From contig CBDCOX010000002.1 in the NCBI GenBank assembly GCA_965219995.1, forward strand, positions 2,432,001-2,496,000: a stretch of 64,000 nt of DNA, given 5' to 3'. The notes beneath the pieces were generated by a model, which was not told the DNA's origin, did not search any database, and worked only from the letters and a program-made list of their open reading frames with translations. The translations under genes and the position numbers were made by a program. Shown one piece after another: positions 1 through 64,000 of this stretch (within the stretch, counting starts at the first letter, position 1; every line of letters begins with the position of its first letter). The DNA comes from Candidatus Latescibacterota bacterium. Lineage in GTDB: Bacteria; Latescibacterota; UBA2968; GCA-2709665.

Positions 1-257
1 ATGCTGAAGACAGTGATCCATTCCGACGGCGACAGCACGAAGGCGCGCCCGAACCGCCGGGCAAGCACGGCGCAGGCCAGAATCGACAGGAGGCACAGGA
101 TCAGCACGCCCATCGGAACCTGGGCGACCATCATGTACGACCCCTTCTGGATGTACCGGGCCGTACAGGCCAGCAGGCTCATGGCCGTCGCGATGCAAAG
201 ACCGATCACGATCGACCGAAGCGTCACCCGCGCTTCCGGCTGTGTACCGTCGTTCAC
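1..257 (-). CDS. DUF6785-like multi-pass membrane protein, 5' part only (runs off window start); paralog of 6274..8277
   Basis: Not in ORF track. Reverse complement from GTG 257 reads MNDGTQPEARVTLRSIVIGLCIATAMSLLACTARYIQKGSYMMVAQVPMGVL...RFGRAFVLSPSEWITVFS, aligning by eye with the N-terminus of 6274..8277 (RYVQHGSYM...PMG...FGRRFVLAPAEWITIFG). Confidence 0.8.
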   Translation of the reverse strand, partial: MNDGTQPEARVTLRSIVIGLCIATAMSLLACTARYIQKGSYMMVAQVPMGVLILCLLSILACAVLARRFGRAFVLSPSEWITVFS

Positions 258-301
258 GATTCGCCGATCATTAACATCTTTCGCAGGTTGCCGGGTTCCC
301 G

Positions 302-1636
302 TCACTCGCCGGTCGACGGCGCGAACGGATTCATCCAGACAACGGCCCTGGTCCCCCAGTCGGTGGACATGATATCGTCGTAACCGTCACCGTCAAGGTC
401 CGCAAGACGGACGATGTTCGGCCAGTTGAGTCCCGCGCCGTCGCCAAGGCGGGTGGCCTCCCAGAAGGTCCCGTCGCCCCTCACGTTCCTGAACACGAAG
501 ACCCCGTCTCCGCCATCGGAGGGCACGACGATATCCGGGCGCCCATCCCGGTCCACGTCGCCAACGTCGAAGGAGTAGGCGTGCCCCAGCCCGCCCGCGA
601 TCTCGTGGAATCTCCATTCGCTCCCGGGACCCACGCGCTCCCGCCAGGCCAGGTACCCGTTTCTGAGACTGGTCTCCACACAGTCAAGATCGCCATCCGC
701 GTCGAGGTCCGCGAATCGCGCATGGACCTGGGAGACGGGCCTGTCGGAAAAGCGACCGACCCATCGGCGCACGGAATCGGCGGATGCCGCATGGATGGAA
801 TCCCGCTTCCATTCCGTCCCTTTTCCGTCGGAATTAATCAGCAGAAACGGCATGGACGCATGCTCAGAAGCGCAGACGAGATCCATATCTCCGTCCCGGT
901 CGACGTCCCCCGCGTCCACGCCGATCAGGGGAGGCAGATCGACAGGGATCGCCACTTCCTTCCAGGGCGTCGATCGCTGTGGGTCTTGACGATACCAGCC
1001 CACGTTGTTCCCTGACTCCGAAATCGAGGTGACCACGATATCGTCGAGTCTGTCGCCGTCGACGTCCGCGACCACGGCCCTCACCGGAAGCTCGAGGACC
1101 TTCGACCGGAGGCGGGTCTTTCTCCAGTTTCCGCCGTCCGAAGTCTCGTAGATGACCGTCTCTCCCGACAGATAGCAGGGGATTACGACGGCCGCTCTTC
1201 CACCCGCCGTGCGACGGACGACAACGGCGTCCTTTGGCGTGACCTGCCGGTCGTCGAGCAGATGGATACGAAACGCCAATCCTGATTCCGGCCGGGGAAC
1301 CACGTTCTCCAGCCAGTAGACCATGCCGTATTCGCGATCCTCGCCAGGGACCTTTTCTCCGCCTGACTGAAACGCCACGACGAGGTCCAGGTCGGCATCC
1401 CCGTCGAAGTCGGCCGCGTGGATGCCGTAGGAATTGGTCCCGTCAAGCGATGCGCCATCCCCGTCTCCCAGGTCGACGACCCGCCACCTCGCGGCCGCAT
1501 CGGCGTCCATTCCCAGGACATTGGGACTGAGGGCCAGGATTTCGGGGGAAACCTGGGCGGCGGCTGGTGCGGCGGCGAGCGCCACTGCCGCGACCGTGCC
1601 CGCGAGAAACGCCCGGAAATCGAAGTTCGGCATCAC
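302..1636 (-). CDS. Secreted FG-GAP/VCBS repeat beta-propeller protein
   Basis: Signal peptide (AAPAAA-Q); repeated DxDGDGxxD motifs (DFDGDADLD, DVDGDRLDD, DVDRDGDMD, DLDADGDLD, DLDGDGYDD). Confidence 0.85.
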   Translation of the reverse strand: MMPNFDFRAFLAGTVAAVALAAAPAAAQVSPEILALSPNVLGMDADAAARWRVVDLGDGDGASLDGTNSYGIHAADFDGDADLDLVVAFQSGGEKVPGEDREYGMVYWLENVVPRPESGLAFRIHLLDDRQVTPKDAVVVRRTAGGRAAVVIPCYLSGETVIYETSDGGNWRKTRLRSKVLELPVRAVVADVDGDRLDDIVVTSISESGNNVGWYRQDPQRSTPWKEVAIPVDLPPLIGVDAGDVDRDGDMDLVCASEHASMPFLLINSDGKGTEWKRDSIHAASADSVRRWVGRFSDRPVSQVHARFADLDADGDLDCVETSLRNGYLAWRERVGPGSEWRFHEIAGGLGHAYSFDVGDVDRDGRPDIVVPSDGGDGVFVFRNVRGDGTFWEATRLGDGAGLNWPNIVRLADLDGDGYDDIMSTDWGTRAVVWMNPFAPSTGE

Positions 1637-2853
1637 GGCCTCCCGGGCATCTTCGTCACGTGGATACGGCCGCCGATCCCGCCCAGGTCTGCCGGCATCT
1701 GACCGGAAGGCCGGTCCGCACCCGGCCGGAAGTCCGGAACCCTCACAACCCGGCTGCCTTCCTCGATCGAATCCACGGCCAGCACCGCCGGCGCCATCGA
1801 ATCCATCACCCGGTACACGTCGTAGGTCAGCTCCTCGCCCTTCAGGATCGCGTCACGGAAATACATATGGACATAATAGTCCGCATCGCCGTGTCCGCTC
1901 CCCCGCGCCTCCGGCGGCGCGTCCGTCCGACGGTACTGCCAGTCGACGTCCGTCCAGTCGTTCATCTGCGTGTCCGCCAGCCACAGCTTCGGCTTCTCTT
2001 TTCCGGACCGCCGCCACTCCACGCTTCCCTTCGTCCCGATCATCTGCCACCAGTGGTGGTCTCCGTGCGGCCTGGGCTGATTGAACCCGTTCAGCATCCG
2101 GATCAGCGTATCCTTTTCCGTTTTCATCAGGGCCACCTGGATATCGGCGTTGAGCATCTCCGGCGTCGTATAACTCGGCGGTTTGGTACTCATGCCCGTG
2201 ACTTCGATGACGCGGTCGTCCAGAATCTTCAGCAGGATACTCAGATCGTACGAGGCGGAAATGATGTACGGCAGATATTGCGGATTGGCGGGTTCGGCCT
2301 CCGGGTGGTCGGGAAGCGCCTCGACGGGGTACTGCTTGCCGGTCCTGAAATCCTGAAACCACTGATGGGTGCCGTAATAGCCCAGATACTGACCCTCGGC
2401 GTAGGTGATCTTTCCCAGCATCCCGTCGTCCACCAGCTTCTTCCATCCGTCCACGAACCCCCAGAACCGTGTCTGCTCAGCAAGGCTGTAGACCAGTCCG
2501 GTCCGTTCCACGTTGGTGACGATGCGCCAGCACTCCTCCATCGTATGGGCCCCGGGCACCTCGCAGTTGACGTGCTTCCCTGCCTCCATGGCCTCTGCGG
2601 CCATGGTCCCCTGCTCCATCTGCCTGACCACGAGCCCCACCGCGTCCATCCCGTCGTACGACAGGAAATCGTAATAGTTGTCGAATACACGTACGTCGTT
2701 CCGATAGGCAATCTCCGCGAGCGCCCGCTCCTGCAGCGGCTCGATCCAGTCGTAGATCGCCGTAATCCGGTAACCCGGCACCTTCTGCAGCAACCGGATC
2801 CAGTGCAGCCCGCGGTGACCCAGTCCTGCGACGCCGATTCTGATCTCATCCAT
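1633..2853 (-). CDS. Gfo/Idh/MocA family NAD-dependent oxidoreductase (GH109-like)
   Basis: Rossmann GLGHRG, AGKHVNCEVP, C-terminal GSGHGDAD; stop overlaps next start. Confidence 0.9.
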   Translation of the reverse strand: MDEIRIGVAGLGHRGLHWIRLLQKVPGYRITAIYDWIEPLQERALAEIAYRNDVRVFDNYYDFLSYDGMDAVGLVVRQMEQGTMAAEAMEAGKHVNCEVPGAHTMEECWRIVTNVERTGLVYSLAEQTRFWGFVDGWKKLVDDGMLGKITYAEGQYLGYYGTHQWFQDFRTGKQYPVEALPDHPEAEPANPQYLPYIISASYDLSILLKILDDRVIEVTGMSTKPPSYTTPEMLNADIQVALMKTEKDTLIRMLNGFNQPRPHGDHHWWQMIGTKGSVEWRRSGKEKPKLWLADTQMNDWTDVDWQYRRTDAPPEARGSGHGDADYYVHMYFRDAILKGEELTYDVYRVMDSMAPAVLAVDSIEEGSRVVRVPDFRPGADRPSGQMPADLGGIGGRIHVTKMPGRP

Positions 2854-2929
2854 GAATTCCTCCGTACAGGAAAATTGGAACTGTTTGACCCTTCACGAAT
2901 AAAACAAGGGAATTGGTCGCCATCCACAT

Positions 2930-2958
2930 TTGACGCCGCCGGGAACGCGGTTTACAAT
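2930..2958 (+). promoter_or_regulatory. Putative sigma70 promoter for 3064..3990
   Basis: TTGACG (2930-2935) - 17 bp - TACAAT (2953-2958). Confidence 0.55.
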
Positions 2959-3063
2959 CCAATTATACTGAATTGACCGGGATGGCAAATTGGAAATCTT
3001 CGAGCGCGTGCGAATTTTTCCAGCATATTTCGCCGGCAACTTCCAGGATGACGAGGGCACGCT

Positions 3064-3990
3064 ATGTATAGACGTATTCGCAGTGTCTCTGCGTTACTGC
3101 TTTTCATAAGCCTGGCGTGGCGTTGCAGCGGTGATCGTGCGATGACGTCAGGAAGTACGGATACCCCAGAGCCAAGTGCTCGACAGGCGGACGGACAGAT
3201 TGGAGGTCCGTTGAGCAAAACAGCCGCGGACCACGACTCGGGTGAGGCTGTGGTTGCCGTGAACGAGAACCTCGCACGGGCCGTGGTGGTTGCCGTATTG
3301 CGGCAAGGCCAGGTGCCGCTCGCCGACGTCACCGTGGCGTTCTCGCGTTCCATATCGGGACGGGCTGCCAATTTCGAGTGGTCGGGCACGACCGACGAAC
3401 GCGGTGAGGCCCGCGTGGAGATTCGCGCGGACGACGTGAGCGGATACTACCGCGCGCGCGCCCGGCGGAACGAGCGTCTGCTGGGTTCCTGGTCGAGCAT
3501 TCCAATTAACGGTGGAGATGAAGTGACGGTCGAATTGCCCGTCGGCGAAAAGGCAAGCGTGACCGCTTCCAGGCCGGATGACGACGACGCGCCTGAGGAA
3601 CTGAAACGTCGGGGCGACACGGTCATCATCGACGAGGCAACGGACACGACGGACCGGTGGGGCAAGGACGCGTTTGAGTTGAACTCCGCCGCGATTGCGG
3701 GCGACACACTTGCCGTCAATGTGTCGTTCAGCGGCGGATGCAGAAAACACGAATTCACGTTGGTCGCATCCGGCGCATTCATGGAGTCGGATCCGGTGCA
3801 GCTCAACGTGACGCTCGCCCACAATGCAAACGGCGACTCGTGCGAAAGGTGGGTCACCGAAGGCTATCTCTTCAGCCTGGCGCCAATCAAAGCGCTTTAC
3901 CAGAAAGCGTATCAGCAGGATTCAGGAGTTATTGTCCTGCAGCTCAAAGATGCGCCGGCCGACGCGCTCGTCTATGAATTCGCCCGATAG
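3064..3990 (+). CDS. Exported/lipoprotein with prealbumin-like N-terminal domain and NigD-C-like C-terminal domain
   Basis: Hydrophobic N-terminus ending LAWRC; C-terminal SFSGGC..HEF.L...FMESDPVQ....L.HNANGDSCE motif. Confidence 0.6.
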   Translation: MYRRIRSVSALLLFISLAWRCSGDRAMTSGSTDTPEPSARQADGQIGGPLSKTAADHDSGEAVVAVNENLARAVVVAVLRQGQVPLADVTVAFSRSISGRAANFEWSGTTDERGEARVEIRADDVSGYYRARARRNERLLGSWSSIPINGGDEVTVELPVGEKASVTASRPDDDDAPEELKRRGDTVIIDEATDTTDRWGKDAFELNSAAIAGDTLAVNVSFSGGCRKHEFTLVASGAFMESDPVQLNVTLAHNANGDSCERWVTEGYLFSLAPIKALYQKAYQQDSGVIVLQLKDAPADALVYEFAR

Positions 3991-4001
3991 TCTCCCATCT
4001 G

Positions 4002-4919
4002 TCACACCGGATGGCGCTCGCAGCCCAGGGCCTGCGCGATGGCCCGGATGTGAGACGGACCCGCGCCGCAGCACGCCCCGATGAAGTTGATTCCCTCGGC
4101 CTTCGCCTTCAACGCGTATTGGGCCATTTCGCTGCCCGATACGATCATCGACTCCCGGATCACCGAATTGTTGGGACCCGCGTTGCGATAGCCCTGCGGC
4201 TGATAGGCGATGGGGATATCCACCGCCTCCCGCATCGCCAGGACCCCCGGCCACATGGTCATCGAGTCGCCGGAGCAGACCAGGCCCACGATATCCGCGC
4301 CTTCGTCCGCCAGGACCTTCGCGCACTCCGCGGGCGTGGCGCCGTCATGCGTCCGGCTGCTCGAGCCCATCAGAACCATCGCGGGAACGTCGGTTTTCTT
4401 GCAGCGAGACAGGCAGAGCCGGGCCTCGTCGAGGCGGGCGAACGTTTCCGGTATCAGAAGCCCGGCGCCCGCGTCCACCATCCAGGAAATGTGTTCGTCC
4501 CACTCCGCGCACGCCCGCTCGCGCGCCTGCGCATTGTCGGGCTGATAGATATACGGACCCGTCCACGAGCCCGCGGCCGTCTGGTTCAGGCACCCGGCGA
4601 CCAGGGCTTCGTCGCCGGAAGCCTCCCTGGCCAAACGGATCGCCGTGCGGGAAATCTCCTCGAGCCGGGCCGCCTCCCCGCCGACCCCGTCACCCGATAT
4701 GTCGCGGCGTTCCAGTTGCGACCGGCTGGTCCACCAGGTCTGCGCCTGGAGCACGTGGGAACCGGCCCTGTAGAAATCCTGATGGATCTGACGCAGCGCG
4801 TCCGGATCTTCCAGGATCATCGCGGGCGTATCGTACCCCCGCCACCTAGCCTCGATGATCATCCCCCCATCGCTCAGAACAACGCCCTCGTCCAGCATCT
4901 TCAGTATGTCCATGCCCAT
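4002..4919 (-). CDS. Homocysteine S-methyltransferase family protein (HMT-1)
   Basis: LSDGGM, IHQDFYRAGS, PETF, Zn-ligand Cys in GLVC and GACCG; start re-assigned to ATG 4919 with AGGAG RBS. Confidence 0.88.
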   Translation of the reverse strand: MGMDILKMLDEGVVLSDGGMIIEARWRGYDTPAMILEDPDALRQIHQDFYRAGSHVLQAQTWWTSRSQLERRDISGDGVGGEAARLEEISRTAIRLAREASGDEALVAGCLNQTAAGSWTGPYIYQPDNAQARERACAEWDEHISWMVDAGAGLLIPETFARLDEARLCLSRCKKTDVPAMVLMGSSSRTHDGATPAECAKVLADEGADIVGLVCSGDSMTMWPGVLAMREAVDIPIAYQPQGYRNAGPNNSVIRESMIVSGSEMAQYALKAKAEGINFIGACCGAGPSHIRAIAQALGCERHPV

Positions 4920-5000
4920 CGTGGTTCTCCTCTGCAAGAGTCATCCCAATCCCGGTCGCCGGAGCGGCGGATACCGTCGGCGACCTTCCCTCATCGCTCC

Positions 5001-5936
5001 CTATCGCGGCCGGAGTTCGATGTGCTTCCGCTCGCAGTCCAATGCCTGGGCAACCGAACGAAGGAGTCGTACGACCACCCCGTCCGACCCGCCCAGAAAT
5101 CGGATATCGTGCGCAATCGCCTTCAACGCGTACTGTCCCAGCTCCATCCCGTAGACGTGCATGCCCTCCCGCATGTGCTTCCAGTGCGGCCGGCACGTCC
5201 GGTACCCGTTCGGCAGGAAGGCAATCGGCACGTCCACGGCCTCCCGCATTTCCAGCACCACCGGCCACAGGTCCTCCGGTTCCCGAATCCCGCCGCCGCC
5301 CAGGACGTCGGACCCGTCGCCGGCCAGAACACGCGCGCATTCGGCGGGCGCGACGCCGTCGGCTGTTACTTCGTCGTCTCCAAGGAGCGGATTGTTCAAT
5401 CGGCCGTCCGGCAACGCGACGTCCATGGAAACCACGACCGGAAGCGCTGTCTTCCTGCAGCAGGCCAGCGCCAGGCGCGCCTCGTCCAGCCGACCGAAGG
5501 ACTCGCAGACGAGGAGATCCACGCCCGCGTCTGCCAATATCTCCACCTGCTCCTCCCACTCCGCCACGGCGCGGCCCGCCGATCCGGCATCGCCGGCCTG
5601 AAAGGCGTCCGTTGGTAACAACGTACCCGCGACCAGCGCCTCCGGTCCGGCCGCGCGTTTCGCCAGGGCCACGGCCCGCCGGTTCAATGCGTCGACCGGG
5701 TCGCCCCCGCCCCCTGTCCCACGTTCGCCAACGCCGGTTCGCGTACACCGGCCCGTGAGGGCTCTGATCACACCGGCGCCGGCCCGGAAGAAATCCTGGT
5801 GGACCAGCCGCACCGCGTCCGGGAAGTCCTCGAGCACCCACGGCGCCGTGTACCCCCGCAGCCTCAGCTCCTCCTCGTTTCCACCGTCGGCCAGCACAAA
5901 CCCATCCTTAAGAGCACCTAAGACAGACTCAGCCAT
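5001..5936 (-). CDS. Homocysteine S-methyltransferase family protein lacking Zn-binding cysteines (HMT-2)
   Basis: LADGG, VHQDFFRAGA, CESF; but GxNC site is GGGG and GGCCG site is GGSDG. Confidence 0.8.
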   Translation of the reverse strand: MAESVLGALKDGFVLADGGNEEELRLRGYTAPWVLEDFPDAVRLVHQDFFRAGAGVIRALTGRCTRTGVGERGTGGGGDPVDALNRRAVALAKRAAGPEALVAGTLLPTDAFQAGDAGSAGRAVAEWEEQVEILADAGVDLLVCESFGRLDEARLALACCRKTALPVVVSMDVALPDGRLNNPLLGDDEVTADGVAPAECARVLAGDGSDVLGGGGIREPEDLWPVVLEMREAVDVPIAFLPNGYRTCRPHWKHMREGMHVYGMELGQYALKAIAHDIRFLGGSDGVVVRLLRSVAQALDCERKHIELRPR

Positions 5937-5959
5937 AAAACCGCTCCTCTCCTATAATC

Positions 5960-6273
5960 GTCTCACGTCTAACATCGGTGAGAGGTAAGACGGGAGACGG
6001 TAGATGACATCTTTGCCCGATTGGATTTTCCTTTATGCCTCCGGCAAGAAATGAAACCGCACCAGGCAATCACATCCTCTACCGTCTCACCTCTACCCTC
6101 TCCCCGCCCTTGAGGGGCCGGGGGGAGAGGTCGCCAAAAATCGGTGAGAGGTAAGAGGGTAGACGGTAGATGACATCCTTGCCCGTTCGGTTCTTCCTTG
6201 ATGCCTCCGGCAAGAAATGCAACCGCACCTGGCAGTCACATCCTCTCCCGTCTAACGTCTTACGTCTTCCCGC
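5960..6273. repeat. Heptamer-armed palindromic repeat cluster A (2 cores)
   Basis: (G/T)AGACG-type heptamer arms flanking core TTGCCCG...TATGCCTCCGGCAAGAAATG...GGCAA, closed by complementary CGTCTC/CGTCTA arms. Confidence 0.85.
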
Positions 6274-8277
6274 CTAATGCCAGCTGTGAACCCTGTGCCC
6301 CGAATGCGGGAACCAGATGGCGTCCACGACCGTGCCCGCGATCACCGCGACGATATATGCCGTGAGGATCCCGATGAAAAAGGGCAGCGACCGCCGGTAG
6401 AATGCCGTGCCGCCGATCCTCAGCATTAGGAACTTGATCAGCCACGCGACCAGTAGCGTGAGGCTTTCCAGCCTGGCGAATATCGTTCCCGACAGCGCGA
6501 ACCCGATCGGATGCAGCCGCCATCGGGGCAGCCGGTACCGCATCAGGTTCAGGGCCGTCATCACAACCACGCCCGCCAGGAACAGCCAGTATTCCACGGC
6601 CAGGATGGGCCTGGGGTTGCGCAGGGCATCCACGGCCAGGCCGTAGTGCCATTCACCCTCGTGAAGGATCAGCCAGTTCGGCTGGAAATTGTATCCCCCC
6701 ATGGTGTAGGCCATCCAGACCGTTTGGAGCGTGGAAACCACCGTGCCGACCATGAACGCCCCGAACACCCCCCAGAAAAAGCGCCGTTTGCCTTCGGGGA
6801 TGAAGTCCCCCAGCCGGTTCACCTGCGCGATCACCGGCAGCGCGAAGCTCCTGGGGTGGTTGACCGTGAACGACAGCAGGCTGGAGGCGGCGTTCGTGGA
6901 CGGGTTCAGCCTGTGCGCTCCGCCCAGCCCGAACAGCGCGTAGTCCCAGGCCACCGCCGGCGGATCCACGTAGACAAGCCCCGAGTCGGCGACCACCTTC
7001 GCCACGCCGATGTAGACGATGAACATGGCCGGCGTCAAGACCAGGATCATCGCCGGCTCGATGCCGACCTGCGCGAGCCAGGCCGCAATGTACACGAAGC
7101 AGACGACCAGCCCGATCACAGCCGCACGATAGGATATCCACTCCCTGCTGTCGTCCAGGGCGGAACCGCCGGGGCGGACCGCCTTCCGGAATACCTCCCG
7201 AAGGTGCCCCCTGGAAATCCAGAGCCACCAGATGACCAGCGCCGCGAAGGCGCCGGCCGTCTGGAACTTGTAACTCGTCAGGTTATACGGACCGGAACCG
7301 TAGTGCGGGGACGTCGCCACCACGCCCAGCCGGTTCAGAATTCCGGCTTCGATCATGTAGAGGATATCGAAGAACCAGATACTGAAGAGGACTTCCAGGT
7401 TGGCGAAATAGGAAAAGCAGATGACGAATATACTCAGATAGACGCAGAACGGGGGATACTGTTTCGGCAGGAGGTCCCACACATAGTTCATGCGGGTGTT
7501 CATCACCCGGGGAAAGGCCGGATAGAACCAGTGCACCATATTCAGCCAGAAAATCCCCGACGTCAGCCCGAAGCCCGCCCAGAAGGCCTTTCCCTTCATG
7601 AATTCCGGCAGGACCCGCTCCCCGGACCCGCTCCGGTTCGCCATTTCCAGGACGGGTGTGAGCGCGGGGTAGACCAGCTTTTCGTGGTCCGCCCACTGGC
7701 GGTGAAGAATCACCGACACGCAGACACAGGCAAACCCGAGAACGGCGATAAAGCCGAACCACCACAACAGCGGTCCCCACCAGTCGTGCCAGGGAATGGA
7801 CATCCCGGCCGGAAGGCCTTCGAAAAACATGGTGATGGACTGCCGTTCGTCCGTCGAGATCAGCCAGCCGGGAAGATGCGGGTGCAGATACTCCGACCAC
7901 CGGTTCTCGGGTGTGGCGAAGTAGTACGGCGCCACCATCTGGCTGACGAGATATCCGCTGATCCCGTACGTGGGGCCCATGGCGCTGACCAGGACCATGC
8001 CGAAAATCGTGATCCATTCCGCGGGCGCCAACACGAAACGCCGGCCGAACCATCGGGCAAACGCGGCGCAAATGAGCAACGACAGCAGAAAGAGCAGGAG
8101 GTTGCCCATGGGGATCAGGCTGATGGCCATATACGACCCGTGCTGGACGTAACGCATCGTATTGGCGAGCAGATTGACGGCTACGGACAGCCCAAGCCCG
8201 AAACCGACAGCGCGAGTCGTTACGCCCCCCCGCACCGGATACCGTTTCCGCGGTGCCGCCGTGCCGCCTTCCGCCAT
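6274..8277 (-). CDS. DUF6785/DUF6784-like multi-pass membrane protein, putative transporter
   Basis: 667 aa, many TM segments, QWADHEKLVYP, WRLHPIGF, IGGTAFYRRSLPFFIG motifs. Confidence 0.75.
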   Translation of the reverse strand: MAEGGTAAPRKRYPVRGGVTTRAVGFGLGLSVAVNLLANTMRYVQHGSYMAISLIPMGNLLLFLLSLLICAAFARWFGRRFVLAPAEWITIFGMVLVSAMGPTYGISGYLVSQMVAPYYFATPENRWSEYLHPHLPGWLISTDERQSITMFFEGLPAGMSIPWHDWWGPLLWWFGFIAVLGFACVCVSVILHRQWADHEKLVYPALTPVLEMANRSGSGERVLPEFMKGKAFWAGFGLTSGIFWLNMVHWFYPAFPRVMNTRMNYVWDLLPKQYPPFCVYLSIFVICFSYFANLEVLFSIWFFDILYMIEAGILNRLGVVATSPHYGSGPYNLTSYKFQTAGAFAALVIWWLWISRGHLREVFRKAVRPGGSALDDSREWISYRAAVIGLVVCFVYIAAWLAQVGIEPAMILVLTPAMFIVYIGVAKVVADSGLVYVDPPAVAWDYALFGLGGAHRLNPSTNAASSLLSFTVNHPRSFALPVIAQVNRLGDFIPEGKRRFFWGVFGAFMVGTVVSTLQTVWMAYTMGGYNFQPNWLILHEGEWHYGLAVDALRNPRPILAVEYWLFLAGVVVMTALNLMRYRLPRWRLHPIGFALSGTIFARLESLTLLVAWLIKFLMLRIGGTAFYRRSLPFFIGILTAYIVAVIAGTVVDAIWFPHSGHRVHSWH

Positions 8278-8292
8278 GGATCCCCCGTTCGT

Positions 8293-9489
8293 TTACGCCG
8301 AGCGCAACCCCACGCCGCCCGGGTCCGCGGGTAGTTCGCCTGCCGCCCGATCCCCGTTCGGGCGAAAATCGGGAACCCGCATCAGCCGGCTCCCTTCCTG
8401 TATCGAGTCGATCGCCCGTACTGCCGCGGCGACCGTATCCATGGCCCTGTACACGTCGAATTCCAGGGGCTTCCCGTCGAGAACTGCATCGCGAAAGTGC
8501 ATATGCACATAGGAATCCGCGTCGCCGTGGCCGCTGCCGCGCGCCTCGGGAGCAGCGTCCGTGCGTTCGTAATGCCAGTCCACTTCCGACCAGTCGTTCA
8601 TCTGCGCGTCCGCGAACCAGACTTTCGGCATCTCGCTGCGCGACCGGCGCCACTCCAGGCTCCCCTTCGTGCCGATCAGCTGCCACCAGTGGTGGTCTCC
8701 GTGCGGGCGCGGCTGCGTATGGCCGTCCAGCATGCGAATCAGCGTATCCTTTTCGGTCTTCATCAGCGCCACCTGCACATCGGGCTTTCCAATCTGAGGA
8801 TGCGCGTAGCTCGGTCTCTTCGTGCTCATCGCCGTCACTTCGGTCACCCGGTCGTCCAGGATCTTCAGCAGGATGCTCAGATCGTACGAGGCGGCGATGA
8901 TGGGCGGCGTGTCGTGCGGAAACGTCGGACGGGCCTCGGGATGCTCGGGCAGTTCCTCGATCGAATATTGCCTGCCGGTTGTGTAGTCCTGAAAAAACTG
9001 ATGCGTACCGTAATACCCGACGTACTGGCCTTCGGCATACGTAATCTTGCCCAGGCGTCCATCGTCAACCAGGCGCTTCCATCCGTCCACGAACCCCCAG
9101 AACCGGGTCTGCTCCGCCAGGCTGTAGACCAGCCCCGTACGCTCCACGTTCGTCAGGATTCGCCAGCATTCCTCCATCCTGTACGCGCCGGGCACTTCGC
9201 TGTTTACGTGCTTGCCCGCTTCCAGCGCCTCCGCCGCCATCCGCCCCACCTCACGCTGCCGCACCACGAGACCCACCGCGTCCATCGGTTCATAAGCCAG
9301 GAACGCTTCGTAGTCGCTGAACGCGGCCACCTCGTCACGGTAGGAAATCCCGGCAAGGGCCCGATCCTGAAGCGGTTCGATCCAATCGTAGACCGCTGCG
9401 ATCCGGTAGCCGGGGATGTTCTGCAGCAGCCTGATCCAGTGCAGCCCCCGGTTTCCCAGGCCCGCGATCCCAATGCGAATTTCATCCAT
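8293..9489 (-). CDS. Gfo/Idh/MocA family oxidoreductase (GH109-like), close paralog of 1633..2853
   Basis: GLGNRG, AGKHVNSEVP, GSGHGDAD; long identical stretches with 1633..2853. Confidence 0.9.
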   Translation of the reverse strand: MDEIRIGIAGLGNRGLHWIRLLQNIPGYRIAAVYDWIEPLQDRALAGISYRDEVAAFSDYEAFLAYEPMDAVGLVVRQREVGRMAAEALEAGKHVNSEVPGAYRMEECWRILTNVERTGLVYSLAEQTRFWGFVDGWKRLVDDGRLGKITYAEGQYVGYYGTHQFFQDYTTGRQYSIEELPEHPEARPTFPHDTPPIIAASYDLSILLKILDDRVTEVTAMSTKRPSYAHPQIGKPDVQVALMKTEKDTLIRMLDGHTQPRPHGDHHWWQLIGTKGSLEWRRSRSEMPKVWFADAQMNDWSEVDWHYERTDAAPEARGSGHGDADSYVHMHFRDAVLDGKPLEFDVYRAMDTVAAAVRAIDSIQEGSRLMRVPDFRPNGDRAAGELPADPGGVGLRSA

Positions 9490-9519
9490 TTACGTTTCTC
9501 CGGAACCGGTTGGAAGGCA

Positions 9520-10230
9520 TCAGTCGAGTTGAAACCGGATGTAGATGTACATACGCACCTCAACCGCCTCGCGGTTCTGGTACCCGGGCAGATATCGAAA
9601 ACCGGAGAGGGCGTCCAGCGATGCCTGGTGAAACATCTCGTGCCCCTTGTGTACCACGCTATCCTTGACCCGGCCGTCCTTTCCCACTGTAAATTCCATC
9701 AGGACAACCCCCTCCAGGCCCGCCCGCCGCGCCGCTTCCGGATATTCCGGATCCACTTGTTCGAGGAGTTTGGGCTTTCGTTCCACGAACCGGGCGGGAT
9801 AGACCACTTCCCCATCCACTTCCTCCTCCGCAAGGGGACCCGAGACAAGCGAGTCCGGGGGCGTGGAGATGCGGATGGACACCGCGTCGAAGTCGAGTTG
9901 GCCGCCGGCGGAAACGGTGATCTCTTCGGGCAGCAGGTCGCGGCTATCCGCTTCGAGGGGTACCGCCGGCCGCACAAGCGGCGGCAGCCTTATGCCCTGC
10001 CTGGTTTCCGGTACCTCTGTCACCTGGATGAGAATCGGATGTTTCGCGGAGGCCGGCGCGCTGAGTCTGAAGGCCGGGAAAGTAAAGGCAACGGCGGCGT
10101 GGAGGACGAGCGATATCCCGACGCACAGGGGGAAGACCTTCCGATACTGCGCCTTCAAGTCCGCTTCGGGACGTCTGGTTCGGATGATGTTTCCGGTGAT
10201 CCAGGGTCTGGGAGGCAGCTGCTGCGGCAT
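9520..10230 (-). CDS. tonB: Energy transducer TonB
   Basis: TM anchor SLVLH, Pro-rich linker, PEYPEAARRAGLEGVV...FTVGKDGRV C-terminal domain; probable start ATG 10230. Confidence 0.88.
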   Translation of the reverse strand: MPQQLPPRPWITGNIIRTRRPEADLKAQYRKVFPLCVGISLVLHAAVAFTFPAFRLSAPASAKHPILIQVTEVPETRQGIRLPPLVRPAVPLEADSRDLLPEEITVSAGGQLDFDAVSIRISTPPDSLVSGPLAEEEVDGEVVYPARFVERKPKLLEQVDPEYPEAARRAGLEGVVLMEFTVGKDGRVKDSVVHKGHEMFHQASLDALSGFRYLPGYQNREAVEVRMYIYIRFQLD

Positions 10231-10385
10231 TGTACCCTCCACGTTGCCTGCACGGCCGGCCCACATGCGTTCAACGCGCGTTTACAGGGTACAGCAATCC
10301 ATCGGAAATTCGCAGGCGATAACCCGGAGGAATCCGGTTCACGCAGCTTCGGACGTGCGTCCCGATGCCCGCGCCATCGCCCTGA

Positions 10386-13154
10386 CTAATGCGTCGCTTC
10401 CCTCACCCAGAAGAGGCCTTCCTTCGTCGCCTGCTGCCCGCTGTTCATGTCCTTTACGGTCATCCGGACCCTGCGGCGCCCCGCGGCGGCCTCTCCGATG
10501 TCCAGCGCCACGTAATCCGCAACCGACGCGTCGGTTCCTGTCTGAACGTAACGAACGGTCACGGCCGACTCGGACCGTCCCAGGACCCTCGTCCTCAGGC
10601 GTGAGAGGCTGGTGCCGCTCTCGTCCGTGCTATAGACCTCGTAAGTCACCTCGTAGCGCGTCGCCCCGAATTCGTCCTGCTTTAGATTGTAGATTTCGAA
10701 AAAGACGAACACGTGCTGGCCCGCATTGAAAACATGCGAAGGCAGCGGCGTGATACTCCATCTCCCGCGGACGAACTTCGGGTCGGACCCGGGCATCGCG
10801 GCGGTCACCTGCCGCGCCACGAACAAATCGCTCAGCTTCAGCCCTTCCCCGGAGTAATCCTCCACGGAAAGCTTCTGGGAATACGCCTGCAGCCGTTTCG
10901 TGTTGTGGCGCTGCACCTGCACGGCCAATTCGTAGTCTCCCGGAAGAATATCCAGGAGATCCACGCGGTCCAGAAGGGCCCGGTCGCGGCGCCGGCCGGT
11001 GACCGGCACCTCAAGATCCTGCTGCATGGCCAACACCCTCGTGTACCTGCCGTCCAGCAGCGCCACGCGCCGGTTCACCATCACGTTTTCGTCCGTATCC
11101 CCGGGAAGCGCAACGTGCTCGATGGGAATGCCCACGTTGACCTGGATTTCCGTACCGGCGTTGTCCCCCCGGAAAGTGACCACGTCGTAGCTGAAGTCGA
11201 GCGATTCGAAACCCGCCACGCTGAAGTACTCGGGCTCTTCCCGCGCCACGGACGCGACACGGGTTGAAGGCGCCAGTTCCGTGAGCCGCTGCATGAGCCG
11301 CAGATAGGCCATCTGACCCACGTGCGGGTCCTCGTCGAGGTTCTTGAGGTCCTGGCTGCTCACGCCCGGCACAGGCGCGTAGTCGTATACGCCGGAGTTC
11401 TGTTCATCCGTGAACGCGACTTCCAGGCCCTTTCCCACGCCGGCATACACCCAGACCTCCCACGGTACCGACGCCCAGTTGTGCCCCGTTGTGACCGGCT
11501 TCCACCCGCTCAGGCCGATGGCGAATTCCGGATCGAGATCGATGCCGGCCTGTATGGGGGATTCTTCGAGGTCCACCAGTTCCTGCGGCGCCGCCGGGTT
11601 GCCCGCGGCGCCCGGGTCGGCCTGGTCCGGCGCAAATACAGCCAGGTCGAGTTCCTCGATTACGGCCGTCTGGAGGTCGCGCCGGATGTCTTCGCTGGGC
11701 TCCAGAAAGGAGCCGAGATCCGTACGTACCGGAAAAACGGGTCCCACAAAACTAATGCCGAGTCCCTGTGCGCCGTACAGCTGGTAGGCCATATTGTCCT
11801 GCACGCGTTCGACCGCGGGAGGCACTTTCGGATTCGGCTGGATTGAGGAGGAGCGGTAGTCCGGATCCCCGTATCTGATATACACTTCTCCGCGGCGGTC
11901 CCACGGCCACTTCAACGTGCCATACGTCGTACGGGCGAACCACACCCGCCGGTGGTGTTCGGCACGGCGCATCGCGCCCCTCGAGGCCTTGAACGGGTCG
12001 TGGCGAAGCCAGAAGCGCTGGAGAAACGCGGCCCGCTTTTCGGGGGGGGTGTTGCGATAGGCTTCGATTTCACGCGGCAGCCCCACCAGCGATATGTCCC
12101 GGTAAAGCGCCTGCTCTTCCGGATCCAGGCTCTCGATGTAGATCTTGAACGCACGGAGGGCGCCTTCGTAATTCCCCCGCGCCATCAGCGCCTGCGCGAG
12201 AAGCGGCAGTGCGAGGTCGTCGGTCATCAGAGACGTAAGGGTTTCGACTTCCTCGAATTTCTCTTCTTCGAGCAACTCGTTTGCAAATGCCAGCGCATCC
12301 GTCTGATCCGCCGGCTTCAGTTCCAGGTATTTTTCAAAATACACCATTGCGCTCTGAAGGTCGCGATCCTCACGGTGGGCCCGGGCCAGCAGCAGGTGAG
12401 CCGGGCCATACCGCGGATCGAACTCAAGCGCGCGGTCCGCGGCCCGCCTCGCTCCGGGACGCCCGGTTTCCTGGTAGACACGCGCAAGCAGATAGTGCGT
12501 TTCGGCACGGGTCGAATCGGCGCGCAGCGCGGCTTCGAGATGCGGCAGCGCCCGCTCGGGATCTCCCTCCAGTTCGAGGGTGAGCCTGCCCAGGCCGTGA
12601 TGCGCAGCGGCCTGCTCCGGGTCGAATCCGAGCGCGCGTTCAAACGCCGCACGCGCACTGTCCGGGGCGCCGGCCTTCAGACGCTGGCGACCGACCTGAG
12701 CAAGCGCCCGCGCAAGATACGTGTGCGTCCAGGCATACGTGGAATCGGCGCGCAGTGCGGCTTCCAGATGGGGCAACGCCCTCCCGGGGTCTCCTTCCAG
12801 CTCGAGGGCCACCCTCCCCAGGCCGCAATGCGCCGTGGCCAGCATCGGGTCGAATCCGACCGCACGCTCGAACGCCGAGCAGGCGTCGCGGGCCCTCCCC
12901 ACCCGCAGGTAGAGCATACCGACGCGGTTCAGGATGAGTCCCGCGTGGTCCGGATGGTCGACAAGCGCCCGCTCCAGCGACCGCGCCGCCTTCACCACCG
13001 CCGGCACGTCGCGGGCCTTGATTCCACGCGCGTACACGGCATCCAGTTCCGATAACGGTTTTCCGGCAGCCGACGCGTTACACGGCCAGAGCGCGGCGAC
13101 GATCAGCGCACAACCCAGCATTGCGCGCAAACGCAATCTCCGGCAAACCTCCAT
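10386..13154 (-). CDS. TPR-repeat, GWxTD-domain protein
   Basis: Signal peptide, TPRs, FW..HDP...EH.RRV...WDRRGEVYIRYGDPD, C-terminal LSD...PxP Ig-like region. Confidence 0.85.
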   Translation of the reverse strand: MEVCRRLRLRAMLGCALIVAALWPCNASAAGKPLSELDAVYARGIKARDVPAVVKAARSLERALVDHPDHAGLILNRVGMLYLRVGRARDACSAFERAVGFDPMLATAHCGLGRVALELEGDPGRALPHLEAALRADSTYAWTHTYLARALAQVGRQRLKAGAPDSARAAFERALGFDPEQAAAHHGLGRLTLELEGDPERALPHLEAALRADSTRAETHYLLARVYQETGRPGARRAADRALEFDPRYGPAHLLLARAHREDRDLQSAMVYFEKYLELKPADQTDALAFANELLEEEKFEEVETLTSLMTDDLALPLLAQALMARGNYEGALRAFKIYIESLDPEEQALYRDISLVGLPREIEAYRNTPPEKRAAFLQRFWLRHDPFKASRGAMRRAEHHRRVWFARTTYGTLKWPWDRRGEVYIRYGDPDYRSSSIQPNPKVPPAVERVQDNMAYQLYGAQGLGISFVGPVFPVRTDLGSFLEPSEDIRRDLQTAVIEELDLAVFAPDQADPGAAGNPAAPQELVDLEESPIQAGIDLDPEFAIGLSGWKPVTTGHNWASVPWEVWVYAGVGKGLEVAFTDEQNSGVYDYAPVPGVSSQDLKNLDEDPHVGQMAYLRLMQRLTELAPSTRVASVAREEPEYFSVAGFESLDFSYDVVTFRGDNAGTEIQVNVGIPIEHVALPGDTDENVMVNRRVALLDGRYTRVLAMQQDLEVPVTGRRRDRALLDRVDLLDILPGDYELAVQVQRHNTKRLQAYSQKLSVEDYSGEGLKLSDLFVARQVTAAMPGSDPKFVRGRWSITPLPSHVFNAGQHVFVFFEIYNLKQDEFGATRYEVTYEVYSTDESGTSLSRLRTRVLGRSESAVTVRYVQTGTDASVADYVALDIGEAAAGRRRVRMTVKDMNSGQQATKEGLFWVREATH

Positions 13155-13244
13155 ATGCCGCTACCTCTTCGTAAACAGATAGGCGGCCCTGTCGCGTTAC
13201 CCAAAGCCGCCTAGCGGGTTTACTCGAATTGCGTTTGTTCGCGA

Positions 13245-14219
13245 TCAGAACGATCCGGTCACGGAGAACCGCAGGGTCGCGCCGTTGTCGGGAAAATTGT
13301 CGAACTTCACGTAGGCGAAATCCGCCTGCACGTGATGGATGCCGCGCTGCAGCCGGACGCCCGCCCCGGCGGTAAAGTCCTGCACGTCGTAGCCAAGCTT
13401 ATAGCCGGCCCTGAGTGCGACCATATTCCTCAGCCAGAGTTCCGCGCCCGCGTGCATCCGCCGCTCGACGCTGACGCTGTAAAGCGCCTCGAGCGCCCCG
13501 GTCAGCGAGACGTCTTCTCCCCGCTCCCCGTAGACCTCCGCCGCGGTCGCCATGCTGAAGAAGACGGGCATCTTGCCCTTGATGGCTTCGTCGGTGAGGA
13601 GTACGAGGTCCTTCCCGAAGTTGCGCAACGACATGCCGATACGCAGGCTCCGGAATCCCGTATGGTAGAACGTGCCGACCGCCAGGTCGAAGACGCGGTA
13701 GTCGTAACCCCTGTCCAATTTTTCTTCGACGACGCGCGCCTGGAATCCTATGGAGAAGCGCTCCGTAAACTGCTTGGCATAGACCCCGCCCAGCGCCCAG
13801 CTTCCGGTGTCCAGGATTCGGCCCGTCCCCTCGGGATTGAAGATCGTGGTCTCCTCGATATCGCCGGTGTTGAACGCCACCAGACTGACCGCGAGAGCGC
13901 CGTAGTCCGTATTGACGCCGACCGCCGCGGAGTTCAACTGCGATTCCAGAAGCCACCTGGTGTTCGTGAACGCGAACTGCAGCCGGTTGCGCGTCATGGC
14001 CGTAAGCCCGGCGGGATTCCAGAACACGGAATTGATGTCGTCCGCCACGGCCACGTACGCGTCGCCCATCCCTGCGGCGCGCGCGCTCTGGGAAATTTCC
14101 AGGAAGGCTGCGTAGGTCTCGCCCACCGGCGTCTGGTTGGAGATGTCGGCGAACGCCGGGGCGCCCAGCAAGAGGACGCCGACAAGCGCGGCAGAGCCGA
14201 TCCGATAAATGCGCCTCAT
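13245..14219 (-). CDS. PorV/PorQ family outer-membrane beta-barrel
   Basis: AAFLEI..SARAAGMGDAYVAVADD.NS.FWNPAGL, ALRAGY, terminal Phe. Confidence 0.85.
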   Translation of the reverse strand: MRRIYRIGSAALVGVLLLGAPAFADISNQTPVGETYAAFLEISQSARAAGMGDAYVAVADDINSVFWNPAGLTAMTRNRLQFAFTNTRWLLESQLNSAAVGVNTDYGALAVSLVAFNTGDIEETTIFNPEGTGRILDTGSWALGGVYAKQFTERFSIGFQARVVEEKLDRGYDYRVFDLAVGTFYHTGFRSLRIGMSLRNFGKDLVLLTDEAIKGKMPVFFSMATAAEVYGERGEDVSLTGALEALYSVSVERRMHAGAELWLRNMVALRAGYKLGYDVQDFTAGAGVRLQRGIHHVQADFAYVKFDNFPDNGATLRFSVTGSF

Positions 14220-14229
14220 GGCGACCTCC

Positions 14230-16758
14230 TTAGCGAATGATGACCAGCTTGGCGCCCTTCACCTGTCCCTGGGATTCCGACAACAGGGACTCGACGGTGA
14301 CGAAGTACACGCCGAAGGTCAACTGGGTGATATGCGTTCTGTTGAACTGGAAGAAGGCTGCTTCGCCCTCTGTCTGCGAATCGTGGTCCACTTCGCCCAC
14401 CAGGTCGCCGGCTACGGAGAAGATCCTGATCTTGGCCTTCCTGGGTACGTTCAGGATCCGGATCTTGGTCGAGCCCTCGTAGGTGTGCGGCGCCTCGGGG
14501 ATGTAGGGGTTCGGCACGATGAGGATATCCTTTTCCAGGCGGTCCGCGCTGGCGGTGGGCACCTGCACGGGGCTGTCGGGCGCCGAACCCGTTGGGGGCA
14601 GATAGTAGGTGGAAACGTCGCCGATTCCGGACTCGTAGGCCCGGACCCCGCCCTCCACCGTGGCGCCCGTTACCCGGCTGACGAATCCGGTATTGGCGCT
14701 CCCCTGGTAGGAGCGTACGGCGTAGTAGTACTGGAATCCCGCGAGCGACTCCGTGTCTTCGTACGCGTACTCCGCCGAACCGTTCGCCGGTACGTCCTGA
14801 ATCATCTTCCAGAGACCGGGCTGGGTCTCGGACTGGTATACGCGGTAGCCCGCCACGTCGGATTGCCCGGTATCCGGGTTGTTCGACTTCTCCGGGTCGC
14901 CCTTCCAGGTAATCAGGTTGCGGGCGTTCTCGGAAGAGGACACCATCGCGTCCACGTCCGGAGGCTGGTTGGGCAGGTCGTAACCCAACGCGTAGGCCTC
15001 CTTGGCCTTATTGAGGTGGTTGAGGAGGTTTGCGAACGCGGCGCCGTTCTCTTCCTTCTTGAGTTCGCTGGTGTCTCCCGACTTCTGATAGGCCCGGAAG
15101 TTTTCCGTAACCGGCGCGGCCGCCACGTAGGCAAACACGAACTTCACCTTCTGGCCGGGCGCCAGGTCATAGGGGCCGTAGGTTTCCAACGGGGTGTAGC
15201 CCGCGGCGATGCCGTGCCTCCCCTCCCACTCCCAACTGGGGATGGGCATATACGGCATGGGGCCGACAGGGACGTCCGGAATCGGGAGCAACGGCACGCC
15301 CAGGTTGGGATTTCCCGAGCCCCTGCTGGGACGTTCCAGCAGCGGTTCGTTGAAATAGGACGGGTCCGGCGTGCTGACCAGCATCTGGTAGAGCGTCTCG
15401 TGGTTCATCTCGTTCGGGTTCGGTTCGTCCGTGAGCAACCCGACGGCGGCCGCCGCGCTGGACGGATATCGGTACAGAAAGTGAAAGAAGTTGTACGCGA
15501 ACGGCTGCTCCGCCACCTTCGGCGCCTCGTAGGTCTCCGGATCGCCCACGAATCCGTCCGTGGGGTCCACGTCTATAGGTGCCTTTCCGATCCATGCCGG
15601 CGACGTGATGTCCCCCACGCCGATAAGACTTGGGAACGTGCACTGCGCGCACCTGTGTTCGGAGCGATACGGATCGCCGACATCGTCCGCCAGCGGCCCG
15701 GTCAGGCAGAAGTTGTCCCAGTCGTACTGGTAGGTCAGCCGGAGGCCGCGTGCGGATGCCGGACCGTCGTAATTGGGCGCCTCCGTATACTTGATCTTGT
15801 CGTCCTGGGAATTGTCCAGGGGTCCGAAATTGCTGCTGCACCCGTCTCCCGTTCCGTAGTCGGAATAGTACGCCCTGTAACTGACCCGGGAGACGCCCGC
15901 GGATGACGGCAGGAACCGGTGATGGAAGGAAAAATAGACGTTCGTGAGATTGTGCCCGCCGCCGGCGAGGTCGGACGCGCGATCGCCGTCGGTATCCCCG
16001 GTGTTCTCGAACACCCACTCGGTGATCACGAAATCGTCGTATTCCGGGTGGTTCCACGCAAAGGCCGCCTTCTCACCCGTAATGCCCAGCCCGGTGGTCC
16101 ACTTGCTCAGAACGATGTCTTCAGGAAAATTGTCGGTGGAAACGTCGTTGTACTGGCCGATGCGGTAATTCAGGATTTCCCTGGGTTCCAGCGCATCCAG
16201 CTCCACCCCGGTGCCGGGCCACCAGTTGGCCATCGATCGCCCCGAATTGGGGCTGACCACGTCGCTGCCCAGCCCCGCGTACTTGCCCCTGAAGTCCACG
16301 CTGGGATCCACCGCCATCGCCACGACGTCTTCGCTTTCTTCCATCGCCGATATGAGGGGGTTGGCCCAGCTCACCGCGGCCTCGCCGTTCACTTTGGTGG
16401 CGATCCACCATCCGTGGCCGCGGCCGTTGTGCGACGTGAGATCCACGTGCATGCTCCCGGCGCTGCGCTGTTCCCCGTAGTAGGCGGAAAAATCGTTCGT
16501 TCCGCCGCCCCCCCAGCTGATCAGCGCGAACCCCGGATAGGCCAGATCCAGATAGAGGCCGGCATAGTTCCCTTCCACCGGCCGAGCCCCTTCGGCGCCC
16601 GTGCTGAGAAAGCTGTGCCAGAGGGTGCCGCGCGCGAGGTGCCGGGGCGTCAGGGATTCACCGGCCAGGTTGGAGATGGTCGCCCGCTGGGCCTCGGCCG
16701 GACGCCAGAACGCGCCTGCGATCAGGAGTGCGCCTGTAATGATGGTTATGCGTCTCAT
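14230..16758 (-). CDS. Large secreted protein with FnIII-like region and T9SS-type (FlgD-Ig) C-terminal domain
   Basis: Signal peptide; AGYRVY..YYYAVRSY; C-terminal VPNPY...IRIFSVAGDLV...GVYF...KLVIIR. Confidence 0.8.
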   Translation of the reverse strand: MRRITIITGALLIAGAFWRPAEAQRATISNLAGESLTPRHLARGTLWHSFLSTGAEGARPVEGNYAGLYLDLAYPGFALISWGGGGTNDFSAYYGEQRSAGSMHVDLTSHNGRGHGWWIATKVNGEAAVSWANPLISAMEESEDVVAMAVDPSVDFRGKYAGLGSDVVSPNSGRSMANWWPGTGVELDALEPREILNYRIGQYNDVSTDNFPEDIVLSKWTTGLGITGEKAAFAWNHPEYDDFVITEWVFENTGDTDGDRASDLAGGGHNLTNVYFSFHHRFLPSSAGVSRVSYRAYYSDYGTGDGCSSNFGPLDNSQDDKIKYTEAPNYDGPASARGLRLTYQYDWDNFCLTGPLADDVGDPYRSEHRCAQCTFPSLIGVGDITSPAWIGKAPIDVDPTDGFVGDPETYEAPKVAEQPFAYNFFHFLYRYPSSAAAAVGLLTDEPNPNEMNHETLYQMLVSTPDPSYFNEPLLERPSRGSGNPNLGVPLLPIPDVPVGPMPYMPIPSWEWEGRHGIAAGYTPLETYGPYDLAPGQKVKFVFAYVAAAPVTENFRAYQKSGDTSELKKEENGAAFANLLNHLNKAKEAYALGYDLPNQPPDVDAMVSSSENARNLITWKGDPEKSNNPDTGQSDVAGYRVYQSETQPGLWKMIQDVPANGSAEYAYEDTESLAGFQYYYAVRSYQGSANTGFVSRVTGATVEGGVRAYESGIGDVSTYYLPPTGSAPDSPVQVPTASADRLEKDILIVPNPYIPEAPHTYEGSTKIRILNVPRKAKIRIFSVAGDLVGEVDHDSQTEGEAAFFQFNRTHITQLTFGVYFVTVESLLSESQGQVKGAKLVIIR

Positions 16759-16819
16759 TGATTTTCTCCCCGCCTGATTGCGCCGGGGCAGCCGCGCCGC
16801 CCCGGCGTCAGATACATAC

Positions 16820-19800
16820 CTAGAAACCGATCCGCACGCCCATATTCACGTACCTCGGCGTTCCGCCGCGCCTGAAATTCGAGTCGCCGTATTTCAGGTA
16901 GTTGGTGTCGTTGGGTGTGGGCTTCTTCAGGCCCCAGCGCACGTAATTGGAGCCGGAGGAGCCGTCGTAGAACGTGTTGAACAGGTTGAACACCTCCGCG
17001 TACAACGTGGGTGTGGTCGTCCCGATCCGGAATGACTTCTGGAAGTTGAGGTCCGTCCGTACGAAAATCGGACGGTTGCGGACGGTCTGCACGCTCGTGC
17101 CCGGCAGGGTGATCTGGAACTGGCTCCCGTTGTCCAGCCGCCAGACGACGTTGGCCTGGATGCCGCCCAGGATCTTTGCGCCTCCTATGGGTTCTCCGGG
17201 GCCCCAGTCCATCGGCGTGGACCACAGGAACTGGAAGGAAGCGTTCGTGGTCGGGGGCTGCCCGCGGAAGGCATCGACCTGGCGCCAGACGTCCTCGAAC
17301 CAGAGGTTCTGCATCTCCTGCTTCTCCGATTCGCTCAGGCCCGGATATTCATGCCAGGGGCGTATCGCGTCGAGCCGGTTTGTACCCCACCCCCCGACGA
17401 ACGTCGTTCCGTCCTGCAGTTTCTTTCGGATCGCCTCGTTCGCCCTGTGGCCGATCGACCGGATTTCTTCGTCGGTCAGCCGTACGATCTCGTCGTTCGC
17501 GTCCACGGTGAAGTATTTCGAACTGGCAATGAAGTTGGAGTCCGGAAACGTCGTAACCTGAAGCTGTGAACCGCCCGACCAGTTGAAGAGCACCCAACTC
17601 ACGTCCAGACCCACCCGGAATGAGAAGTTATTGGAAAATGCCTTCGTGAAACCCATCTCGATACCCTTGGTTTCCAGGCGAGCGTTGGGACCGCGGTGAC
17701 CCACGTAAGTAAGGGTCTGCACCGGGTCCGAGAACCGATGCACGCCGCCCGAACCTACCCGTTCGGTCCGGCGGTAGTAGGTGGAAAGCTCCATCACGAA
17801 GTCGCTGACGAAGTTCCACTCCCCGGTCACCTCGAACTCGGCCGTGTTCGGCAGCCCGCCCGGATTCTGATATCCGCCGTCCAGGCGCCACTGCCCGCCG
17901 CCGATCCAGTTCAGATCGTACCAGACGTCGTCCAGTTCGGGGTGGTTCTGTGCGTCGGACGTGGTCCAGGGTTCCAGCCACAGCAGGGAGAATTGCGGGG
18001 GTTTGTAGTACACACCGTATGAATACCGCACGGTGGACCGGTCCGTGATCGGGTGGGACAGGCCGATCCGCGGCGACAGGCTCGTCATCGGCCGCGTCTT
18101 CGCCAGCGGCACCCGCCCCGTGCGCCAGGCCTTGTACGTCCTCCAGCCCGGCAGGGCCTTCATGAAGCCGGACAACGTCCGCTCGGGCCCGCCCCAGAAG
18201 CTGTCGAAGCGCAGGCCGGCGTGTAACACGAGGCCCTGGAACTCCAGCTTTTCATCCACGTACGCGGCCAGCCGGTTCACCGTATACCGCTTGCCGGGCT
18301 CGCTGTTGCCGGCCATGATCTTCATCGTGGCGTTGGTCGCGCTGGACCGGTTGTAATCCCAGTTGAGGTTGCTCATGTTCTGAAACACGAAACCGGCCTT
18401 GAAGAGATTCCGCCGGGTGAGCTGACCGGTGAAGTCGTACCGCAGGCTGTACCTGTTGTTGTCTTCCACCACGATGCGCCGGCGTTCCCGGTCTATGTTG
18501 AACTGTCCCAGCTTGTCCCTTCGCCAGGACGTCGTCGTGGCGTCGACGTCTTCACCCGGGTCGGTTTTCGTCCCGTAGTACCCCACCTGGAATTCGTGGA
18601 ACATCCGGGGGTTGATGCTCTGTGTGCCCGTTACGTAGAAGATCCGGTTGACCCTGTTCTGCTGGTAACCGGTCGTGCCGTTGATGAGGAAGAGGTTGCC
18701 CCCCACCGAACGGTTGGCGTCGCCGAAGAAGGTCGGCTCGTTGGACTGGTTGAAGCCCACCTTGACCTTGAGGTTCGGCGACGGGGTGAAGCTGATCTTT
18801 CCGAAGACGCTGTGCTGCCGAAGCCCCGTCAGCGTGGGCGCGGGCAGAGTAATCTTGCCACGACTGGTTTTCCCGCTCACCACGAACGTGGCGTTCTCGC
18901 CCAGAGGACCGGTGACCCATCCTTCCACGAGGTGCCCGACGGAACTCTCGTAGTCCTGCCTGACGTGGATCAACTGTCCGGTGTCCGGATCTTTCTCGTT
19001 CACCCATTCGGAGTTGTTCCACTGCAGCCTGTCGCGCCAGTACCCGTTCGCCCCGCCGCGCTGCCCCGGCGTGGCGTCGTACACGTTGGCGCCGCGGTGC
19101 CGCTTGCCGGGTAATTCCACCCGAAGGTCGAGGCCGCCCCGGTAAATCCGCGTGCCTTCCCTGCTGATGATGTTCACCACGCCCGCGGGCGACGAGGCCT
19201 GCGAGGCGTCCGCCCCGCCCCTGACCAACCCCATTTCACCCACGGCGGTTACCGGCAGGTTCGTATACTGCCGGACGCCCGTCTGCTGCGAGGTGTCCAG
19301 GTTCATCAACTCGATACCGTCGAAGGTCCAGGTCTGTGCCGCGCGCATCGAATAATAGCTCATATGCCGGATGCGCACGCCGTTGCCGGGACTGTCGTTC
19401 ACGTTCGTGCCCACGGCGTACTGCAGGTGTTCCCTGACGCCCCTGATGATGGGCACCTGTTCGATCTCCTGCGAGGAGATCTTCGTCTCGCTGGAGGTCC
19501 GGTCCACCTCCACGAGGGGCCGCTCCGCCCTGACCACAATCTCTGCGGCTTCCAGCGCCGATTCCCGGAGCGTGAAATCGGACACGGTTGTCAAGCCGGC
19601 GGCCACCTTGACACGCTCCCGCACCACCGCTTCGTAACCGACCATCGATGCCTTCAGGGTATAGAACCCGGGCTCGACACCGATGATGGCGTAATACCCG
19701 TCGCTGTCGGACGTCGCTCCGAAACGCGTCCCGTCGACCACCACGTTGGCTCCCGGCAGGGCGCCGCCGTCGGCATCGGTCACCTGTCCGGCAATCTTGC

Positions 19801-19882
19801 CGTAGAAGGTCTGGGTCCGCGCCGGCCCGACCAGCAGGCATAACGCCGCAATTGTGCCCAAAACCATAAATCCACGCTTCAT
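16820..19882 (-). CDS. TonB-dependent receptor with N-terminal carboxypeptidase-regulatory-like domain
   Basis: GKIAGQVTD...LPGANVVV.GT..GA.SD.DG.Y; SPRIGLSHPITD; C-terminal PRYVNMGVRIGF. Confidence 0.9.
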   Translation of the reverse strand: MKRGFMVLGTIAALCLLVGPARTQTFYGKIAGQVTDADGGALPGANVVVDGTRFGATSDSDGYYAIIGVEPGFYTLKASMVGYEAVVRERVKVAAGLTTVSDFTLRESALEAAEIVVRAERPLVEVDRTSSETKISSQEIEQVPIIRGVREHLQYAVGTNVNDSPGNGVRIRHMSYYSMRAAQTWTFDGIELMNLDTSQQTGVRQYTNLPVTAVGEMGLVRGGADASQASSPAGVVNIISREGTRIYRGGLDLRVELPGKRHRGANVYDATPGQRGGANGYWRDRLQWNNSEWVNEKDPDTGQLIHVRQDYESSVGHLVEGWVTGPLGENATFVVSGKTSRGKITLPAPTLTGLRQHSVFGKISFTPSPNLKVKVGFNQSNEPTFFGDANRSVGGNLFLINGTTGYQQNRVNRIFYVTGTQSINPRMFHEFQVGYYGTKTDPGEDVDATTTSWRRDKLGQFNIDRERRRIVVEDNNRYSLRYDFTGQLTRRNLFKAGFVFQNMSNLNWDYNRSSATNATMKIMAGNSEPGKRYTVNRLAAYVDEKLEFQGLVLHAGLRFDSFWGGPERTLSGFMKALPGWRTYKAWRTGRVPLAKTRPMTSLSPRIGLSHPITDRSTVRYSYGVYYKPPQFSLLWLEPWTTSDAQNHPELDDVWYDLNWIGGGQWRLDGGYQNPGGLPNTAEFEVTGEWNFVSDFVMELSTYYRRTERVGSGGVHRFSDPVQTLTYVGHRGPNARLETKGIEMGFTKAFSNNFSFRVGLDVSWVLFNWSGGSQLQVTTFPDSNFIASSKYFTVDANDEIVRLTDEEIRSIGHRANEAIRKKLQDGTTFVGGWGTNRLDAIRPWHEYPGLSESEKQEMQNLWFEDVWRQVDAFRGQPPTTNASFQFLWSTPMDWGPGEPIGGAKILGGIQANVVWRLDNGSQFQITLPGTSVQTVRNRPIFVRTDLNFQKSFRIGTTTPTLYAEVFNLFNTFYDGSSGSNYVRWGLKKPTPNDTNYLKYGDSNFRRGGTPRYVNMGVRIGF

Positions 19883-20098
19883 ACGCCAACTCCTTGGCTG
19901 AAGTACCTTTCTACCATCCCGCCGGCCAACGCCCGCTCACCTGCGCTGACGGATCGGAAATGTGGATTGAAGACTCAGTGTGCGATTTAACCGCCGAAGT
20001 ACTCTCGCTCTGTGATCCTTGCCATAGGCAGGCCTCCACGTCGATGAACCGGTTAAATATGGAATCAGGTAGTTTCGATAAGGCGTCCGCAGACGAAA

Positions 20099-20764
20099 TC
20101 ATCCGGTGGCGCCGAAGTCTCCGGCGAACGCGATAAAGTCCTGAAAATCCACGGCGCCGTTTTCGTTCAGGTCGAATATCGGATTGAAAACAACGTCACC
20201 CCGGCTCGCGCCGAATGCCGCGGCAAAGCTCGAGAAGTCCGCAAAGTCGACCTTGCCGTCCGCATTGAAGTCCGACCTGAGGCGCGAAACCACCGGAACG
20301 CTGCTGAAGATGCCGGGGTTGCTGAGCGAAAGCAGCCGGCCGGGCGCCGGGTCGCCGGGACGCCAGGCGCCCGCCGGATCCCCGAGTTCCATTCCGTTCG
20401 TGAATCCGTCCCGGTCCGAGTCCAGTTGCGCGAGGCTCGGCCCCCACACCACGTTTCCGGAATAACCCGCCTCGGACAGGAACCCCTTCCGGACGGTCAC
20501 GCCGAAGGCATTCAGCGGGCCGCCCCCGCCGGTATACGCGTGGCAGCTTGCGCAGATCTCGTCGCCTTCGTTGGTCGCTTCATGCGTCGATTCCGAGAGC
20601 GGTATGTCCAGCCTGGTGGTCGTCCGGCCCCGGTCGACGTGGCAGGTGCGGCAGCGGGCCGCGTTGGCGTTGGGGACCTGAAACACCCGTTTCGGCCGCG
20701 ACTCCGCTACCCGGCACACCGCGAGGACGACGATTAGAACAACCGCTGAGGTCCGGGTGTACAT
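20099..20764 (-). CDS. Secreted temptin-like protein with two CxxCH motifs and C-terminal dockerin/EF-hand-like domain
   Basis: CRTCH, CASCH, GGGPLNAFG...W...LAQLDSDRDGFTNGMELGDP; DFNADGKVDFADF / DLNENGAVDFQDF. Confidence 0.7.
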   Translation of the reverse strand: MYTRTSAVVLIVVLAVCRVAESRPKRVFQVPNANAARCRTCHVDRGRTTTRLDIPLSESTHEATNEGDEICASCHAYTGGGGPLNAFGVTVRKGFLSEAGYSGNVVWGPSLAQLDSDRDGFTNGMELGDPAGAWRPGDPAPGRLLSLSNPGIFSSVPVVSRLRSDFNADGKVDFADFSSFAAAFGASRGDVVFNPIFDLNENGAVDFQDFIAFAGDFGATG

Positions 20765-21502
20765 TTAACGCATGAAATACTTGATTCCGACCATCAGATT
20801 GAAACTGAAAATCGGAAACGTCTTCTTCAAATCCCAGTCTTCGTAAGGCCTTAATTCGCCCATCGATACGTTCCAGCGGACCCTGAAGTCCACCAGGAAC
20901 TGATCGGAGGTGCGGCGGTAGAAGCCCAGCCCCGTGTTGATCGAGAGCGCCACGTCCTCGTCCACCGTGGACTCCACCATGCCCTGCGAGTCCGTCCGGA
21001 TCTGTTCGCCCACCTGCCCCGGCCAGATCAGACCCGACACCTCGTGGGTATACCTCAGGAACCCGATGCCGGCGGCAATGTAAGGAACGCTCTGCCCGGT
21101 CCGATCGGGCTTGAATGAACGCAAACCGTTGACCACGATGCCGCCGATCCACATATTCGCCTCGGCGCCGGGACTCTTCACCAGGGAACCGCTCGCGGAT
21201 CCCAGTCCGTTGTGCCAGGTGAACTGGCGGTCGGAGAGACCGGCGTCTGAGAGCGGCGAGTACGTCACTTCCACTTCCGTCATCGTTCTGTCGGACACCT
21301 GGTACGTCAACTGCCCGACAAACGCCGGCGAAATATTGTACCAACCCTTGAGCGGCCCGGCGGGCCGCAAGGCAGATCCGTGGACGCCGAGCGCGTAACG
21401 CAAGTCCTGCGCGTGCGGCGCGGACGTGATACCGAGTCCGAACAGAATAAACGCGCCCAGGACCGGGACGAGCGCCAATCTGAGAATGCCCGTTGCTCTC
21501 AT
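20765..21502 (-). CDS. Outer-membrane beta-barrel protein
   Basis: Signal peptide, PYIAAGIGF, C-terminal VGIKYF; probable start ATG 21502. Confidence 0.7.
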   Translation of the reverse strand: MRATGILRLALVPVLGAFILFGLGITSAPHAQDLRYALGVHGSALRPAGPLKGWYNISPAFVGQLTYQVSDRTMTEVEVTYSPLSDAGLSDRQFTWHNGLGSASGSLVKSPGAEANMWIGGIVVNGLRSFKPDRTGQSVPYIAAGIGFLRYTHEVSGLIWPGQVGEQIRTDSQGMVESTVDEDVALSINTGLGFYRRTSDQFLVDFRVRWNVSMGELRPYEDWDLKKTFPIFSFNLMVGIKYFMR

Positions 21503-21822
21503 TACTTCGGACCTCCTTCCCGAACTGCGGCTGTAAGCATGAACTGCCACCTGCTTCCTCAGGATTGACACCGCCAGGCACAAACCGTTACAAGGTTTGG
21601 CTGGCCGGCAGTCCTGAATTTATTTGACCAATAACCAATATAAGATTGAATAAACAAGAAACAAATAAAAAAACGACCGGCCGCGGAAAATTTCACCGCT
21701 GCCCCCGATACTAGCCGGAGGGATGTTTTCTGTTGCGCCGTTTCGGAGTCCGGAAGTATCTTTTGCGCCGACGCATCATTGCACGCTCTACGCGCATGAA
21801 TCGCGCCAAAAGGATGGATCTT

Positions 21823-23565
21823 ATGAAATGCACAGTGGGGCGCGTCCGGAGGTCATCCCTTCTCTCCGCGGGTGTCTGCGCCGCCGTTCTCTGCGTACCC
21901 TGGCTCGGAGCCGGCGGTTCCGGCGCCGCGACCGGGATTTCGGCCGAGGCGCGCAGGGCTCTGGAAGCGGGTCTCGCCCACGCGGCCGGCGGCCGGCTGG
22001 CAGCAGCTTCACGGGAGATGGCCCGGGCGGCCGAACTGGCCCCTGAATCGGCGGAGGTGTGGCACAACTTCGGCATCCTGAACGCGCAGATGGGCCGGCT
22101 TGACGACGCCGCGGATATGCTGCAGCGCGCGGCCCGTCTGGAACCGGATTACAGGCACACCCACATCGTCCTGGGCGCAGTCTACCAGAGAATGGGCAGA
22201 CTTTCTGAAGCCGAACGCGCATATCGACGCGCGGCCGACCTTGCTCCCGATCTGCCGGACGCGCACCGCGCGCTGGGACTCCTCGCCGTGGCCCGGAAGG
22301 ACCTTCCGGCGGCCGCCGCGGCGTTCAGGCGTGCCGTGGAACTGGCTCCTCATAGCGCCGAGCTTCAATACAGGCTGGGTGCGGTCGAGTTGAAGAGGGG
22401 CAACGGCAGGACCGGGGAAGCCGCCCTGAAACGGTCGGTATCCCTTGAACCGGGACTTGCGCCGGCCTGGTTGGAACTGGCGGCTTACTACAAACGTCTG
22501 CTCCACCTGGACAGGGCCCTTGAAGCGTATCGCCGTGCGGTTGCCATCGACCCCGGCTCTTCGACCGCGTGGCAGGGGCTGGGAGACGTTGAAGCCGCCG
22601 GGGGCAACGCATCGCGCGCCGCCGACGCCTTCCGGAGGGCCGAAACGGCGGACCCTTCGAACCCCGACGCGCCCTTTCTGCTGGGCAGGGCGCTGTTGCA
22701 TCTGGGAAGGAGCCGGGAGGCCGTTCCGGCGCTTCGGCGGGCAATCCGTCTGGCGCCCGACTTCCCGGATGCGCGATCGGCCCTTGCAAAGGCATTCGCG
22801 GCTGTTGGCGAGGATCGAAGGGCGGTCGATGCGTATCGCGAGGCCTTGCGGTACGCGCCGGCGCACGCGGGCGCGTACTTCGGACTGGGTGAAATTCTGC
22901 TGAGGATGGGAAGCCTGACCGAAGCGGAGGCGGCGCTTCGCCGCGTGATCGCGCTCAACCCGGATCACGCCAGAGCCCGTTACGGCCTGGGGCGCGCCTG
23001 CATGCTTCAGGGGCGGACTGAGGAAGGAAGACGGGAACTCGAGGAATTCGAGCGGTTGTCAAGAGAAGGGCACAGGCTGGACGTGCTGGAACGGGCGGTT
23101 CTCCGGCGCCCTGAAGACCCCGATCTGCATGTTCGCCTCGGGCGGATCCACGCTGCCCGGGGACGCGCGCGAGAAGCCGCGGACGCGTTCGGCCGCGCCG
23201 TGGAGCGCGACAGCACGTTCATCGGCGCGCACGTCGGGCTGGCCGTGGCGGCCGCGGAAACCGGCGACCTGGAAACCGCCGAGGAGGCGCTGAAACGGGT
23301 GGTGCGGCTGTCCCCGTCGCCGCGCTACTTCCTCGCGCTGGGCGCGGTCCACGAACGCCAGCGGCGCTGGCGGGAAGCGACGGACGCGTTCGAGCAGGCG
23401 ATTCGACGGGACGCAAACCTGGTCGCGGCGCACAGGTCGCTGGCCGCGCTCTACCAGCGGGACGGACGGATCGACGCGGCCCGGCGGGCGCTGAAACGCG
23501 TTCTGGCGCTCGATCCGTCGGATGCGGACGCCGCCGCGGCCCTCTCCCGCCTCGAAAGGAAGTGA
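21823..23565 (+). CDS. Tetratricopeptide repeat protein
   Basis: Many consecutive 34-aa TPR motifs after an N-terminal hydrophobic segment; start uncertain (21733-21823). Confidence 0.85.
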   Translation: MKCTVGRVRRSSLLSAGVCAAVLCVPWLGAGGSGAATGISAEARRALEAGLAHAAGGRLAAASREMARAAELAPESAEVWHNFGILNAQMGRLDDAADMLQRAARLEPDYRHTHIVLGAVYQRMGRLSEAERAYRRAADLAPDLPDAHRALGLLAVARKDLPAAAAAFRRAVELAPHSAELQYRLGAVELKRGNGRTGEAALKRSVSLEPGLAPAWLELAAYYKRLLHLDRALEAYRRAVAIDPGSSTAWQGLGDVEAAGGNASRAADAFRRAETADPSNPDAPFLLGRALLHLGRSREAVPALRRAIRLAPDFPDARSALAKAFAAVGEDRRAVDAYREALRYAPAHAGAYFGLGEILLRMGSLTEAEAALRRVIALNPDHARARYGLGRACMLQGRTEEGRRELEEFERLSREGHRLDVLERAVLRRPEDPDLHVRLGRIHAARGRAREAADAFGRAVERDSTFIGAHVGLAVAAAETGDLETAEEALKRVVRLSPSPRYFLALGAVHERQRRWREATDAFEQAIRRDANLVAAHRSLAALYQRDGRIDAARRALKRVLALDPSDADAAAALSRLERK

Positions 23566-23596
23566 CCGGCGCTGCCGGTTCCGGGATCGACCCCGG

Positions 23597-24874
23597 TCAT
23601 CCCGCGGGCGGCGTGAGCCGGCCGTAGAAGACCTCGTTGCTGTTCTGCTCGGAAGGCCCCGTCCAGTAGCAGTCCATAAAGGGCGCGTGGGTCCCGCCCG
23701 CCCGGGTCGTATTCGTAAAGAAGTGCCACAGCCGTGACGGCATATCCAGCCGCACGGGTTCGCTGATCCGGTCCCATGCGCCGTCTTCGCCCGCCGCGTA
23801 CCAGACCCCCTCAGCGTTGCTTCTGCCCCCGCGCGTCAGGAAATAGTGAAACCGGCCGTCCGGCGTCTCGTAGACCCGGCCCCCGTTGAAGTTGCCCATA
23901 CAGAAGTGTTCGAACGGCCCGCCGGGGTCCCCCACCGCGTGGTAGAGCAGGCTGTTTCCCGGGTCCTGCCCCCGCCCCGCCCAGACGGTGGCGGCCGGCT
24001 GCCGGTTTTCGTAATACGTGATGTGTACCCGTCCCTTCGTGTCCATCATCAGGTCCTGGTGATCGGTCGTCCCCCGGGCCCGCCCGTCGAACGTATCCGA
24101 AACGTCGCTGATAACGGTCATTCGCCAGTCATCCGGTGCGCCGAACACGTCCGGACAGTAGTAATAGTAGGCCTTCAGGACGGGGTAAATACCGCGGGGC
24201 GTGTCAACCGTGTTCACCTTTCCGGTATCGGGGTCCCTGAGTTTGATCGTCTGGTTGGGAAACTGTTCGCCCGCGAGGAAATAGTCGTCGCTGGAAATCG
24301 AGTGCGCCTCGGCGCCGTTGAGGATGACGAAGTTGTACCCGCGGTTCCGTTCATGTTCCACGCTGCCCGAGACCATCGGGCGGTAGTCGTTTTCGGGGTC
24401 GAGTACATACCACGCCATCGTTGGAAGCCCGCCGGCCACGAAGATCCGGCCGGCGGCGTCGATCGACGCGCCGAATCGGCTGTCGGCCGTCGCGTATTCC
24501 TGTATGGAGAACCTTTCAACCTGCCCGGGCGGGTCGAAGATGGCGTGGTAACTGGCGTTCGCGCCGGCAATCACGTGCAGCCGCCCCGCGCCGTCCACGA
24601 GCAGGTTGCCGTTCTGGGGCACCGGAGGCAGAGGGTCGCTCGCCTCCCACGCCCCGCGGTCGACGCGCCGGTAGACCACAAGGGTCATGTCGTCCCGCCA
24701 GCTGAGCGCGTAGACGTCCTCGCCCGCGCGGACGATATTGGACTGGTTGTACCCCCAGCAGCTCGCGCCGCTTCCTCCCGTCTGCAGGTGTCCCGCGGTG
24801 TCCGTAATCATTTCCACGTCGAAACGCGGCGACTCCGGCTGCGCATAGGTTACGTGGACCCGTTCCGGCTTCAT
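23597..24874 (-). CDS. Hypothetical protein, probable beta-propeller (BNR/sialidase-like fold)
   Basis: Repeated D..GRLHVI / D..GRIFV / D..GRVHI / PDGRFHY blades; ATGA overlap with oppF stop. Confidence 0.6.
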   Translation of the reverse strand: MKPERVHVTYAQPESPRFDVEMITDTAGHLQTGGSGASCWGYNQSNIVRAGEDVYALSWRDDMTLVVYRRVDRGAWEASDPLPPVPQNGNLLVDGAGRLHVIAGANASYHAIFDPPGQVERFSIQEYATADSRFGASIDAAGRIFVAGGLPTMAWYVLDPENDYRPMVSGSVEHERNRGYNFVILNGAEAHSISSDDYFLAGEQFPNQTIKLRDPDTGKVNTVDTPRGIYPVLKAYYYYCPDVFGAPDDWRMTVISDVSDTFDGRARGTTDHQDLMMDTKGRVHITYYENRQPAATVWAGRGQDPGNSLLYHAVGDPGGPFEHFCMGNFNGGRVYETPDGRFHYFLTRGGRSNAEGVWYAAGEDGAWDRISEPVRLDMPSRLWHFFTNTTRAGGTHAPFMDCYWTGPSEQNSNEVFYGRLTPPAG

Positions 24875-25830
24875 CCGACTCCTCCTTCCGTAAGAAAACA
24901 CGCGGCCCGATGGCCCGGCTCGACCCGCGTCAGTTGCGGCGTCTCCCGGCTGCACCGGTCCATGCGATAAGGGCAACGCGGATGGAAAGCGCAGCCCGTC
25001 GGGGGGTCGACGGGGCTCGGCACCTCCCCCTCAAGGATGATCCGCTCCGATTGTGCATCCGGGTCCAGACGCGGCGCCGACGACAGCAGAATCTGCGTGT
25101 ACGGATGGCGCGGCCGCCCGTACAGCGCTTCCGTCGGCCCCACCTCCACCAGCCTCCCCAGGTACATGACGCCCACGACGTCCGAGAGGTGCTCGACGAC
25201 TTTCAGATCGTGAGAAATGAACAGGTACGCCAGGCCGAAGCGTTCCTGCAGGGATTCCATAAGGTTCAGAATCTGCGCCTGGATGGACAGATCCAGCGAG
25301 GAGACCGGCTCGTCGCAGATGACGAACTGCGGTTTCAACGCCAGCGCCCGGGCGATCGCGACGCGCTGCTGCTGTCCGCCGGAGAACTCGTGCGGAAACG
25401 CGTCGGCGAACCGCCTCCCCACGCCGACCAGGTCCAGCAGCCGGCCCACCTCTTCCTCCCGTTCCCGCTTTGTGCCCACTCTGTGTATCTTCAGCGCGTC
25501 CCCCACGATCGCGCCCACGCTCATCATCGGGTTCAGGGACGACAGCGGGTCCTGAAAGACAATCTGCATCTTCCGCCGCAGCGCGCGCAGCTCCCGGCCG
25601 GAGAGCGCGCGCACGTCGCGCTCCTCGAAAATTACCCGTCCCGCCGTGGGCTCGTGCAGCCGGAGGACCGCGCGGGCGAGGGTCGATTTGCCGCTGCCGC
25701 TTTCTCCGACCAGGCCGAAGGTCTGGTTCCGGTGGATCTGAAACGTCACGCCGTCCACGGCCTTCACCACGTCCCTGCCCTGGTCGAAATGCATCTTCAG
25801 GTCCACAACCCGCAACAACGGTTCCGACAT
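24871..25830 (-). CDS. oppF: Oligopeptide/dipeptide ABC transporter ATP-binding protein (OppF/DppF type)
   Basis: GESGSGKS, FSGGQQQR, ICDEP, HPYT, GCAFHPRC; start MSEPLL at 25830. Confidence 0.92.
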   Translation of the reverse strand: MSEPLLRVVDLKMHFDQGRDVVKAVDGVTFQIHRNQTFGLVGESGSGKSTLARAVLRLHEPTAGRVIFEERDVRALSGRELRALRRKMQIVFQDPLSSLNPMMSVGAIVGDALKIHRVGTKREREEEVGRLLDLVGVGRRFADAFPHEFSGGQQQRVAIARALALKPQFVICDEPVSSLDLSIQAQILNLMESLQERFGLAYLFISHDLKVVEHLSDVVGVMYLGRLVEVGPTEALYGRPRHPYTQILLSSAPRLDPDAQSERIILEGEVPSPVDPPTGCAFHPRCPYRMDRCSRETPQLTRVEPGHRAACFLTEGGVG

Positions 25831-25957
25831 GGCCCCGCCCGTGAATGCATCGCCGTTCTGGATTGGAGAACGGGAAAAAGGTTTGAAGCCCAAAAAACGC
25901 GACCTATATTGGACCTGCAAGCTCGTGCGTGACAATTTATCCTTTGCACGACGTCGA

Positions 25958-25986
25958 AAAGTAGGACCGGGCACCCCCGGACGCAA
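25958..25986 (-). promoter_or_regulatory. Putative sigma70 promoter for oppF
   Basis: Minus strand TTGCGT - 17 bp - TACTTT. Confidence 0.4.
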
Positions 25987-26064
25987 GCACAATCAGGGCG
26001 TGCGGACGGCCCGGGAGAGACGCCGTATCCGGGCCTGCGGCAACTTGTCAGAAAGGATCGTCTC

Positions 26065-28392
26065 ATGGCTGTAGATATCACGCTGGCGAACGAAATCCGC
26101 GTGCCGCGCCGCGGAGAGTGGCTGTGCAGGGGACTGCCGTTCCCGGAGGGATCTCTGACGGATTCCGCGAGGCTGACCCTGAAGGACGAGACCGGCGGCG
26201 TGCTGCCGCTGGGATCGGAGGTCCTGGCCCGCTGGCCGGACAGGTCTTCGAAGTGGGTGCTGCTTCAATTCCCCGTGGACTTCGACCGCAACGGGAGGAA
26301 AGACTATTCGCTGACGTGGGACGATAACGCGCCGGAGGCCGACGCGGGTCCGCGAATCGCCTACTCGAAGACGGAGACGGGAATCGAGGTCGACAACGGG
26401 GTTCTGCGATTTGTCCTTCCTGCTTCCGGACAGGCGTTTCTGGTCGCGTGCAGCAGGAGAGACAGGGCGTGTATCCGGACGGTCAGCGCGGAGATCGAAG
26501 ACGAAGCGGGCGACGTTTTCACGAGCCGGCTCGAGGGGGAACCCCGCATTGAGAGATCCACCGGAAAAATGCTGGTCGTGAGCAGGCAGGGCACGCACCG
26601 GGACAAGGCCGGCCGCAAGCTGTTTTCACTCGTTTTCCGGGTAACGGTATTCGCCGGCGCCGAGGACCTGGAGGTGGAGTACCAGTTCATCCACGATGAG
26701 CCCTATCGGGATGTTCCGGAACGGCGGAAACTGGCCCAGGGTATCGGGACCCCGAGCGTGGACCTGGAGAGTCCCCGCCTGCGGCAGCTGCGAGCGGTGC
26801 GGCTTGTTGTGGAACACGCCATCGACGGCGCCGGCGAATTCGCAACCTGTCCCATTGCCACGGTTGGGAACCAGGGCCTGGTCACGTCGGATCGGCCGAT
26901 TCGGGGCCTGTTGACCGACGCCCCGCGTACGGCCATGTACGACGCCATGATCGACGCCGACGTGTACGACGGCGAGACAGCGGTCGGCCGCTCCCACGGA
27001 TGGGTCTCCGCGGGGGACAGCGAAGGCGGGATCGCGGCCTCGGTCCGGAAGTTCGTCCAGCAGTGGCCCAAGGGCTTCTTTGCGGACGCCGGCAGGATCG
27101 TTCTGGACCTCTGGCCCGAGGCGGCGGGACCGCTCGCGATTTTCCAGGGACAGGCCAAGTCGCACCAGGTCAAGCTGCGGGCGTACACCGGCGGAGCAGC
27201 CCGGGCGCGGCTGGCGGACTGGCATTTCGCGTATCAGTTTCCCGTCGTTTTCTCTTCTACGGACTGGTTTATCGATTCCGGAGCGATCGGGCCCGTGTTC
27301 CGCTATCAGCCGGAGAAATACAGGGGTATCGAGCAGAAGTTCCGCCTGGAGTTCGAGCAGTTTCTGGGATACGACCGGCGCCTGGGGATGATGGACTACG
27401 GCGACTACGAGCAGCTGATGAGCGCCTCCTGGGGGCGCGTGGATTTCATGGCCAACTGCGAGCACGACTTCGGCCAGACCGTGTACCTCCAGCTTGTTCG
27501 CACCGGCAACTATCTCTATCTCGACGCCTTCGAATCCGCGATCCGGCACGTGATGGACCTGGACATCATCCACTTCGACGATCATTTCGACGAGCAGGGC
27601 GGATGGACGTCTCACGGCGCCTACCACGTCGGTGCCGACGGGAAACCCAACTGCCACCTCTCCCACATGTGGGCGGAGGGATTTCTATCCTATTATTATT
27701 ATTCCGGATACGCGCCGGCGTTGGAAGCCGCGCGCGGCGTGGCGGACCTGATCTGCAGGAAGGTGGCGGCGGGAGGCGGGAGGCGGGGCGCGCGGGACCG
27801 GGGCTGGCCGTTGATCGCGCTTTGCAGCGTGTACCGGGCAACAGGGGAAGAGCGGTACGCCGAGGCCGCGGAGACGATTGCGGCATCCTTTTCGGAGGGA
27901 CCGGACCCGCTGGAACCCAACGGCGGCTGCAGCGGCGGATGGGGACCGATCCCCTACCAGCAGGCGGTGATGGGCAGCATCGCCGCAACCGGTCTTGCAT
28001 ACCACTACCAGACCTTCGGGAATCCCCTGAGCAGGGACTCTTTCCTGAGGATCTGCGACTTCCTGGCAAGCGAAGACGTCCGCACGCCGGAAGGGCTCTA
28101 TCTGTCCATGCCCGGTAACGAGACACCGATGAGCTATATCGGTTTCTCAGCCCTGCGGGAGAGCATCGGCTACGGGTGGGAAATCACGGGCGACGAGAAG
28201 TACGTGTACGCCGGCCTGCGGGACATCGAGATGAATATGATTTCGACGTTCCCGTCCGTCGGTCATCTGGAAAAGACGAGATTCGGGTGCGAGGTCGTCC
28301 GCGCCACGGGCGACTCCATCAGCGTCATCTGGCGCGATCTGCTCCGATTCTTCGACTACGCCGACCGGGCGGGGCTGCTGCGCGACTTCTGA
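26065..28392 (+). CDS. YetA/PcRGLX-like (exo-rhamnogalacturonan lyase-like) protein
   Basis: GLPFPEG...LARWPD.S.KW N-terminus; F.QQWPKG; GMMDYGD, ANCEHD, HVMDLD, SHMW, R..GWPL (alpha/alpha)6 motifs; no signal peptide. Confidence 0.7.
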   Translation: MAVDITLANEIRVPRRGEWLCRGLPFPEGSLTDSARLTLKDETGGVLPLGSEVLARWPDRSSKWVLLQFPVDFDRNGRKDYSLTWDDNAPEADAGPRIAYSKTETGIEVDNGVLRFVLPASGQAFLVACSRRDRACIRTVSAEIEDEAGDVFTSRLEGEPRIERSTGKMLVVSRQGTHRDKAGRKLFSLVFRVTVFAGAEDLEVEYQFIHDEPYRDVPERRKLAQGIGTPSVDLESPRLRQLRAVRLVVEHAIDGAGEFATCPIATVGNQGLVTSDRPIRGLLTDAPRTAMYDAMIDADVYDGETAVGRSHGWVSAGDSEGGIAASVRKFVQQWPKGFFADAGRIVLDLWPEAAGPLAIFQGQAKSHQVKLRAYTGGAARARLADWHFAYQFPVVFSSTDWFIDSGAIGPVFRYQPEKYRGIEQKFRLEFEQFLGYDRRLGMMDYGDYEQLMSASWGRVDFMANCEHDFGQTVYLQLVRTGNYLYLDAFESAIRHVMDLDIIHFDDHFDEQGGWTSHGAYHVGADGKPNCHLSHMWAEGFLSYYYYSGYAPALEAARGVADLICRKVAAGGGRRGARDRGWPLIALCSVYRATGEERYAEAAETIAASFSEGPDPLEPNGGCSGGWGPIPYQQAVMGSIAATGLAYHYQTFGNPLSRDSFLRICDFLASEDVRTPEGLYLSMPGNETPMSYIGFSALRESIGYGWEITGDEKYVYAGLRDIEMNMISTFPSVGHLEKTRFGCEVVRATGDSISVIWRDLLRFFDYADRAGLLRDF

Positions 28393-28409
28393 CAACGCGG
28401 GATACACGC

Positions 28410-29366
28410 TCAAGCATCGTGGTGCCAGCAGAAGACGGAATGGTCGTCCGATATCCTGGTCATTCCGGGGTCCTCTTCCCGGCACAGGTCCGTGGCGCGG
28501 GGACAGCGGGGATGGAAGCGGCATCCGGACGGCGGCCGGGTCATGTCGGGAGGCTGCCCGGGGATGGTGTCCAGGCGCCCTCGGACCATCTTCGCGTTTT
28601 CCAGCAGCCCGATCGAGTACGGGTGCCTCGGGGACTTCAGGAATGCGCGGGTGGGCGCAATTTCGGCCACCCTTCCCGCGTACATGACGACGATCCTGTC
28701 GCTGAATTCCACGGCAAGCCCGAAATCGTGGGTGATCAGCACGGTAGACATCCCGTGCGCGGCCTTCATCCGGTTCATCAGATCCATGATCTGCGCCTGT
28801 GTCGTGACGTCCAGCGCCGTTGTGGGTTCGTCCGCGATCATCAGCTTCGGCTCGCAGCTCAGCGCCATCGCAATCATCACGCGCTGTTTCATCCCTCCCG
28901 AAAGTTCGAAAGGGTAGTTCCGGTAGCGCAGCGCCGGCGCGGGAATGCCCACCTCTTCCAGCAGCGAGACCGCGCGATCGAAGGACCGCTTCCGGTCGGC
29001 CCGCCCGTGCCACAGAAGGGGTTCGGCAATCTGCGGCCCGCTGCGCATCGTGGGATTGAGCGACGTCTGGGGATTCTGAAAGATGAATCCGACGTCGTTG
29101 CCGCGAATCTCCTGAAGCGCCCGTTCGTCCAGTTCCAGCAGGTTGCGTCCGTCGAAAACCACCTTTCCGGCCTCGATCTTCCCCCTCCCTCCGATAAGCC
29201 TGACGACGGACAGCATGCTCACGCTCTTGCCGCTGCCGCTTTCCCCGACGATGCCCACGCTCTCCCGTTCGCGAACGACGTATGAGATCCCGTCCACCGC
29301 CCTCACCACGCCGTCGCGGCGATAGAAGTAGGTCTTCAGGTTTCGGATATCGAGCAGCGTGGACAC
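28410..29366 (-). CDS. oppD: Oligopeptide ABC transporter ATP-binding protein (OppD type)
   Basis: GESGSGKS, LSGGMKQR, IADEPTTALDVT, GCRFHPRC. Confidence 0.92.
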   Translation of the reverse strand: MSTLLDIRNLKTYFYRRDGVVRAVDGISYVVRERESVGIVGESGSGKSVSMLSVVRLIGGRGKIEAGKVVFDGRNLLELDERALQEIRGNDVGFIFQNPQTSLNPTMRSGPQIAEPLLWHGRADRKRSFDRAVSLLEEVGIPAPALRYRNYPFELSGGMKQRVMIAMALSCEPKLMIADEPTTALDVTTQAQIMDLMNRMKAAHGMSTVLITHDFGLAVEFSDRIVVMYAGRVAEIAPTRAFLKSPRHPYSIGLLENAKMVRGRLDTIPGQPPDMTRPPSGCRFHPRCPRATDLCREEDPGMTRISDDHSVFCWHHDA

Positions 29367-29396
29367 GGACGCGCCTCACAGAGTCCAACCAAGGAC

Positions 29397-30296
29397 TTAT
29401 TCCTTGGGATTAAATGCGTCGTTCAGCCCGTCGCCCAGATACGTGAATGCGAGAAGCGCGAGCGCAAACGTGGCGGCCGGCCACGTGAGCTGGTAGGGAA
29501 AGGCCCTGAAATTGAGGCTCCCCACCTGGATAAGGACGCCCCAGCTCGGCCGGGGCGGCATCACCCCCAGCCCGAGCAGACTCAGCGCCGACTCGGTCAT
29601 CATCAGGGTGGGGACCATGAATGCGATGGCGACGATCAGCGGGCCGAAGGAATTCGGAAGAATGTAACGCCGGATCGCATATCGATGCGTCGCCCCGAGC
29701 GCCCGCGCCGACTCCACGTATTCCAGGTTCTTGATGGACAAAACCTGGGCGCGCATCAGCCGGGCGAACCCCACCCATCCCGTGGCCGCGATGGCGATGA
29801 ATATCGTCACGATGCCCCTGCCGAGGACCGACACCAGGATGATGCTGAAGAGAAACCCGGGAAATGCGTACATCACGTCCGTAAACCGCATCAGCACGTT
29901 GTCCACGACGCCGCCGGCGTACCCCGCGACAGCACCGATCAGTCCGCCGATCGCGACAGAGATCACCGCTGCGCCGAACGCAACGGCCAGGGCCGTCTGA
30001 AGGCTGAAGATCAGGCGGCTGAAGATGTCCCGCCCCACCTCGTCGGTCCCGGCGATGTGCCGCCAGGACGGGGACTGGTACGCGTTGTCCAGGTCGATCT
30101 GGTTATACCCGTACGGCGCAATGAAATCCGCCAGGGCCGCGACCAGTATCATCACGATCACGAAAACCAGGCTCAGCACGGCCAGACGGTTCGAGGAGAA
30201 TCGCTGCCAGACGGCGCCCCAATAAGAGATCCGCGGCGCGGGCGACGACTCATCCGCATCGGACGGCGGACGTCCGGACCGATTCGGCACAGCCAC
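29397..30296 (-). CDS. oppC: Oligopeptide ABC transporter permease (OppC type)
   Basis: HIAGTDEVGRD, EYVESARALGA EAA loop, PSWG. Confidence 0.9.
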   Translation of the reverse strand: MAVPNRSGRPPSDADESSPAPRISYWGAVWQRFSSNRLAVLSLVFVIVMILVAALADFIAPYGYNQIDLDNAYQSPSWRHIAGTDEVGRDIFSRLIFSLQTALAVAFGAAVISVAIGGLIGAVAGYAGGVVDNVLMRFTDVMYAFPGFLFSIILVSVLGRGIVTIFIAIAATGWVGFARLMRAQVLSIKNLEYVESARALGATHRYAIRRYILPNSFGPLIVAIAFMVPTLMMTESALSLLGLGVMPPRPSWGVLIQVGSLNFRAFPYQLTWPAATFALALLAFTYLGDGLNDAFNPKE

Positions 30297-30308
30297 GCGT
30301 TATCCCCC

Positions 30309-31277
30309 TTATCTTTTGTAGCTTGCCCGTATGCGCGGATCGATCAGCGCGTACCCGATATCCACCAGCAGATTCATCAGCATGATCAGAAATCCGAAGA
30401 ACAGGGTCGACGTGATGATCATCGGATAGTCCCGGGTCCCCGCGGCGGCCACGAACAGCTTGCCCAGGCCGGGGATATTGAAGATCTCCTCGATGAAAGC
30501 GGTGCTCACCATCAGATTGGCGAACTGCGGGCCGGTAATCGTCAGGAGGGGGATCAGCGAATTCCGCAGCGCGTGGCGAAAGACCGCCTTGTTGCGGTTT
30601 CCGCCCTTCGAGAAGACAGTCCGCACGTAGTCTTCGCCCATCTCCTTGATCAGGCTCACGCGGACGTATCGGGCGATGCCTGCAACGGGCTGGAAGACCA
30701 TCGCCATGACGGGGAGCACGGCGTACTCCCACGTCCCCCAACCGGACGTGGGGAACAACTGAAGCGTGACGGCGAAGAAGACGATCACCAGCAGGGCGAT
30801 GACGTAAGACGGGATGCAGATGCCCAGCATGGAAACGAACATGGTGACACGGTCGATCCACGAGTTCCGGTACAGCGCCGCCCCGATGCCCATCGGAATG
30901 CCGATCAGGAGGGCCAGGAGCATCGGCGAGAAGGCCAGGACGAACGTCCGAGGGAAGGCCCGTGTCATCATTTCCTGAATGGTCGTATCCGGGTAGCGGA
31001 ACGACGGTCCGAAGTCCAGGACGGCCGCGTGGCGCAGATAGATCAGAATCTGCTTCCAGACGGGCGTATTTTCGCCGTAACGCTCCTCCCAGAGCATGAG
31101 CGTCTGGCTCTTTTCCTCGAACTGACTCAGCCGGCTGCCCGTCACCTGCTGGTTCATCAGCCGTTCGATGTTGAAGAAATCACCGGGAGCAGCGTGCATC
31201 AGGTAGAACGTGATGACCAGGATCGCGATCAGGCTCACGAAAATCTGACCCACGCGGCGGAAGAAGAACATCGCCAT
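30309..31277 (-). CDS. oppB: Oligopeptide ABC transporter permease (OppB type)
   Basis: DFGPSF, DYVRT..SKG, RHALRNSLIP, RDYP, DPRIR; start MAMFF at 31277 with GGAG RBS. Confidence 0.9.
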   Translation of the reverse strand: MAMFFFRRVGQIFVSLIAILVITFYLMHAAPGDFFNIERLMNQQVTGSRLSQFEEKSQTLMLWEERYGENTPVWKQILIYLRHAAVLDFGPSFRYPDTTIQEMMTRAFPRTFVLAFSPMLLALLIGIPMGIGAALYRNSWIDRVTMFVSMLGICIPSYVIALLVIVFFAVTLQLFPTSGWGTWEYAVLPVMAMVFQPVAGIARYVRVSLIKEMGEDYVRTVFSKGGNRNKAVFRHALRNSLIPLLTITGPQFANLMVSTAFIEEIFNIPGLGKLFVAAAGTRDYPMIITSTLFFGFLIMLMNLLVDIGYALIDPRIRASYKR

Positions 31278-31336
31278 ACTGACGCTCCAAATCGGGATCG
31301 AGGCGTTACGACACACGCCGTTTCGAACCGATACCT

Positions 31337-31540
31337 TTTGCGCCTTTTGTGCTTCTTTTTGCCATTGAACCACCAAGAGCAATAGCCACAAAAGGCACAA
31401 AAACACAAGATGGGAAAGGTTGTATTCTGTGACAGACTGAGTAGGGATAACGAACAACGCCCGGATTCCATCCGGACGGTTGACGTATCATTGCACTGAT
31501 TGGCTTTGGGTCCTTCTGTGCCTTTTGTGCTTTTTGTGGT
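31337..31540. repeat. Inverted ACAAAAGGCACAAAA-type repeat element between oppA and oppB
   Basis: TTTTGCGCCTTTTGTGC (31337), GCCACAAAAGGCACAAAAACACAAGA (31385), TTCTGTGCCTTTTGTGCTTTTTGTGGT (31514). Confidence 0.7.
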
Positions 31541-31563
31541 AAATTTACGGTTGTCTTTTTGAT

Positions 31564-33552
31564 TTAAGGCTGGTCGATGATCGGACGCCGCGCTGCTGTC
31601 GCCCCATTATCGTCTATATCGATCCATTTCAGATACATGGGGTTGGCCCACCAGTAGGCGCAGAATCTCAGCCCTTTCACGTAGGGCCTGACCAGAGCGG
31701 TGGCATTGGCAACGTGAAGCGGGAAATCCCAGGAGAACGCCTGCACCAGCCGGTGCACTTCGCGGTTGATCCCGGCCTGGCGGGACGGTTCGCGCGCGTG
31801 GTGCGCTTCCTGGCGCATCTCCTCCAGGCGCCAGCGCAGGTCGCTGGTATTCGACCACTGGAAATGGTATTGACGGGCTTGCAGGAGCGTGACATTGAGC
31901 GCCTTCCAGCACCATTCCAGGTCCGCATCCGGCTCGCCCGCCGCCCTCAGGATTTCGTCCGCGGTCTGCCGCCAGCCGCTCATCGCCTCTTCCGCCTGCC
32001 GGCGCAGGTGCGGACCGTGCCTGCCGTTCGCAAAAAGCGACTTTACCGAGTCCGCGTACGTCCCGATTCGCCGGTGGACGGGCATGAAATCGGAGAGATC
32101 CTCCCCCCCTTCGAGCTTGATCATCCCCGATCGGACCTGCAGAATCCGGCGCTGCCCCTCCCACCAGACGCCGTAGACCCCGGGGTCCTCCGTCCACTGG
32201 ACGTTTTCGATCCATTGTGTGCCGTAGATGGGATTCGGCCACGGCGCTCCCGATGCCGCAAAACACATCCCCGTATACCCGGAAGGATTCAGGGAGACCC
32301 GTTTGTCGGCGTACACGCCGAGTTCCTGGTTGTCGATCCGGAACCGGATGCCCAGGTTTTCTTCCAGCATCGCGGCGATCACCACGAACTGCGAAACCAT
32401 CTCGGGCGCCAGGTACGACGGGATCAGAATCACCGATTCGGGAATGCCCTTTCCATTCGGATATCCCGCTTCGGACAGCAGGCGGCGGGCTTCTTCCAGG
32501 TTGAATCTCATCCCCAGGTCGGGATCCCAATCCGGCATCGCCGGCGTGGAGAGCATATGCATCGGCGTCTCCCGCCCGAGAAAGATCGACTCCACGATCC
32601 GGCGCTTGTCGAATCCGAGCGCAATCGCCCGGCGCACCCGCGCGTCCCAGTATACCGGATGCTCCGAGAACAGGAATCTAACGTAGGAAAGTCCGCTCGT
32701 GGGCGTCAAGACCAGTTCATCGCGCAGATCGGGATTGTGCCTGGCGTAGTAGATATCGGCGATGGACGCCAGCAATGCGAAGTCGATCTCTCCGCTCTGG
32801 TACCCTTCCAGCGGTCTGCCCGCGAATCGGCTGTGTATCCGCTCCAGGTTGCCCCGCGGCAGGTTGTACCGCGGATTCGCTTCCAGAATAATATGGGAAT
32901 TGAGTTCCCATTCCACGATCTGGTACGGCCCGTTCCCCTGGTAGTTGGGCAGTTTGTGCCATGCGTCTCCGTGCTCTTCGAGCGATCCCCGGTGAATCGG
33001 GAACATGCTCCCCGTGACCATCGCATTGAGGAACGCGGGATACGGCCTCGCCAGGCGGAAGCGCAGCGTGAAATCGTCGAGCACGTCCACGCCCACCTCT
33101 TCCTCCCGCGCCGCGCCGTTCCTGAAATCCATGGCCTTGATGACGTACTGCAGCGGCGTGTCCCAGAGCCATTTGCTCTCCCGCCCCGGTTCCATCTGAT
33201 AGATGAAGGCCGCCCTGTAGTCCCGCGCGGTTACCGTTGTGCCGTCGTACCATCGGTTGTCCCGCCGGAGAAAGAAGGTATACGACAACCTGTCTTCGGA
33301 GACCTCCCAGCGCTCGGACTGGGCCGGAATCAGTCCTTTCTCCGGTCCCAGCTGAACCAGCCCTTCTTTCGTGCCCAGCGTGATCTGCGCGTACATCCCC
33401 CCGGTATACAGATAGCTGTTCAACGTGCTCACCGGGGGCCCGATGTACCGGATCTCTTTGGGCCGGCCGGCATGCGCCGGTGCGCTGAAAAGCACAGCGG
33501 CAAGCATTCCGAACAGGACACCGTTTCGCCACTCCGTGCCCCCGAGCGTCAT
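31564..33552 (-). CDS. oppA: Peptide ABC transporter substrate-binding protein (family 5) with C-terminal insertion
   Basis: WEVSED..SYTF.LR, GNGPY, VRRAIALGFD, ARRLLSEAGYPNG; start MTLGG at 33552 (ATGA overlap). Confidence 0.85.
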   Translation of the reverse strand: MTLGGTEWRNGVLFGMLAAVLFSAPAHAGRPKEIRYIGPPVSTLNSYLYTGGMYAQITLGTKEGLVQLGPEKGLIPAQSERWEVSEDRLSYTFFLRRDNRWYDGTTVTARDYRAAFIYQMEPGRESKWLWDTPLQYVIKAMDFRNGAAREEEVGVDVLDDFTLRFRLARPYPAFLNAMVTGSMFPIHRGSLEEHGDAWHKLPNYQGNGPYQIVEWELNSHIILEANPRYNLPRGNLERIHSRFAGRPLEGYQSGEIDFALLASIADIYYARHNPDLRDELVLTPTSGLSYVRFLFSEHPVYWDARVRRAIALGFDKRRIVESIFLGRETPMHMLSTPAMPDWDPDLGMRFNLEEARRLLSEAGYPNGKGIPESVILIPSYLAPEMVSQFVVIAAMLEENLGIRFRIDNQELGVYADKRVSLNPSGYTGMCFAASGAPWPNPIYGTQWIENVQWTEDPGVYGVWWEGQRRILQVRSGMIKLEGGEDLSDFMPVHRRIGTYADSVKSLFANGRHGPHLRRQAEEAMSGWRQTADEILRAAGEPDADLEWCWKALNVTLLQARQYHFQWSNTSDLRWRLEEMRQEAHHAREPSRQAGINREVHRLVQAFSWDFPLHVANATALVRPYVKGLRFCAYWWANPMYLKWIDIDDNGATAARRPIIDQP

Positions 33553-35270
33553 GGTCCTGTCTCTCCTTCCCTCACGACGATCTCCCTGTCCGCCGATATG
33601 CTCCCCATCCGGTCCACCGTGCCACCGGGCCATCGCACCTTGAGGGAATCGACCGTCGCGTTCCGGCCGAGTCCGAAATGGAGACGGAAATCGTTCTGCG
33701 ACAGATAGCTTGATCCGCTTCGGACCTCGCCGACCTGCGGCCGGCCGCCGGCCCAGACCGTCACCCGGGCGCCGATTCCGTTGCGGTTCGACAGCCGCGG
33801 AGCGCCGGTTGAACCCACGGAATGCTCCCGCGCGGCGCCCACCAGCTTCACCCTCAGCCACCGGCTCCTGTTGCCGGCGTCGTTTCTCAGGAGGCGCGCG
33901 GCCCCGTTTACCGAAAGCACGAACACGTCCACGTCTCCGTCGTTGTCGACGTCTCCGAACGCGGCGCCGCGGCCGGGCTGGGGTATGGACAGCCCATCCT
34001 CCACGTCGCCCGTCACGTCGACGAACCGGCCGTCGCCGGTGTTGCGGAACAGGATTGCCGGCTGCTTGTAGACGCTGCCCACCCGGTGGGCGTTGTCGAG
34101 TACGTGACCGTGCACCATCAGAAGGTCGGGCCAGCCGTCATTGTCGTAGTCCAGAAAGCCGATTCCCCATCCCACGTGAGGAAGCGTCGGGGCCCTGATG
34201 CCGGATATCGAAGAAATGTCCGTGAACAACCCGGCCCCTTCGTTCCGAAAGAGACCGGCGCCCTCCAGCCGGAAATTGGTCACCGCCAGGTCCAGGAGGC
34301 CGTCGCGGTTGAAATCCCCGAAGTCCGCGCCCATGCTGGACTGCAGGTCGCCCGATCCGCTGTAGCCCACGCCCGAAAGAAGCCCTCTGTCCACAAAGCG
34401 CCCGTCGCCCCGGTTCAGGTAGAGGAAATTGGGCGTCATGTCGTTGGCCACGAAGATATCCGGGGCGCCGTCGCCGTCCACGTCGGCGCATGCCATGCCC
34501 ATCCCCTTGCCGCCGGGATTGAGGACCCCCGCCCGCTTTGTCACGTCTGTAAAGGTCCCGTTTCCGTTGTTGCGATACAGGCGGTCCGCGGCCCCCTTGA
34601 AGTTGTCGGGGTGGGGATAGAACCGCTCGCCGTCGGACGGGCTCGCCGAGCGGGAGGCGTAGGGCCTCAGCCTTCTCTCCGCGGAGTCAATCGCGTAGTC
34701 CACGTAGTTGGCCACGTAGAGGTCCAGAAACCCATCCGAGTCCACGTCCAGAAAGGAGCACCCCACGCTCCATACGGCGTCCCCGGAGACGCCGGCCGCC
34801 GCGGCGACGTCCCTGAACGTGCCGTCCCGGTTGTTCCGGAACAGGCTGTTCGGTCCGTAGCACGTCACGTACAGGTCGTCGTACCCGTCGTTGTCGACAT
34901 CTCCGACGCAGACCCCCATGCCGTAGGCAGTTTCGCCCACGCCGGCGAACCGGGTCACGTCGGAGAAAACGCCCCTGCCGGCGTTCCGGTACAGCCGGTT
35001 CTGCGGGGGCGGGCCGGCGTAGCCGGGCAACGTCCCCCCGTTGACGGCGAATACGTCCAGCCAGCCGTCGTTGTTGTAGTCCAGAAACGCGACCCCGGAT
35101 CCCATCGTTTCCACGAAGTACTTCTTGCCGGTCCCCCCGTGGACGTGCCGGAAGTCGATGCCTGAAGACGCCGTCACGTCGACGAATCGCGGCGAATCCA
35201 CGGACAACGCTTCGCTCCATAGGATCAGGACCAGCAGTATTCCGGATACGACGCGAACTGATTGGACCAT
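33549..35270 (-). CDS. CRTAC1 family protein (FG-GAP repeats + ASPIC/UnbV domain)
   Basis: ETMGSGVAFLDYNNDG, multiple FG-GAP repeats, SNRNGIGARV...GSSYLSQ...HFGLG. Confidence 0.92.
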   Translation of the reverse strand: MVQSVRVVSGILLVLILWSEALSVDSPRFVDVTASSGIDFRHVHGGTGKKYFVETMGSGVAFLDYNNDGWLDVFAVNGGTLPGYAGPPPQNRLYRNAGRGVFSDVTRFAGVGETAYGMGVCVGDVDNDGYDDLYVTCYGPNSLFRNNRDGTFRDVAAAAGVSGDAVWSVGCSFLDVDSDGFLDLYVANYVDYAIDSAERRLRPYASRSASPSDGERFYPHPDNFKGAADRLYRNNGNGTFTDVTKRAGVLNPGGKGMGMACADVDGDGAPDIFVANDMTPNFLYLNRGDGRFVDRGLLSGVGYSGSGDLQSSMGADFGDFNRDGLLDLAVTNFRLEGAGLFRNEGAGLFTDISSISGIRAPTLPHVGWGIGFLDYDNDGWPDLLMVHGHVLDNAHRVGSVYKQPAILFRNTGDGRFVDVTGDVEDGLSIPQPGRGAAFGDVDNDGDVDVFVLSVNGAARLLRNDAGNRSRWLRVKLVGAAREHSVGSTGAPRLSNRNGIGARVTVWAGGRPQVGEVRSGSSYLSQNDFRLHFGLGRNATVDSLKVRWPGGTVDRMGSISADREIVVREGETGP

Positions 35271-35326
35271 ACGAAGGTCTGTTTATTGAAGGCTGTGATG
35301 GGTAACAGGACGAGGAAAAATCTGAA

Positions 35327-36022
35327 AGCGGTGAGACGGTAGACGTGAGACGGTAGAAGACGTCATTGCCCGTCTGGTTCTTCCTTTATGCCTCCGGCGA
35401 GAAATGAAAACGCACAGGGAAATAAAATCCGTTAGACGCAAGACGGTAGACGGTAGATGACATCCTTGCCCGATTGGTTTCTCCTTTATGCCTCTGGCAA
35501 GAAATGCACCCGAACGGGGCAACAAAAACGGTGAGACGTGAGACGCAAGACGGGAGAAGACGTCTTTGCCAGATTGGTTCTTCGTTTATGCCTCTGGCTA
35601 GAACTGAAACCGCACCGGGCAATCACATCCTCTACCGTCTCCCCTCTACCCTCTCACGCCTTTAGGGCACTCACGGAATCTCCCGTCTAACGTCTTACGT
35701 CTACCCGCTCTTCAGGCACTCACAGTATCTCCCGTCTCCCTTCTCCCCTCTTACCGCTTTTGAGGGGCCGGGGGGAGAGGTCTGCGAAAAATCGGTGAGA
35801 CGTGAGACGCAAGACGGTAGATGACATCCTTGCCCGATTGGTTCGTCCCTTTTGCCTCCGGCAAGAAATGAAGCCGCACCGTGCGATCACATCCTCTACC
35901 GTCTCACCTCTACCGTCTCACCGCATTTAGGGCATTCACGGAATCTCCCGTCTAACGTCTTACGTCTACCCGCTCTTCGGGCACTCATATCATCTCCCCT
36001 CTCCCGTCTCCCGTCTCCCCGC
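35327..36022. repeat. Heptamer-armed palindromic repeat cluster B (4 cores, nested arms)
   Basis: L-core-L-core-L-core-R-R-R, spacer TGAGGGGCCGGGGGAGAGGTC, then L-core-R-R-R. Confidence 0.88.
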
Positions 36023-36046
36023 TTTTTGCTGATCGCTTTTCTTACC

Positions 36047-37177
36047 TCACCGGTAATTCATCAGCGTATGGACCGCCCGTTTGAACACGTGGATCGCGCG
36101 CCTGGCGGACCCGTGCGGACCCGCCGTGGCGACGTTCGTCTCGTAGAATACGCTGGGAATGCCCAGCCTGCGGGCCATCTGATAGCACATCGTATTCTCG
36201 CGATGCACGTTGGCCCTGCCATGCGTGGACATCCCGTCGGTCTCCAGGCGCAATGTATCGCAAAGAGCCTGGTACAGCCGGGCGCGATCGGGATTCTCAA
36301 AGACGGGATCGACCACCTCGTACCATCCGTCGTAAGGGTACTCTCCGTTCTCCCGCCAGCCCACGAAGGCATGGATATTCATCCACAGCGCCGGCCGGTC
36401 CGCGAGAAGCTTGTCCCACAGCAGGCGACTCTCGCGGGCTTCGGGCGCGGCCGCTTCCGTGTCTTCGCCGAAGGCCCGGTACATGTCCAGTCCCTCGGCG
36501 TTGAACGCGTTCCTTCCCATGACGTTTCCATCGGGGTTGACCACGGGCAGGACGTCCACCTGAAGCTGCTCCCGGAGGGCGACGGCATCCGGCACCAGCG
36601 ACGTGATGAAATCGGCAATGCCCAGCATTCCCCACGTCCCCGAGAATTCGACCGCGTGCTGGCCGGCGACGCACAAAATCCGGGGCTTGCCGGGCGTGCC
36701 GGCCCGGATACCGTGGATGTCCCGTCCCTGAACCGAGGCGCCGATCGTGAACGCCTCGCACCGGTCGCCACGTTCCTCCGCCAGCCTCCTGAGCGTGTCC
36801 ATTGAATCGCTGTAGGGCGCGGGCCATGCGTTCGCGACCCGAATCGTCTCGTTCGCCTTCAGGTTCAGGCGGATCAGCAGGGGTTCCTCCGTATTCCGGA
36901 CCCGTTCGCGTTCGAGCGGCTTGAACCGGCCCTCGCCCTGCGACGCAACCCACACCGTGGTCGGCAGAGCGGCGACGAATCCCTCCGGGCCGAAGCGCGA
37001 ATCCGGCCACACTTCAACGGTCACAGCCGATGCGGGGCCGTCATTCCGGACGTCAAAGCAGAAGTAGTAACAGTAGGTGGCCTTGTCCCCGACCACCTCC
37101 AGCCGAAACCGGTCGATTGCGATCTGGCGGATCTGCTTCGCGTTACCGCATTCGAAATCAGCCGCGATTGATATCAT
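36047..37177 (-). CDS. M14 family zinc carboxypeptidase (cytosolic-carboxypeptidase-like)
   Basis: ADFECGN N-domain, QHAVE (HxxE), NPDG..GR, NIH; start MISIAA at 37177. Confidence 0.82.
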   Translation of the reverse strand: MISIAADFECGNAKQIRQIAIDRFRLEVVGDKATYCYYFCFDVRNDGPASAVTVEVWPDSRFGPEGFVAALPTTVWVASQGEGRFKPLERERVRNTEEPLLIRLNLKANETIRVANAWPAPYSDSMDTLRRLAEERGDRCEAFTIGASVQGRDIHGIRAGTPGKPRILCVAGQHAVEFSGTWGMLGIADFITSLVPDAVALREQLQVDVLPVVNPDGNVMGRNAFNAEGLDMYRAFGEDTEAAAPEARESRLLWDKLLADRPALWMNIHAFVGWRENGEYPYDGWYEVVDPVFENPDRARLYQALCDTLRLETDGMSTHGRANVHRENTMCYQMARRLGIPSVFYETNVATAGPHGSARRAIHVFKRAVHTLMNYR

Positions 37178-37232
37178 TCCGTTTCCCCCGCGGAGGCGCA
37201 TAAACGCCGTGCCCGCGCGTCATTACATGTTA

Positions 37233-38360
37233 TCAGGTATATCCGGTCCCCTTCGGCGGCCGGGCGTACGCCACCGCGACGCGGCTGGGAGGCCCTGGGC
37301 GTTTCATCGAATTCACGCCCCGGCAGGCCAGCGACTGGACCCCCTCCCGCATGGGCCAGTCGAAATGCTCGCCGCACGGCTTCCAGGCCCCGTCGTCGAA
37401 GCGGATTTCGTAGTGGTCGAAGAACGGCATACAGTGTGAGAGCGTAACCGCCAGCCTGGCGCCGTCCTGGTCCCAGGAAGGCTGCGTGGAGATGCGCACC
37501 AGATTCACCGTCCAGTACACATCCGGGAGGTTGGAGGTCCATTGCATGCGGCCCAGCGGTCTGAAATTGCTCACGAACGTGGGCAGGCACCTGCGGTCCA
37601 CCCATTCCCAGGTCCGGCGATCCGTCAGTATCCGGACCCGGGCATAATAATCCATCACCCGGTTTCGCAGAAACCTCGCGAACAAACCGGCGTTGACCTC
37701 CGCGTCATAATCTTTCCGGCAGGTGGGGTCCCGGAGCGCGAGCCGGACGTGCCTGGCGTCCGGAATGACGAATTCCGGCTGATCCTGCACCATTTCAACC
37801 TCATCCGCGGCCCCGTCCAGCCACGCCTCCCGGATCTCCAGCGCGTTCAGCGGCGACCCCTCCCGCTCGTAGTGGACGTTGACGTCCGGGTCCATCATCA
37901 CCCACTTCCGGTGTTCGTTGGACCAGACCTCCGCAACCGCGTGCCCCACGTTCCACATCGTGTAGTCGCGCGGCGCCTCGCAATCCTGAGTGGAGACCGC
38001 CACGATCCGCGCGGGCCAGCCCAGCGCGGTCGCCGAATCCACGAAGACCCGGGCGTAGGAACCGCAGAAGAACCGTTCTCCCCGGGCGACGGCCTCGAGA
38101 ATCCCGAGTCCATCGTCGACTTCAGGGCGGTTGTACCAGAGCCCGTGGTCCCACTGTTCGCGGACCCATCGCTTCAATGCCAGGAATCCCTCGAATTCCG
38201 TCTCGCAGCCCGCTACGACCTCTTCCAGGCCGTATTCGTCCCTGAGGCGCGCAATTCTGGGAGCATGCGGATCATCGGGTTCGTGGCAGGTATGATCCCC
38301 ACTGAAGTCCGGGACGTCATAGGAGACGACGCGGAACTCTCCAGGACACCTCTGGCTCAT
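37233..38360 (-). CDS. Transglutaminase-like domain protein
   Basis: Cys-His-Asp triad in FFCGSYA, GHAVAEVWS...KWVMMDPD; start ATG 38360. Confidence 0.82.
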   Translation of the reverse strand: MSQRCPGEFRVVSYDVPDFSGDHTCHEPDDPHAPRIARLRDEYGLEEVVAGCETEFEGFLALKRWVREQWDHGLWYNRPEVDDGLGILEAVARGERFFCGSYARVFVDSATALGWPARIVAVSTQDCEAPRDYTMWNVGHAVAEVWSNEHRKWVMMDPDVNVHYEREGSPLNALEIREAWLDGAADEVEMVQDQPEFVIPDARHVRLALRDPTCRKDYDAEVNAGLFARFLRNRVMDYYARVRILTDRRTWEWVDRRCLPTFVSNFRPLGRMQWTSNLPDVYWTVNLVRISTQPSWDQDGARLAVTLSHCMPFFDHYEIRFDDGAWKPCGEHFDWPMREGVQSLACRGVNSMKRPGPPSRVAVAYARPPKGTGYT

Positions 38361-38376
38361 GAGAATCTCCCGCGAG

Positions 38377-39291
38377 TCACCCGGATCGCAGTGGCTTCCC
38401 GAGCGCCTCGGCCATCGCACGGATGTGGGATGGGCCGGCGCCGCAACAGCAACCCACGAAGTTGATCCCTTCCGCCCTGGCCTTCAGCGCGAACGCCGCC
38501 ATTTCGTCGGGGGTGACGCCATTGCTATGCCGGCGGACGGCATAGCCCACATTTTCCGTATCGGCCGTTTGTCTGAATGCTTTCGGCTGGCAGGCGATCG
38601 GCACGTCCACCGCTTCCCGCATCTCGAGCGCCGTCGGTAGCATCTGTTCCGGGTCCCCGATACAGACGGTCCCCACGATGTCCGCGCCGTCGTCCACGAG
38701 GGCGCGGGCGCACTCCGCCGCGGTGGCGCCGTCCTTTGTCGCCTTTTTGCTGCCGATGCCCACGAGCGCCATCGTCGGCAGGCCGGTTTTCTTACAGCTT
38801 TCCACGCACAGCCGCATCTCGTCCAGACGGGAGAACGTCTCCGGGATCAGGAAGTCGGCGCCGGCGTCGACGAGAATTGCGATCTGTTCTTCCCATTCGG
38901 CCTGCGCGCGTGCGCCCGACGAAGGATCCTCCGGATCGTAAACCTGTTCTCCCAGACGGGAACCGGTCATCGTGGATACGAGACAGCCGCCTACCGGCGT
39001 CTCCCAGTCCGATCCCTCCTTGGCCGCCCGAATCCCGGTCCTGTTGATCTCGTCCACGCGGTCTCCCCATCCGTATTTCTCCTCCAGCTGAGCACCCGAG
39101 GTAAACCACGTCAGCGCCTGGAGCACCTCCGAACCCGATCTGTAGAAGTCCCGGTGGATCTGCTGAAGCACATCCGGGTGGGAGCCGATGATGCCGGGCA
39201 CATCGTAGCCTCTCCAGTTCGCCTCCAGGTACATCCCCCCGTCTCCCAGAACGATCCCCTCGTTCAACATCTCCATGAGATCTCCACCCAT
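38377..39291 (-). CDS. Homocysteine S-methyltransferase family protein (HMT-3)
   Basis: LGDGGM, IHRDFYRSGS, PETF, GTVC, GCCCG; start MGGDL at 39291. Confidence 0.88.
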   Translation of the reverse strand: MGGDLMEMLNEGIVLGDGGMYLEANWRGYDVPGIIGSHPDVLQQIHRDFYRSGSEVLQALTWFTSGAQLEEKYGWGDRVDEINRTGIRAAKEGSDWETPVGGCLVSTMTGSRLGEQVYDPEDPSSGARAQAEWEEQIAILVDAGADFLIPETFSRLDEMRLCVESCKKTGLPTMALVGIGSKKATKDGATAAECARALVDDGADIVGTVCIGDPEQMLPTALEMREAVDVPIACQPKAFRQTADTENVGYAVRRHSNGVTPDEMAAFALKARAEGINFVGCCCGAGPSHIRAMAEALGKPLRSG

Positions 39292-39365
39292 AACACGCTC
39301 CTCCATAATTACGATACTCAGTGTTGAATTAACCCACCAGCAGTCCTCAGATGAAAGACCTGAAA

Positions 39366-39633
39366 GCGGTGAGACGTGAGACGGTAGACGGTAGATTACA
39401 TCCTTCGCCCGATTGGTTCTTCCCTTATGCCTCCGGCAAGAAATGAATCCGCACATGGCAGCAACACCCGTGAGACGCAAGACGGTAGACGGGAGAAGAC
39501 GTCATTGCCCGTTTGGTTTCTCCTTTATGCCTGCGGCAAGAGATGATACCGAACAGGCACTTACATCATCTCACGACTTACGTCTCCCGTCTACCCTTTT
39601 TTGGCACTCATATCATCTCACGTCTAACCGCCG
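39366..39633. repeat. Heptamer-armed palindromic repeat cluster C (2 cores)
   Basis: L-core-L-core-R-R with same TATGCCTCCGGCAAGAAATG-type core. Confidence 0.85.
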
Positions 39634-40569
39634 TTACCGAAGCTGATACGGCCCCGGTCGATCGGGCATCGCCGTCGGCTTCCCGATCGCCTCGGCCATC
39701 GCCCGAATATGGTACGGCAGGGCTCCGCAGCAGGCGCCGATGAAACCGACGCCCATATCCCACGCGTCCCTGGCGTAGTCGGCCATCTCGCGCCGGGGCT
39801 GGTGGCGGAGCTCGAAATGGACGCTGGAGCCCGAGGCGATCTCCCGGGTGTACTCCGCACCGTTTTCCAGCACGTACGCCAGGGGTTGGGCGCAGATGGG
39901 AACGGACACCGCACCCATCATCTTCCGCAGGATATCCCTGTACATATACCACGGCCGGCCGCAATTCACGCCCACCACGTCGGCGCCATGGTCCACGAGC
40001 CGTTTTGCGGCCTCGTCCGGCAGGTACCGGTCCGAAGTGTACTCCCCCGATTTGTACTCCAGCGTCACCACGACGGGCACCCCGGCGTTCTTGATGAATG
40101 GCATGCCCAGCGACGCCTCCTCCACCGAATAAAACGTCTCCACGATGAACAGGTCGACCCCCGCGTCGATCTGCTGGCCCACCCGCCGTTCGAAGAATGC
40201 CTGCGCCTCCCGCCTTTCGTTCGCGGTAATGGGCGACCGCCGCTGGTACGGTCCGATGCCGGCGGGGCTGAGCGTACCCGCCACGAGACGATCCGGTCCG
40301 GCGGCCTCCCTCGCAAGTCCGACCGCGGTACGGTGCAGTTCTTCATCCCGGTCCATCCTGCCCACGCCCCAGGTCATGGCCTGCAGCACCTCGGCGCCCG
40401 CCAGCGCAAACTCCCTGTGCAATTGGAGCAGGCCCTCCGGGTGGTCCAGTACGGCCCAGGGTACGCCTTTTTCGAAATTGCCCAGGCATCGCCGTTCGAG
40501 CTCCAGATAGTAGCCGCCGTCGCCAAGTACCGGCCCGTCCTTCAGGCGATCCAGAAAACCCGATGCCAT
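39634..40569 (-). CDS. Homocysteine S-methyltransferase family protein (HMT-4, BHMT-like)
   Basis: LGDGGY.LELERR, LHREFALAGAEV.QA.T, GVNC, GACCG; start MASGF at 40569. Confidence 0.9.
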   Translation of the reverse strand: MASGFLDRLKDGPVLGDGGYYLELERRCLGNFEKGVPWAVLDHPEGLLQLHREFALAGAEVLQAMTWGVGRMDRDEELHRTAVGLAREAAGPDRLVAGTLSPAGIGPYQRRSPITANERREAQAFFERRVGQQIDAGVDLFIVETFYSVEEASLGMPFIKNAGVPVVVTLEYKSGEYTSDRYLPDEAAKRLVDHGADVVGVNCGRPWYMYRDILRKMMGAVSVPICAQPLAYVLENGAEYTREIASGSSVHFELRHQPRREMADYARDAWDMGVGFIGACCGALPYHIRAMAEAIGKPTAMPDRPGPYQLR

Positions 40570-40656
40570 TGCAATACCTCCTGGCACGGCGTCGCTGTGC
40601 TCAGCCGAAACCAAATAGGTGGAAATGAACGCGCCAGCCGGTTCAACGGTGCAATT

Positions 40657-40740
40657 ACTCCCCCCTTGAGGGGGAGTCGCAGAAGCCGAGCCGGTCCCTG
40701 AGCTTGTCGAAGGGCCCGCGAAGGCTGATGCGGAGGGGGG
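40657..40740 (-). repeat. REP-like element (ACTCCCCC-TCAAG-GGGGGAGT family), copy 1
   Basis: Reverse complement of the elements at 56659-56790 and 58321-58464. Confidence 0.75.
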
Positions 40741-40883
40741 ATTTTAACTCCCTTCTTTAGCTGGGAGCAGGAAGAAACATGAACGTGTATTGCGTAGAAG
40801 TCTAACTGTATGCTTCATAGGGTTTCTTCGGTGTGGCCCTCTTGCGTCTCACCGACTTCGATCAGCGTGTCGATTTTCATAAC

Positions 40884-42110
40884 CTACAGGGTCAAAGGGT
40901 GAACTGACTGAGTAGGGAACTCACCAACTTTTCTCTTTTCCGACGGCCTGAAATCCGGGACGTCCAGGCACGCGTTCCCCTGTTCCACGGACTGAACGGC
41001 CACAATGGCCGGCGCCGTCAGTTCCGCCGACCGGTAGACGTTCAGCGGCGGGTCCGAATCGTTCAGAATGGCGTCCAGGAAAGACGAGAGCGCAAAGTAG
41101 TCCATATTCCCATGCCCGCTGCCCCTGGCCGCCTCGGGAAGGTCGTCCGGAGAAAACTTCCACTCGGCCTCCCGCATGGATTCCTCTCCGGAACTCTCCA
41201 GCCAGATCTTCGGCGTGTCCACGCCCTGAGGGCCGCCGTATATCTCCTCGGAACGGGCGGTCTCCACCTTTCCCTTGGTCCCTTCCAGGTGCCACCAGTG
41301 ATGGTCCCGGGGCGTCGCGTACGTAAACCCGACCGCCATCCGGACGATCGTATCCTTTTCGGTGTGCATCAACGCGACCTCGATATCCGAGGCGGGAATC
41401 CCTTCGTAATAATAGCTTTGAGTCCGCGTCCCCATGCACGTCACCCGCGTCACCCGGTCATCCAGAACCGTCAGGATGGGGCCCAGGTCGGTGGCCATGT
41501 ACAGGATCGGGTGCGGAAACCAGTTCCACATTCTGCTCTTCGCGGCCCTCGGATGATCCTCGGCGGCATCCAGATCGATCCGTTCGCCGGTTTCGGAATC
41601 GACCCAGAACCGGTCCGGCGTCATCCCGTGAAGATACTGCCCCTGGGCGAAGATGACATGGCCGAGTTCGCCCTCCCGGACCAGGCGGCGCCACGCTCTT
41701 ACAAACGGGTGGTACATCACCTGTTCCGCCATCTGAAACTTCAGACCGCTGCGCTCCACCGCCACCACGACCCGCCACAAGTCGTCCATATCGTACGTCA
41801 GCGACACCTCGCAGGCCGCGTGCTTCCCCGCGTCCATGGCCCGGCAGATCAGGTCCGGCTGGTCATGCGGCGCGGTCACGATCGCCACCGCGTCGACGTC
41901 CGCCTTCGCCAACATCTCGCCATAGTCGGTAAAGCACGCGATGTCCGGATCGCCGGCCTCCCGAAACGCCTGCGCCACCAGGGCGTCGACCCGGTCGCAC
42001 AATGCCGTCACGCGGCAGGTCTCGATCCGCAGCAGGTTCTTCATCCACGACAACCTCCCGCGCGGGCCCAGACCCACGATTCCGATCCGAATCGGTTTCT
42101 TTTTGGGCAT
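40884..42110 (-). CDS. Gfo/Idh/MocA family oxidoreductase (GH109-like), third paralog
   Basis: GLGPRG, AGKHAACEVS, VALMHTEKDT, GSGHGNMD. Confidence 0.9.
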   Translation of the reverse strand: MPKKKPIRIGIVGLGPRGRLSWMKNLLRIETCRVTALCDRVDALVAQAFREAGDPDIACFTDYGEMLAKADVDAVAIVTAPHDQPDLICRAMDAGKHAACEVSLTYDMDDLWRVVVAVERSGLKFQMAEQVMYHPFVRAWRRLVREGELGHVIFAQGQYLHGMTPDRFWVDSETGERIDLDAAEDHPRAAKSRMWNWFPHPILYMATDLGPILTVLDDRVTRVTCMGTRTQSYYYEGIPASDIEVALMHTEKDTIVRMAVGFTYATPRDHHWWHLEGTKGKVETARSEEIYGGPQGVDTPKIWLESSGEESMREAEWKFSPDDLPEAARGSGHGNMDYFALSSFLDAILNDSDPPLNVYRSAELTAPAIVAVQSVEQGNACLDVPDFRPSEKRKVGEFPTQSVHPLTL

Positions 42111-42127
42111 CCAACTCCTCCTAACTT

Positions 42128-42690
42128 CGGTAAGACGGGAGACGGGAGACGGGAGACGGTAGAGGACATCATTGCCCGGTTGGTCATTCCCTTATGCCTC
42201 CGGCAAGAAATGAAAACGCACAGGGCAATAAAACCGGTGAGACGCAAGACGGGAGACGGTAGATGACATCCTTGCCCGGTTAGTTACTCCCTTATGCCTC
42301 CGGCAAGAAATGAAGCCGCACAGGGCAAGAAAACCGGTGAGACGGGAGACGCAAGACGGTAGATGACATCCTTGCCCGGTTGGATCTTCCCTCTATGCCT
42401 CCGGCAAGACAAGAATCCGCACAGGGCAATAAAACCGGTGAGACGGTAGGGGAAAACGTTACCACAGTGCTTCCACATTAACCGTGCCTGCCAAATTGCC
42501 TTTATCGTATCCACCATAATGAACCAAACGGCACTCATTTTCTCTCCCCTCTTACGTCTAACGTCTCCCCGCTTCTGAGGGGTCGGGGGGAGAGGTCTGC
42601 GCGCATATCAGCGGCAAATTTCGCCAGGCCGTTTCGTAATCCTATGGGCGCGGGCTGTCATCTCACGTCTCCCGTCTCACGTCTCCCCCG
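42128..42690. repeat. Heptamer-armed palindromic repeat cluster D (3 cores, ~100-bp period)
   Basis: Three tandem L-core units, further arm, then CGTCTC right arms and the TGAGGGGTCGGGGGAGAGGTC spacer. Confidence 0.88.
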
Positions 42691-42806
42691 GGGAAGAGGG
42701 TCGAGGAAGGGGGAACCGTAATCGCTTGACGGGCCGTTTGCGGTTGAAATTGAAAGAGAAACGGCAGCCGGATATCAGGCTGCCATTCATCATTCGGAAT
42801 ATACGG

Positions 42807-43256
42807 TCAGCGAGTGCCATGGGGATCCCCCGATGCGAGGTATTCATCGTGCCTGGAGGAGACTTGTGGATCAGGGTGTGTAATTGCGCCAACGAACCGT
42901 AGGATGTCACCGGCATATATCAGTCCCTGTTCGCTCTGAAGTGGACCATAGTGTTCGTAGGCTGCTCCTTCAGGGTGCAAGTTCGGGCAACGGGTTGGTA
43001 TGAAGTAGTTGTCGAGCGACCGTCCTTGTTCGACGAGGCGCTGGGGCGGCGGATCCGAAAGTTCCGACAGAAGGCGGGCGACAACGTGGCGGCGTGCGCG
43101 CGTTCCGCTGGCGAGATGGAGCGCCTTGACGGCTCTTTCCGCGGCCTGGTGCGCGGCGAAGCAGGCCCAGTCGTGACGGCCGTCATTGCGTGAAGCCGTT
43201 GCCTGTTCCAAGTCGTGCTCCGCCTGGGCGAGCCAATCCCGCCATCGCTGCGCCAT
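42807..43256 (-). CDS. HEPN domain protein (C-terminus probably non-native)
   Basis: WLAQAEHDLE.A...WACFAAHQAAE.A.KA, LD.Y.IPTR.P; start MAQRW at 43256. Confidence 0.8.
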   Translation of the reverse strand: MAQRWRDWLAQAEHDLEQATASRNDGRHDWACFAAHQAAERAVKALHLASGTRARRHVVARLLSELSDPPPQRLVEQGRSLDNYFIPTRCPNLHPEGAAYEHYGPLQSEQGLIYAGDILRFVGAITHPDPQVSSRHDEYLASGDPHGTR

Positions 43257-43431
43257 CCTGCCTCTCCATCCCTGGTCGCAAATTATCCGGATTCTTCTTG
43301 ATCCGCCCCGGCATTTCGTATGACTTCCGGTGTTGCGACTGCCCCTTTGCGTGGAAGCCAAAATATCCCTAATCGAAAGCATAAGCAAGGGGAAATGGTC
43401 CAGCGGCCGCCGTCCGGCGAAGGATAATGCA

Positions 43432-43460
43432 TTGACTGGAGGTGTACCGATATATACCTT
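43432..43460 (+). promoter_or_regulatory. Putative sigma70 promoter upstream of MNT gene
   Basis: TTGACT - 17 bp - TACCTT. Confidence 0.4.
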
Positions 43461-43558
43461 TTATACCTTTGCACCATTTCGCGGTCGTGTTCGTCAGAAC
43501 CTGGAGGAGTGAATAACGCCGAACGCCGCGTTTGGAGACAATCAGAAGGACATGATCT

Positions 43559-43849
43559 ATGAACAGAGATGAAGCTCTCAAGCTGCTCCGCGAGCACAAG
43601 GCAATCCTTGCACAGCGCTTTGGGGTTGTGGACCTTGCCCTGTTCGGGTCAATCGTCCGCAACCGGGCTACGGACAACAGCGACGTGGACGTCCTGGTAA
43701 ATTTCGACTCGCCGGCGACGTCAAAGCGGTATTTCGGAGTTCAGTTCTACATCGAAGACCTGCTGGGACGCCCAGTTGATCTGGTAACGGACAAAGCATT
43801 ACGAGCGGAGATGCGTCCATATATCAAGCGGGAGATGATCGTTGTCTGA
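43559..43849 (+). CDS. Minimal nucleotidyltransferase (MNT antitoxin family)
   Basis: LFGS..R......SDVDVLV, LGRPVDLVT. Confidence 0.88.
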   Translation: MNRDEALKLLREHKAILAQRFGVVDLALFGSIVRNRATDNSDVDVLVNFDSPATSKRYFGVQFYIEDLLGRPVDLVTDKALRAEMRPYIKREMIVV

Positions 43850-43869
43850 CGTCAATACGGAGATTGATC

Positions 43870-44088
43870 ATGAAGTCATTCGAGAGGATCACCATCGATC
43901 CAGAGGTCATGGGCGGCAAAGCATGCATTCGTGGTCTGCGCGTTACGGTTGGAACTGTCGTCGGACTCCTGGCGGCGGGCCGCTCGCGCGAGGAAATCCT
44001 CAAGGAATATCCCTACATTGAACGGGAAGACATCGATCAATCCATGGGCTACGCCGTGGAGAAAGTAAGAAGTAAGAATGAAAAATGA
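43870..44088 (+). CDS. DUF433 domain antitoxin (C-terminus runs into heptamer tract)
   Basis: ITIDPEVMGGKACIRGLRVTV...EEILKEYPY.EREDI. Confidence 0.88.
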   Translation: MKSFERITIDPEVMGGKACIRGLRVTVGTVVGLLAAGRSREEILKEYPYIEREDIDQSMGYAVEKVRSKNEK

Positions 44089-44858
44089 AGAAGGGAAAAT
44101 CGCGGCACTGATAAGCCGAATGACGTGTAGGCGTCATGAAGGAGGAACGAGAAAGGAAAAACGAAAAATGAAGAAAGGAAAATCGTGTGGCTGATGAGCT
44201 GAATGTCAAGAAAAATGGCAAGAGGAAGCAGGAAGACGCGGCTGATCTGCGGTCTCGGACGAAGGCATTCGCGCTGCAGGTCATTCGCCTGTATTCGGGT
44301 CTTCCCAGGCGAGCCGAGGCACAAGTCATCGGCCGGCAAATGATCCGTTCCGGAACGTCGGTGGGAGCGAATTACCGTGAGGCATATCGCGCACGGAGCA
44401 AAGCGGAGTTCATTGCAAAGGCTGGCGAGTGTTTGAAGGAGATCGAAGAGACCAGTTATTGGCTTGAGTTGCTCGTGGACTCAGGAATCGTTACCGAGGA
44501 GCGACTTGCAGACCTGACAAATGAGTGCGGTGAACTGACCGCGATTTTCGTCGCTTCAATTCGGACGGCGAAGAGAAACAAAGAGAAATGAAGAAGGAGG
44601 AAGGGAAAAGGAAAAACGAAAAAGGAAGAATGAAAAAGGAGAAATCTCGTGATGGAGTAGAGAGGTGATTTCCGTTTGTCCTACTCTTTTCATTCCTCCT
44701 TACATCAGATCGAACCCCTGCGACAGGCCACATGCTCTTCCTGCTTTCATTTCTTCGTTCTTCATTCGGCCTTCTTCCTTCAGCTTGAAACCCCGCGGCA
44801 GACCACGCGCTTATCCTGCTTTTAATTCTTCATTCTGCATTCTTCCTTCTTCCTTTTT
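44063..44858. repeat. Purine heptamer tracts and complementary pyrimidine tracts bracketing the four-helix-bundle gene
   Basis: AA(T/G/C)GAA(A/G)-type runs at 44063, 44139, 44587; (C/T)TTC(A/C/G)TT-type runs at ~44667, ~44745, ~44821. Confidence 0.8.
44187..44591 (+). CDS. Four helix bundle protein (TIGR02436 / 23S rRNA IVS-like family)
   Basis: DLRSRTKAFAL.VI.L, Q.IRSGTSVGANYREA.RARSKAEFIAK, KE.EET.YWLELL. Confidence 0.92.
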   Translation: MADELNVKKNGKRKQEDAADLRSRTKAFALQVIRLYSGLPRRAEAQVIGRQMIRSGTSVGANYREAYRARSKAEFIAKAGECLKEIEETSYWLELLVDSGIVTEERLADLTNECGELTAIFVASIRTAKRNKEK

Positions 44859-44870
44859 TATGAGAATATC

Positions 44871-45107
44871 GTGCCCAAGGTCAGCGCTAGACGACAGATA
44901 ACGCTACCGGCCGATCAGTGCCGTTTGGCCGGCATTGAGCCAGGTGACGAGTGCCTGAGTTTCGTGGATGATGGCGGCATCACCATCGTCCGCCAGCAGC
45001 CCGGTAGGGCATGGGGATGCTTGGCGCGCCTTGAAGGCGAACCGACGGATTCAGATGAGGCGTCGCTCCAGGACGCCATTGAAAGCAAGCGGAGCCAAAC
45101 GCCTTGA
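44871..45107 (+). CDS. AbrB/MazE/SpoVT family antitoxin
   Basis: KVSARRQITLP...AGIEPGD. Confidence 0.8.
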   Translation: MPKVSARRQITLPADQCRLAGIEPGDECLSFVDDGGITIVRQQPGRAWGCLARLEGEPTDSDEASLQDAIESKRSQTP

Positions 45108-45168
45108 TCGCGATCGACACCCATGTCCTGCCGCGCTATCTTTCGAGAGACGACGAAGCGCAGGTTGA
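45104..45168 (+). pseudogene. 5' stub of PIN/VapC toxin
   Basis: TTG overlapping antitoxin stop, MIAIDTHVLPRYLSRDDEAQ, broken by IS21-like end at 45169. Confidence 0.65.
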
Positions 45169-45279
45169 CGTTAATGATCACCGATATGCACCATCGTAGG
45201 GCCTTACATATCAGATCTCCCTACATTAAAGATGTTTTGTATCATCACCAGTGTAGGGATACCCCCTCCAAATGTTAAG

Positions 45280-45318
45280 AAAAGGCCCTGGGCTGTTCAT
45301 CACAGCCCAGGGCCTTTT
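45280..45318. terminator. Bidirectional intrinsic terminator
   Basis: Perfect 17-bp inverted repeat AAAAGGCCCTGGGCTGT-tcatc-ACAGCCCAGGGCCTTTT. Confidence 0.8.
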
Positions 45319-45333
45319 GAGGGGTGTAAAACC

Positions 45334-45501
45334 TTATTTATTCGAACTTTTGTTCCCACTGCTGCGATTCAATTGCACAGAGCGATTGTCCCTCGCAGCC
45401 TTATGCGCAGGGCTGGTCGGATTATGCTGATTCGCGTGGTGATTACGGTCGCCCTGGGACCAGTTACTACTGCCTTTGCCGCTGCCTTTACCTCGACCCA
45501 T
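45334..45501 (-). CDS. Small 55-aa hydrophilic protein with N..NQ.NP-type repeats
   Basis: Not in ORF track; AAGGGGGTGA RBS, MGRGKGSGKGSSNWSQGDRNHHANQHNPTSPAHKAARDNRSVQLNRSSGNKSSNK, followed by terminator. Confidence 0.7.
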   Translation of the reverse strand: MGRGKGSGKGSSNWSQGDRNHHANQHNPTSPAHKAARDNRSVQLNRSSGNKSSNK

Positions 45502-45716
45502 TTCTGATCACCCCCTTTAATTTGAAGGTCTGTGGTCTTAGATTCGCGAACCAACACATAGGTTTCACTCTGTCAACACACATAACCGAAATCAGCCAAC
45601 GCCCTATCTAGCTTTACCGCTTGCCCTTCGCGGTCCGGCCACCGCACTGCTCAAACCGCTCAATACAAAGCCCCTGCAGCAAGTCCGTGTCCTATCCAGT
45701 TGAATATCCGGGTCTC

Positions 45717-45812
45717 CGTAAATGATCGGCCTAATGCGGCCACTTCAGGATCGGCCTAATCAGGCCACCTGGTAACAATTGGGGCTTCGGACTTCCCGTC
45801 ACTGTTTCTACC
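45717..45812 (+). mobile_element. IS21-like terminal repeat module (left boundary of defence island)
   Basis: 25-bp-period GATCGGCCTAATGCGGCCAC units plus tail nearly identical to 56345-56436. Confidence 0.65.
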
Positions 45813-46011
45813 AACATGAACCCCTCGGGACAGCCCACGCGCTTATCCTGCTTTTATTTCTTCCTTCTGCATTTTTCCTTATAGATAGCGGCTGCGTGTT
45901 GCTCGTGCTGCCAAGCAGATGACCCCGATGAAAGATCTCATCGGGGTCTCTTTGTGTGTCGCACAACGCGTCGAACTGGTCGCGAAATGCGTCATATTCG
46001 GCTGAGCCGCA

Positions 46012-46040
46012 TTGACCAACAATGAAGATTGTCGTATATT
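46012..46040 (+). promoter_or_regulatory. Putative sigma70 promoter for hsd/prrC operon
   Basis: TTGACC - 17 bp - TATATT, followed by imperfect AT-rich palindrome 46042-46071. Confidence 0.5.
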
Positions 46041-46131
46041 GCGACTTCTATATAGGATAACATATATAGTCCGATCGAATTAGACGAGTTTACGAAACGG
46101 GGCGTTCGCAGGGACTGACATTTCCCGCGCT

Positions 46132-46212
46132 CGGGAACTGAATGCGCGCGACAGAATCGACGCGATGTTGAATCAGGCCGGCTGGAAGGTGCAGTCAAAG
46201 AACGAGATCGAC
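46132..46212 (+). pseudogene. N-terminal stub of a different type I HsdR (EcoEI/EcoKI-like)
   Basis: ELNARDRIDAMLNQAGWKVQSKNEID resembles the E..AR..ID..L..AGW.VQ HsdR N-terminal motif; no start, no continuation. Confidence 0.55.
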
Positions 46213-46313
46213 TCCTTCATCCGCGTTATCGAATCCAACATCGGCTCGCGTTCGCATTCAACACTGGACATTCGGACCCTTTCAGCAGACGCCAAGAGGA
46301 GTAAGTCCCCGCG

Positions 46314-49300
46314 ATGGCGATGATCACGCCCGAACGCAAGCTTGAAGAGTCCCTTGTCGCGAAGCTACGGGACCTCAAGTACGAATATCGCTCCGACATC
46401 CGCGATCGATCCACGCTTGAAGCAAACTTCAGGGAAAAATTCGAAGCCCTGAACCGTGTCAACCTCACGGATGGCGAGTTCGAACGGCTTCTCGACGAGA
46501 TCGTCACACCAGACGTTTACGAAGCCGCCCGAACCCTCCGCAACCGGGAAGCGTTCGAACGCGACGACGGTACACCGCTCAACTACACCCTCGTCAACAT
46601 CAAGGATTGGTGCAAGAACACCTTCGAGGTCGTCAATCAGCTCCGCATCAATACGGACTACAGCCATCACCGCTACGACGTCATGCTCCTGATCAACGGC
46701 ATCCCTGTCGTTCAAGTTGAACTAAAGACGCTTGGCATCAGCCCCCGGCGGGCGATGAAGCAGATCGCCGAATACAAGAGCGACCCCGGCAACGGATACA
46801 CCAAGACGCTTCTTTGCTTCATCCAGCTCTTCATCGTCAGCAACCGCACGGACACGTGGTACTTCGCCAACAACAACGCGCGGCACTTCGCCTTCGACGC
46901 GGACGAGCGGTTCCTTCCGATCTACCGGTACGCGGACGAGGACAACACGACGATCGCCTATCTCGACGAATTCGCCGAACGATTCCTCGCCAAGTGCACG
47001 CTCGGCGAGGTGATCAGCAAGTACATGGTTCTCATCGCGAGCGAGCAGAGGCTCCTGGTGATGCGCCCGTACCAGATCTATGCCGTCAAGGCCATCGTCG
47101 AATGCATCGATCAGAACAGTGGTAACGGATATATCTGGCACACGACCGGCTCGGGAAAGACGCTCACCTCTTTCAAGGCTTCGACGCTCCTCAAGACCAA
47201 CGAGAGCATCCACAAGTGCCTCTTCGTCGTCGACCGCAAGGACCTCGACCGCCAGACCCGCGAGGAGTTCAACCGGTTCCAGGAGAACTGCGTCGAGGAA
47301 AACACCAACACCGCGGCGCTCGTCCGGCGCCTCCAGTCCGATGACTACGCGGACAAGGTCATCGTCACGACCATCCAGAAGCTCGGGCTCGCACTCGACG
47401 AGAACAGCAGGCGCAACAAGCAGAACATCGCGCAAGGGAAGTCAACGTTCAAACAGGAGCTTGAGCAACTCCGCGACAAGCGGATGGTCTTCATCTTTGA
47501 TGAGTGCCATAGGTCACAGTTCGGCGAAAACCACAAAGCCATCAAGCAGTTCTTCCCGAACTCTCAACTCTTCGGCTTCACTGGCACCCCGATTTTCGAG
47601 GACAACGCGACCATCAGGCAGATCGAGGGTGACGTTTCCACCCTTCGAACCACAAAAGACCTCTTTCAGAAAAAGCTCCACGCCTACACCATCACCCACG
47701 CGATCGAGGATCGGAACGTCCTCCGCTTCCACGTCGACTACTATAAGCAAAAGAACGTCCCCGCCCTCAAGCCAGGTCAGACCGTCGCCAAGCAGGCGGT
47801 CGCTCAGGCGATCCTCGACAAGCACGATGCCGCGACCAGCAGACGACGCTTCAACGCGCTGTTTGCCACCGCCTCCATCAACGACGCCATCGAGTACTAC
47901 GAAGTCTTCAGGAACCTCCAGGCCGAGCGCCAGACCACCGACCCTGAGTTCGTGCCTCTCAAGATCGCCGCGGTCTTCTCGCCGCCGGCGGAGGGCAACA
48001 AAGACGTCCAGCAGATTCAGGAGGATCTTCCCCAGGAGAAGGAGGACAACCGGCACGACCCCGAGGGCAAGAAGAACGCGCTCAGGGCCATCATTGCGGA
48101 CTACAACCAGCAGTACGACACGAACCACGACATCAACAACTTCGACCTCTATTACCAAGACCTCCAGCAGCGCATCAAGGACCAGCAATTCCCCAATCGC
48201 GACATGCCCGAAAAGGGCGCCGAGAAGATCGACATCACTATCGTCGTCGAAATGCTCCTCACCGGCTTCGACGCCTTGTACCTCAACACACTCTACGTCG
48301 ACAAGAACCTCAAGCACCACAGCCTGATCCAGGCCTTCTCCCGCACCAACCGCATTCTTAACGCGACCAAGCCCTACGGCCAGGTAATTGACTTCCGGCA
48401 GCAGCAAGACAGCGTCGACGCCGCCATCGCTCTCTTTTCCGGTGCGCAGGCTGACCGGGCCCGCGAGATCTGGCTGGTGGACAAGGCTCCCGTCGTCATC
48501 GACAACTTCAAACAGGCTGTCGCCGCCCTCGGCCAGTTCATGCAGTCGCAGGGCCTCGAAGCCAGGCCGGATCAGGTGAACAACCTGATGGGCGACGTCG
48601 CGCGCGCCCAGTTCATTAATTGGTTCAAGGATGTCCAGCGCCTCAAGACGCAGCTCGATCAGTACACCGACCTCACCGACGAGCAGCGCGAGCAGATTGA
48701 GAAGGCCCTCCCCATGGACAACCTCCGCGCCTTCCGCGGCGCTTACCTCGAAACCGCCCAGCGCCTGAAAGAGCAACAGGGGATGCCCGCCGGCGACGGC
48801 GATCCGGCCAATCTCGAGGTTCACCAGCTCGACTTCGAGTTCGTCCTCTTCGCCTCCGCCCTCATCGACTACGACTACATCATGAAGCTGATCGCCAGGT
48901 ACTCGACTCAGGACCCGATGAAGCTGACGATTAGCCGAGAGCAACTCATTGGTCTGATTCAGTCCGACGCGAACTTCCTCGACGAGCGGGAGGAGATCAC
49001 CGACTACGTCCGCTCACTTAAGGAGGGCGAAGGCCTCGACGAGGCCGAGGTCCGCACTGGCTACGAGCAGTTCAAGGCCGATAAGCAGGCCATGGAAATC
49101 GTGAACCTCGCCCAAGCCCACGGTCTGACGACCCAGTCCCTATCGGCCTTCGTCGACACCATCCTCCAGCGCATGATCTTCGACGGGGAGCAGCTCACCG
49201 ACCTTATGGAACCGCTCGAACTTGGCTGGCGTGATCGCCGTCAGCGCGAACTCGCATTGATGGCGGATCTCGTTCCACTGCTGAACAAGCGGGCCCACGG

Positions 49301-49334
49301 GAGGGACATCTCGGGCCTTAACGCCTACGAGTAG
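46314..49334 (+). CDS. hsdR: Type I restriction enzyme R subunit (EcoR124I-like)
   Basis: RYDV.LLING.P..QVELK nuclease, WHTTGSGKT, DECHRSQ, FGFTGTP, MLLTGFD, QAFSRTNR. Confidence 0.95.
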   Translation: MAMITPERKLEESLVAKLRDLKYEYRSDIRDRSTLEANFREKFEALNRVNLTDGEFERLLDEIVTPDVYEAARTLRNREAFERDDGTPLNYTLVNIKDWCKNTFEVVNQLRINTDYSHHRYDVMLLINGIPVVQVELKTLGISPRRAMKQIAEYKSDPGNGYTKTLLCFIQLFIVSNRTDTWYFANNNARHFAFDADERFLPIYRYADEDNTTIAYLDEFAERFLAKCTLGEVISKYMVLIASEQRLLVMRPYQIYAVKAIVECIDQNSGNGYIWHTTGSGKTLTSFKASTLLKTNESIHKCLFVVDRKDLDRQTREEFNRFQENCVEENTNTAALVRRLQSDDYADKVIVTTIQKLGLALDENSRRNKQNIAQGKSTFKQELEQLRDKRMVFIFDECHRSQFGENHKAIKQFFPNSQLFGFTGTPIFEDNATIRQIEGDVSTLRTTKDLFQKKLHAYTITHAIEDRNVLRFHVDYYKQKNVPALKPGQTVAKQAVAQAILDKHDAATSRRRFNALFATASINDAIEYYEVFRNLQAERQTTDPEFVPLKIAAVFSPPAEGNKDVQQIQEDLPQEKEDNRHDPEGKKNALRAIIADYNQQYDTNHDINNFDLYYQDLQQRIKDQQFPNRDMPEKGAEKIDITIVVEMLLTGFDALYLNTLYVDKNLKHHSLIQAFSRTNRILNATKPYGQVIDFRQQQDSVDAAIALFSGAQADRAREIWLVDKAPVVIDNFKQAVAALGQFMQSQGLEARPDQVNNLMGDVARAQFINWFKDVQRLKTQLDQYTDLTDEQREQIEKALPMDNLRAFRGAYLETAQRLKEQQGMPAGDGDPANLEVHQLDFEFVLFASALIDYDYIMKLIARYSTQDPMKLTISREQLIGLIQSDANFLDEREEITDYVRSLKEGEGLDEAEVRTGYEQFKADKQAMEIVNLAQAHGLTTQSLSAFVDTILQRMIFDGEQLTDLMEPLELGWRDRRQRELALMADLVPLLNKRAHGRDISGLNAYE

Positions 49335-49346
49335 GAGGGGCGCGCG

Positions 49347-50633
49347 ATGACAGTCGATAAGGCGACTACCGTGGTACCCGAGTTGCGGTTTCCTGAGTTT
49401 CGCAGCGCAGGAGACTGGCACTTCCAGCCGCTCAGCGACATCGCGGAGCTGATCTCCAACAGGGTTGGAACGACGAAGTGCGTGCCTATGAGCGTCACCA
49501 CCGGCGTCGGCCTCGTGAGTCAAAAGGAGAAGTTCGGCCGCACCATCGCTGGCGACTCGTACAAGAACTACATCCGGCTTCAGACGAACGATTTTGCCTA
49601 CAACAAGAGTGCGACCAAAGAGTTCCCGCAGGGATACATCGCTCGATACTCCGGCACGAAGGACGCGGCTGTACCTAACAGCATTTTCACGTGCTTCAGG
49701 CCGGACATCGTTGGCATCATCCCGGAATACCTCGACCATCTTTTTCACAGGAATCACCACGGCCGATGGCTGCGGAAGTACATCACGGTCGGTGCGCGTG
49801 CCCACGGCGCGCTGAGTGTCAGCAACGATGATCTAATGTCGATGCCGGTTCCGCTTCCGCCGGATGCGGTATCGTGTCACGAGCAAAAGAAGATCGCCGA
49901 CTGCCTCGGTTCGCTGGACGACCTTATAGCGGCGGAGGACCGGAAGCTCGAAGCCCTGCGGCGGCACAAACATGGGCTGATGCAGCAGCTTTTCCCCCAG
50001 CCCGGCGAATCTGTGCCACTTCTTGGAGGACAAAGCGATTGGAAAACGCTCGATCTATCAAAGGTAGCATTCTTTCAAGAAGGTCCTGGTATCATGGCTG
50101 CAGATTTTCATTCGGCCGGAGTACCGTTAGTGAGGCTGTCTGGCCTCGCCGAAGAAACCGTTACGCTCGATGGATGCGATTTCCTAGACTCACATAAAGT
50201 AGCGCAGAAGTGGGCGCACTTTCGACTTGCCGTCGGTGACTTAGTCATTTCAACAAGTGCGTCATTTGGGCGTGTATCAACTGTTACAGAGACCGCAGCA
50301 GGTGCGGTCTTCTACACTGGTTTGGTGCGATTTCGTTCCATCGATGAGCGATTGAGCAACGCCTACTTGAAAGCTCATTTGGAAAGTCCAGACTTCCTTC
50401 GGCAAGTGGAATCTCACGCAGTTGGGGGCGGTATCAAGCACTTCGGTCCAACTCATCTGCGTCAGATGCAGATCCAAGTACCTCCACTTTTTGATCAACA
50501 GCGCATCGCGGAAGTCCTTTCGAGCTTGAACGTGGGCGTCGATGGGCAATGTCGAAAGCTGGATACTCTTAGACGACACAAACATGGTCTTCTTCAGCAA
50601 CTCTTTCCGTCTCTGGAGGCCAATAGGGCATGA
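49347..50633 (+). CDS. hsdS: Type I restriction enzyme specificity subunit
   Basis: VPELRFPEF, two TRDs each followed by EQ.KIA..L.SLD...K.GL.QQLFP. Confidence 0.93.
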   Translation: MTVDKATTVVPELRFPEFRSAGDWHFQPLSDIAELISNRVGTTKCVPMSVTTGVGLVSQKEKFGRTIAGDSYKNYIRLQTNDFAYNKSATKEFPQGYIARYSGTKDAAVPNSIFTCFRPDIVGIIPEYLDHLFHRNHHGRWLRKYITVGARAHGALSVSNDDLMSMPVPLPPDAVSCHEQKKIADCLGSLDDLIAAEDRKLEALRRHKHGLMQQLFPQPGESVPLLGGQSDWKTLDLSKVAFFQEGPGIMAADFHSAGVPLVRLSGLAEETVTLDGCDFLDSHKVAQKWAHFRLAVGDLVISTSASFGRVSTVTETAAGAVFYTGLVRFRSIDERLSNAYLKAHLESPDFLRQVESHAVGGGIKHFGPTHLRQMQIQVPPLFDQQRIAEVLSSLNVGVDGQCRKLDTLRRHKHGLLQQLFPSLEANRA

Positions 50634-51763
50634 GTAATACGCCGAAAATCTATAAGTATGAGAATTTGACAAATCTCGCAGAAAGGCTCCGTAGCGACCT
50701 CAATGATCTGCACTGCGTCTTGCTGTACGCGTACAATAGAACGGGCAAGACACGTCTATCGATGGAGTTCAAGGATCAAGGCAAGCGAAAAGGCGGAGGA
50801 ACGCCGGACACGCTCTACTTCAATGCGTTTACCGAGGACCTCTTTGTTTGGCACAACGATCTTGACGGTGATACGGACCGGCACCTGACGATCAACGAGA
50901 ACTCCTCATTTTTCAATGGTCTTAAGGACCTGGCATTGGACGAAGCCATCGCAGGCTACTTGTCACGTTACGCCGACTTCGATTTTGACATCGATTACGA
51001 AAGGTGGGTGGTTACCTTTCGCAAAGGCGATGAAGACAGGATCAAGATTTCCCGGGGCGAGGAGAAGATCTTCATCTGGTGCATGTTCATGACGATCTGC
51101 GAGCGGGTCATTGATGGTCACCCCTCATATCAGTGGGTGAAATACCTGTACGTCGATGACCCCATCTCGTCGCTGGACGATAACAATGCCATCGCTCTTG
51201 CCTGTGATCTGGCAGCGCTTCTCCGCGAAGCCGCGACTCGTCAGGACGCAAACCAAGAACCAGATCCGCTCAAAACGGTCCTCTCCTCTCACCACACATT
51301 GTTCTTCAATGTCATGTGCAATGAGCTTAGAAGAAAGAGGGAAGGCCAAGAAAAAGTAAATATTAAGCAATACTTTCTGCACCAGCCGAACTCCGAGGGA
51401 GTGTTCACGCTACGCGCCACTGGAGATACACCCTACTTTCACCATGTGGCAACTCTCGCTGAGCTTCGGAAGTGTGCCCAAGAAGGAACTCTCTATACGT
51501 ATCATTTCAACGCCCTGCGCAGTATTTTGGAGAAGACGGCGAGTTTTTTTGGACACGATGACCTTCGGAAGTGTCTGGCCGGGCTGGATGACGAAGCCCT
51601 TTACAACCGCGCACTGAATCTGCTGAGCCACGGAAAGTACTCGATGTACGAGCCGACCGAGATGGGCGATGACAACAAAGAACTGTTTCGCGAAATTCTC
51701 GATGATGTTCTTGACCGTTTTGAGTTCGCACTTCCCGAGCTTGTTCCTGAATCCGTCCCATAA
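50630..51763 (+). CDS. prrC: PrrC-family anticodon nuclease (ABC ATPase + HEPN)
   Basis: YAYNRTGKTRLS, PrrC box LYFNAFTEDLF, ISRGEE, VDDPISSLDD, SSHH, R..N..SH; located within hsd operon. Confidence 0.85.
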   Translation: MSNTPKIYKYENLTNLAERLRSDLNDLHCVLLYAYNRTGKTRLSMEFKDQGKRKGGGTPDTLYFNAFTEDLFVWHNDLDGDTDRHLTINENSSFFNGLKDLALDEAIAGYLSRYADFDFDIDYERWVVTFRKGDEDRIKISRGEEKIFIWCMFMTICERVIDGHPSYQWVKYLYVDDPISSLDDNNAIALACDLAALLREAATRQDANQEPDPLKTVLSSHHTLFFNVMCNELRRKREGQEKVNIKQYFLHQPNSEGVFTLRATGDTPYFHHVATLAELRKCAQEGTLYTYHFNALRSILEKTASFFGHDDLRKCLAGLDDEALYNRALNLLSHGKYSMYEPTEMGDDNKELFREILDDVLDRFEFALPELVPESVP

Positions 51764-51774
51764 AGAGCCAACTC

Positions 51775-53403
51775 GTGACTGACCAAGACCAGAAGCAGCT
51801 CGGCAAGACGCTATGGGCCATCGCCGACCAACTCCGGGGGGCGATGAACGCGGACGACTTCCGCGACTACATGCTCGCGTTCCTGTTCCTCCGCTACCTC
51901 TCGGACAACTATGAGCAGGCCGCAAAGAAGGAACTCGGGCGCGACTACCCTGACCCGATCGTCATCGGCAACGGCGGGCGGTCTTCCCTGTCTGCCTGGT
52001 ACGAGCAGAATCCCGGCGATGTGCCAGCGTTCGAGAAGCAGATGCGGCTCAAAGCGCACTACGTCATCCGCCCCGAGCACCTCTGGGCCAACGTTGCCCA
52101 CATGGCCCGCACCCAGAACGGCCAACTGCTCGGCACGCTCCAGGACGGCTTCAAGTACATCGAGAACGAATCGTTCCAGAGCACCTTCTCCGGGCTTTTC
52201 TCGGAAATCAATCTAGGTTCCGACAAGCTCGGTAAGACCTACCCGGACCGGAACGCCAAGCTCTGCACGATCATCACCAGGATAGCTGAGGGCCTCGCAG
52301 AGTTCTCAACGGATAGCGACACCCTCGGCGACGCCTATGAGTATTTGATCGGCCAGTTCGCCGCTGGCTCGGGAAAGAAGGCCGGTGAGTTCTACACGCC
52401 ACAACAGATCTCGGACATCCTCTCCGCGATTGTCACACTCGACAGCCAAGAGCCCAAAACCGGCAGTCGGAAGTACCTTACCAACGTGATGGACTTCGCC
52501 TGCGGCTCGGGGTCGCTACTTCTGAATGTCAGAAAGCGCATTGGGCCGCACGGCATTGGGAAGATCTACGGGCAGGAGAAGAACATCACCACGTACAACC
52601 TTGCGCGGATGAACATGCTGCTGCACGGCGTGAAGGACTCGGAGTTCGAGATCTACCACGGCGACACGCTGACCAACGACTGGGACATGCTCCGAGAGAC
52701 GAACCCGGCGAAGAAGCCCCGCTTCGACGCCGTGGTCGCCAACCCACCATTCAGCTACCGCTGGAACCCGAACGAGGCGTTAGGCGAGGATATGCGCTTC
52801 AATAACTACGGACTGGCCCCGAAGTCTGCAGCGGATTTCGCGTTCCTGGTGCACGGGTTTCACTACCTCAAGGATGACGGTGTGATGGCGATCATCCTGC
52901 CGCACGGTGTGCTGTTCCGCGGCGGCGCGGAGGCGAGGATCCGCCGCAAGCTCCTTGACGACGGACACATCGACACCGTCATCGGCCTGCCTGCGAATCT
53001 GTTCTACTCGACCGGAATTCCGGTTTGCATCCTCGTTCTGAAGAAATGCAAGAAGCCCGACGACGTCCTTTTCATCAACGCGTCCGAGAATTTCGAAAAG
53101 GGCAAGCGGCAAAATTACCTGTCCGACGACCATATCGAGAAGATCACCGAAACGTACCAACACCGTCCGCAAAGCATCGAGCGGTACGCCAGACGCGTGG
53201 AGATGGGCGAGATTGAGGCCAACGACTGCAACCTGAACATCTCGCGCTATGTCAACACGGCTGAGCAGGAGGTCGAGATTGATCTGTCGGCGACGCACAA
53301 GGAATTGGTCGAGATCGAGAAACAGATTCAGGAGTCAACGGCGAAGCACAATGCGTTTCTGAAGGAACTTGGACTATCCCCGTTGCCAGCGCCCGATAAG
53401 TAA
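51775..53403 (+). CDS. hsdM: Type I restriction-modification methyltransferase
   Basis: LWAIADQLRG, GEFYTP, DFACGSG, NPPF, PHGVLFRG. Confidence 0.95.
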   Translation: MTDQDQKQLGKTLWAIADQLRGAMNADDFRDYMLAFLFLRYLSDNYEQAAKKELGRDYPDPIVIGNGGRSSLSAWYEQNPGDVPAFEKQMRLKAHYVIRPEHLWANVAHMARTQNGQLLGTLQDGFKYIENESFQSTFSGLFSEINLGSDKLGKTYPDRNAKLCTIITRIAEGLAEFSTDSDTLGDAYEYLIGQFAAGSGKKAGEFYTPQQISDILSAIVTLDSQEPKTGSRKYLTNVMDFACGSGSLLLNVRKRIGPHGIGKIYGQEKNITTYNLARMNMLLHGVKDSEFEIYHGDTLTNDWDMLRETNPAKKPRFDAVVANPPFSYRWNPNEALGEDMRFNNYGLAPKSAADFAFLVHGFHYLKDDGVMAIILPHGVLFRGGAEARIRRKLLDDGHIDTVIGLPANLFYSTGIPVCILVLKKCKKPDDVLFINASENFEKGKRQNYLSDDHIEKITETYQHRPQSIERYARRVEMGEIEANDCNLNISRYVNTAEQEVEIDLSATHKELVEIEKQIQESTAKHNAFLKELGLSPLPAPDK

Positions 53404-53419
53404 TCTAAGCGATGCCTCC

Positions 53420-53640
53420 GCCATTGGCTCTCGACGCATGCACGCTGCGCTGAGGGATCGCGACTGGATCCTGAACCACATGAAGATCAAACGCGTGATC
53501 CGCGACCAAGCCAAGAATCTCCCTCGCCAGCGCCGTCTTGTCGCGACCAGCGACAGCGACGAATGCCTCCTCCTGGAACGATCCAGAAAGCACGAGGTCA
53601 ATGTCCCGAACAAGCTGCGGGTTGTCGATCTGGCCCGGTC
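53420..53640 (+). pseudogene. Degenerate IS3-family transposase OrfB fragment
   Basis: GSRRMHAALR....NH.KIKRV.R...RR.VATSDSD...PNKL.V.DL. Confidence 0.6.
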
Positions 53641-53983
53641 AGAAGCCGACATCGTGAATCTGAACGACCAAGATGCCGTTGCCTCGGGCGAAGCTCGTGA
53701 GCGTCTCAAACCGTACTGTCAGCGGTAGATTCAAACTGATCAGTCTGGCCAGCAAGACATACTGAACCCCTGCACGGTGGAGTTGCTCAAGTCGCTGCAG
53801 AGCGTGAGCACCGAGCGGGGGGTGCGGTAGGACACGTTGCGGACGACGCCCCGGAAGTTGCTGACGTGCAACCGGGCTGCCGGCGATGATCGATAGTTTA
53901 GTTAAATCGTGCGAGCGATTTATTGGAAACTCGAAATTGGAATGTCGATAAACCAAGTTGGCAACGAAAAACACGTAATTCTT

Positions 53984-54088
53984 ATGCAACCAACCAACGA
54001 CATCATTCTTCCATTGGATGCCTACGTGCGTTCTATCGGCGTCCGGCGCGTAGGGTTCCACGATCGCAATTGGGGAGGTCCTTTTTAA
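53984..54088 (+). pseudogene. Possible N-terminal stub of a SIR2-domain defence protein
   Basis: MQPTNDIILPLDAYVRSIGVRR then diverges; recalled similarity to L.lDAfvRSiGv.. SIR2(-APAZ) N-termini, unverified. Confidence 0.35.
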
Positions 54089-54109
54089 CCTAAAGAAGGG
54101 TGGCGCGAG

Positions 54110-54613
54110 ATGGCATATAGGAATAAGACCTATGTCTGCGTTGATGGAGACAATGACCTTCGATATTATTATCTGATGTGCGCCTGGAAACAAAATGACG
54201 GAGTGGCTTTCAATTTCTATAACGCGCACGAACTCAATACTGCACGAGATTCAAGTCAAGAAGAGTCGATTAAGCGTCAGTTGCGCATTAGGCTTCGCAA
54301 TAGCAAGGTCTTGGTAGTTCTGATCGGGAGCCAGACGCGGTACTTGTACAAATTTGTCAGATGGGAAATGGAACAAGCCCTATTTCTCGGTTTGCCAATC
54401 ATTGGAGTAAATCTCAACGGATTGAGACAACAAGACACGGATCGATGTCCTCCGATAATCCGTGATGAACTAGCTATCTATGTTACCTTCAATGCATCGA
54501 TTCTTCAGTATGCACTTGAGAATTGGCCGTCTACCCATCGCGATTTCAAAATCCAAGGAAAGTCGGGGCCGTATTTCTATTATGATTCGGTATATGACAG
54601 CTTAGGTCTGTGA
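54110..54613 (+). CDS. thsB: Thoeris ThsB TIR-domain protein (DUF1863/MTH538-like)
   Basis: YRNKTYV..DGDND, SIKRQLR.R...SK..VVLIG, FVRWEME catalytic Glu, LPII.VNL. Confidence 0.85.
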   Translation: MAYRNKTYVCVDGDNDLRYYYLMCAWKQNDGVAFNFYNAHELNTARDSSQEESIKRQLRIRLRNSKVLVVLIGSQTRYLYKFVRWEMEQALFLGLPIIGVNLNGLRQQDTDRCPPIIRDELAIYVTFNASILQYALENWPSTHRDFKIQGKSGPYFYYDSVYDSLGL

Positions 54614-55537
54614 ATGAAAATAGCACTTACACTCCGGGCATATGTGTCGAAGACCTACTGGCGCCATACCTTTTTCAAATTAGGAACTTTAACAAATTTC
54701 CTATCAATTTGGGGTGGATTGTGGCTGCTGGTTGAGTCTATCGTGTTCTATTCGCCGGAATTGAATGCAGGTCTGAGGGAATTTGGGGCCTGGTTTATTT
54801 TGTTTAGTGTCGTATGTACGCTTGTAATGAGACGGCCTCAATTGTCGATATCATCTAAGTTGTTTGGTCGCGACATCGAAATTGAGATACGAGTCGGAGA
54901 TATTTTCGAGATAGAAGGTGGTTGTGTCATCAGTACAAACACAACCTTCGATACAGATATTGATCACGGGCTGATAGCAAAAGATAGTATTCAAGGGCAA
55001 TTTACCACTAGATATTACAATTCGATCTCTCATCTCGATCTTGACCTTGAAGATGCATTGGGTGAGTACTGCTTTGAATCTTTAACTGAAAGAAGACCTG
55101 GAAAAGATAGACGCTACCCAATTGGCACAATAGTTCAGTTAAGGCCGAACAACAAGGCTGTTTACCTCGTTGCAATAGCCGACATAAATGAACATGGCAA
55201 TGCTCGAACGTCGTTTGACAACGTCAAAAAATGTCTGGGCGAAATATGGAATTATGTCGGGGTCCGCGGAGACTTTCAGCCAATTTCAATTCCACTGATT
55301 GGATCGGGACGGGCAAGGTTGACACAGACCCGTGATGAAATTGCTAAGGAGATCATTCGGTCAATCGTGGCTTCCTGCTCCACGAAGAAGTTTTGCGAAA
55401 AATTCACTATTGTAATTTCGCCTTCCGATTATGGGAAACTTGACCTACATCAATTGGGTGAGTTTTTACTTTACATTTGCAAGTACACTGAATTTCGAGA
55501 TCAACGAGATATCGGAAGGGGTAAGGGCATTCAATGA
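54614..55537 (+). CDS. thsA: Thoeris ThsA, transmembrane + Macro domain (type II effector)
   Basis: Two N-terminal TM helices, GDIF...VIS.NT.FDT, SIQGQF, YPIGT, IPLIGSG; directly follows thsB; low GC. Confidence 0.82.
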   Translation: MKIALTLRAYVSKTYWRHTFFKLGTLTNFLSIWGGLWLLVESIVFYSPELNAGLREFGAWFILFSVVCTLVMRRPQLSISSKLFGRDIEIEIRVGDIFEIEGGCVISTNTTFDTDIDHGLIAKDSIQGQFTTRYYNSISHLDLDLEDALGEYCFESLTERRPGKDRRYPIGTIVQLRPNNKAVYLVAIADINEHGNARTSFDNVKKCLGEIWNYVGVRGDFQPISIPLIGSGRARLTQTRDEIAKEIIRSIVASCSTKKFCEKFTIVISPSDYGKLDLHQLGEFLLYICKYTEFRDQRDIGRGKGIQ

Positions 55538-55733
55538 CCCCCGTTCGGAGAAGCAAATATGGTCGATTGGTTCACGTGCTATTCTGCGGTGAATTTGGTT
55601 AATGTAGAGCTATTTGGAAAGCACACCATATATGAACAGGCCGCACAGGCGAAAGGTCCGGAGTAAGAATACGTCGCCAGAACTGTGGCTTAGGAAGCTC
55701 ATTTACGAAATGGATATTCGCGGCTCCCCTACG

Positions 55734-56289
55734 TGCCAATATAGAGTGAGACAACTCCCCCTCCGAGATTAATGTCGTATAATGGGCGGAGAGGAGAGCA
55801 CGAGATGAGGTCAAGAACCGATGATGGAGACAACGGCAGCAGGGGGTCTCTGGATGTGGAGATCCCGCGCGGGACCTCCACATCCACAAGGCCGGATCCG
55901 GAGGTGCCGGCGCGTGCGAAGCGTCGCCGGTTTACCGCTCGGTACAAGCTTCGCGTCCTGGAAGAGGCGGATGCTTGCCGTGCACCTGGTGAAGTTGGCG
56001 CGCTGCTGCGTCGCGAAGGGTTGTATTCCTCGCAGTTGACCCAGTGGCGTCGTGCGCGTCGAGAGGGGTCGCTCAAGGCGCTATCCAAGCAGCGGGGACC
56101 CAAGGGGCGTCGTCGTGACGAGGTCGCCGTCGAGAACGAGCAGCTGCGCAAGGAAAACGCCCGTTTGCGACGACGACTGAAACAGGCGAACACCATCCTC
56201 GAGATCCAAAAAAAAGCCTCCGAGATCCTGGGCATCCCCTGGACCGTCCGCCGGACGACGACAACACATGATACGCGCGGCAGAACAAC
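55734..56289 (+). mobile_element. Truncated IS3-family element (left end, orfA 55772..56332, orfB start only)
   Basis: TGCCAAT... end; RRRFTARYKLRVLEEAD, LRREGLYSSQL..WRR, IQKK on A7G; orfB MIRAAEQL cut at 56290. Confidence 0.8.
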
Positions 56290-56645
56290 TGATAATGATC
56301 GCCCATATGCGGCCAATGCGGGACCGGCATAATGAGGCCAGCTGAAGATCGGCCTAATGGGGCCACTACAGGATCGGCGTAATCAGGCCACCTGGTAACA
56401 ATTGGGGCTTCGGACGTCCCGTCAACGTTTCTACCGACTGGAATTCCGGAGACACAGGTTGTATTGATTTCTTCCTTCTTCGTTTTGCCTTCTTCCTTCA
56501 GATCGAATCCCGGCGACGAACCACGCGCCTATCCTGTTTTTGCTTCTTCGTTCTTCCTTTAGATTTGTCAATGATCGCCCATATGCGGCCAATGCGGGAT
56601 CGCCCTAATGGGGCCACTTCAGGATCGGCCTAATGCGGCCACCTG
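56290..56645 (+). mobile_element. Two further IS21-like left-end modules (56290-56436, 56566-56645)
   Basis: TG(A/T)(T/C)AATGATCGCCCATATGCGGCCAATGCGGGA followed by 25-bp-period repeats; same as 57970. Confidence 0.7.
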
Positions 56646-56658
56646 ATACCAATTGAAG

Positions 56659-56790
56659 CCCCCCACCGCATCAGCCGTCGCCGACCCTTCGACATTTCGA
56701 CAAGCTTACTTCGACAAGCTCAGCACAGGCAATGCAGGCAAGCGCAGGGGCCGGCTCGGCTTCTGCGACTCCCCCTCAAGGGGGGAGTGA
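56659..56790 (+). repeat. REP-like element copy 2
   Basis: CCCCCCACCGCATCAGCC...TTCGACAAGCTCAG...GGCTCGGCTTCTGCGACTCCCCCTCAAGGGGGGAGTGAT. Confidence 0.75.
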
Positions 56791-57097
56791 TTGCGACGTG
56801 AATGCGCGACAGCCGGTATCGAATGCCTCCACGATGTTGCTTGATCCCGGTTCGTCGTTGGGCGGCGCTTCCTCATTGAAGGCTTCCCGGCTCGAGTCAA
56901 CGTCGAGGCAGGTGAAAAGCACATCTCACTGGAGACCGTTGAGCGCTTGCAGCAAGTGGCGTGGGAACGATGCCGTCCCATTCGATCCATCGAGACCCCG
57001 GTTTATGAGTATGCTTACCTCGCCTGAAGGATTCGGCAATCGTGCGAACAACGGCTTGTAGGCTCTTTATTCGTACAATGGCAAAGAGGGGATTCTT

Positions 57098-57718
57098 ATG
57101 TACAAGGTCGTGTTTTTCTCAGTATCATTCGCTATTGCTCTGTCGGCAAGTCCTGGGTTGGCATTTGAATCAGCTCTATTTCCCGGAGAAGGTCCTATCG
57201 GAATCAGGGCTTCCGGAGACGAGATGGTTTTACGAAAAGCGCCTATGGCTTATGCTGACATTGCGGATACGACTCGGATTGCGCGAGATGAGATAATCAG
57301 GTGGAGTCATGCCCGATTTAGAACGGTTGTACCCGGTCTTTTTCTTGTGAGTGAGGATTGTTCAATTGACGGTAGTCGATACGGACGAGTCTTCTATCTG
57401 TCAAGGACGGATTACTACAGAGGTAGCGGCAAGTGGGAGACGTTCAGGTTTTCGAAGAGAGATACAATCGAATATCTCCAGTATCGTGCGGAGGGCAGCG
57501 CATTCCTGAGAATGGATGGTATTGTGATAGAAGCCGAATTAGGAGCTCCGGAATCTACGGCACTAAGAGAAATTCGGAGTCCTCAACTTGAACTTTGGAT
57601 CGAAGTAGAGGATAAGGATGGTAATCCGCTTGGTTGGTTTCGGTTGAAGGACGACTATGTACATCGGCAGACAAGAGTCAGAATGTCCCCAGGCCCTGAA
57701 TTTCTCCATTATCAATGA
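57098..57718 (+). CDS. Secreted hypothetical protein
   Basis: RBS GAGGGG, signal peptide (SPGLA-FE), 206 aa, lower GC than host. Confidence 0.65.
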   Translation: MYKVVFFSVSFAIALSASPGLAFESALFPGEGPIGIRASGDEMVLRKAPMAYADIADTTRIARDEIIRWSHARFRTVVPGLFLVSEDCSIDGSRYGRVFYLSRTDYYRGSGKWETFRFSKRDTIEYLQYRAEGSAFLRMDGIVIEAELGAPESTALREIRSPQLELWIEVEDKDGNPLGWFRLKDDYVHRQTRVRMSPGPEFLHYQ

Positions 57719-57969
57719 AGAAGCCCTGACGATTCACGGTTTGTGCCAAGGCCGTTGGTTGTAGGATCAGATCAATACGATAGGGCACAGGGTCACGCAC
57801 GCCAGGTGGAGAAGCAGACAAGGGATTGCTGAAACTGTTGCTCAAATCGAGACTCCGAGACACGGTCATTCATTTCGGGGTCTCTTGCAATTTCAGGGGC
57901 AAAATGACTATCATACGTGACCTTGTTTGGATACGGTAAAGCGTTAGAATCCCCCAACCACATCAGCCG

Positions 57970-58245
57970 TGTTAATGATCGCCCATATGCGGCCAATGCG
58001 GGATCGGCATAATGAGGCCACCTGGGATGCGATAAAGGTTTCGGACTATCCGGCAACGGTTCTACCTTCTTTCTGTCTCCCCGACAGTCAGGAGGGAAGG
58101 ACATGGCCAATCGGAGGTTCGAGATGTATCAGTATCGTCAGGTATTGACGCGTATGCGGTTGGGCAGTCGGATCGCGCGATCGCCCGTTCATGGTTGATG
58201 AGACGCCAGAAGACCAGTGCGCTACGTCACGTGGCAGGCCGTTAG
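57970..58245 (+). mobile_element. istA: IS21-family remnant: left end plus frameshifted istA 5' stub
   Basis: TGTTAATGATC... end; GGAGG RBS; ATG 58103 MANRRFEMYQYRQVLTRMRLG then shifted frame SDRAIARS. Confidence 0.72.
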
Positions 58246-58320
58246 CGTCTTACAGTAAGACTCCTACGCAAAATGCGTTCACGATTGTTCATGCAACCAG
58301 CTAACGTAAAGGCGGTGCGA

Positions 58321-58464
58321 TCCCCCCCACCGCATCAGCCGTCGCCTGCCCTTCGACACTTCGACACCCTTCGACAAGCTTACTTCGACAGGCTCAGCAC
58401 AAGCAATGCAGGCATGCTCCGGGGCCGGCTCGGCTTCTGCGACTCCCCCTCAAGGGGGGAGTGA
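58321..58464 (+). repeat. REP-like element copy 3
   Basis: Near-identical to 56659-56790. Confidence 0.75.
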
Positions 58465-58720
58465 TCGACCGTTGAAAGGGCGCGCGTTCGCTTGCACCTA
58501 TTTGGTTGCGGCTGAGCAAAGCGAAGCCGCGCTAGCGGAGTAGGTGATGTTCCTGGCGCGCAAGGTCACGCGCGCCAGGTGGAGACGCAAGGAAGGTTTG
58601 CTATAGCAACATCCACTTTCCCCACCGAACCGGGTATCCAATTCCGTCTTTATTACACCGGGCAGATCCGGACCCATTGCGATGACGCATGTGCCAGTTC
58701 AACAATTGAAAGAAGGAACT

Positions 58721-59677
58721 ATGCCGCGTCTGTACGGCCGCCAACGCCTGCTGCTTGGGTTACTCGACGCGATTGGTGGGGACGCGAGCAATACGGACTT
58801 TCAGAAGCTCCTATTTCTCTACTGTAAAGGGCTTTCGTCACACCGGGCAACTGAGACACCTCAAGGACGCTACGACTTTGTGCCCTACCGATATGGCGCA
58901 TTCTCGTTTACAAGCTATGCGGACCGCCGCCGCCTGGTGGATTGGGGGCTGCTAGCGGATGACGACCAGAAATGGGTCCTGACAGAAGACGGGAGCAATA
59001 TCGCGCGAGATTTGGAAGACAGTTCGATTCGTTCGTTCGCGTATCGATATCGAGGCGTTCGAGGGGATGCGCTCGTTGCGGATACCTACCGGCGGTATCC
59101 GTATTATGCAATACGCAGTGAAATCGCAGAGCAAGTATTGGAGGACGATCGGCCGACGCTTGATCTGATTAAATCGACTCGTCCCAAAACAACAGCGTCC
59201 CGGCTATTCACGATCGGCTACGAAGGGCGAACGCTGGAATCTTATCTCAATCTGCTTATCCGTGGAGGCGTGACCCTATTGTGCGACGTGAGACGGAACG
59301 CGATCAGCCGTAAGTATGGGTTTTCCAAGACCACACTTGAACGGGCCTGTTCAGGTGTTGGAATTCGTTACCAACATCTTCCGGAGCTTGGGATTGAGTC
59401 CCGTCGACGCCGAGGTCTAAAGACGGAAGCGGATTTCAAGGACCTTTTCGAGGCCTATAAGCAGACCATCCTGCCAGATCAGGGCGATGCCCTGGGAAGA
59501 ATTCGCGACTGGTTGCGGTCCGGCGAGTCCGTAGCACTCACCTGTTTCGAACTTGACGCCGGCCAGTGCCATCGTCATTGCGTCGCCAATGCGCTCGAAA
59601 AGGTCACTGACCAGAGCGACCCTGGAGATGGAGACGCTCGGCCCTTCCACCCCCTCGGCGGCGTAAAACACCTTTGA
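58721..59677 (+). CDS. DUF488 domain protein with N-terminal extension
   Basis: N-terminal FQKLLFL...YDFVPYRYGAFSF; LFTIGYEG, CDVR.N.ISRK.GFSK, LTCFE....CHR; RBS AAGGA. Confidence 0.85.
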   Translation: MPRLYGRQRLLLGLLDAIGGDASNTDFQKLLFLYCKGLSSHRATETPQGRYDFVPYRYGAFSFTSYADRRRLVDWGLLADDDQKWVLTEDGSNIARDLEDSSIRSFAYRYRGVRGDALVADTYRRYPYYAIRSEIAEQVLEDDRPTLDLIKSTRPKTTASRLFTIGYEGRTLESYLNLLIRGGVTLLCDVRRNAISRKYGFSKTTLERACSGVGIRYQHLPELGIESRRRRGLKTEADFKDLFEAYKQTILPDQGDALGRIRDWLRSGESVALTCFELDAGQCHRHCVANALEKVTDQSDPGDGDARPFHPLGGVKHL

Positions 59678-59826
59678 CCGATACGAGCAAACAACGCATC
59701 CTGGTTACCGTAAAATCCTGCCCGACGCTTTCGTTGTTGCAAAACGCGACGGTTTGCGATAGACTCGGCGAGCTCATCGCTGGCGCCAAAAGCAACACAG
59801 TCTCGCTTGCTGTATTCAAGCCGGGC
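59674..59826 (+). pseudogene. Internally deleted, truncated partner gene of the DUF488 locus
   Basis: TTGA overlap; RILVTVKSCPTLS directly joined to ...SLAVFKP; cut by tandem repeat at 59827. Confidence 0.55.
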
Positions 59827-61500
59827 GATTCTTCGACTCCGCTCAGAATGACATGCGTCGTAATAACCAAAAGCGAGATGTTTCGGTCAACCCTTCGCCA
59901 AACTGTGACGAAGACGTTTCAAAGGTGGGGCGGGCACTCCTGTCTGCCGGCCTCGCGTCGTTCGGGCTTCCTCAATTCGGGCATTTCGACAAGCTCAATG
60001 ACCACGTATGGAAATGTTCAATGAACGTCATTGAGCCGCGAAATCGTTCCGTTCATACCCTCGCCCAACATGTCATCCTGAGGCGGCCGTTCTGCCTGCC
60101 GGCGGTTCATCGGCTGGCTGGCTGACGAAGGATCTACTGCGGCATCGCTTAAACCCGAGCGTCTTATATCATTCGCCCCGGGCTGGCAGGCGGCACGTTT
60201 GCGCCTACACGGTCGGGCTGAGCCGGCGCTAGAGAAACCAGGCCTCCGCGCATATGGGTCAGTGATGGCTTCCGCTACACTTCAAACCGAGAAGACGGGA
60301 GATTCTTCGACTCCGCTCAGAATGACATGCATTGCGATAGCCATTGGCGAGATGTTTCGGTCATACCTTCGCCAAACTGTGACGATGACGTTTTGAAGGT
60401 GGGGCGGACATTCCTGTCTGCCGGCCTCGCGTCGTTCGGGCTGCCTCAACGCGGGCATTTCGACAAGCTCAATGACCACGCGTTGTTAGGCAATCTCCGA
60501 TGTCGCTCAGAATGACAGACCGGCTGATCGCCAAACATGTCATCCTGAGGAAGCCGCCCTGCCTGCCAGCGGATCATCGGCAGGCTGGCTGACGAAGGAT
60601 CTACTGCGGCATCGCTTGATACCCGAGCGTGTTCTGTCATTCGCGGAGAGTTGGCAGGCGGCACGTTTGCGCCTACACGGTCAGGCTAAGCCGGCGCGAG
60701 AGAAACCATGCCTCCGCGCAAAGGTTTGTATTCAAAAGGCTTGCGCTACACGTCCCGTCGAGAAGACGGGAGATTCTTCGACTCCGCTCAGAATGACATG
60801 CATTGCGATAGCCATTGGCGAGATGTTTCGGTCATACCTTCGCCAAACTGTGACGAAGACGTTTCGAAGGTGGGGCGGACATTCCTGTCTGCCGGCCTCG
60901 GGTCGTTCGGGCTGCCTGAATGCGGGCATTTCGACAAGCCACTTCGGCAAGCTCAGTGCAAGCAATGACCACGCGTTGTTAGGCAAACTTCGATTTCGCT
61001 CAGAATGACAGGACGACCAACCGCCCAACCTGTCATCCTGAGGAAGCCGCCCAGCCTGCCGGCGATTCATCGGCAGGCAGGCTGACGAAGGATCTACTGC
61101 GGCATCGCTTAAACCCGAGCGTGTTCTGTCATTCACGGAGAGTTGGTAGGCGGCACGTTTGCGCCTACACGGTCAGGCTGAGCCGGCGTGAGAGAAACCA
61201 TGCCTCCGCGCATATGGGTCAGTGATGGCTTCCGCGGCACGTCAACCCGAGAAGACGGGAGATTCTTCGACTCCGCTCAGAATGACACGCGTCGTAATAA
61301 CCAAAAGCGAGATGTTTCGGTCATACCTTCGCCAAACTGTGACGAAGACGTTTCGAAGGTGGGGCGGACATTCCTGTCTGCCGGCCTCGCGTCGTTCGGG
61401 CTGCCTGAATGCGGGCATTTCGACAAGCTCAATGACCACGCGTTGGTAGGCAATCTCCGATGTCGCTCAGAATGACATGCGTTGCGATAGCCATTGGCGA
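59827..61500. repeat. Tandem array of ~475-bp composite REP units (3.5 copies)
   Basis: GATTCTTCGACTCCGCTCAGAATGACA at 59827, 60301, 60772, 61261 (periods 474, 471, 489) with conserved internal sequence. Confidence 0.92.
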
Positions 61501-61638
61501 ACCGCTGAGCCAACACCTTCGGCGTAACTGGCATCCAGAGAAGGCCGAGAGGGTGGCCAGGCGTCCGCCTGGCGCAGGCAGGCGCCGGCCCTTCGACAAG
61601 CTCAGGGACCGCGCTCAATGTGGGACCGGCTCGAACAC

Positions 61639-61662
61639 GGGCGGTTCGCGAACCGCCCCTAC
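61639..61662 (-). repeat. GTAG-type REP
   Basis: Minus strand GTAG-GGGCGGTTC-GC-GAACCGCCC. Confidence 0.6.
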
Positions 61663-61731
61663 AAAAAAACCGCGCGTCGTTGACGGCGAGCGGGGCACGT
61701 TGATGCGGTTATCAGGAAGAAAGGGAAGCCC

Positions 61732-62874
61732 ATGGATATCGCGGGGATTCGCGGCCGGATGCCGGGCCTGAAACACGGCGTTTACCTGAACACCGCCGGA
61801 ATCGGTCAGTCGCCGGTCAGCGTGAACGAGGCGGTCGCCGAGGGCTATCAGCAGTTGCGCGACGGCAGTGTCAGTACGAGCGACTGGTACGACGCAATGA
61901 CCAAGGCCCAGGACGAATTGCCGGCCGGAATCGCCGGCTTCTTCGGCGCCGATGCAGGGGAAATCGCGTTGACGATGAGCACCGGCGAAGGGTACGGGAT
62001 GGTGCTCAACGGGCTGCGGTGGCAACCGGGAGACGAGGTTCTCATTACCAATGAGGAACACCCGGTACCCCTCGAGGCCGCGCAGGGTCTGGCGGACCGG
62101 GAAGGGGCGATCATTAAGGTGGTCGAGATCGACCAGGACAAAGACCATTTTCTGGACCGGCTGGAGCAAACGATCACCCCGCGAACCCGGCTGATCTGTT
62201 TCAGCCATGTCACGACGGATTGGGGGACCCGGTTGCCCGCGCGCGAGATCTGCGAGCTGGCACGGGCCCGCGACATTCTCACGCTCTGGGATGGCTGCCA
62301 GGCCATCGGGCAGTTTCCGGTGGACCTGCATGAGATCGGCTGCGACTTCTACGCCACCAATTGCTACAAGTGGATGCTCTCGCCGATGGGTACCGGATTT
62401 CTCTACGTCAGGAAAAGCGCGCAGCAAGTCTTGAAGCCGCTGCGGCGGCCGCATGTTCCCAATGGTACGGCCCGGCAGTACGAGACGGGATCGCCGGCGC
62501 GCGCGCTCTACCTGGGTCTCGGCGCGGGTCTCGATTTTCTGGCCGGCATCGGCGGGCCGCAGGCCATCGCCGCGGAGGCGGGACCGAAAGCGGAATCGCT
62601 GCGCGAACGCTTCGACGCGATTCCCGGCGTGCGGGTCATCGGCTCACGCCGCGCCGAGACCCAAACCGGGATCGTCGCATTCGCTGTCGAGGGCATGGAA
62701 GGGAACGAAGTCTCTGACGCACTCCGGAACCGCTGGCAAATCGCCCAACGGGCGACCAACATCAACGAGCCTTCCGGTGTGCGGATTTCGGTGGCGTTCT
62801 ACACCACCGACTCGGAGCTGGATACGCTGGTCGAAGCGGTCACGACCCTGGCGGGCGAGATCGGGAATCGGTAA
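61732..62874 (+). CDS. Aminotransferase class V PLP enzyme (cysteine desulfurase/isopenicillin N epimerase-like)
   Basis: YLNTAG, EEHP, FSHV, WDGCQAIG, CYKWMLSP.GTGFL, RIS..FYT. Confidence 0.88.
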   Translation: MDIAGIRGRMPGLKHGVYLNTAGIGQSPVSVNEAVAEGYQQLRDGSVSTSDWYDAMTKAQDELPAGIAGFFGADAGEIALTMSTGEGYGMVLNGLRWQPGDEVLITNEEHPVPLEAAQGLADREGAIIKVVEIDQDKDHFLDRLEQTITPRTRLICFSHVTTDWGTRLPAREICELARARDILTLWDGCQAIGQFPVDLHEIGCDFYATNCYKWMLSPMGTGFLYVRKSAQQVLKPLRRPHVPNGTARQYETGSPARALYLGLGAGLDFLAGIGGPQAIAAEAGPKAESLRERFDAIPGVRVIGSRRAETQTGIVAFAVEGMEGNEVSDALRNRWQIAQRATNINEPSGVRISVAFYTTDSELDTLVEAVTTLAGEIGNR

Positions 62875-62958
62875 CCGGTAAGAGGCTGAATCCCTTCACA
62901 CTTGTAGCTGGCGCAGCCCGTTCGCACCCTTGTTCAATCCGGCTGACAGAATCTTCAC

Positions 62959-63065
62959 TTGATTCCGGGGTCCCTTTCCTGTAGATTGTCACGTCGCGAT
63001 CATTCGACAATTGGACGCTCGTATAAACGACAATTGGACGCTATTGAAACCGACAAATGGACGCT
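62959..63065 (+). promoter_or_regulatory. Putative promoter plus three 23-bp-period direct repeats
   Basis: TTGATT-17-TAGATT (62959-62987); CGACAA(T/A)TGGACGCT at 63005, 63028, 63051. Confidence 0.6.
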
Positions 63066-64000
63066 AACTGTTCCCTCTTTCCCCGCTCGCTGGCGCCTGT
63101 TCTTGGGGAGGCCCTGGCCGACACGCCGGTGGTCTGTCTCCTCGGACCGAGGCAAAGCGGGAAAACGACGCTCGTTCAGCAACTCGCGCCCGACCGCGCG
63201 TACGTCAGCCTGGACGATCAAAACTATTATCAGACCGCCCGGACCGATCCCTCCGGTTTCGTCGCCAGCCTGCCGGACGCGGTGACCCTGGACGAGGTGC
63301 AACGGGCGCCGGAACTGCTCCCCGCCATCAAGCGCGCCGTGGATCAGGACCGTCGTCCCGGTCGTTTCGTGCTGACCGGCTCGGCCAATCTGTTGCTGGT
63401 GCCAACGGTAACTGAATCCCTGGCCGGGCGGATGGAAATCGCGCAATTGCACCCGCTGACGGAATCCGAAAAAGAGCGCGCGCCGGGCCGCTTCCTCAGC
63501 GACCTGCTGAACGGCGCGATCAAACCGGGCATCCGGCCCGAGGCGGCGGCCGAAGCGCCCTCGCTGCAGGACCGACTGGTCGCCGGCGGCTATCCCGAGC
63601 CGCTGACCCGCGCGCCGGTCCGCTCCCGACAATGGCACCGTCAGTATCTGCGCAGCATCATCGATCGGGACGTGCAGGACGTGGCGCGGGTGAGAGATTC
63701 ACACGAGCTGGGTCGCCTGCTGGAGCTGTTGGCCCTTCGCAGCGCCGGATTGTTGAACACATGTAATCTGGCCAATGCCCTGGGCCTGCACCGGTCGACG
63801 GTAGATCACTACATCGCCGTCCTCGAACGGCTCTTTCTTGTGCGACGCCTGCCCGCGTGGCACCGAAACCCCACGAGACGGCTCATCAGAGCACCCAAGG
63901 TCCATCTCCTCGATAGCGGGCTGGCTGCAACCCTCGCCAACCTGACCGCGTACGACTGGCTGGGCAGGCGGGACCAGATGGGGCATCTGCTGGAGTCCTT
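63057..64000 (+). CDS. AAA_14 ATPase with DUF4143 domain, partial (runs off window end)
   Basis: Not in ORF track; ATG 63057, LLGPRQSGKTT, LDEVQRAP, LTGSA, ESLAGR, GGYPE, PK..L.DSGL. Confidence 0.88.
   Translation, partial: MDANCSLFPRSLAPVLGEALADTPVVCLLGPRQSGKTTLVQQLAPDRAYVSLDDQNYYQTARTDPSGFVASLPDAVTLDEVQRAPELLPAIKRAVDQDRRPGRFVLTGSANLLLVPTVTESLAGRMEIAQLHPLTESEKERAPGRFLSDLLNGAIKPGIRPEAAAEAPSLQDRLVAGGYPEPLTRAPVRSRQWHRQYLRSIIDRDVQDVARVRDSHELGRLLELLALRSAGLLNTCNLANALGLHRSTVDHYIAVLERLFLVRRLPAWHRNPTRRLIRAPKVHLLDSGLAATLANLTAYDWLGRRDQMGHLLES

Follow-up and report, generated by a model that had tools for sequence, protein, structure and literature searches.

The locus described here raises the question of why a gene for a four-helix-bundle (4HB) protein should be enclosed by runs of mutually complementary 7-nt repeats and whether, as a preliminary description proposed, it represents an element like the intervening sequences (IVS) of 23S rRNA at a site outside rRNA. 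In the window, by which we mean the whole 64,000-nt stretch analyzed from contig CBDCOX010000002.1 of a Candidatus Latescibacterota bacterium, three pyrimidine tracts lie downstream of three purine 7-mer tracts to which they are complementary, and an intact 4HB gene is enclosed (Table 1). We propose that this locus represents a widespread cassette, in which a 4HB ORF is looped by two complementary heptamer arrays. Taken as a whole and including what it says about RNA, this statement has in our judgment about an even chance of being correct. Within it, we are confident of the anatomy, of the recurrence across phyla, of purifying selection on the protein, of the conservation of the 3' arm in hsdS, and of descent from a restriction operon with duplication of modules.

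Tandem Repeats Finder identified period-7 arrays at 44063-44078, 44146-44182, 44586-44644, 44751-44781, and 44825-44852, as well as a direct repeat of 75 nt spanning 44713-44855. When the entire 64-kb window was scanned at lag 7, 10 period-7 segments emerged, four of them at the cassette locus (44057-44100, 44134-44183, 44586-44646, and 44817-44863). Both agree with the tract positions first described, and the AATC end noted for the purine tracts holds as well, given that AAATC terminates all three. The tandem head-to-tail units are variable in number, and some overlap coding ends. In purine tract 2, an SD-like AAGGA precedes the GTG start of the 4HB gene, the stop codon of which falls within purine tract 3. 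A fourth purine tract, at 44208-44238, is the counterpart of the 5' arm that most relatives have in single copy; their purine tracts lie at -39 to -11 from residue 21. The segments 44058-44122 and 44141-44205 form a direct repeat with 77% identity.

Purine and pyrimidine tracts form inverted-repeat pairs with a length of 31-37 nt and a complementarity of 73-87% (44062-44092 with 44826-44856, 87%; 44145-44181 with 44745-44781, 73%), and 44622-44636 is 93% complementary to 44687-44701. The alignment of the window arms has a z of 12.3 against shuffles, and the complementary termini can form a long stem around the gene. For RNA of positions 44040-44880, the minimum free energy (MFE) was -289.6 kcal/mol, compared to -261.1 +/- 7.4 kcal/mol for shuffled sequences (n = 20; z -3.85), none of which folded as well. 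In the MFE structure, purine tract 1 pairs with the last pyrimidine tract and purine tract 2 with the middle one, whereas purine tract 3 and the first pyrimidine tract form a local hairpin. The predicted fold thus contains the nested stems that were suggested to loop out the ORF. No Rfam family, rRNA included, reached its gathering score over the window. A promoter and terminator scan of 43300-45300 gave nothing above shuffles, and transcription together with the host operon is therefore an assumption in what follows.

Table 1. Features of the cassette locus and of related modules in the 64,000-nt window.
Feature	Position	Strand	Basis
DUF433 gene	43870..44088	+	PF04255 2.9e-24, domain complete (1-56 of 56)
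Purine heptamer tract 1, outer 5' arm, AAATC end	44057..44100	+	pairs with 44826-44856
Degenerate post-tract unit, weak hsdR-end relic	44101..44133	+	direct repeat
Purine heptamer tract 2, middle 5' arm, AAATC end	44134..44183	+	pairs with 44745-44781
Four-helix-bundle protein gene, 134 aa, GTG start	44187..44591	+	TIGR02436, PF05635
Degenerate inner purine tract within 5' end of ORF	44208..44238	+	direct-repeat family D3
Purine heptamer tract 3, 8 units, AAATC end	44586..44646	+	local hairpin with pyrimidine tract a
Pyrimidine tract a, inner 3' arm	44669..44702	+	inverted repeats, fold
3' module B: hsdS TRD1-end relic (GCGACAGGCCACATGC..), then pyrimidine tract b (44736-44782)	44703..44782	+	75-nt direct repeat
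3' module C: hsdS relic with exact motif CCACGCGCTTATCCTG, then pyrimidine tract c (44811-44859; outer 3' arm, T6 end directly before next gene)	44783..44863	+	
AbrB/MazE-type antitoxin-like gene, downstream, co-directional	44871..45107	+	PF04014 7.3e-4, TIGR01439 4.2e-4 (both under curated cut-offs)
Orphan 3' module, hsdS relic and pyrimidine tract	45808..45882	+	exact motif 45835, alignment A4
Two tandem orphan 3' modules	56465..56562	+	period-7 array 56469-56499, motif 56521, alignment A4

The flanks of the cassette are informative. It had been suggested that the first tract replaces the C terminus of the upstream DUF433 protein. Ten of 13 aligned DUF433 homologues end in ...LAYA(A/S)WR(L/V)..., nine of these ten being 76 aa long, and the window protein, the last ~10 codons and stop codon of which lie within purine tract 1, ends in ...MGYAVEKVRSKNEK, which bears out the replacement. 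The other three homologues (P0122, P0124, and P0135) have purine-coded tails like that of the window protein. A Pfam scan of the neighbors identified HEPN, MNT, DUF433, and AbrB-type genes; the cassette sits between the DUF433 and the AbrB-type gene, in an island of toxin-antitoxin and restriction genes. Elsewhere in the window, the linked motif CCACGCGCNTATCCTG, present at 44803, recurs exactly at 45835 and 56521, so that both orphan 3' arms reported earlier are real. Tract scans detected no purine partner near the orphan at 45808-45882. Gene-less AGACG clusters, which were said to follow the same bracket logic, do have a similar layout and a good fold (z -4.97), but they share no sequence with the cassette. 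Thirty-seven heptamer tracts sit apart from any 4HB gene; divergent 4HB genes beside them were considered and rejected, as none of 34 ORFs adjoining 33 of these 37 remote tracts matched PF05635. Because of these two results, the absence of shared sequence and of 4HB genes among the 34 ORFs, the designation of gene-less heptamer palindromes as non-autonomous relatives is unsupported.

Complementary arms recur among relatives of the 4HB gene. In a protein-pattern search of genome_contigs, 588 of 597 matches encode relatives, and we analyzed the best 80 of these 588, which carry many phylum labels and are 57-84% identical. Usable loci numbered 76, namely 75 from these relatives plus the window. 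Arm pairing relative to shuffled controls had been chosen beforehand as a test capable of refuting the proposal: the best complementary alignment between 5' and 3' arm reached z > 3 in 64 of the 76 loci and z > 5 in 55, and it was not above shuffles in the other 12. True arms scored higher than a wrong-polarity control in 52 of 76 loci (5 ties, p = 2e-7) and higher than cross-locus pairings in 59 of 76 (p = 2.6e-7). These counts do not represent independent events since the loci are mostly from metagenome bins and mutually related. Heptamer flanks, also sought in homologues, are present: among 84 5' arms, 70 had 7 as their best lag, as did 64 of 84 3' regions, compared to 10 of 110 control segments, and the density of period-7 tracts rises 20.5-fold within 250 nt of the gene. 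The unit varies among lineages, yet the two arms remain complementary (GATGAGT/CCTCATC, TAAAGGA/TTTATCC, TTAAGAA/TTCTTAA). Distant plasmid-borne relatives gave z > 3 at all 16 loci analyzed, out of 31 matching plasmid records, with units such as TAATTCG, AATTCAA, CAATTCG, CCAGTGA, AATCGTA, and CAAGTCG; loci on plasmids of Nostoc, Dolichospermum, Planktothrix, and Chlorohelix are among L081-L096. In 54 of 64 MFE folds at least 60% of the 5' arm was paired to the 3' arm, in sequences cut at the arms +/-15 nt, which favors a terminal stem. Within the subfamily, the 5' arm contains the start codon and an SD-like sequence, and the stop codon directly adjoins the 3' arm. The idea that heptamers serve to provide stop and start codons in every frame was rejected: 5' arms closed 1.52 frames on average, compared to 1.47 after shuffling, and all three frames in 16 of 64 cases.

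The origin of the window's arm modules, a point absent from the preliminary description, lies in a type I restriction operon. Among the best 80 of 588 relatives, 22 loci match hsdR or hsdS queries, and in about one-quarter of the close relatives the 4HB gene lies between hsdR and hsdS in such an operon. At locus L003, hsdR, the 4HB gene, and hsdS overlap end to end. A 30-nt pyrimidine tract within hsdS is 81% identical over 55 pairs, compared to 54% in protein-conserved flanks, and this 3' arm is thus conserved at the nucleotide level. The 3' modules of the window are colinear with hsdS segments of L003, L004, L008, and L021 (alignment A4). A degraded hsdR-end unit comes after every purine tract, and both outer pyrimidine tracts have a degraded hsdS segment in front of them. 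Since the arm modules hold relics of both genes, the window copy descends from an hsdR-4HB-hsdS operon. Codons 2-6 of the 4HB gene (ADELN) are the counterpart of the hsdR C-terminal ..VIDELN.. of relatives, and the hsdR-end motif TGAYGAGYTGAATG occurs at 44109 with 2 mismatches. Considered alone, TGAYGAGYTGAATG was rejected as an hsdR relic: there were 3 matches with <=2 mismatches, compared to 1.16 expected, and 12 of 100 shuffles gave as many. The reading of this unit as an hsdR end rests on its position after the tract and on the repeat structure, and MAFFT (alignment A3) gave no colinear placement. A weak match to an EcoEI-type hsdR N terminus lies at 46135-46200 (E 0.01). Cassette copies carry varying amounts of flanking-gene relic, which argues for imprecise, recombination-type transfer rather than precise transposition; comparison of the Verrucomicrobial copies by eye revealed no target-site duplication. 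4HB genes of relatives are also located between csx2 and cas1, between DrmD and PglX, between DUF1156 and Swt1-HEPN, and between helicase and methylase genes. They resemble guest genes within defense operons, an instance of which is the report of 18 family members (23S_rRNA_IVP) within cas loci, one of them separating cmr3 from cmr2 (PMC3936711). Unlike here, the passages of PMC3936711 on these cas-locus guests do not describe flanking repeats.

Of the alternatives, one fares best. What matters at the window locus may be just the gene, perhaps together with a single arm pair, and the additional modules, relics, and orphans would be decayed debris of an hsdR-4HB-hsdS operon that arose by unequal recombination between tracts. 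The degraded hsdR-end and hsdS units attached to the tracts and the EcoEI-type relic are as this reading predicts, orphans occur without partners, and most relatives have a single arm pair. However, loci L001, L006, and L007 share the multi-module layout of the window, and its forward and reverse tracts are equal in number and nested in the fold, as are those of the unrelated AGACG arrays. We consider the debris reading unlikely overall, while giving it appreciable weight.

Next in standing is the possibility that the arms act as DNA, with hairpins or cruciforms that drive recombination and deletion, duplicate modules, and capture flanking DNA. The arms would be kept alike by gene conversion or template switching, and RNA pairing would be incidental. 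Mismatches in the best arm alignments comprised 65 of G:T type, 62 of A:C type, and 214 transversions. An excess of G:U wobble as a mark of selection on RNA was accordingly rejected, and because the two transition types are almost equal, pairing as RNA is not favored over pairing as DNA. Cyanobacterial plasmid arms are perfect or nearly so (33/33 at L090 and 31/31 at L093), suggesting homogenization; modules occur in tandem, dispersed, and orphan copies and contain relics of flanking genes; and L005 has a purine tract, ~30 nt, and a pyrimidine tract in the place of an absent TRD1. A pure DNA role, however, requires neither a start codon and SD-like sequence in the 5' arm nor a stop codon at the 3' arm, the homologous rRNA element is cut in an RNA stem according to the processing data in PMC4990558, and no recombinase or transposase consistently adjoins the cassette. 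On balance, we regard action as DNA as improbable, a little more so than the debris reading.

The enclosed protein is a member of the IVS/Avd-like four-helix-bundle family, as initially recognized. Profile searches matched TIGR02436 (6.5e-28, 97.1 bits, cut-off 24) and PF05635 (1e-20, 74.4 bits, cut-off 33.8), and a PDB profile search returned 2RLD as the sole match (6.5e-30). An AF2 model (pLDDT 88.6) has helices at 2-37, 43-67, 72-98, and 104-130, with disordered tract-coded termini (pLDDT 49-57), and in Foldseek it superimposed onto the S23-family structures 2RLD (TM 0.86-0.93) and 2GSC (TM 0.75-0.86). R54, S58, N62, and E65 are invariant (alignment A1), and Q51 occupies the position of G in the family motif GxxRxxxSxxxNxxE as quoted in PMC3936711. 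For the core, dN/dS was 0.00-0.16 in 9 evaluable pairs (0.08 for the window compared to L001), and the core proteins of L003 and L004 are 100% identical despite a dS of 0.50. From these comparisons, strong purifying selection acts on the core. PADLOC gave no match to the protein. No other 4HB gene of the same subfamily was found in the window besides 44172-44588, divergent members being beyond the reach of the search. Carriage by phages was set aside, with 2 of 50,697 phage records matching at the level of the record alone. As for the proposed relationship to Avd, the likeness in fold stands (4DWL, TM 0.85, rmsd 1.9; 8UB7, TM 0.83), but the Foldseek E-value was 0.12, the PDB profile search gave no sequence-level match, and, unlike Avd, the 4HB gene has no reverse transcriptase among its Pfam-scanned neighbors (ORF list, 42500-46500).

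Short tandem heptamer repeats of cyanobacteria are known as STRR, and repeats of this type make up the arms at the cyanobacterial plasmid loci. STRR, GGGAATC/GGGGAYT of Xanthomonas and Nostoc, and TAACTGA of Beggiatoaceae (PMC4679880) resemble the cassette arms in being intergenic tandem 7-mers of variable copy number that often lie next to start codons. In Xanthomonas, 70-75 convergent (inverted) heptamer pairs are reported in PMC4692102. Here, by contrast, complementary pairs bracket one gene family, and the parts of PMC4692102 and PMC4679880 on heptamers make no connection with a 4HB/S23p gene or a gene-enclosing stem, nor do the repeat and stem passages of the Nostoc preprint (bioRxiv 10.1101/2022.06.06.494920). 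Our search of literature outside subscription-only sources found no paper linking heptamer repeats to S23p/4HB genes.

Heptamer repeats and the protein could also be related directly, the arrays being putative binding sites at which the 4HB protein would regulate its own gene, while also targeting arrays of that unit elsewhere in the genome, with complementarity as a by-product of binding at two ends. The unit varies by 4HB lineage while gene and arms keep together, the window's own arm unit recurs as orphans, and the AATTCAA/TTTTGAA unit of L093 and L094 is that reported upstream of recF in Nostoc 7120, for which a binding partner has been postulated (bioRxiv 10.1101/2022.06.06.494920, passages on this repeat). 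Selection on the protein and its resemblance to Avd, a component of the DGR ribonucleoprotein, are in line with such binding. Yet co-inheritance of gene and arms would produce the correlation regardless, nothing in PADLOC, Pfam, or NCBIfam annotates the protein as nucleic-acid binding, and the E-values to Avd are weak; we find binding of this kind doubtful, and more so than a role of the arms as DNA. Finally, the reading that the tracts are functionless, products of 7-mer polymerase slippage and coding bias (Lys/Glu-rich tails, the HsdS LPP motif) that pair by composition, is disfavored and very improbable: heptamer repeats are generally over-represented in bacteria (PMC4692102, in its survey part), the tract-coded termini are disordered, and the median score of the polarity control still reaches 14.5, compared to 18.0 for real arms, but real arms outscore both the polarity and the cross-locus controls, arms without purine/pyrimidine bias (TAATTCG, CCAGTGA, CAAGTCG) are complementary too, tracts are strongly enriched beside the gene, and the hsdS pyrimidine tract is conserved far above its flanks.

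We return to the cassette as an IVS-like element. According to the passages of PMC4990558 on the Coxiella IVS, this element has 428 nt, a 28-bp terminal stem, and an S23p ORF in the loop, with 2 or 3 tandem GACAGAT units directly before the ATG and the 5' RNase III cut at the first heptamer repeat. The 23S rRNA IVS of Coxiella and Leptospira and the cassette therefore have in common an ORF of the same family (PF05635/TIGR02436) in a stem loop, tandem heptamers of variable copy number in the stem immediately 5' of the start codon, a length of a few hundred nucleotides, and a sporadic, seemingly horizontally transferred distribution. Since heptamers precede a homologous ORF in the Coxiella stem, the likeness is structural and goes beyond the family name, and the expression IVS-like cassette outside rRNA is supported as a description of anatomy, whereas RNA processing, RNA binding, and mobility are putative. 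There are also differences. The cassette lies between protein-coding genes rather than in an rRNA helix, and its arms are heptamer arrays of 30-60 nt, triplicated in the window. Cleavage by RNase III in Coxiella takes away the SD region, the ORF there is reported to be decaying, and S23p is probably not made (PMC4990558, same passages); the protein is strongly conserved here, and the two elements thus cannot work identically.

Based on these comparisons, an hsdR-4HB-hsdS ancestor gave rise to the three nested arm pairs of the window by duplication of its 5' and 3' modules. The cassette, co-directional between genes of a host operon, would be transcribed together with them, and its arms would pair in the RNA. 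By analogy with the IVS, the stem might mask the signals for 4HB translation in the 5' arm, namely ribosome-binding site and start codon, and serve as a substrate of RNase III, so that both the expression of 4HB and whether the host transcript stays continuous would be set at the stem. For this RNA-stem and RNase III part, we judge the chances to be somewhat below even. A broader reading, which we offer as speculation and consider unlikely, is that a single system joins the rRNA IVS with S23p ORFs, the 4HB genes of defense islands, and bacterial tandem heptamer repeats: each 4HB paralogue would be the sequence-specific partner of one heptamer family, its gene bracketed and controlled by the repeats of that family, and the targets of the protein would be dispersed arrays of that unit, either in RNA stems or in DNA.

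The origin and role of ORF-bearing rRNA IVS are described as still unclear in PMC4990558, and the role of bacterial heptamer repeats as unresolved in PMC4692102 and bioRxiv 10.1101/2022.06.06.494920, in the parts of these sources concerned with them. In conclusion, the S23p/4HB family carries complementary heptamer arms at 64 of the 76 loci from genomes and at all 16 from plasmids. This provides a concrete and testable link between a protein family and a repeat class, both of unknown function, and places IVS-type cassettes mainly in mRNA operons, notably at restriction, CRISPR, and toxin-antitoxin loci.

The four-helix-bundle (4HB) gene of the window is accompanied by three purine heptamer tracts and three pyrimidine-rich tracts, as the preliminary description had proposed (see table). 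A lag-7 filter over the 64-kb window passes 10 segments, 4 of them within 44040-44880. Inverted repeats between the tracts span 31-37 nt with 73-87% complementarity. The nested stems suggested to surround the ORF were recovered in the RNA fold, which pairs outer tract with outer and middle with middle, forms a local hairpin of tract 3 and the first pyrimidine tract, and has an energy 3.85 sd below shuffles (n=20). The CCACGCGCNTATCCTG motif has exact matches at 44803, 45835 and 56521, and orphan 3' arms, that is, 3' modules without a purine partner nearby, therefore exist in the proposed regions (~45820-45880 and ~56465-56560).

Genes and tracts of the 4HB locus (window coordinates)
Feature	Coordinates	Remarks
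HEPN gene		upstream of 4HB gene; minus strand
MNT-type nucleotidyltransferase gene		upstream of 4HB gene
DUF433 gene		upstream of 4HB gene
Purine heptamer tract 1	44057-44100	ends AAATC
Purine heptamer tract 2	44134-44183	ends AAATC
4HB gene	44187-44591	134 aa, TIGR02436/PF05635
Purine heptamer tract 3	44586-44646	ends AAATC
Pyrimidine-rich tract, first	44669-44702	
Pyrimidine-rich tract, middle	44736-44782	
Pyrimidine-rich tract, outer	44811-44859	
AbrB/MazE-like gene		downstream of 4HB gene
Type I restriction R subunit gene	46314-49334	downstream of 4HB gene; full-length HsdR

The proposal that the first tract replaces the C terminus of the DUF433 protein holds: the tail ...AWR(L/V)..., common to 10 of 13 aligned homologues, is gone and tract-coded residues end the protein. 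The Pfam domain itself is complete. The predicted 4HB structure has the expected four helices (pLDDT 88.6) and matches BT_0352 (2RLD) and Xcc0516 (2GSC), whereas the match to the suggested relative Avd (4DWL) is weaker (TM 0.85, E 0.12). For the 4HB core (residues 21-125), dN/dS is 0.00-0.16 in 9 evaluable pairs, with one misaligned and one saturated pair left out; in two relatives, L003 and L004, the core proteins are identical at a dS of 0.50. Directly 3' of the AbrB-type gene, 45104-45190 resembles by eye the start of a PIN/VapC toxin gene, which breaks off after ~25 codons. Directly upstream of the window HsdR, 46135-46200 matches, over 22 residues (64% identity, E 0.01), the N terminus of the EcoEI-type HsdR of L003, another subtype.

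Across genomes, the recurrent arrangement is a gene for a conserved protein, enclosed between complementary heptamer arms and co-directional within operons. At least 7994 of 8000 scored candidates were 4HB relatives at E<=0.001; in their protein alignment the termini resemble translated purine tracts (N-terminal MKEEGRRKKEE, C-terminal KSNEEKEKGRKKKEE). Among 185,579 species genomes scanned there were 597 pattern hits, 588 of them confirmed as relatives. The best 80 of these 588 loci were kept; they are mostly metagenome bins, related to one another, with recorded labels including Latescibacterota, Nitrospirales, Binatia, Entotheonellaceae, Thermodesulfobacteriota, Gemmatimonadota, Verrucomicrobiota, Planctomycetota, Chloroflexota and Proteobacteria. 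Five loci with short flanks or an N run (L027, L030, L038, L077 and L078) were left out, giving 75 loci plus the window. To score arm pairing, the 150 nt preceding residue 21 were aligned with the 500 nt that follow the stop, and the best complementary match was taken; arms were thus set by best local alignment, and controls were treated identically. Of the 76 loci, 64 paired better than mononucleotide shuffles at z>3 (55 at z>5); the complement-without-reversal control was exceeded in 52 (5 ties; Wilcoxon p=2e-7), and pairing with the 3' regions of other loci in 59 (p=2.6e-7). With sequences trimmed at the arms, the arms pair in the MFE fold of 54/64 loci.

The heptamer flanks recur in homologues. 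Over the 76 loci and the first eight of the plasmid loci (n=84), lag 7 was the best period in 70 5' arms and 64 3' regions, as against 10 of 110 control segments. In the 80 loci, period-7 tracts numbered 1.02 per kb up to 250 nt from the gene vs 0.050 per kb elsewhere. The unit varies by lineage while complementarity between arms is kept: GAAGTAA/TAAGGAA with TTCTTCC/TTCATCC in Verrucomicrobia, GATGAGT with CCTCATC in a Pirellulales bin, and TAAAGGA with TTTATCC in a Chloroflexia bin. For an independent sample, 16 of the 31 plasmid records with a 4HB relative (34-58% identity) were retrieved; their hosts are cultured Cyanobacteriota, Chloroflexota, Bacteroidota and Spirochaetota. Arm complementarity reaches z>3 in every one of the 16 and is perfect in many, with units including TAATTCG, AATTCAA, CAATTCG, CCAGTGA, AATCGTA/AATCCCC and CAAGTCG. 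Both neighbours are co-directional with the 4HB gene in 12, and at least 8 lie in or beside defence genes (helicase/N6-methylase, csx2/cas1, DUF1156/Swt1-HEPN, DrmD/PglX).

The hsdR or hsdS gene of L003, where hsdR (ending ...VIDELNEALAA), 4HB and hsdS overlap end to end in this order, is matched by 22 of the 80 loci. In hsdR-4HB-hsdS loci the pyrimidine tract lies ~380-450 nt past the 4HB stop, within hsdS, where the first target-recognition domain ends, and codes for ISSFCLPPFS. This 30-nt tract shows 81% identity over 55 pairs of 11 loci, compared with 54% in the 60 nt on each side despite their coding for conserved peptides, which points to a constraint acting on the nucleic acid. In several such loci, L025 and L019 among them, a second purine heptamer tract contains the hsdS start codon; this tract and the in-gene pyrimidine tract thus flank the first target-recognition domain. 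In a nucleotide alignment, the 3' modules and orphans of the window and those of L001, L006 and L007 are colinear with the hsdS segment ...AATGCGGGCGACAGACC.CGCG... plus tract. The unit 3' of every purine tract is similar to the last hsdR codons, a weaker relic than that of hsdS; by itself the hsdR-end motif is at chance level. The window copy thus goes back to a gene order hsdR-4HB-hsdS, and duplication of both its 5' and its 3' modules came later.

Other repeats were observed. Gene-less nested heptamer arrays form a second family in the window (5987-6273, 35331-36026, 39358-39546 and 42124-42690; at least 12 module copies), in which forward modules of AGACG-type 7-mers and a ~72-nt unit, with up to 3 repeats, precede reverse modules of complementary 7-mers and a ~21-nt unit. 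One folds at z -4.97 (35320-35790), L007 contains short matches, and comparison with the 4HB cassette revealed no common sequence. A composite repeat of 25-nt tandem units (GATCGGCCTAATGCGGCCACTGCAG type) and a conserved ~60-nt tail (45724-45812, 56300-56470, 56573-56655 and 57980-58025) adjoins orphan 3' modules and is also present in two related bins (L007 6591-6702, L006 8711-8775). Large tandem repeats occupy 59818-61477 (periods 471-489 nt, 2-3.5 copies, 84-89% matches). Pure long heptamer arrays distant from the 4HB match occur in L017 (698-826, CCAGAAC), L033 (11573-11692, GGATGGA) and L071 (5243-5329, CGAATGA); among ORFs adjoining the first two, a Pfam scan matched only L017:5-340 (DUF1501). 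In L053 (~5850-6650), the cassette has the same ~100 nt of upstream flank on either side, and a truncated second copy of the 4HB gene comes next; in L037 (~6360-6520) this flank sits downstream. The pattern looks like tandem duplication of flank and cassette with internal deletion.

A literature search by TIGR02436, PF05635, family names and heptamers found no paper tying this gene family to flanking heptamer arms. 23S_rRNA_IVP genes have been noted within cas loci (PMC3936711). Heptamer repeats, convergent pairs included, are known in Xanthomonas, Nostoc and Beggiatoaceae (PMC4692102, PMC4679880); a term search of these two articles gave no hit for S23, intervening sequences or helix-bundle proteins. 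For TTTTGAA/TTCAAAA repeats, a Nostoc preprint postulates a protein partner yet to be identified (bioRxiv 10.1101/2022.06.06.494920), and this unit also flanks the 4HB genes of two plasmid loci (L093 and L094). The 4HB protein as a putative binder of heptamer arrays is a live alternative. That the arms work in DNA alone is harder to reconcile with translation signals placed in or at the arms, an SD-like sequence and start codon inside the 5' arm and a stop codon abutting the 3' arm in the window subfamily, and with the rRNA precedent. Against a role of the arms purely in RNA, mismatch classes are symmetric.

The precedent is the rRNA intervening sequence (IVS) of Coxiella: 428 nt with a 28-bp terminal stem, cleaved mid-stem by RNase III, an S23p ORF in the loop and two or three strain-variable tandem GACAGAT units directly before the ATG; the authors describe IVSs in general as unclear in origin and function (PMC4990558). 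By analogy with the IVS, the arms of the 4HB cassette would pair within the transcript, and the paired arms may gate 4HB translation and be cut by RNase III.
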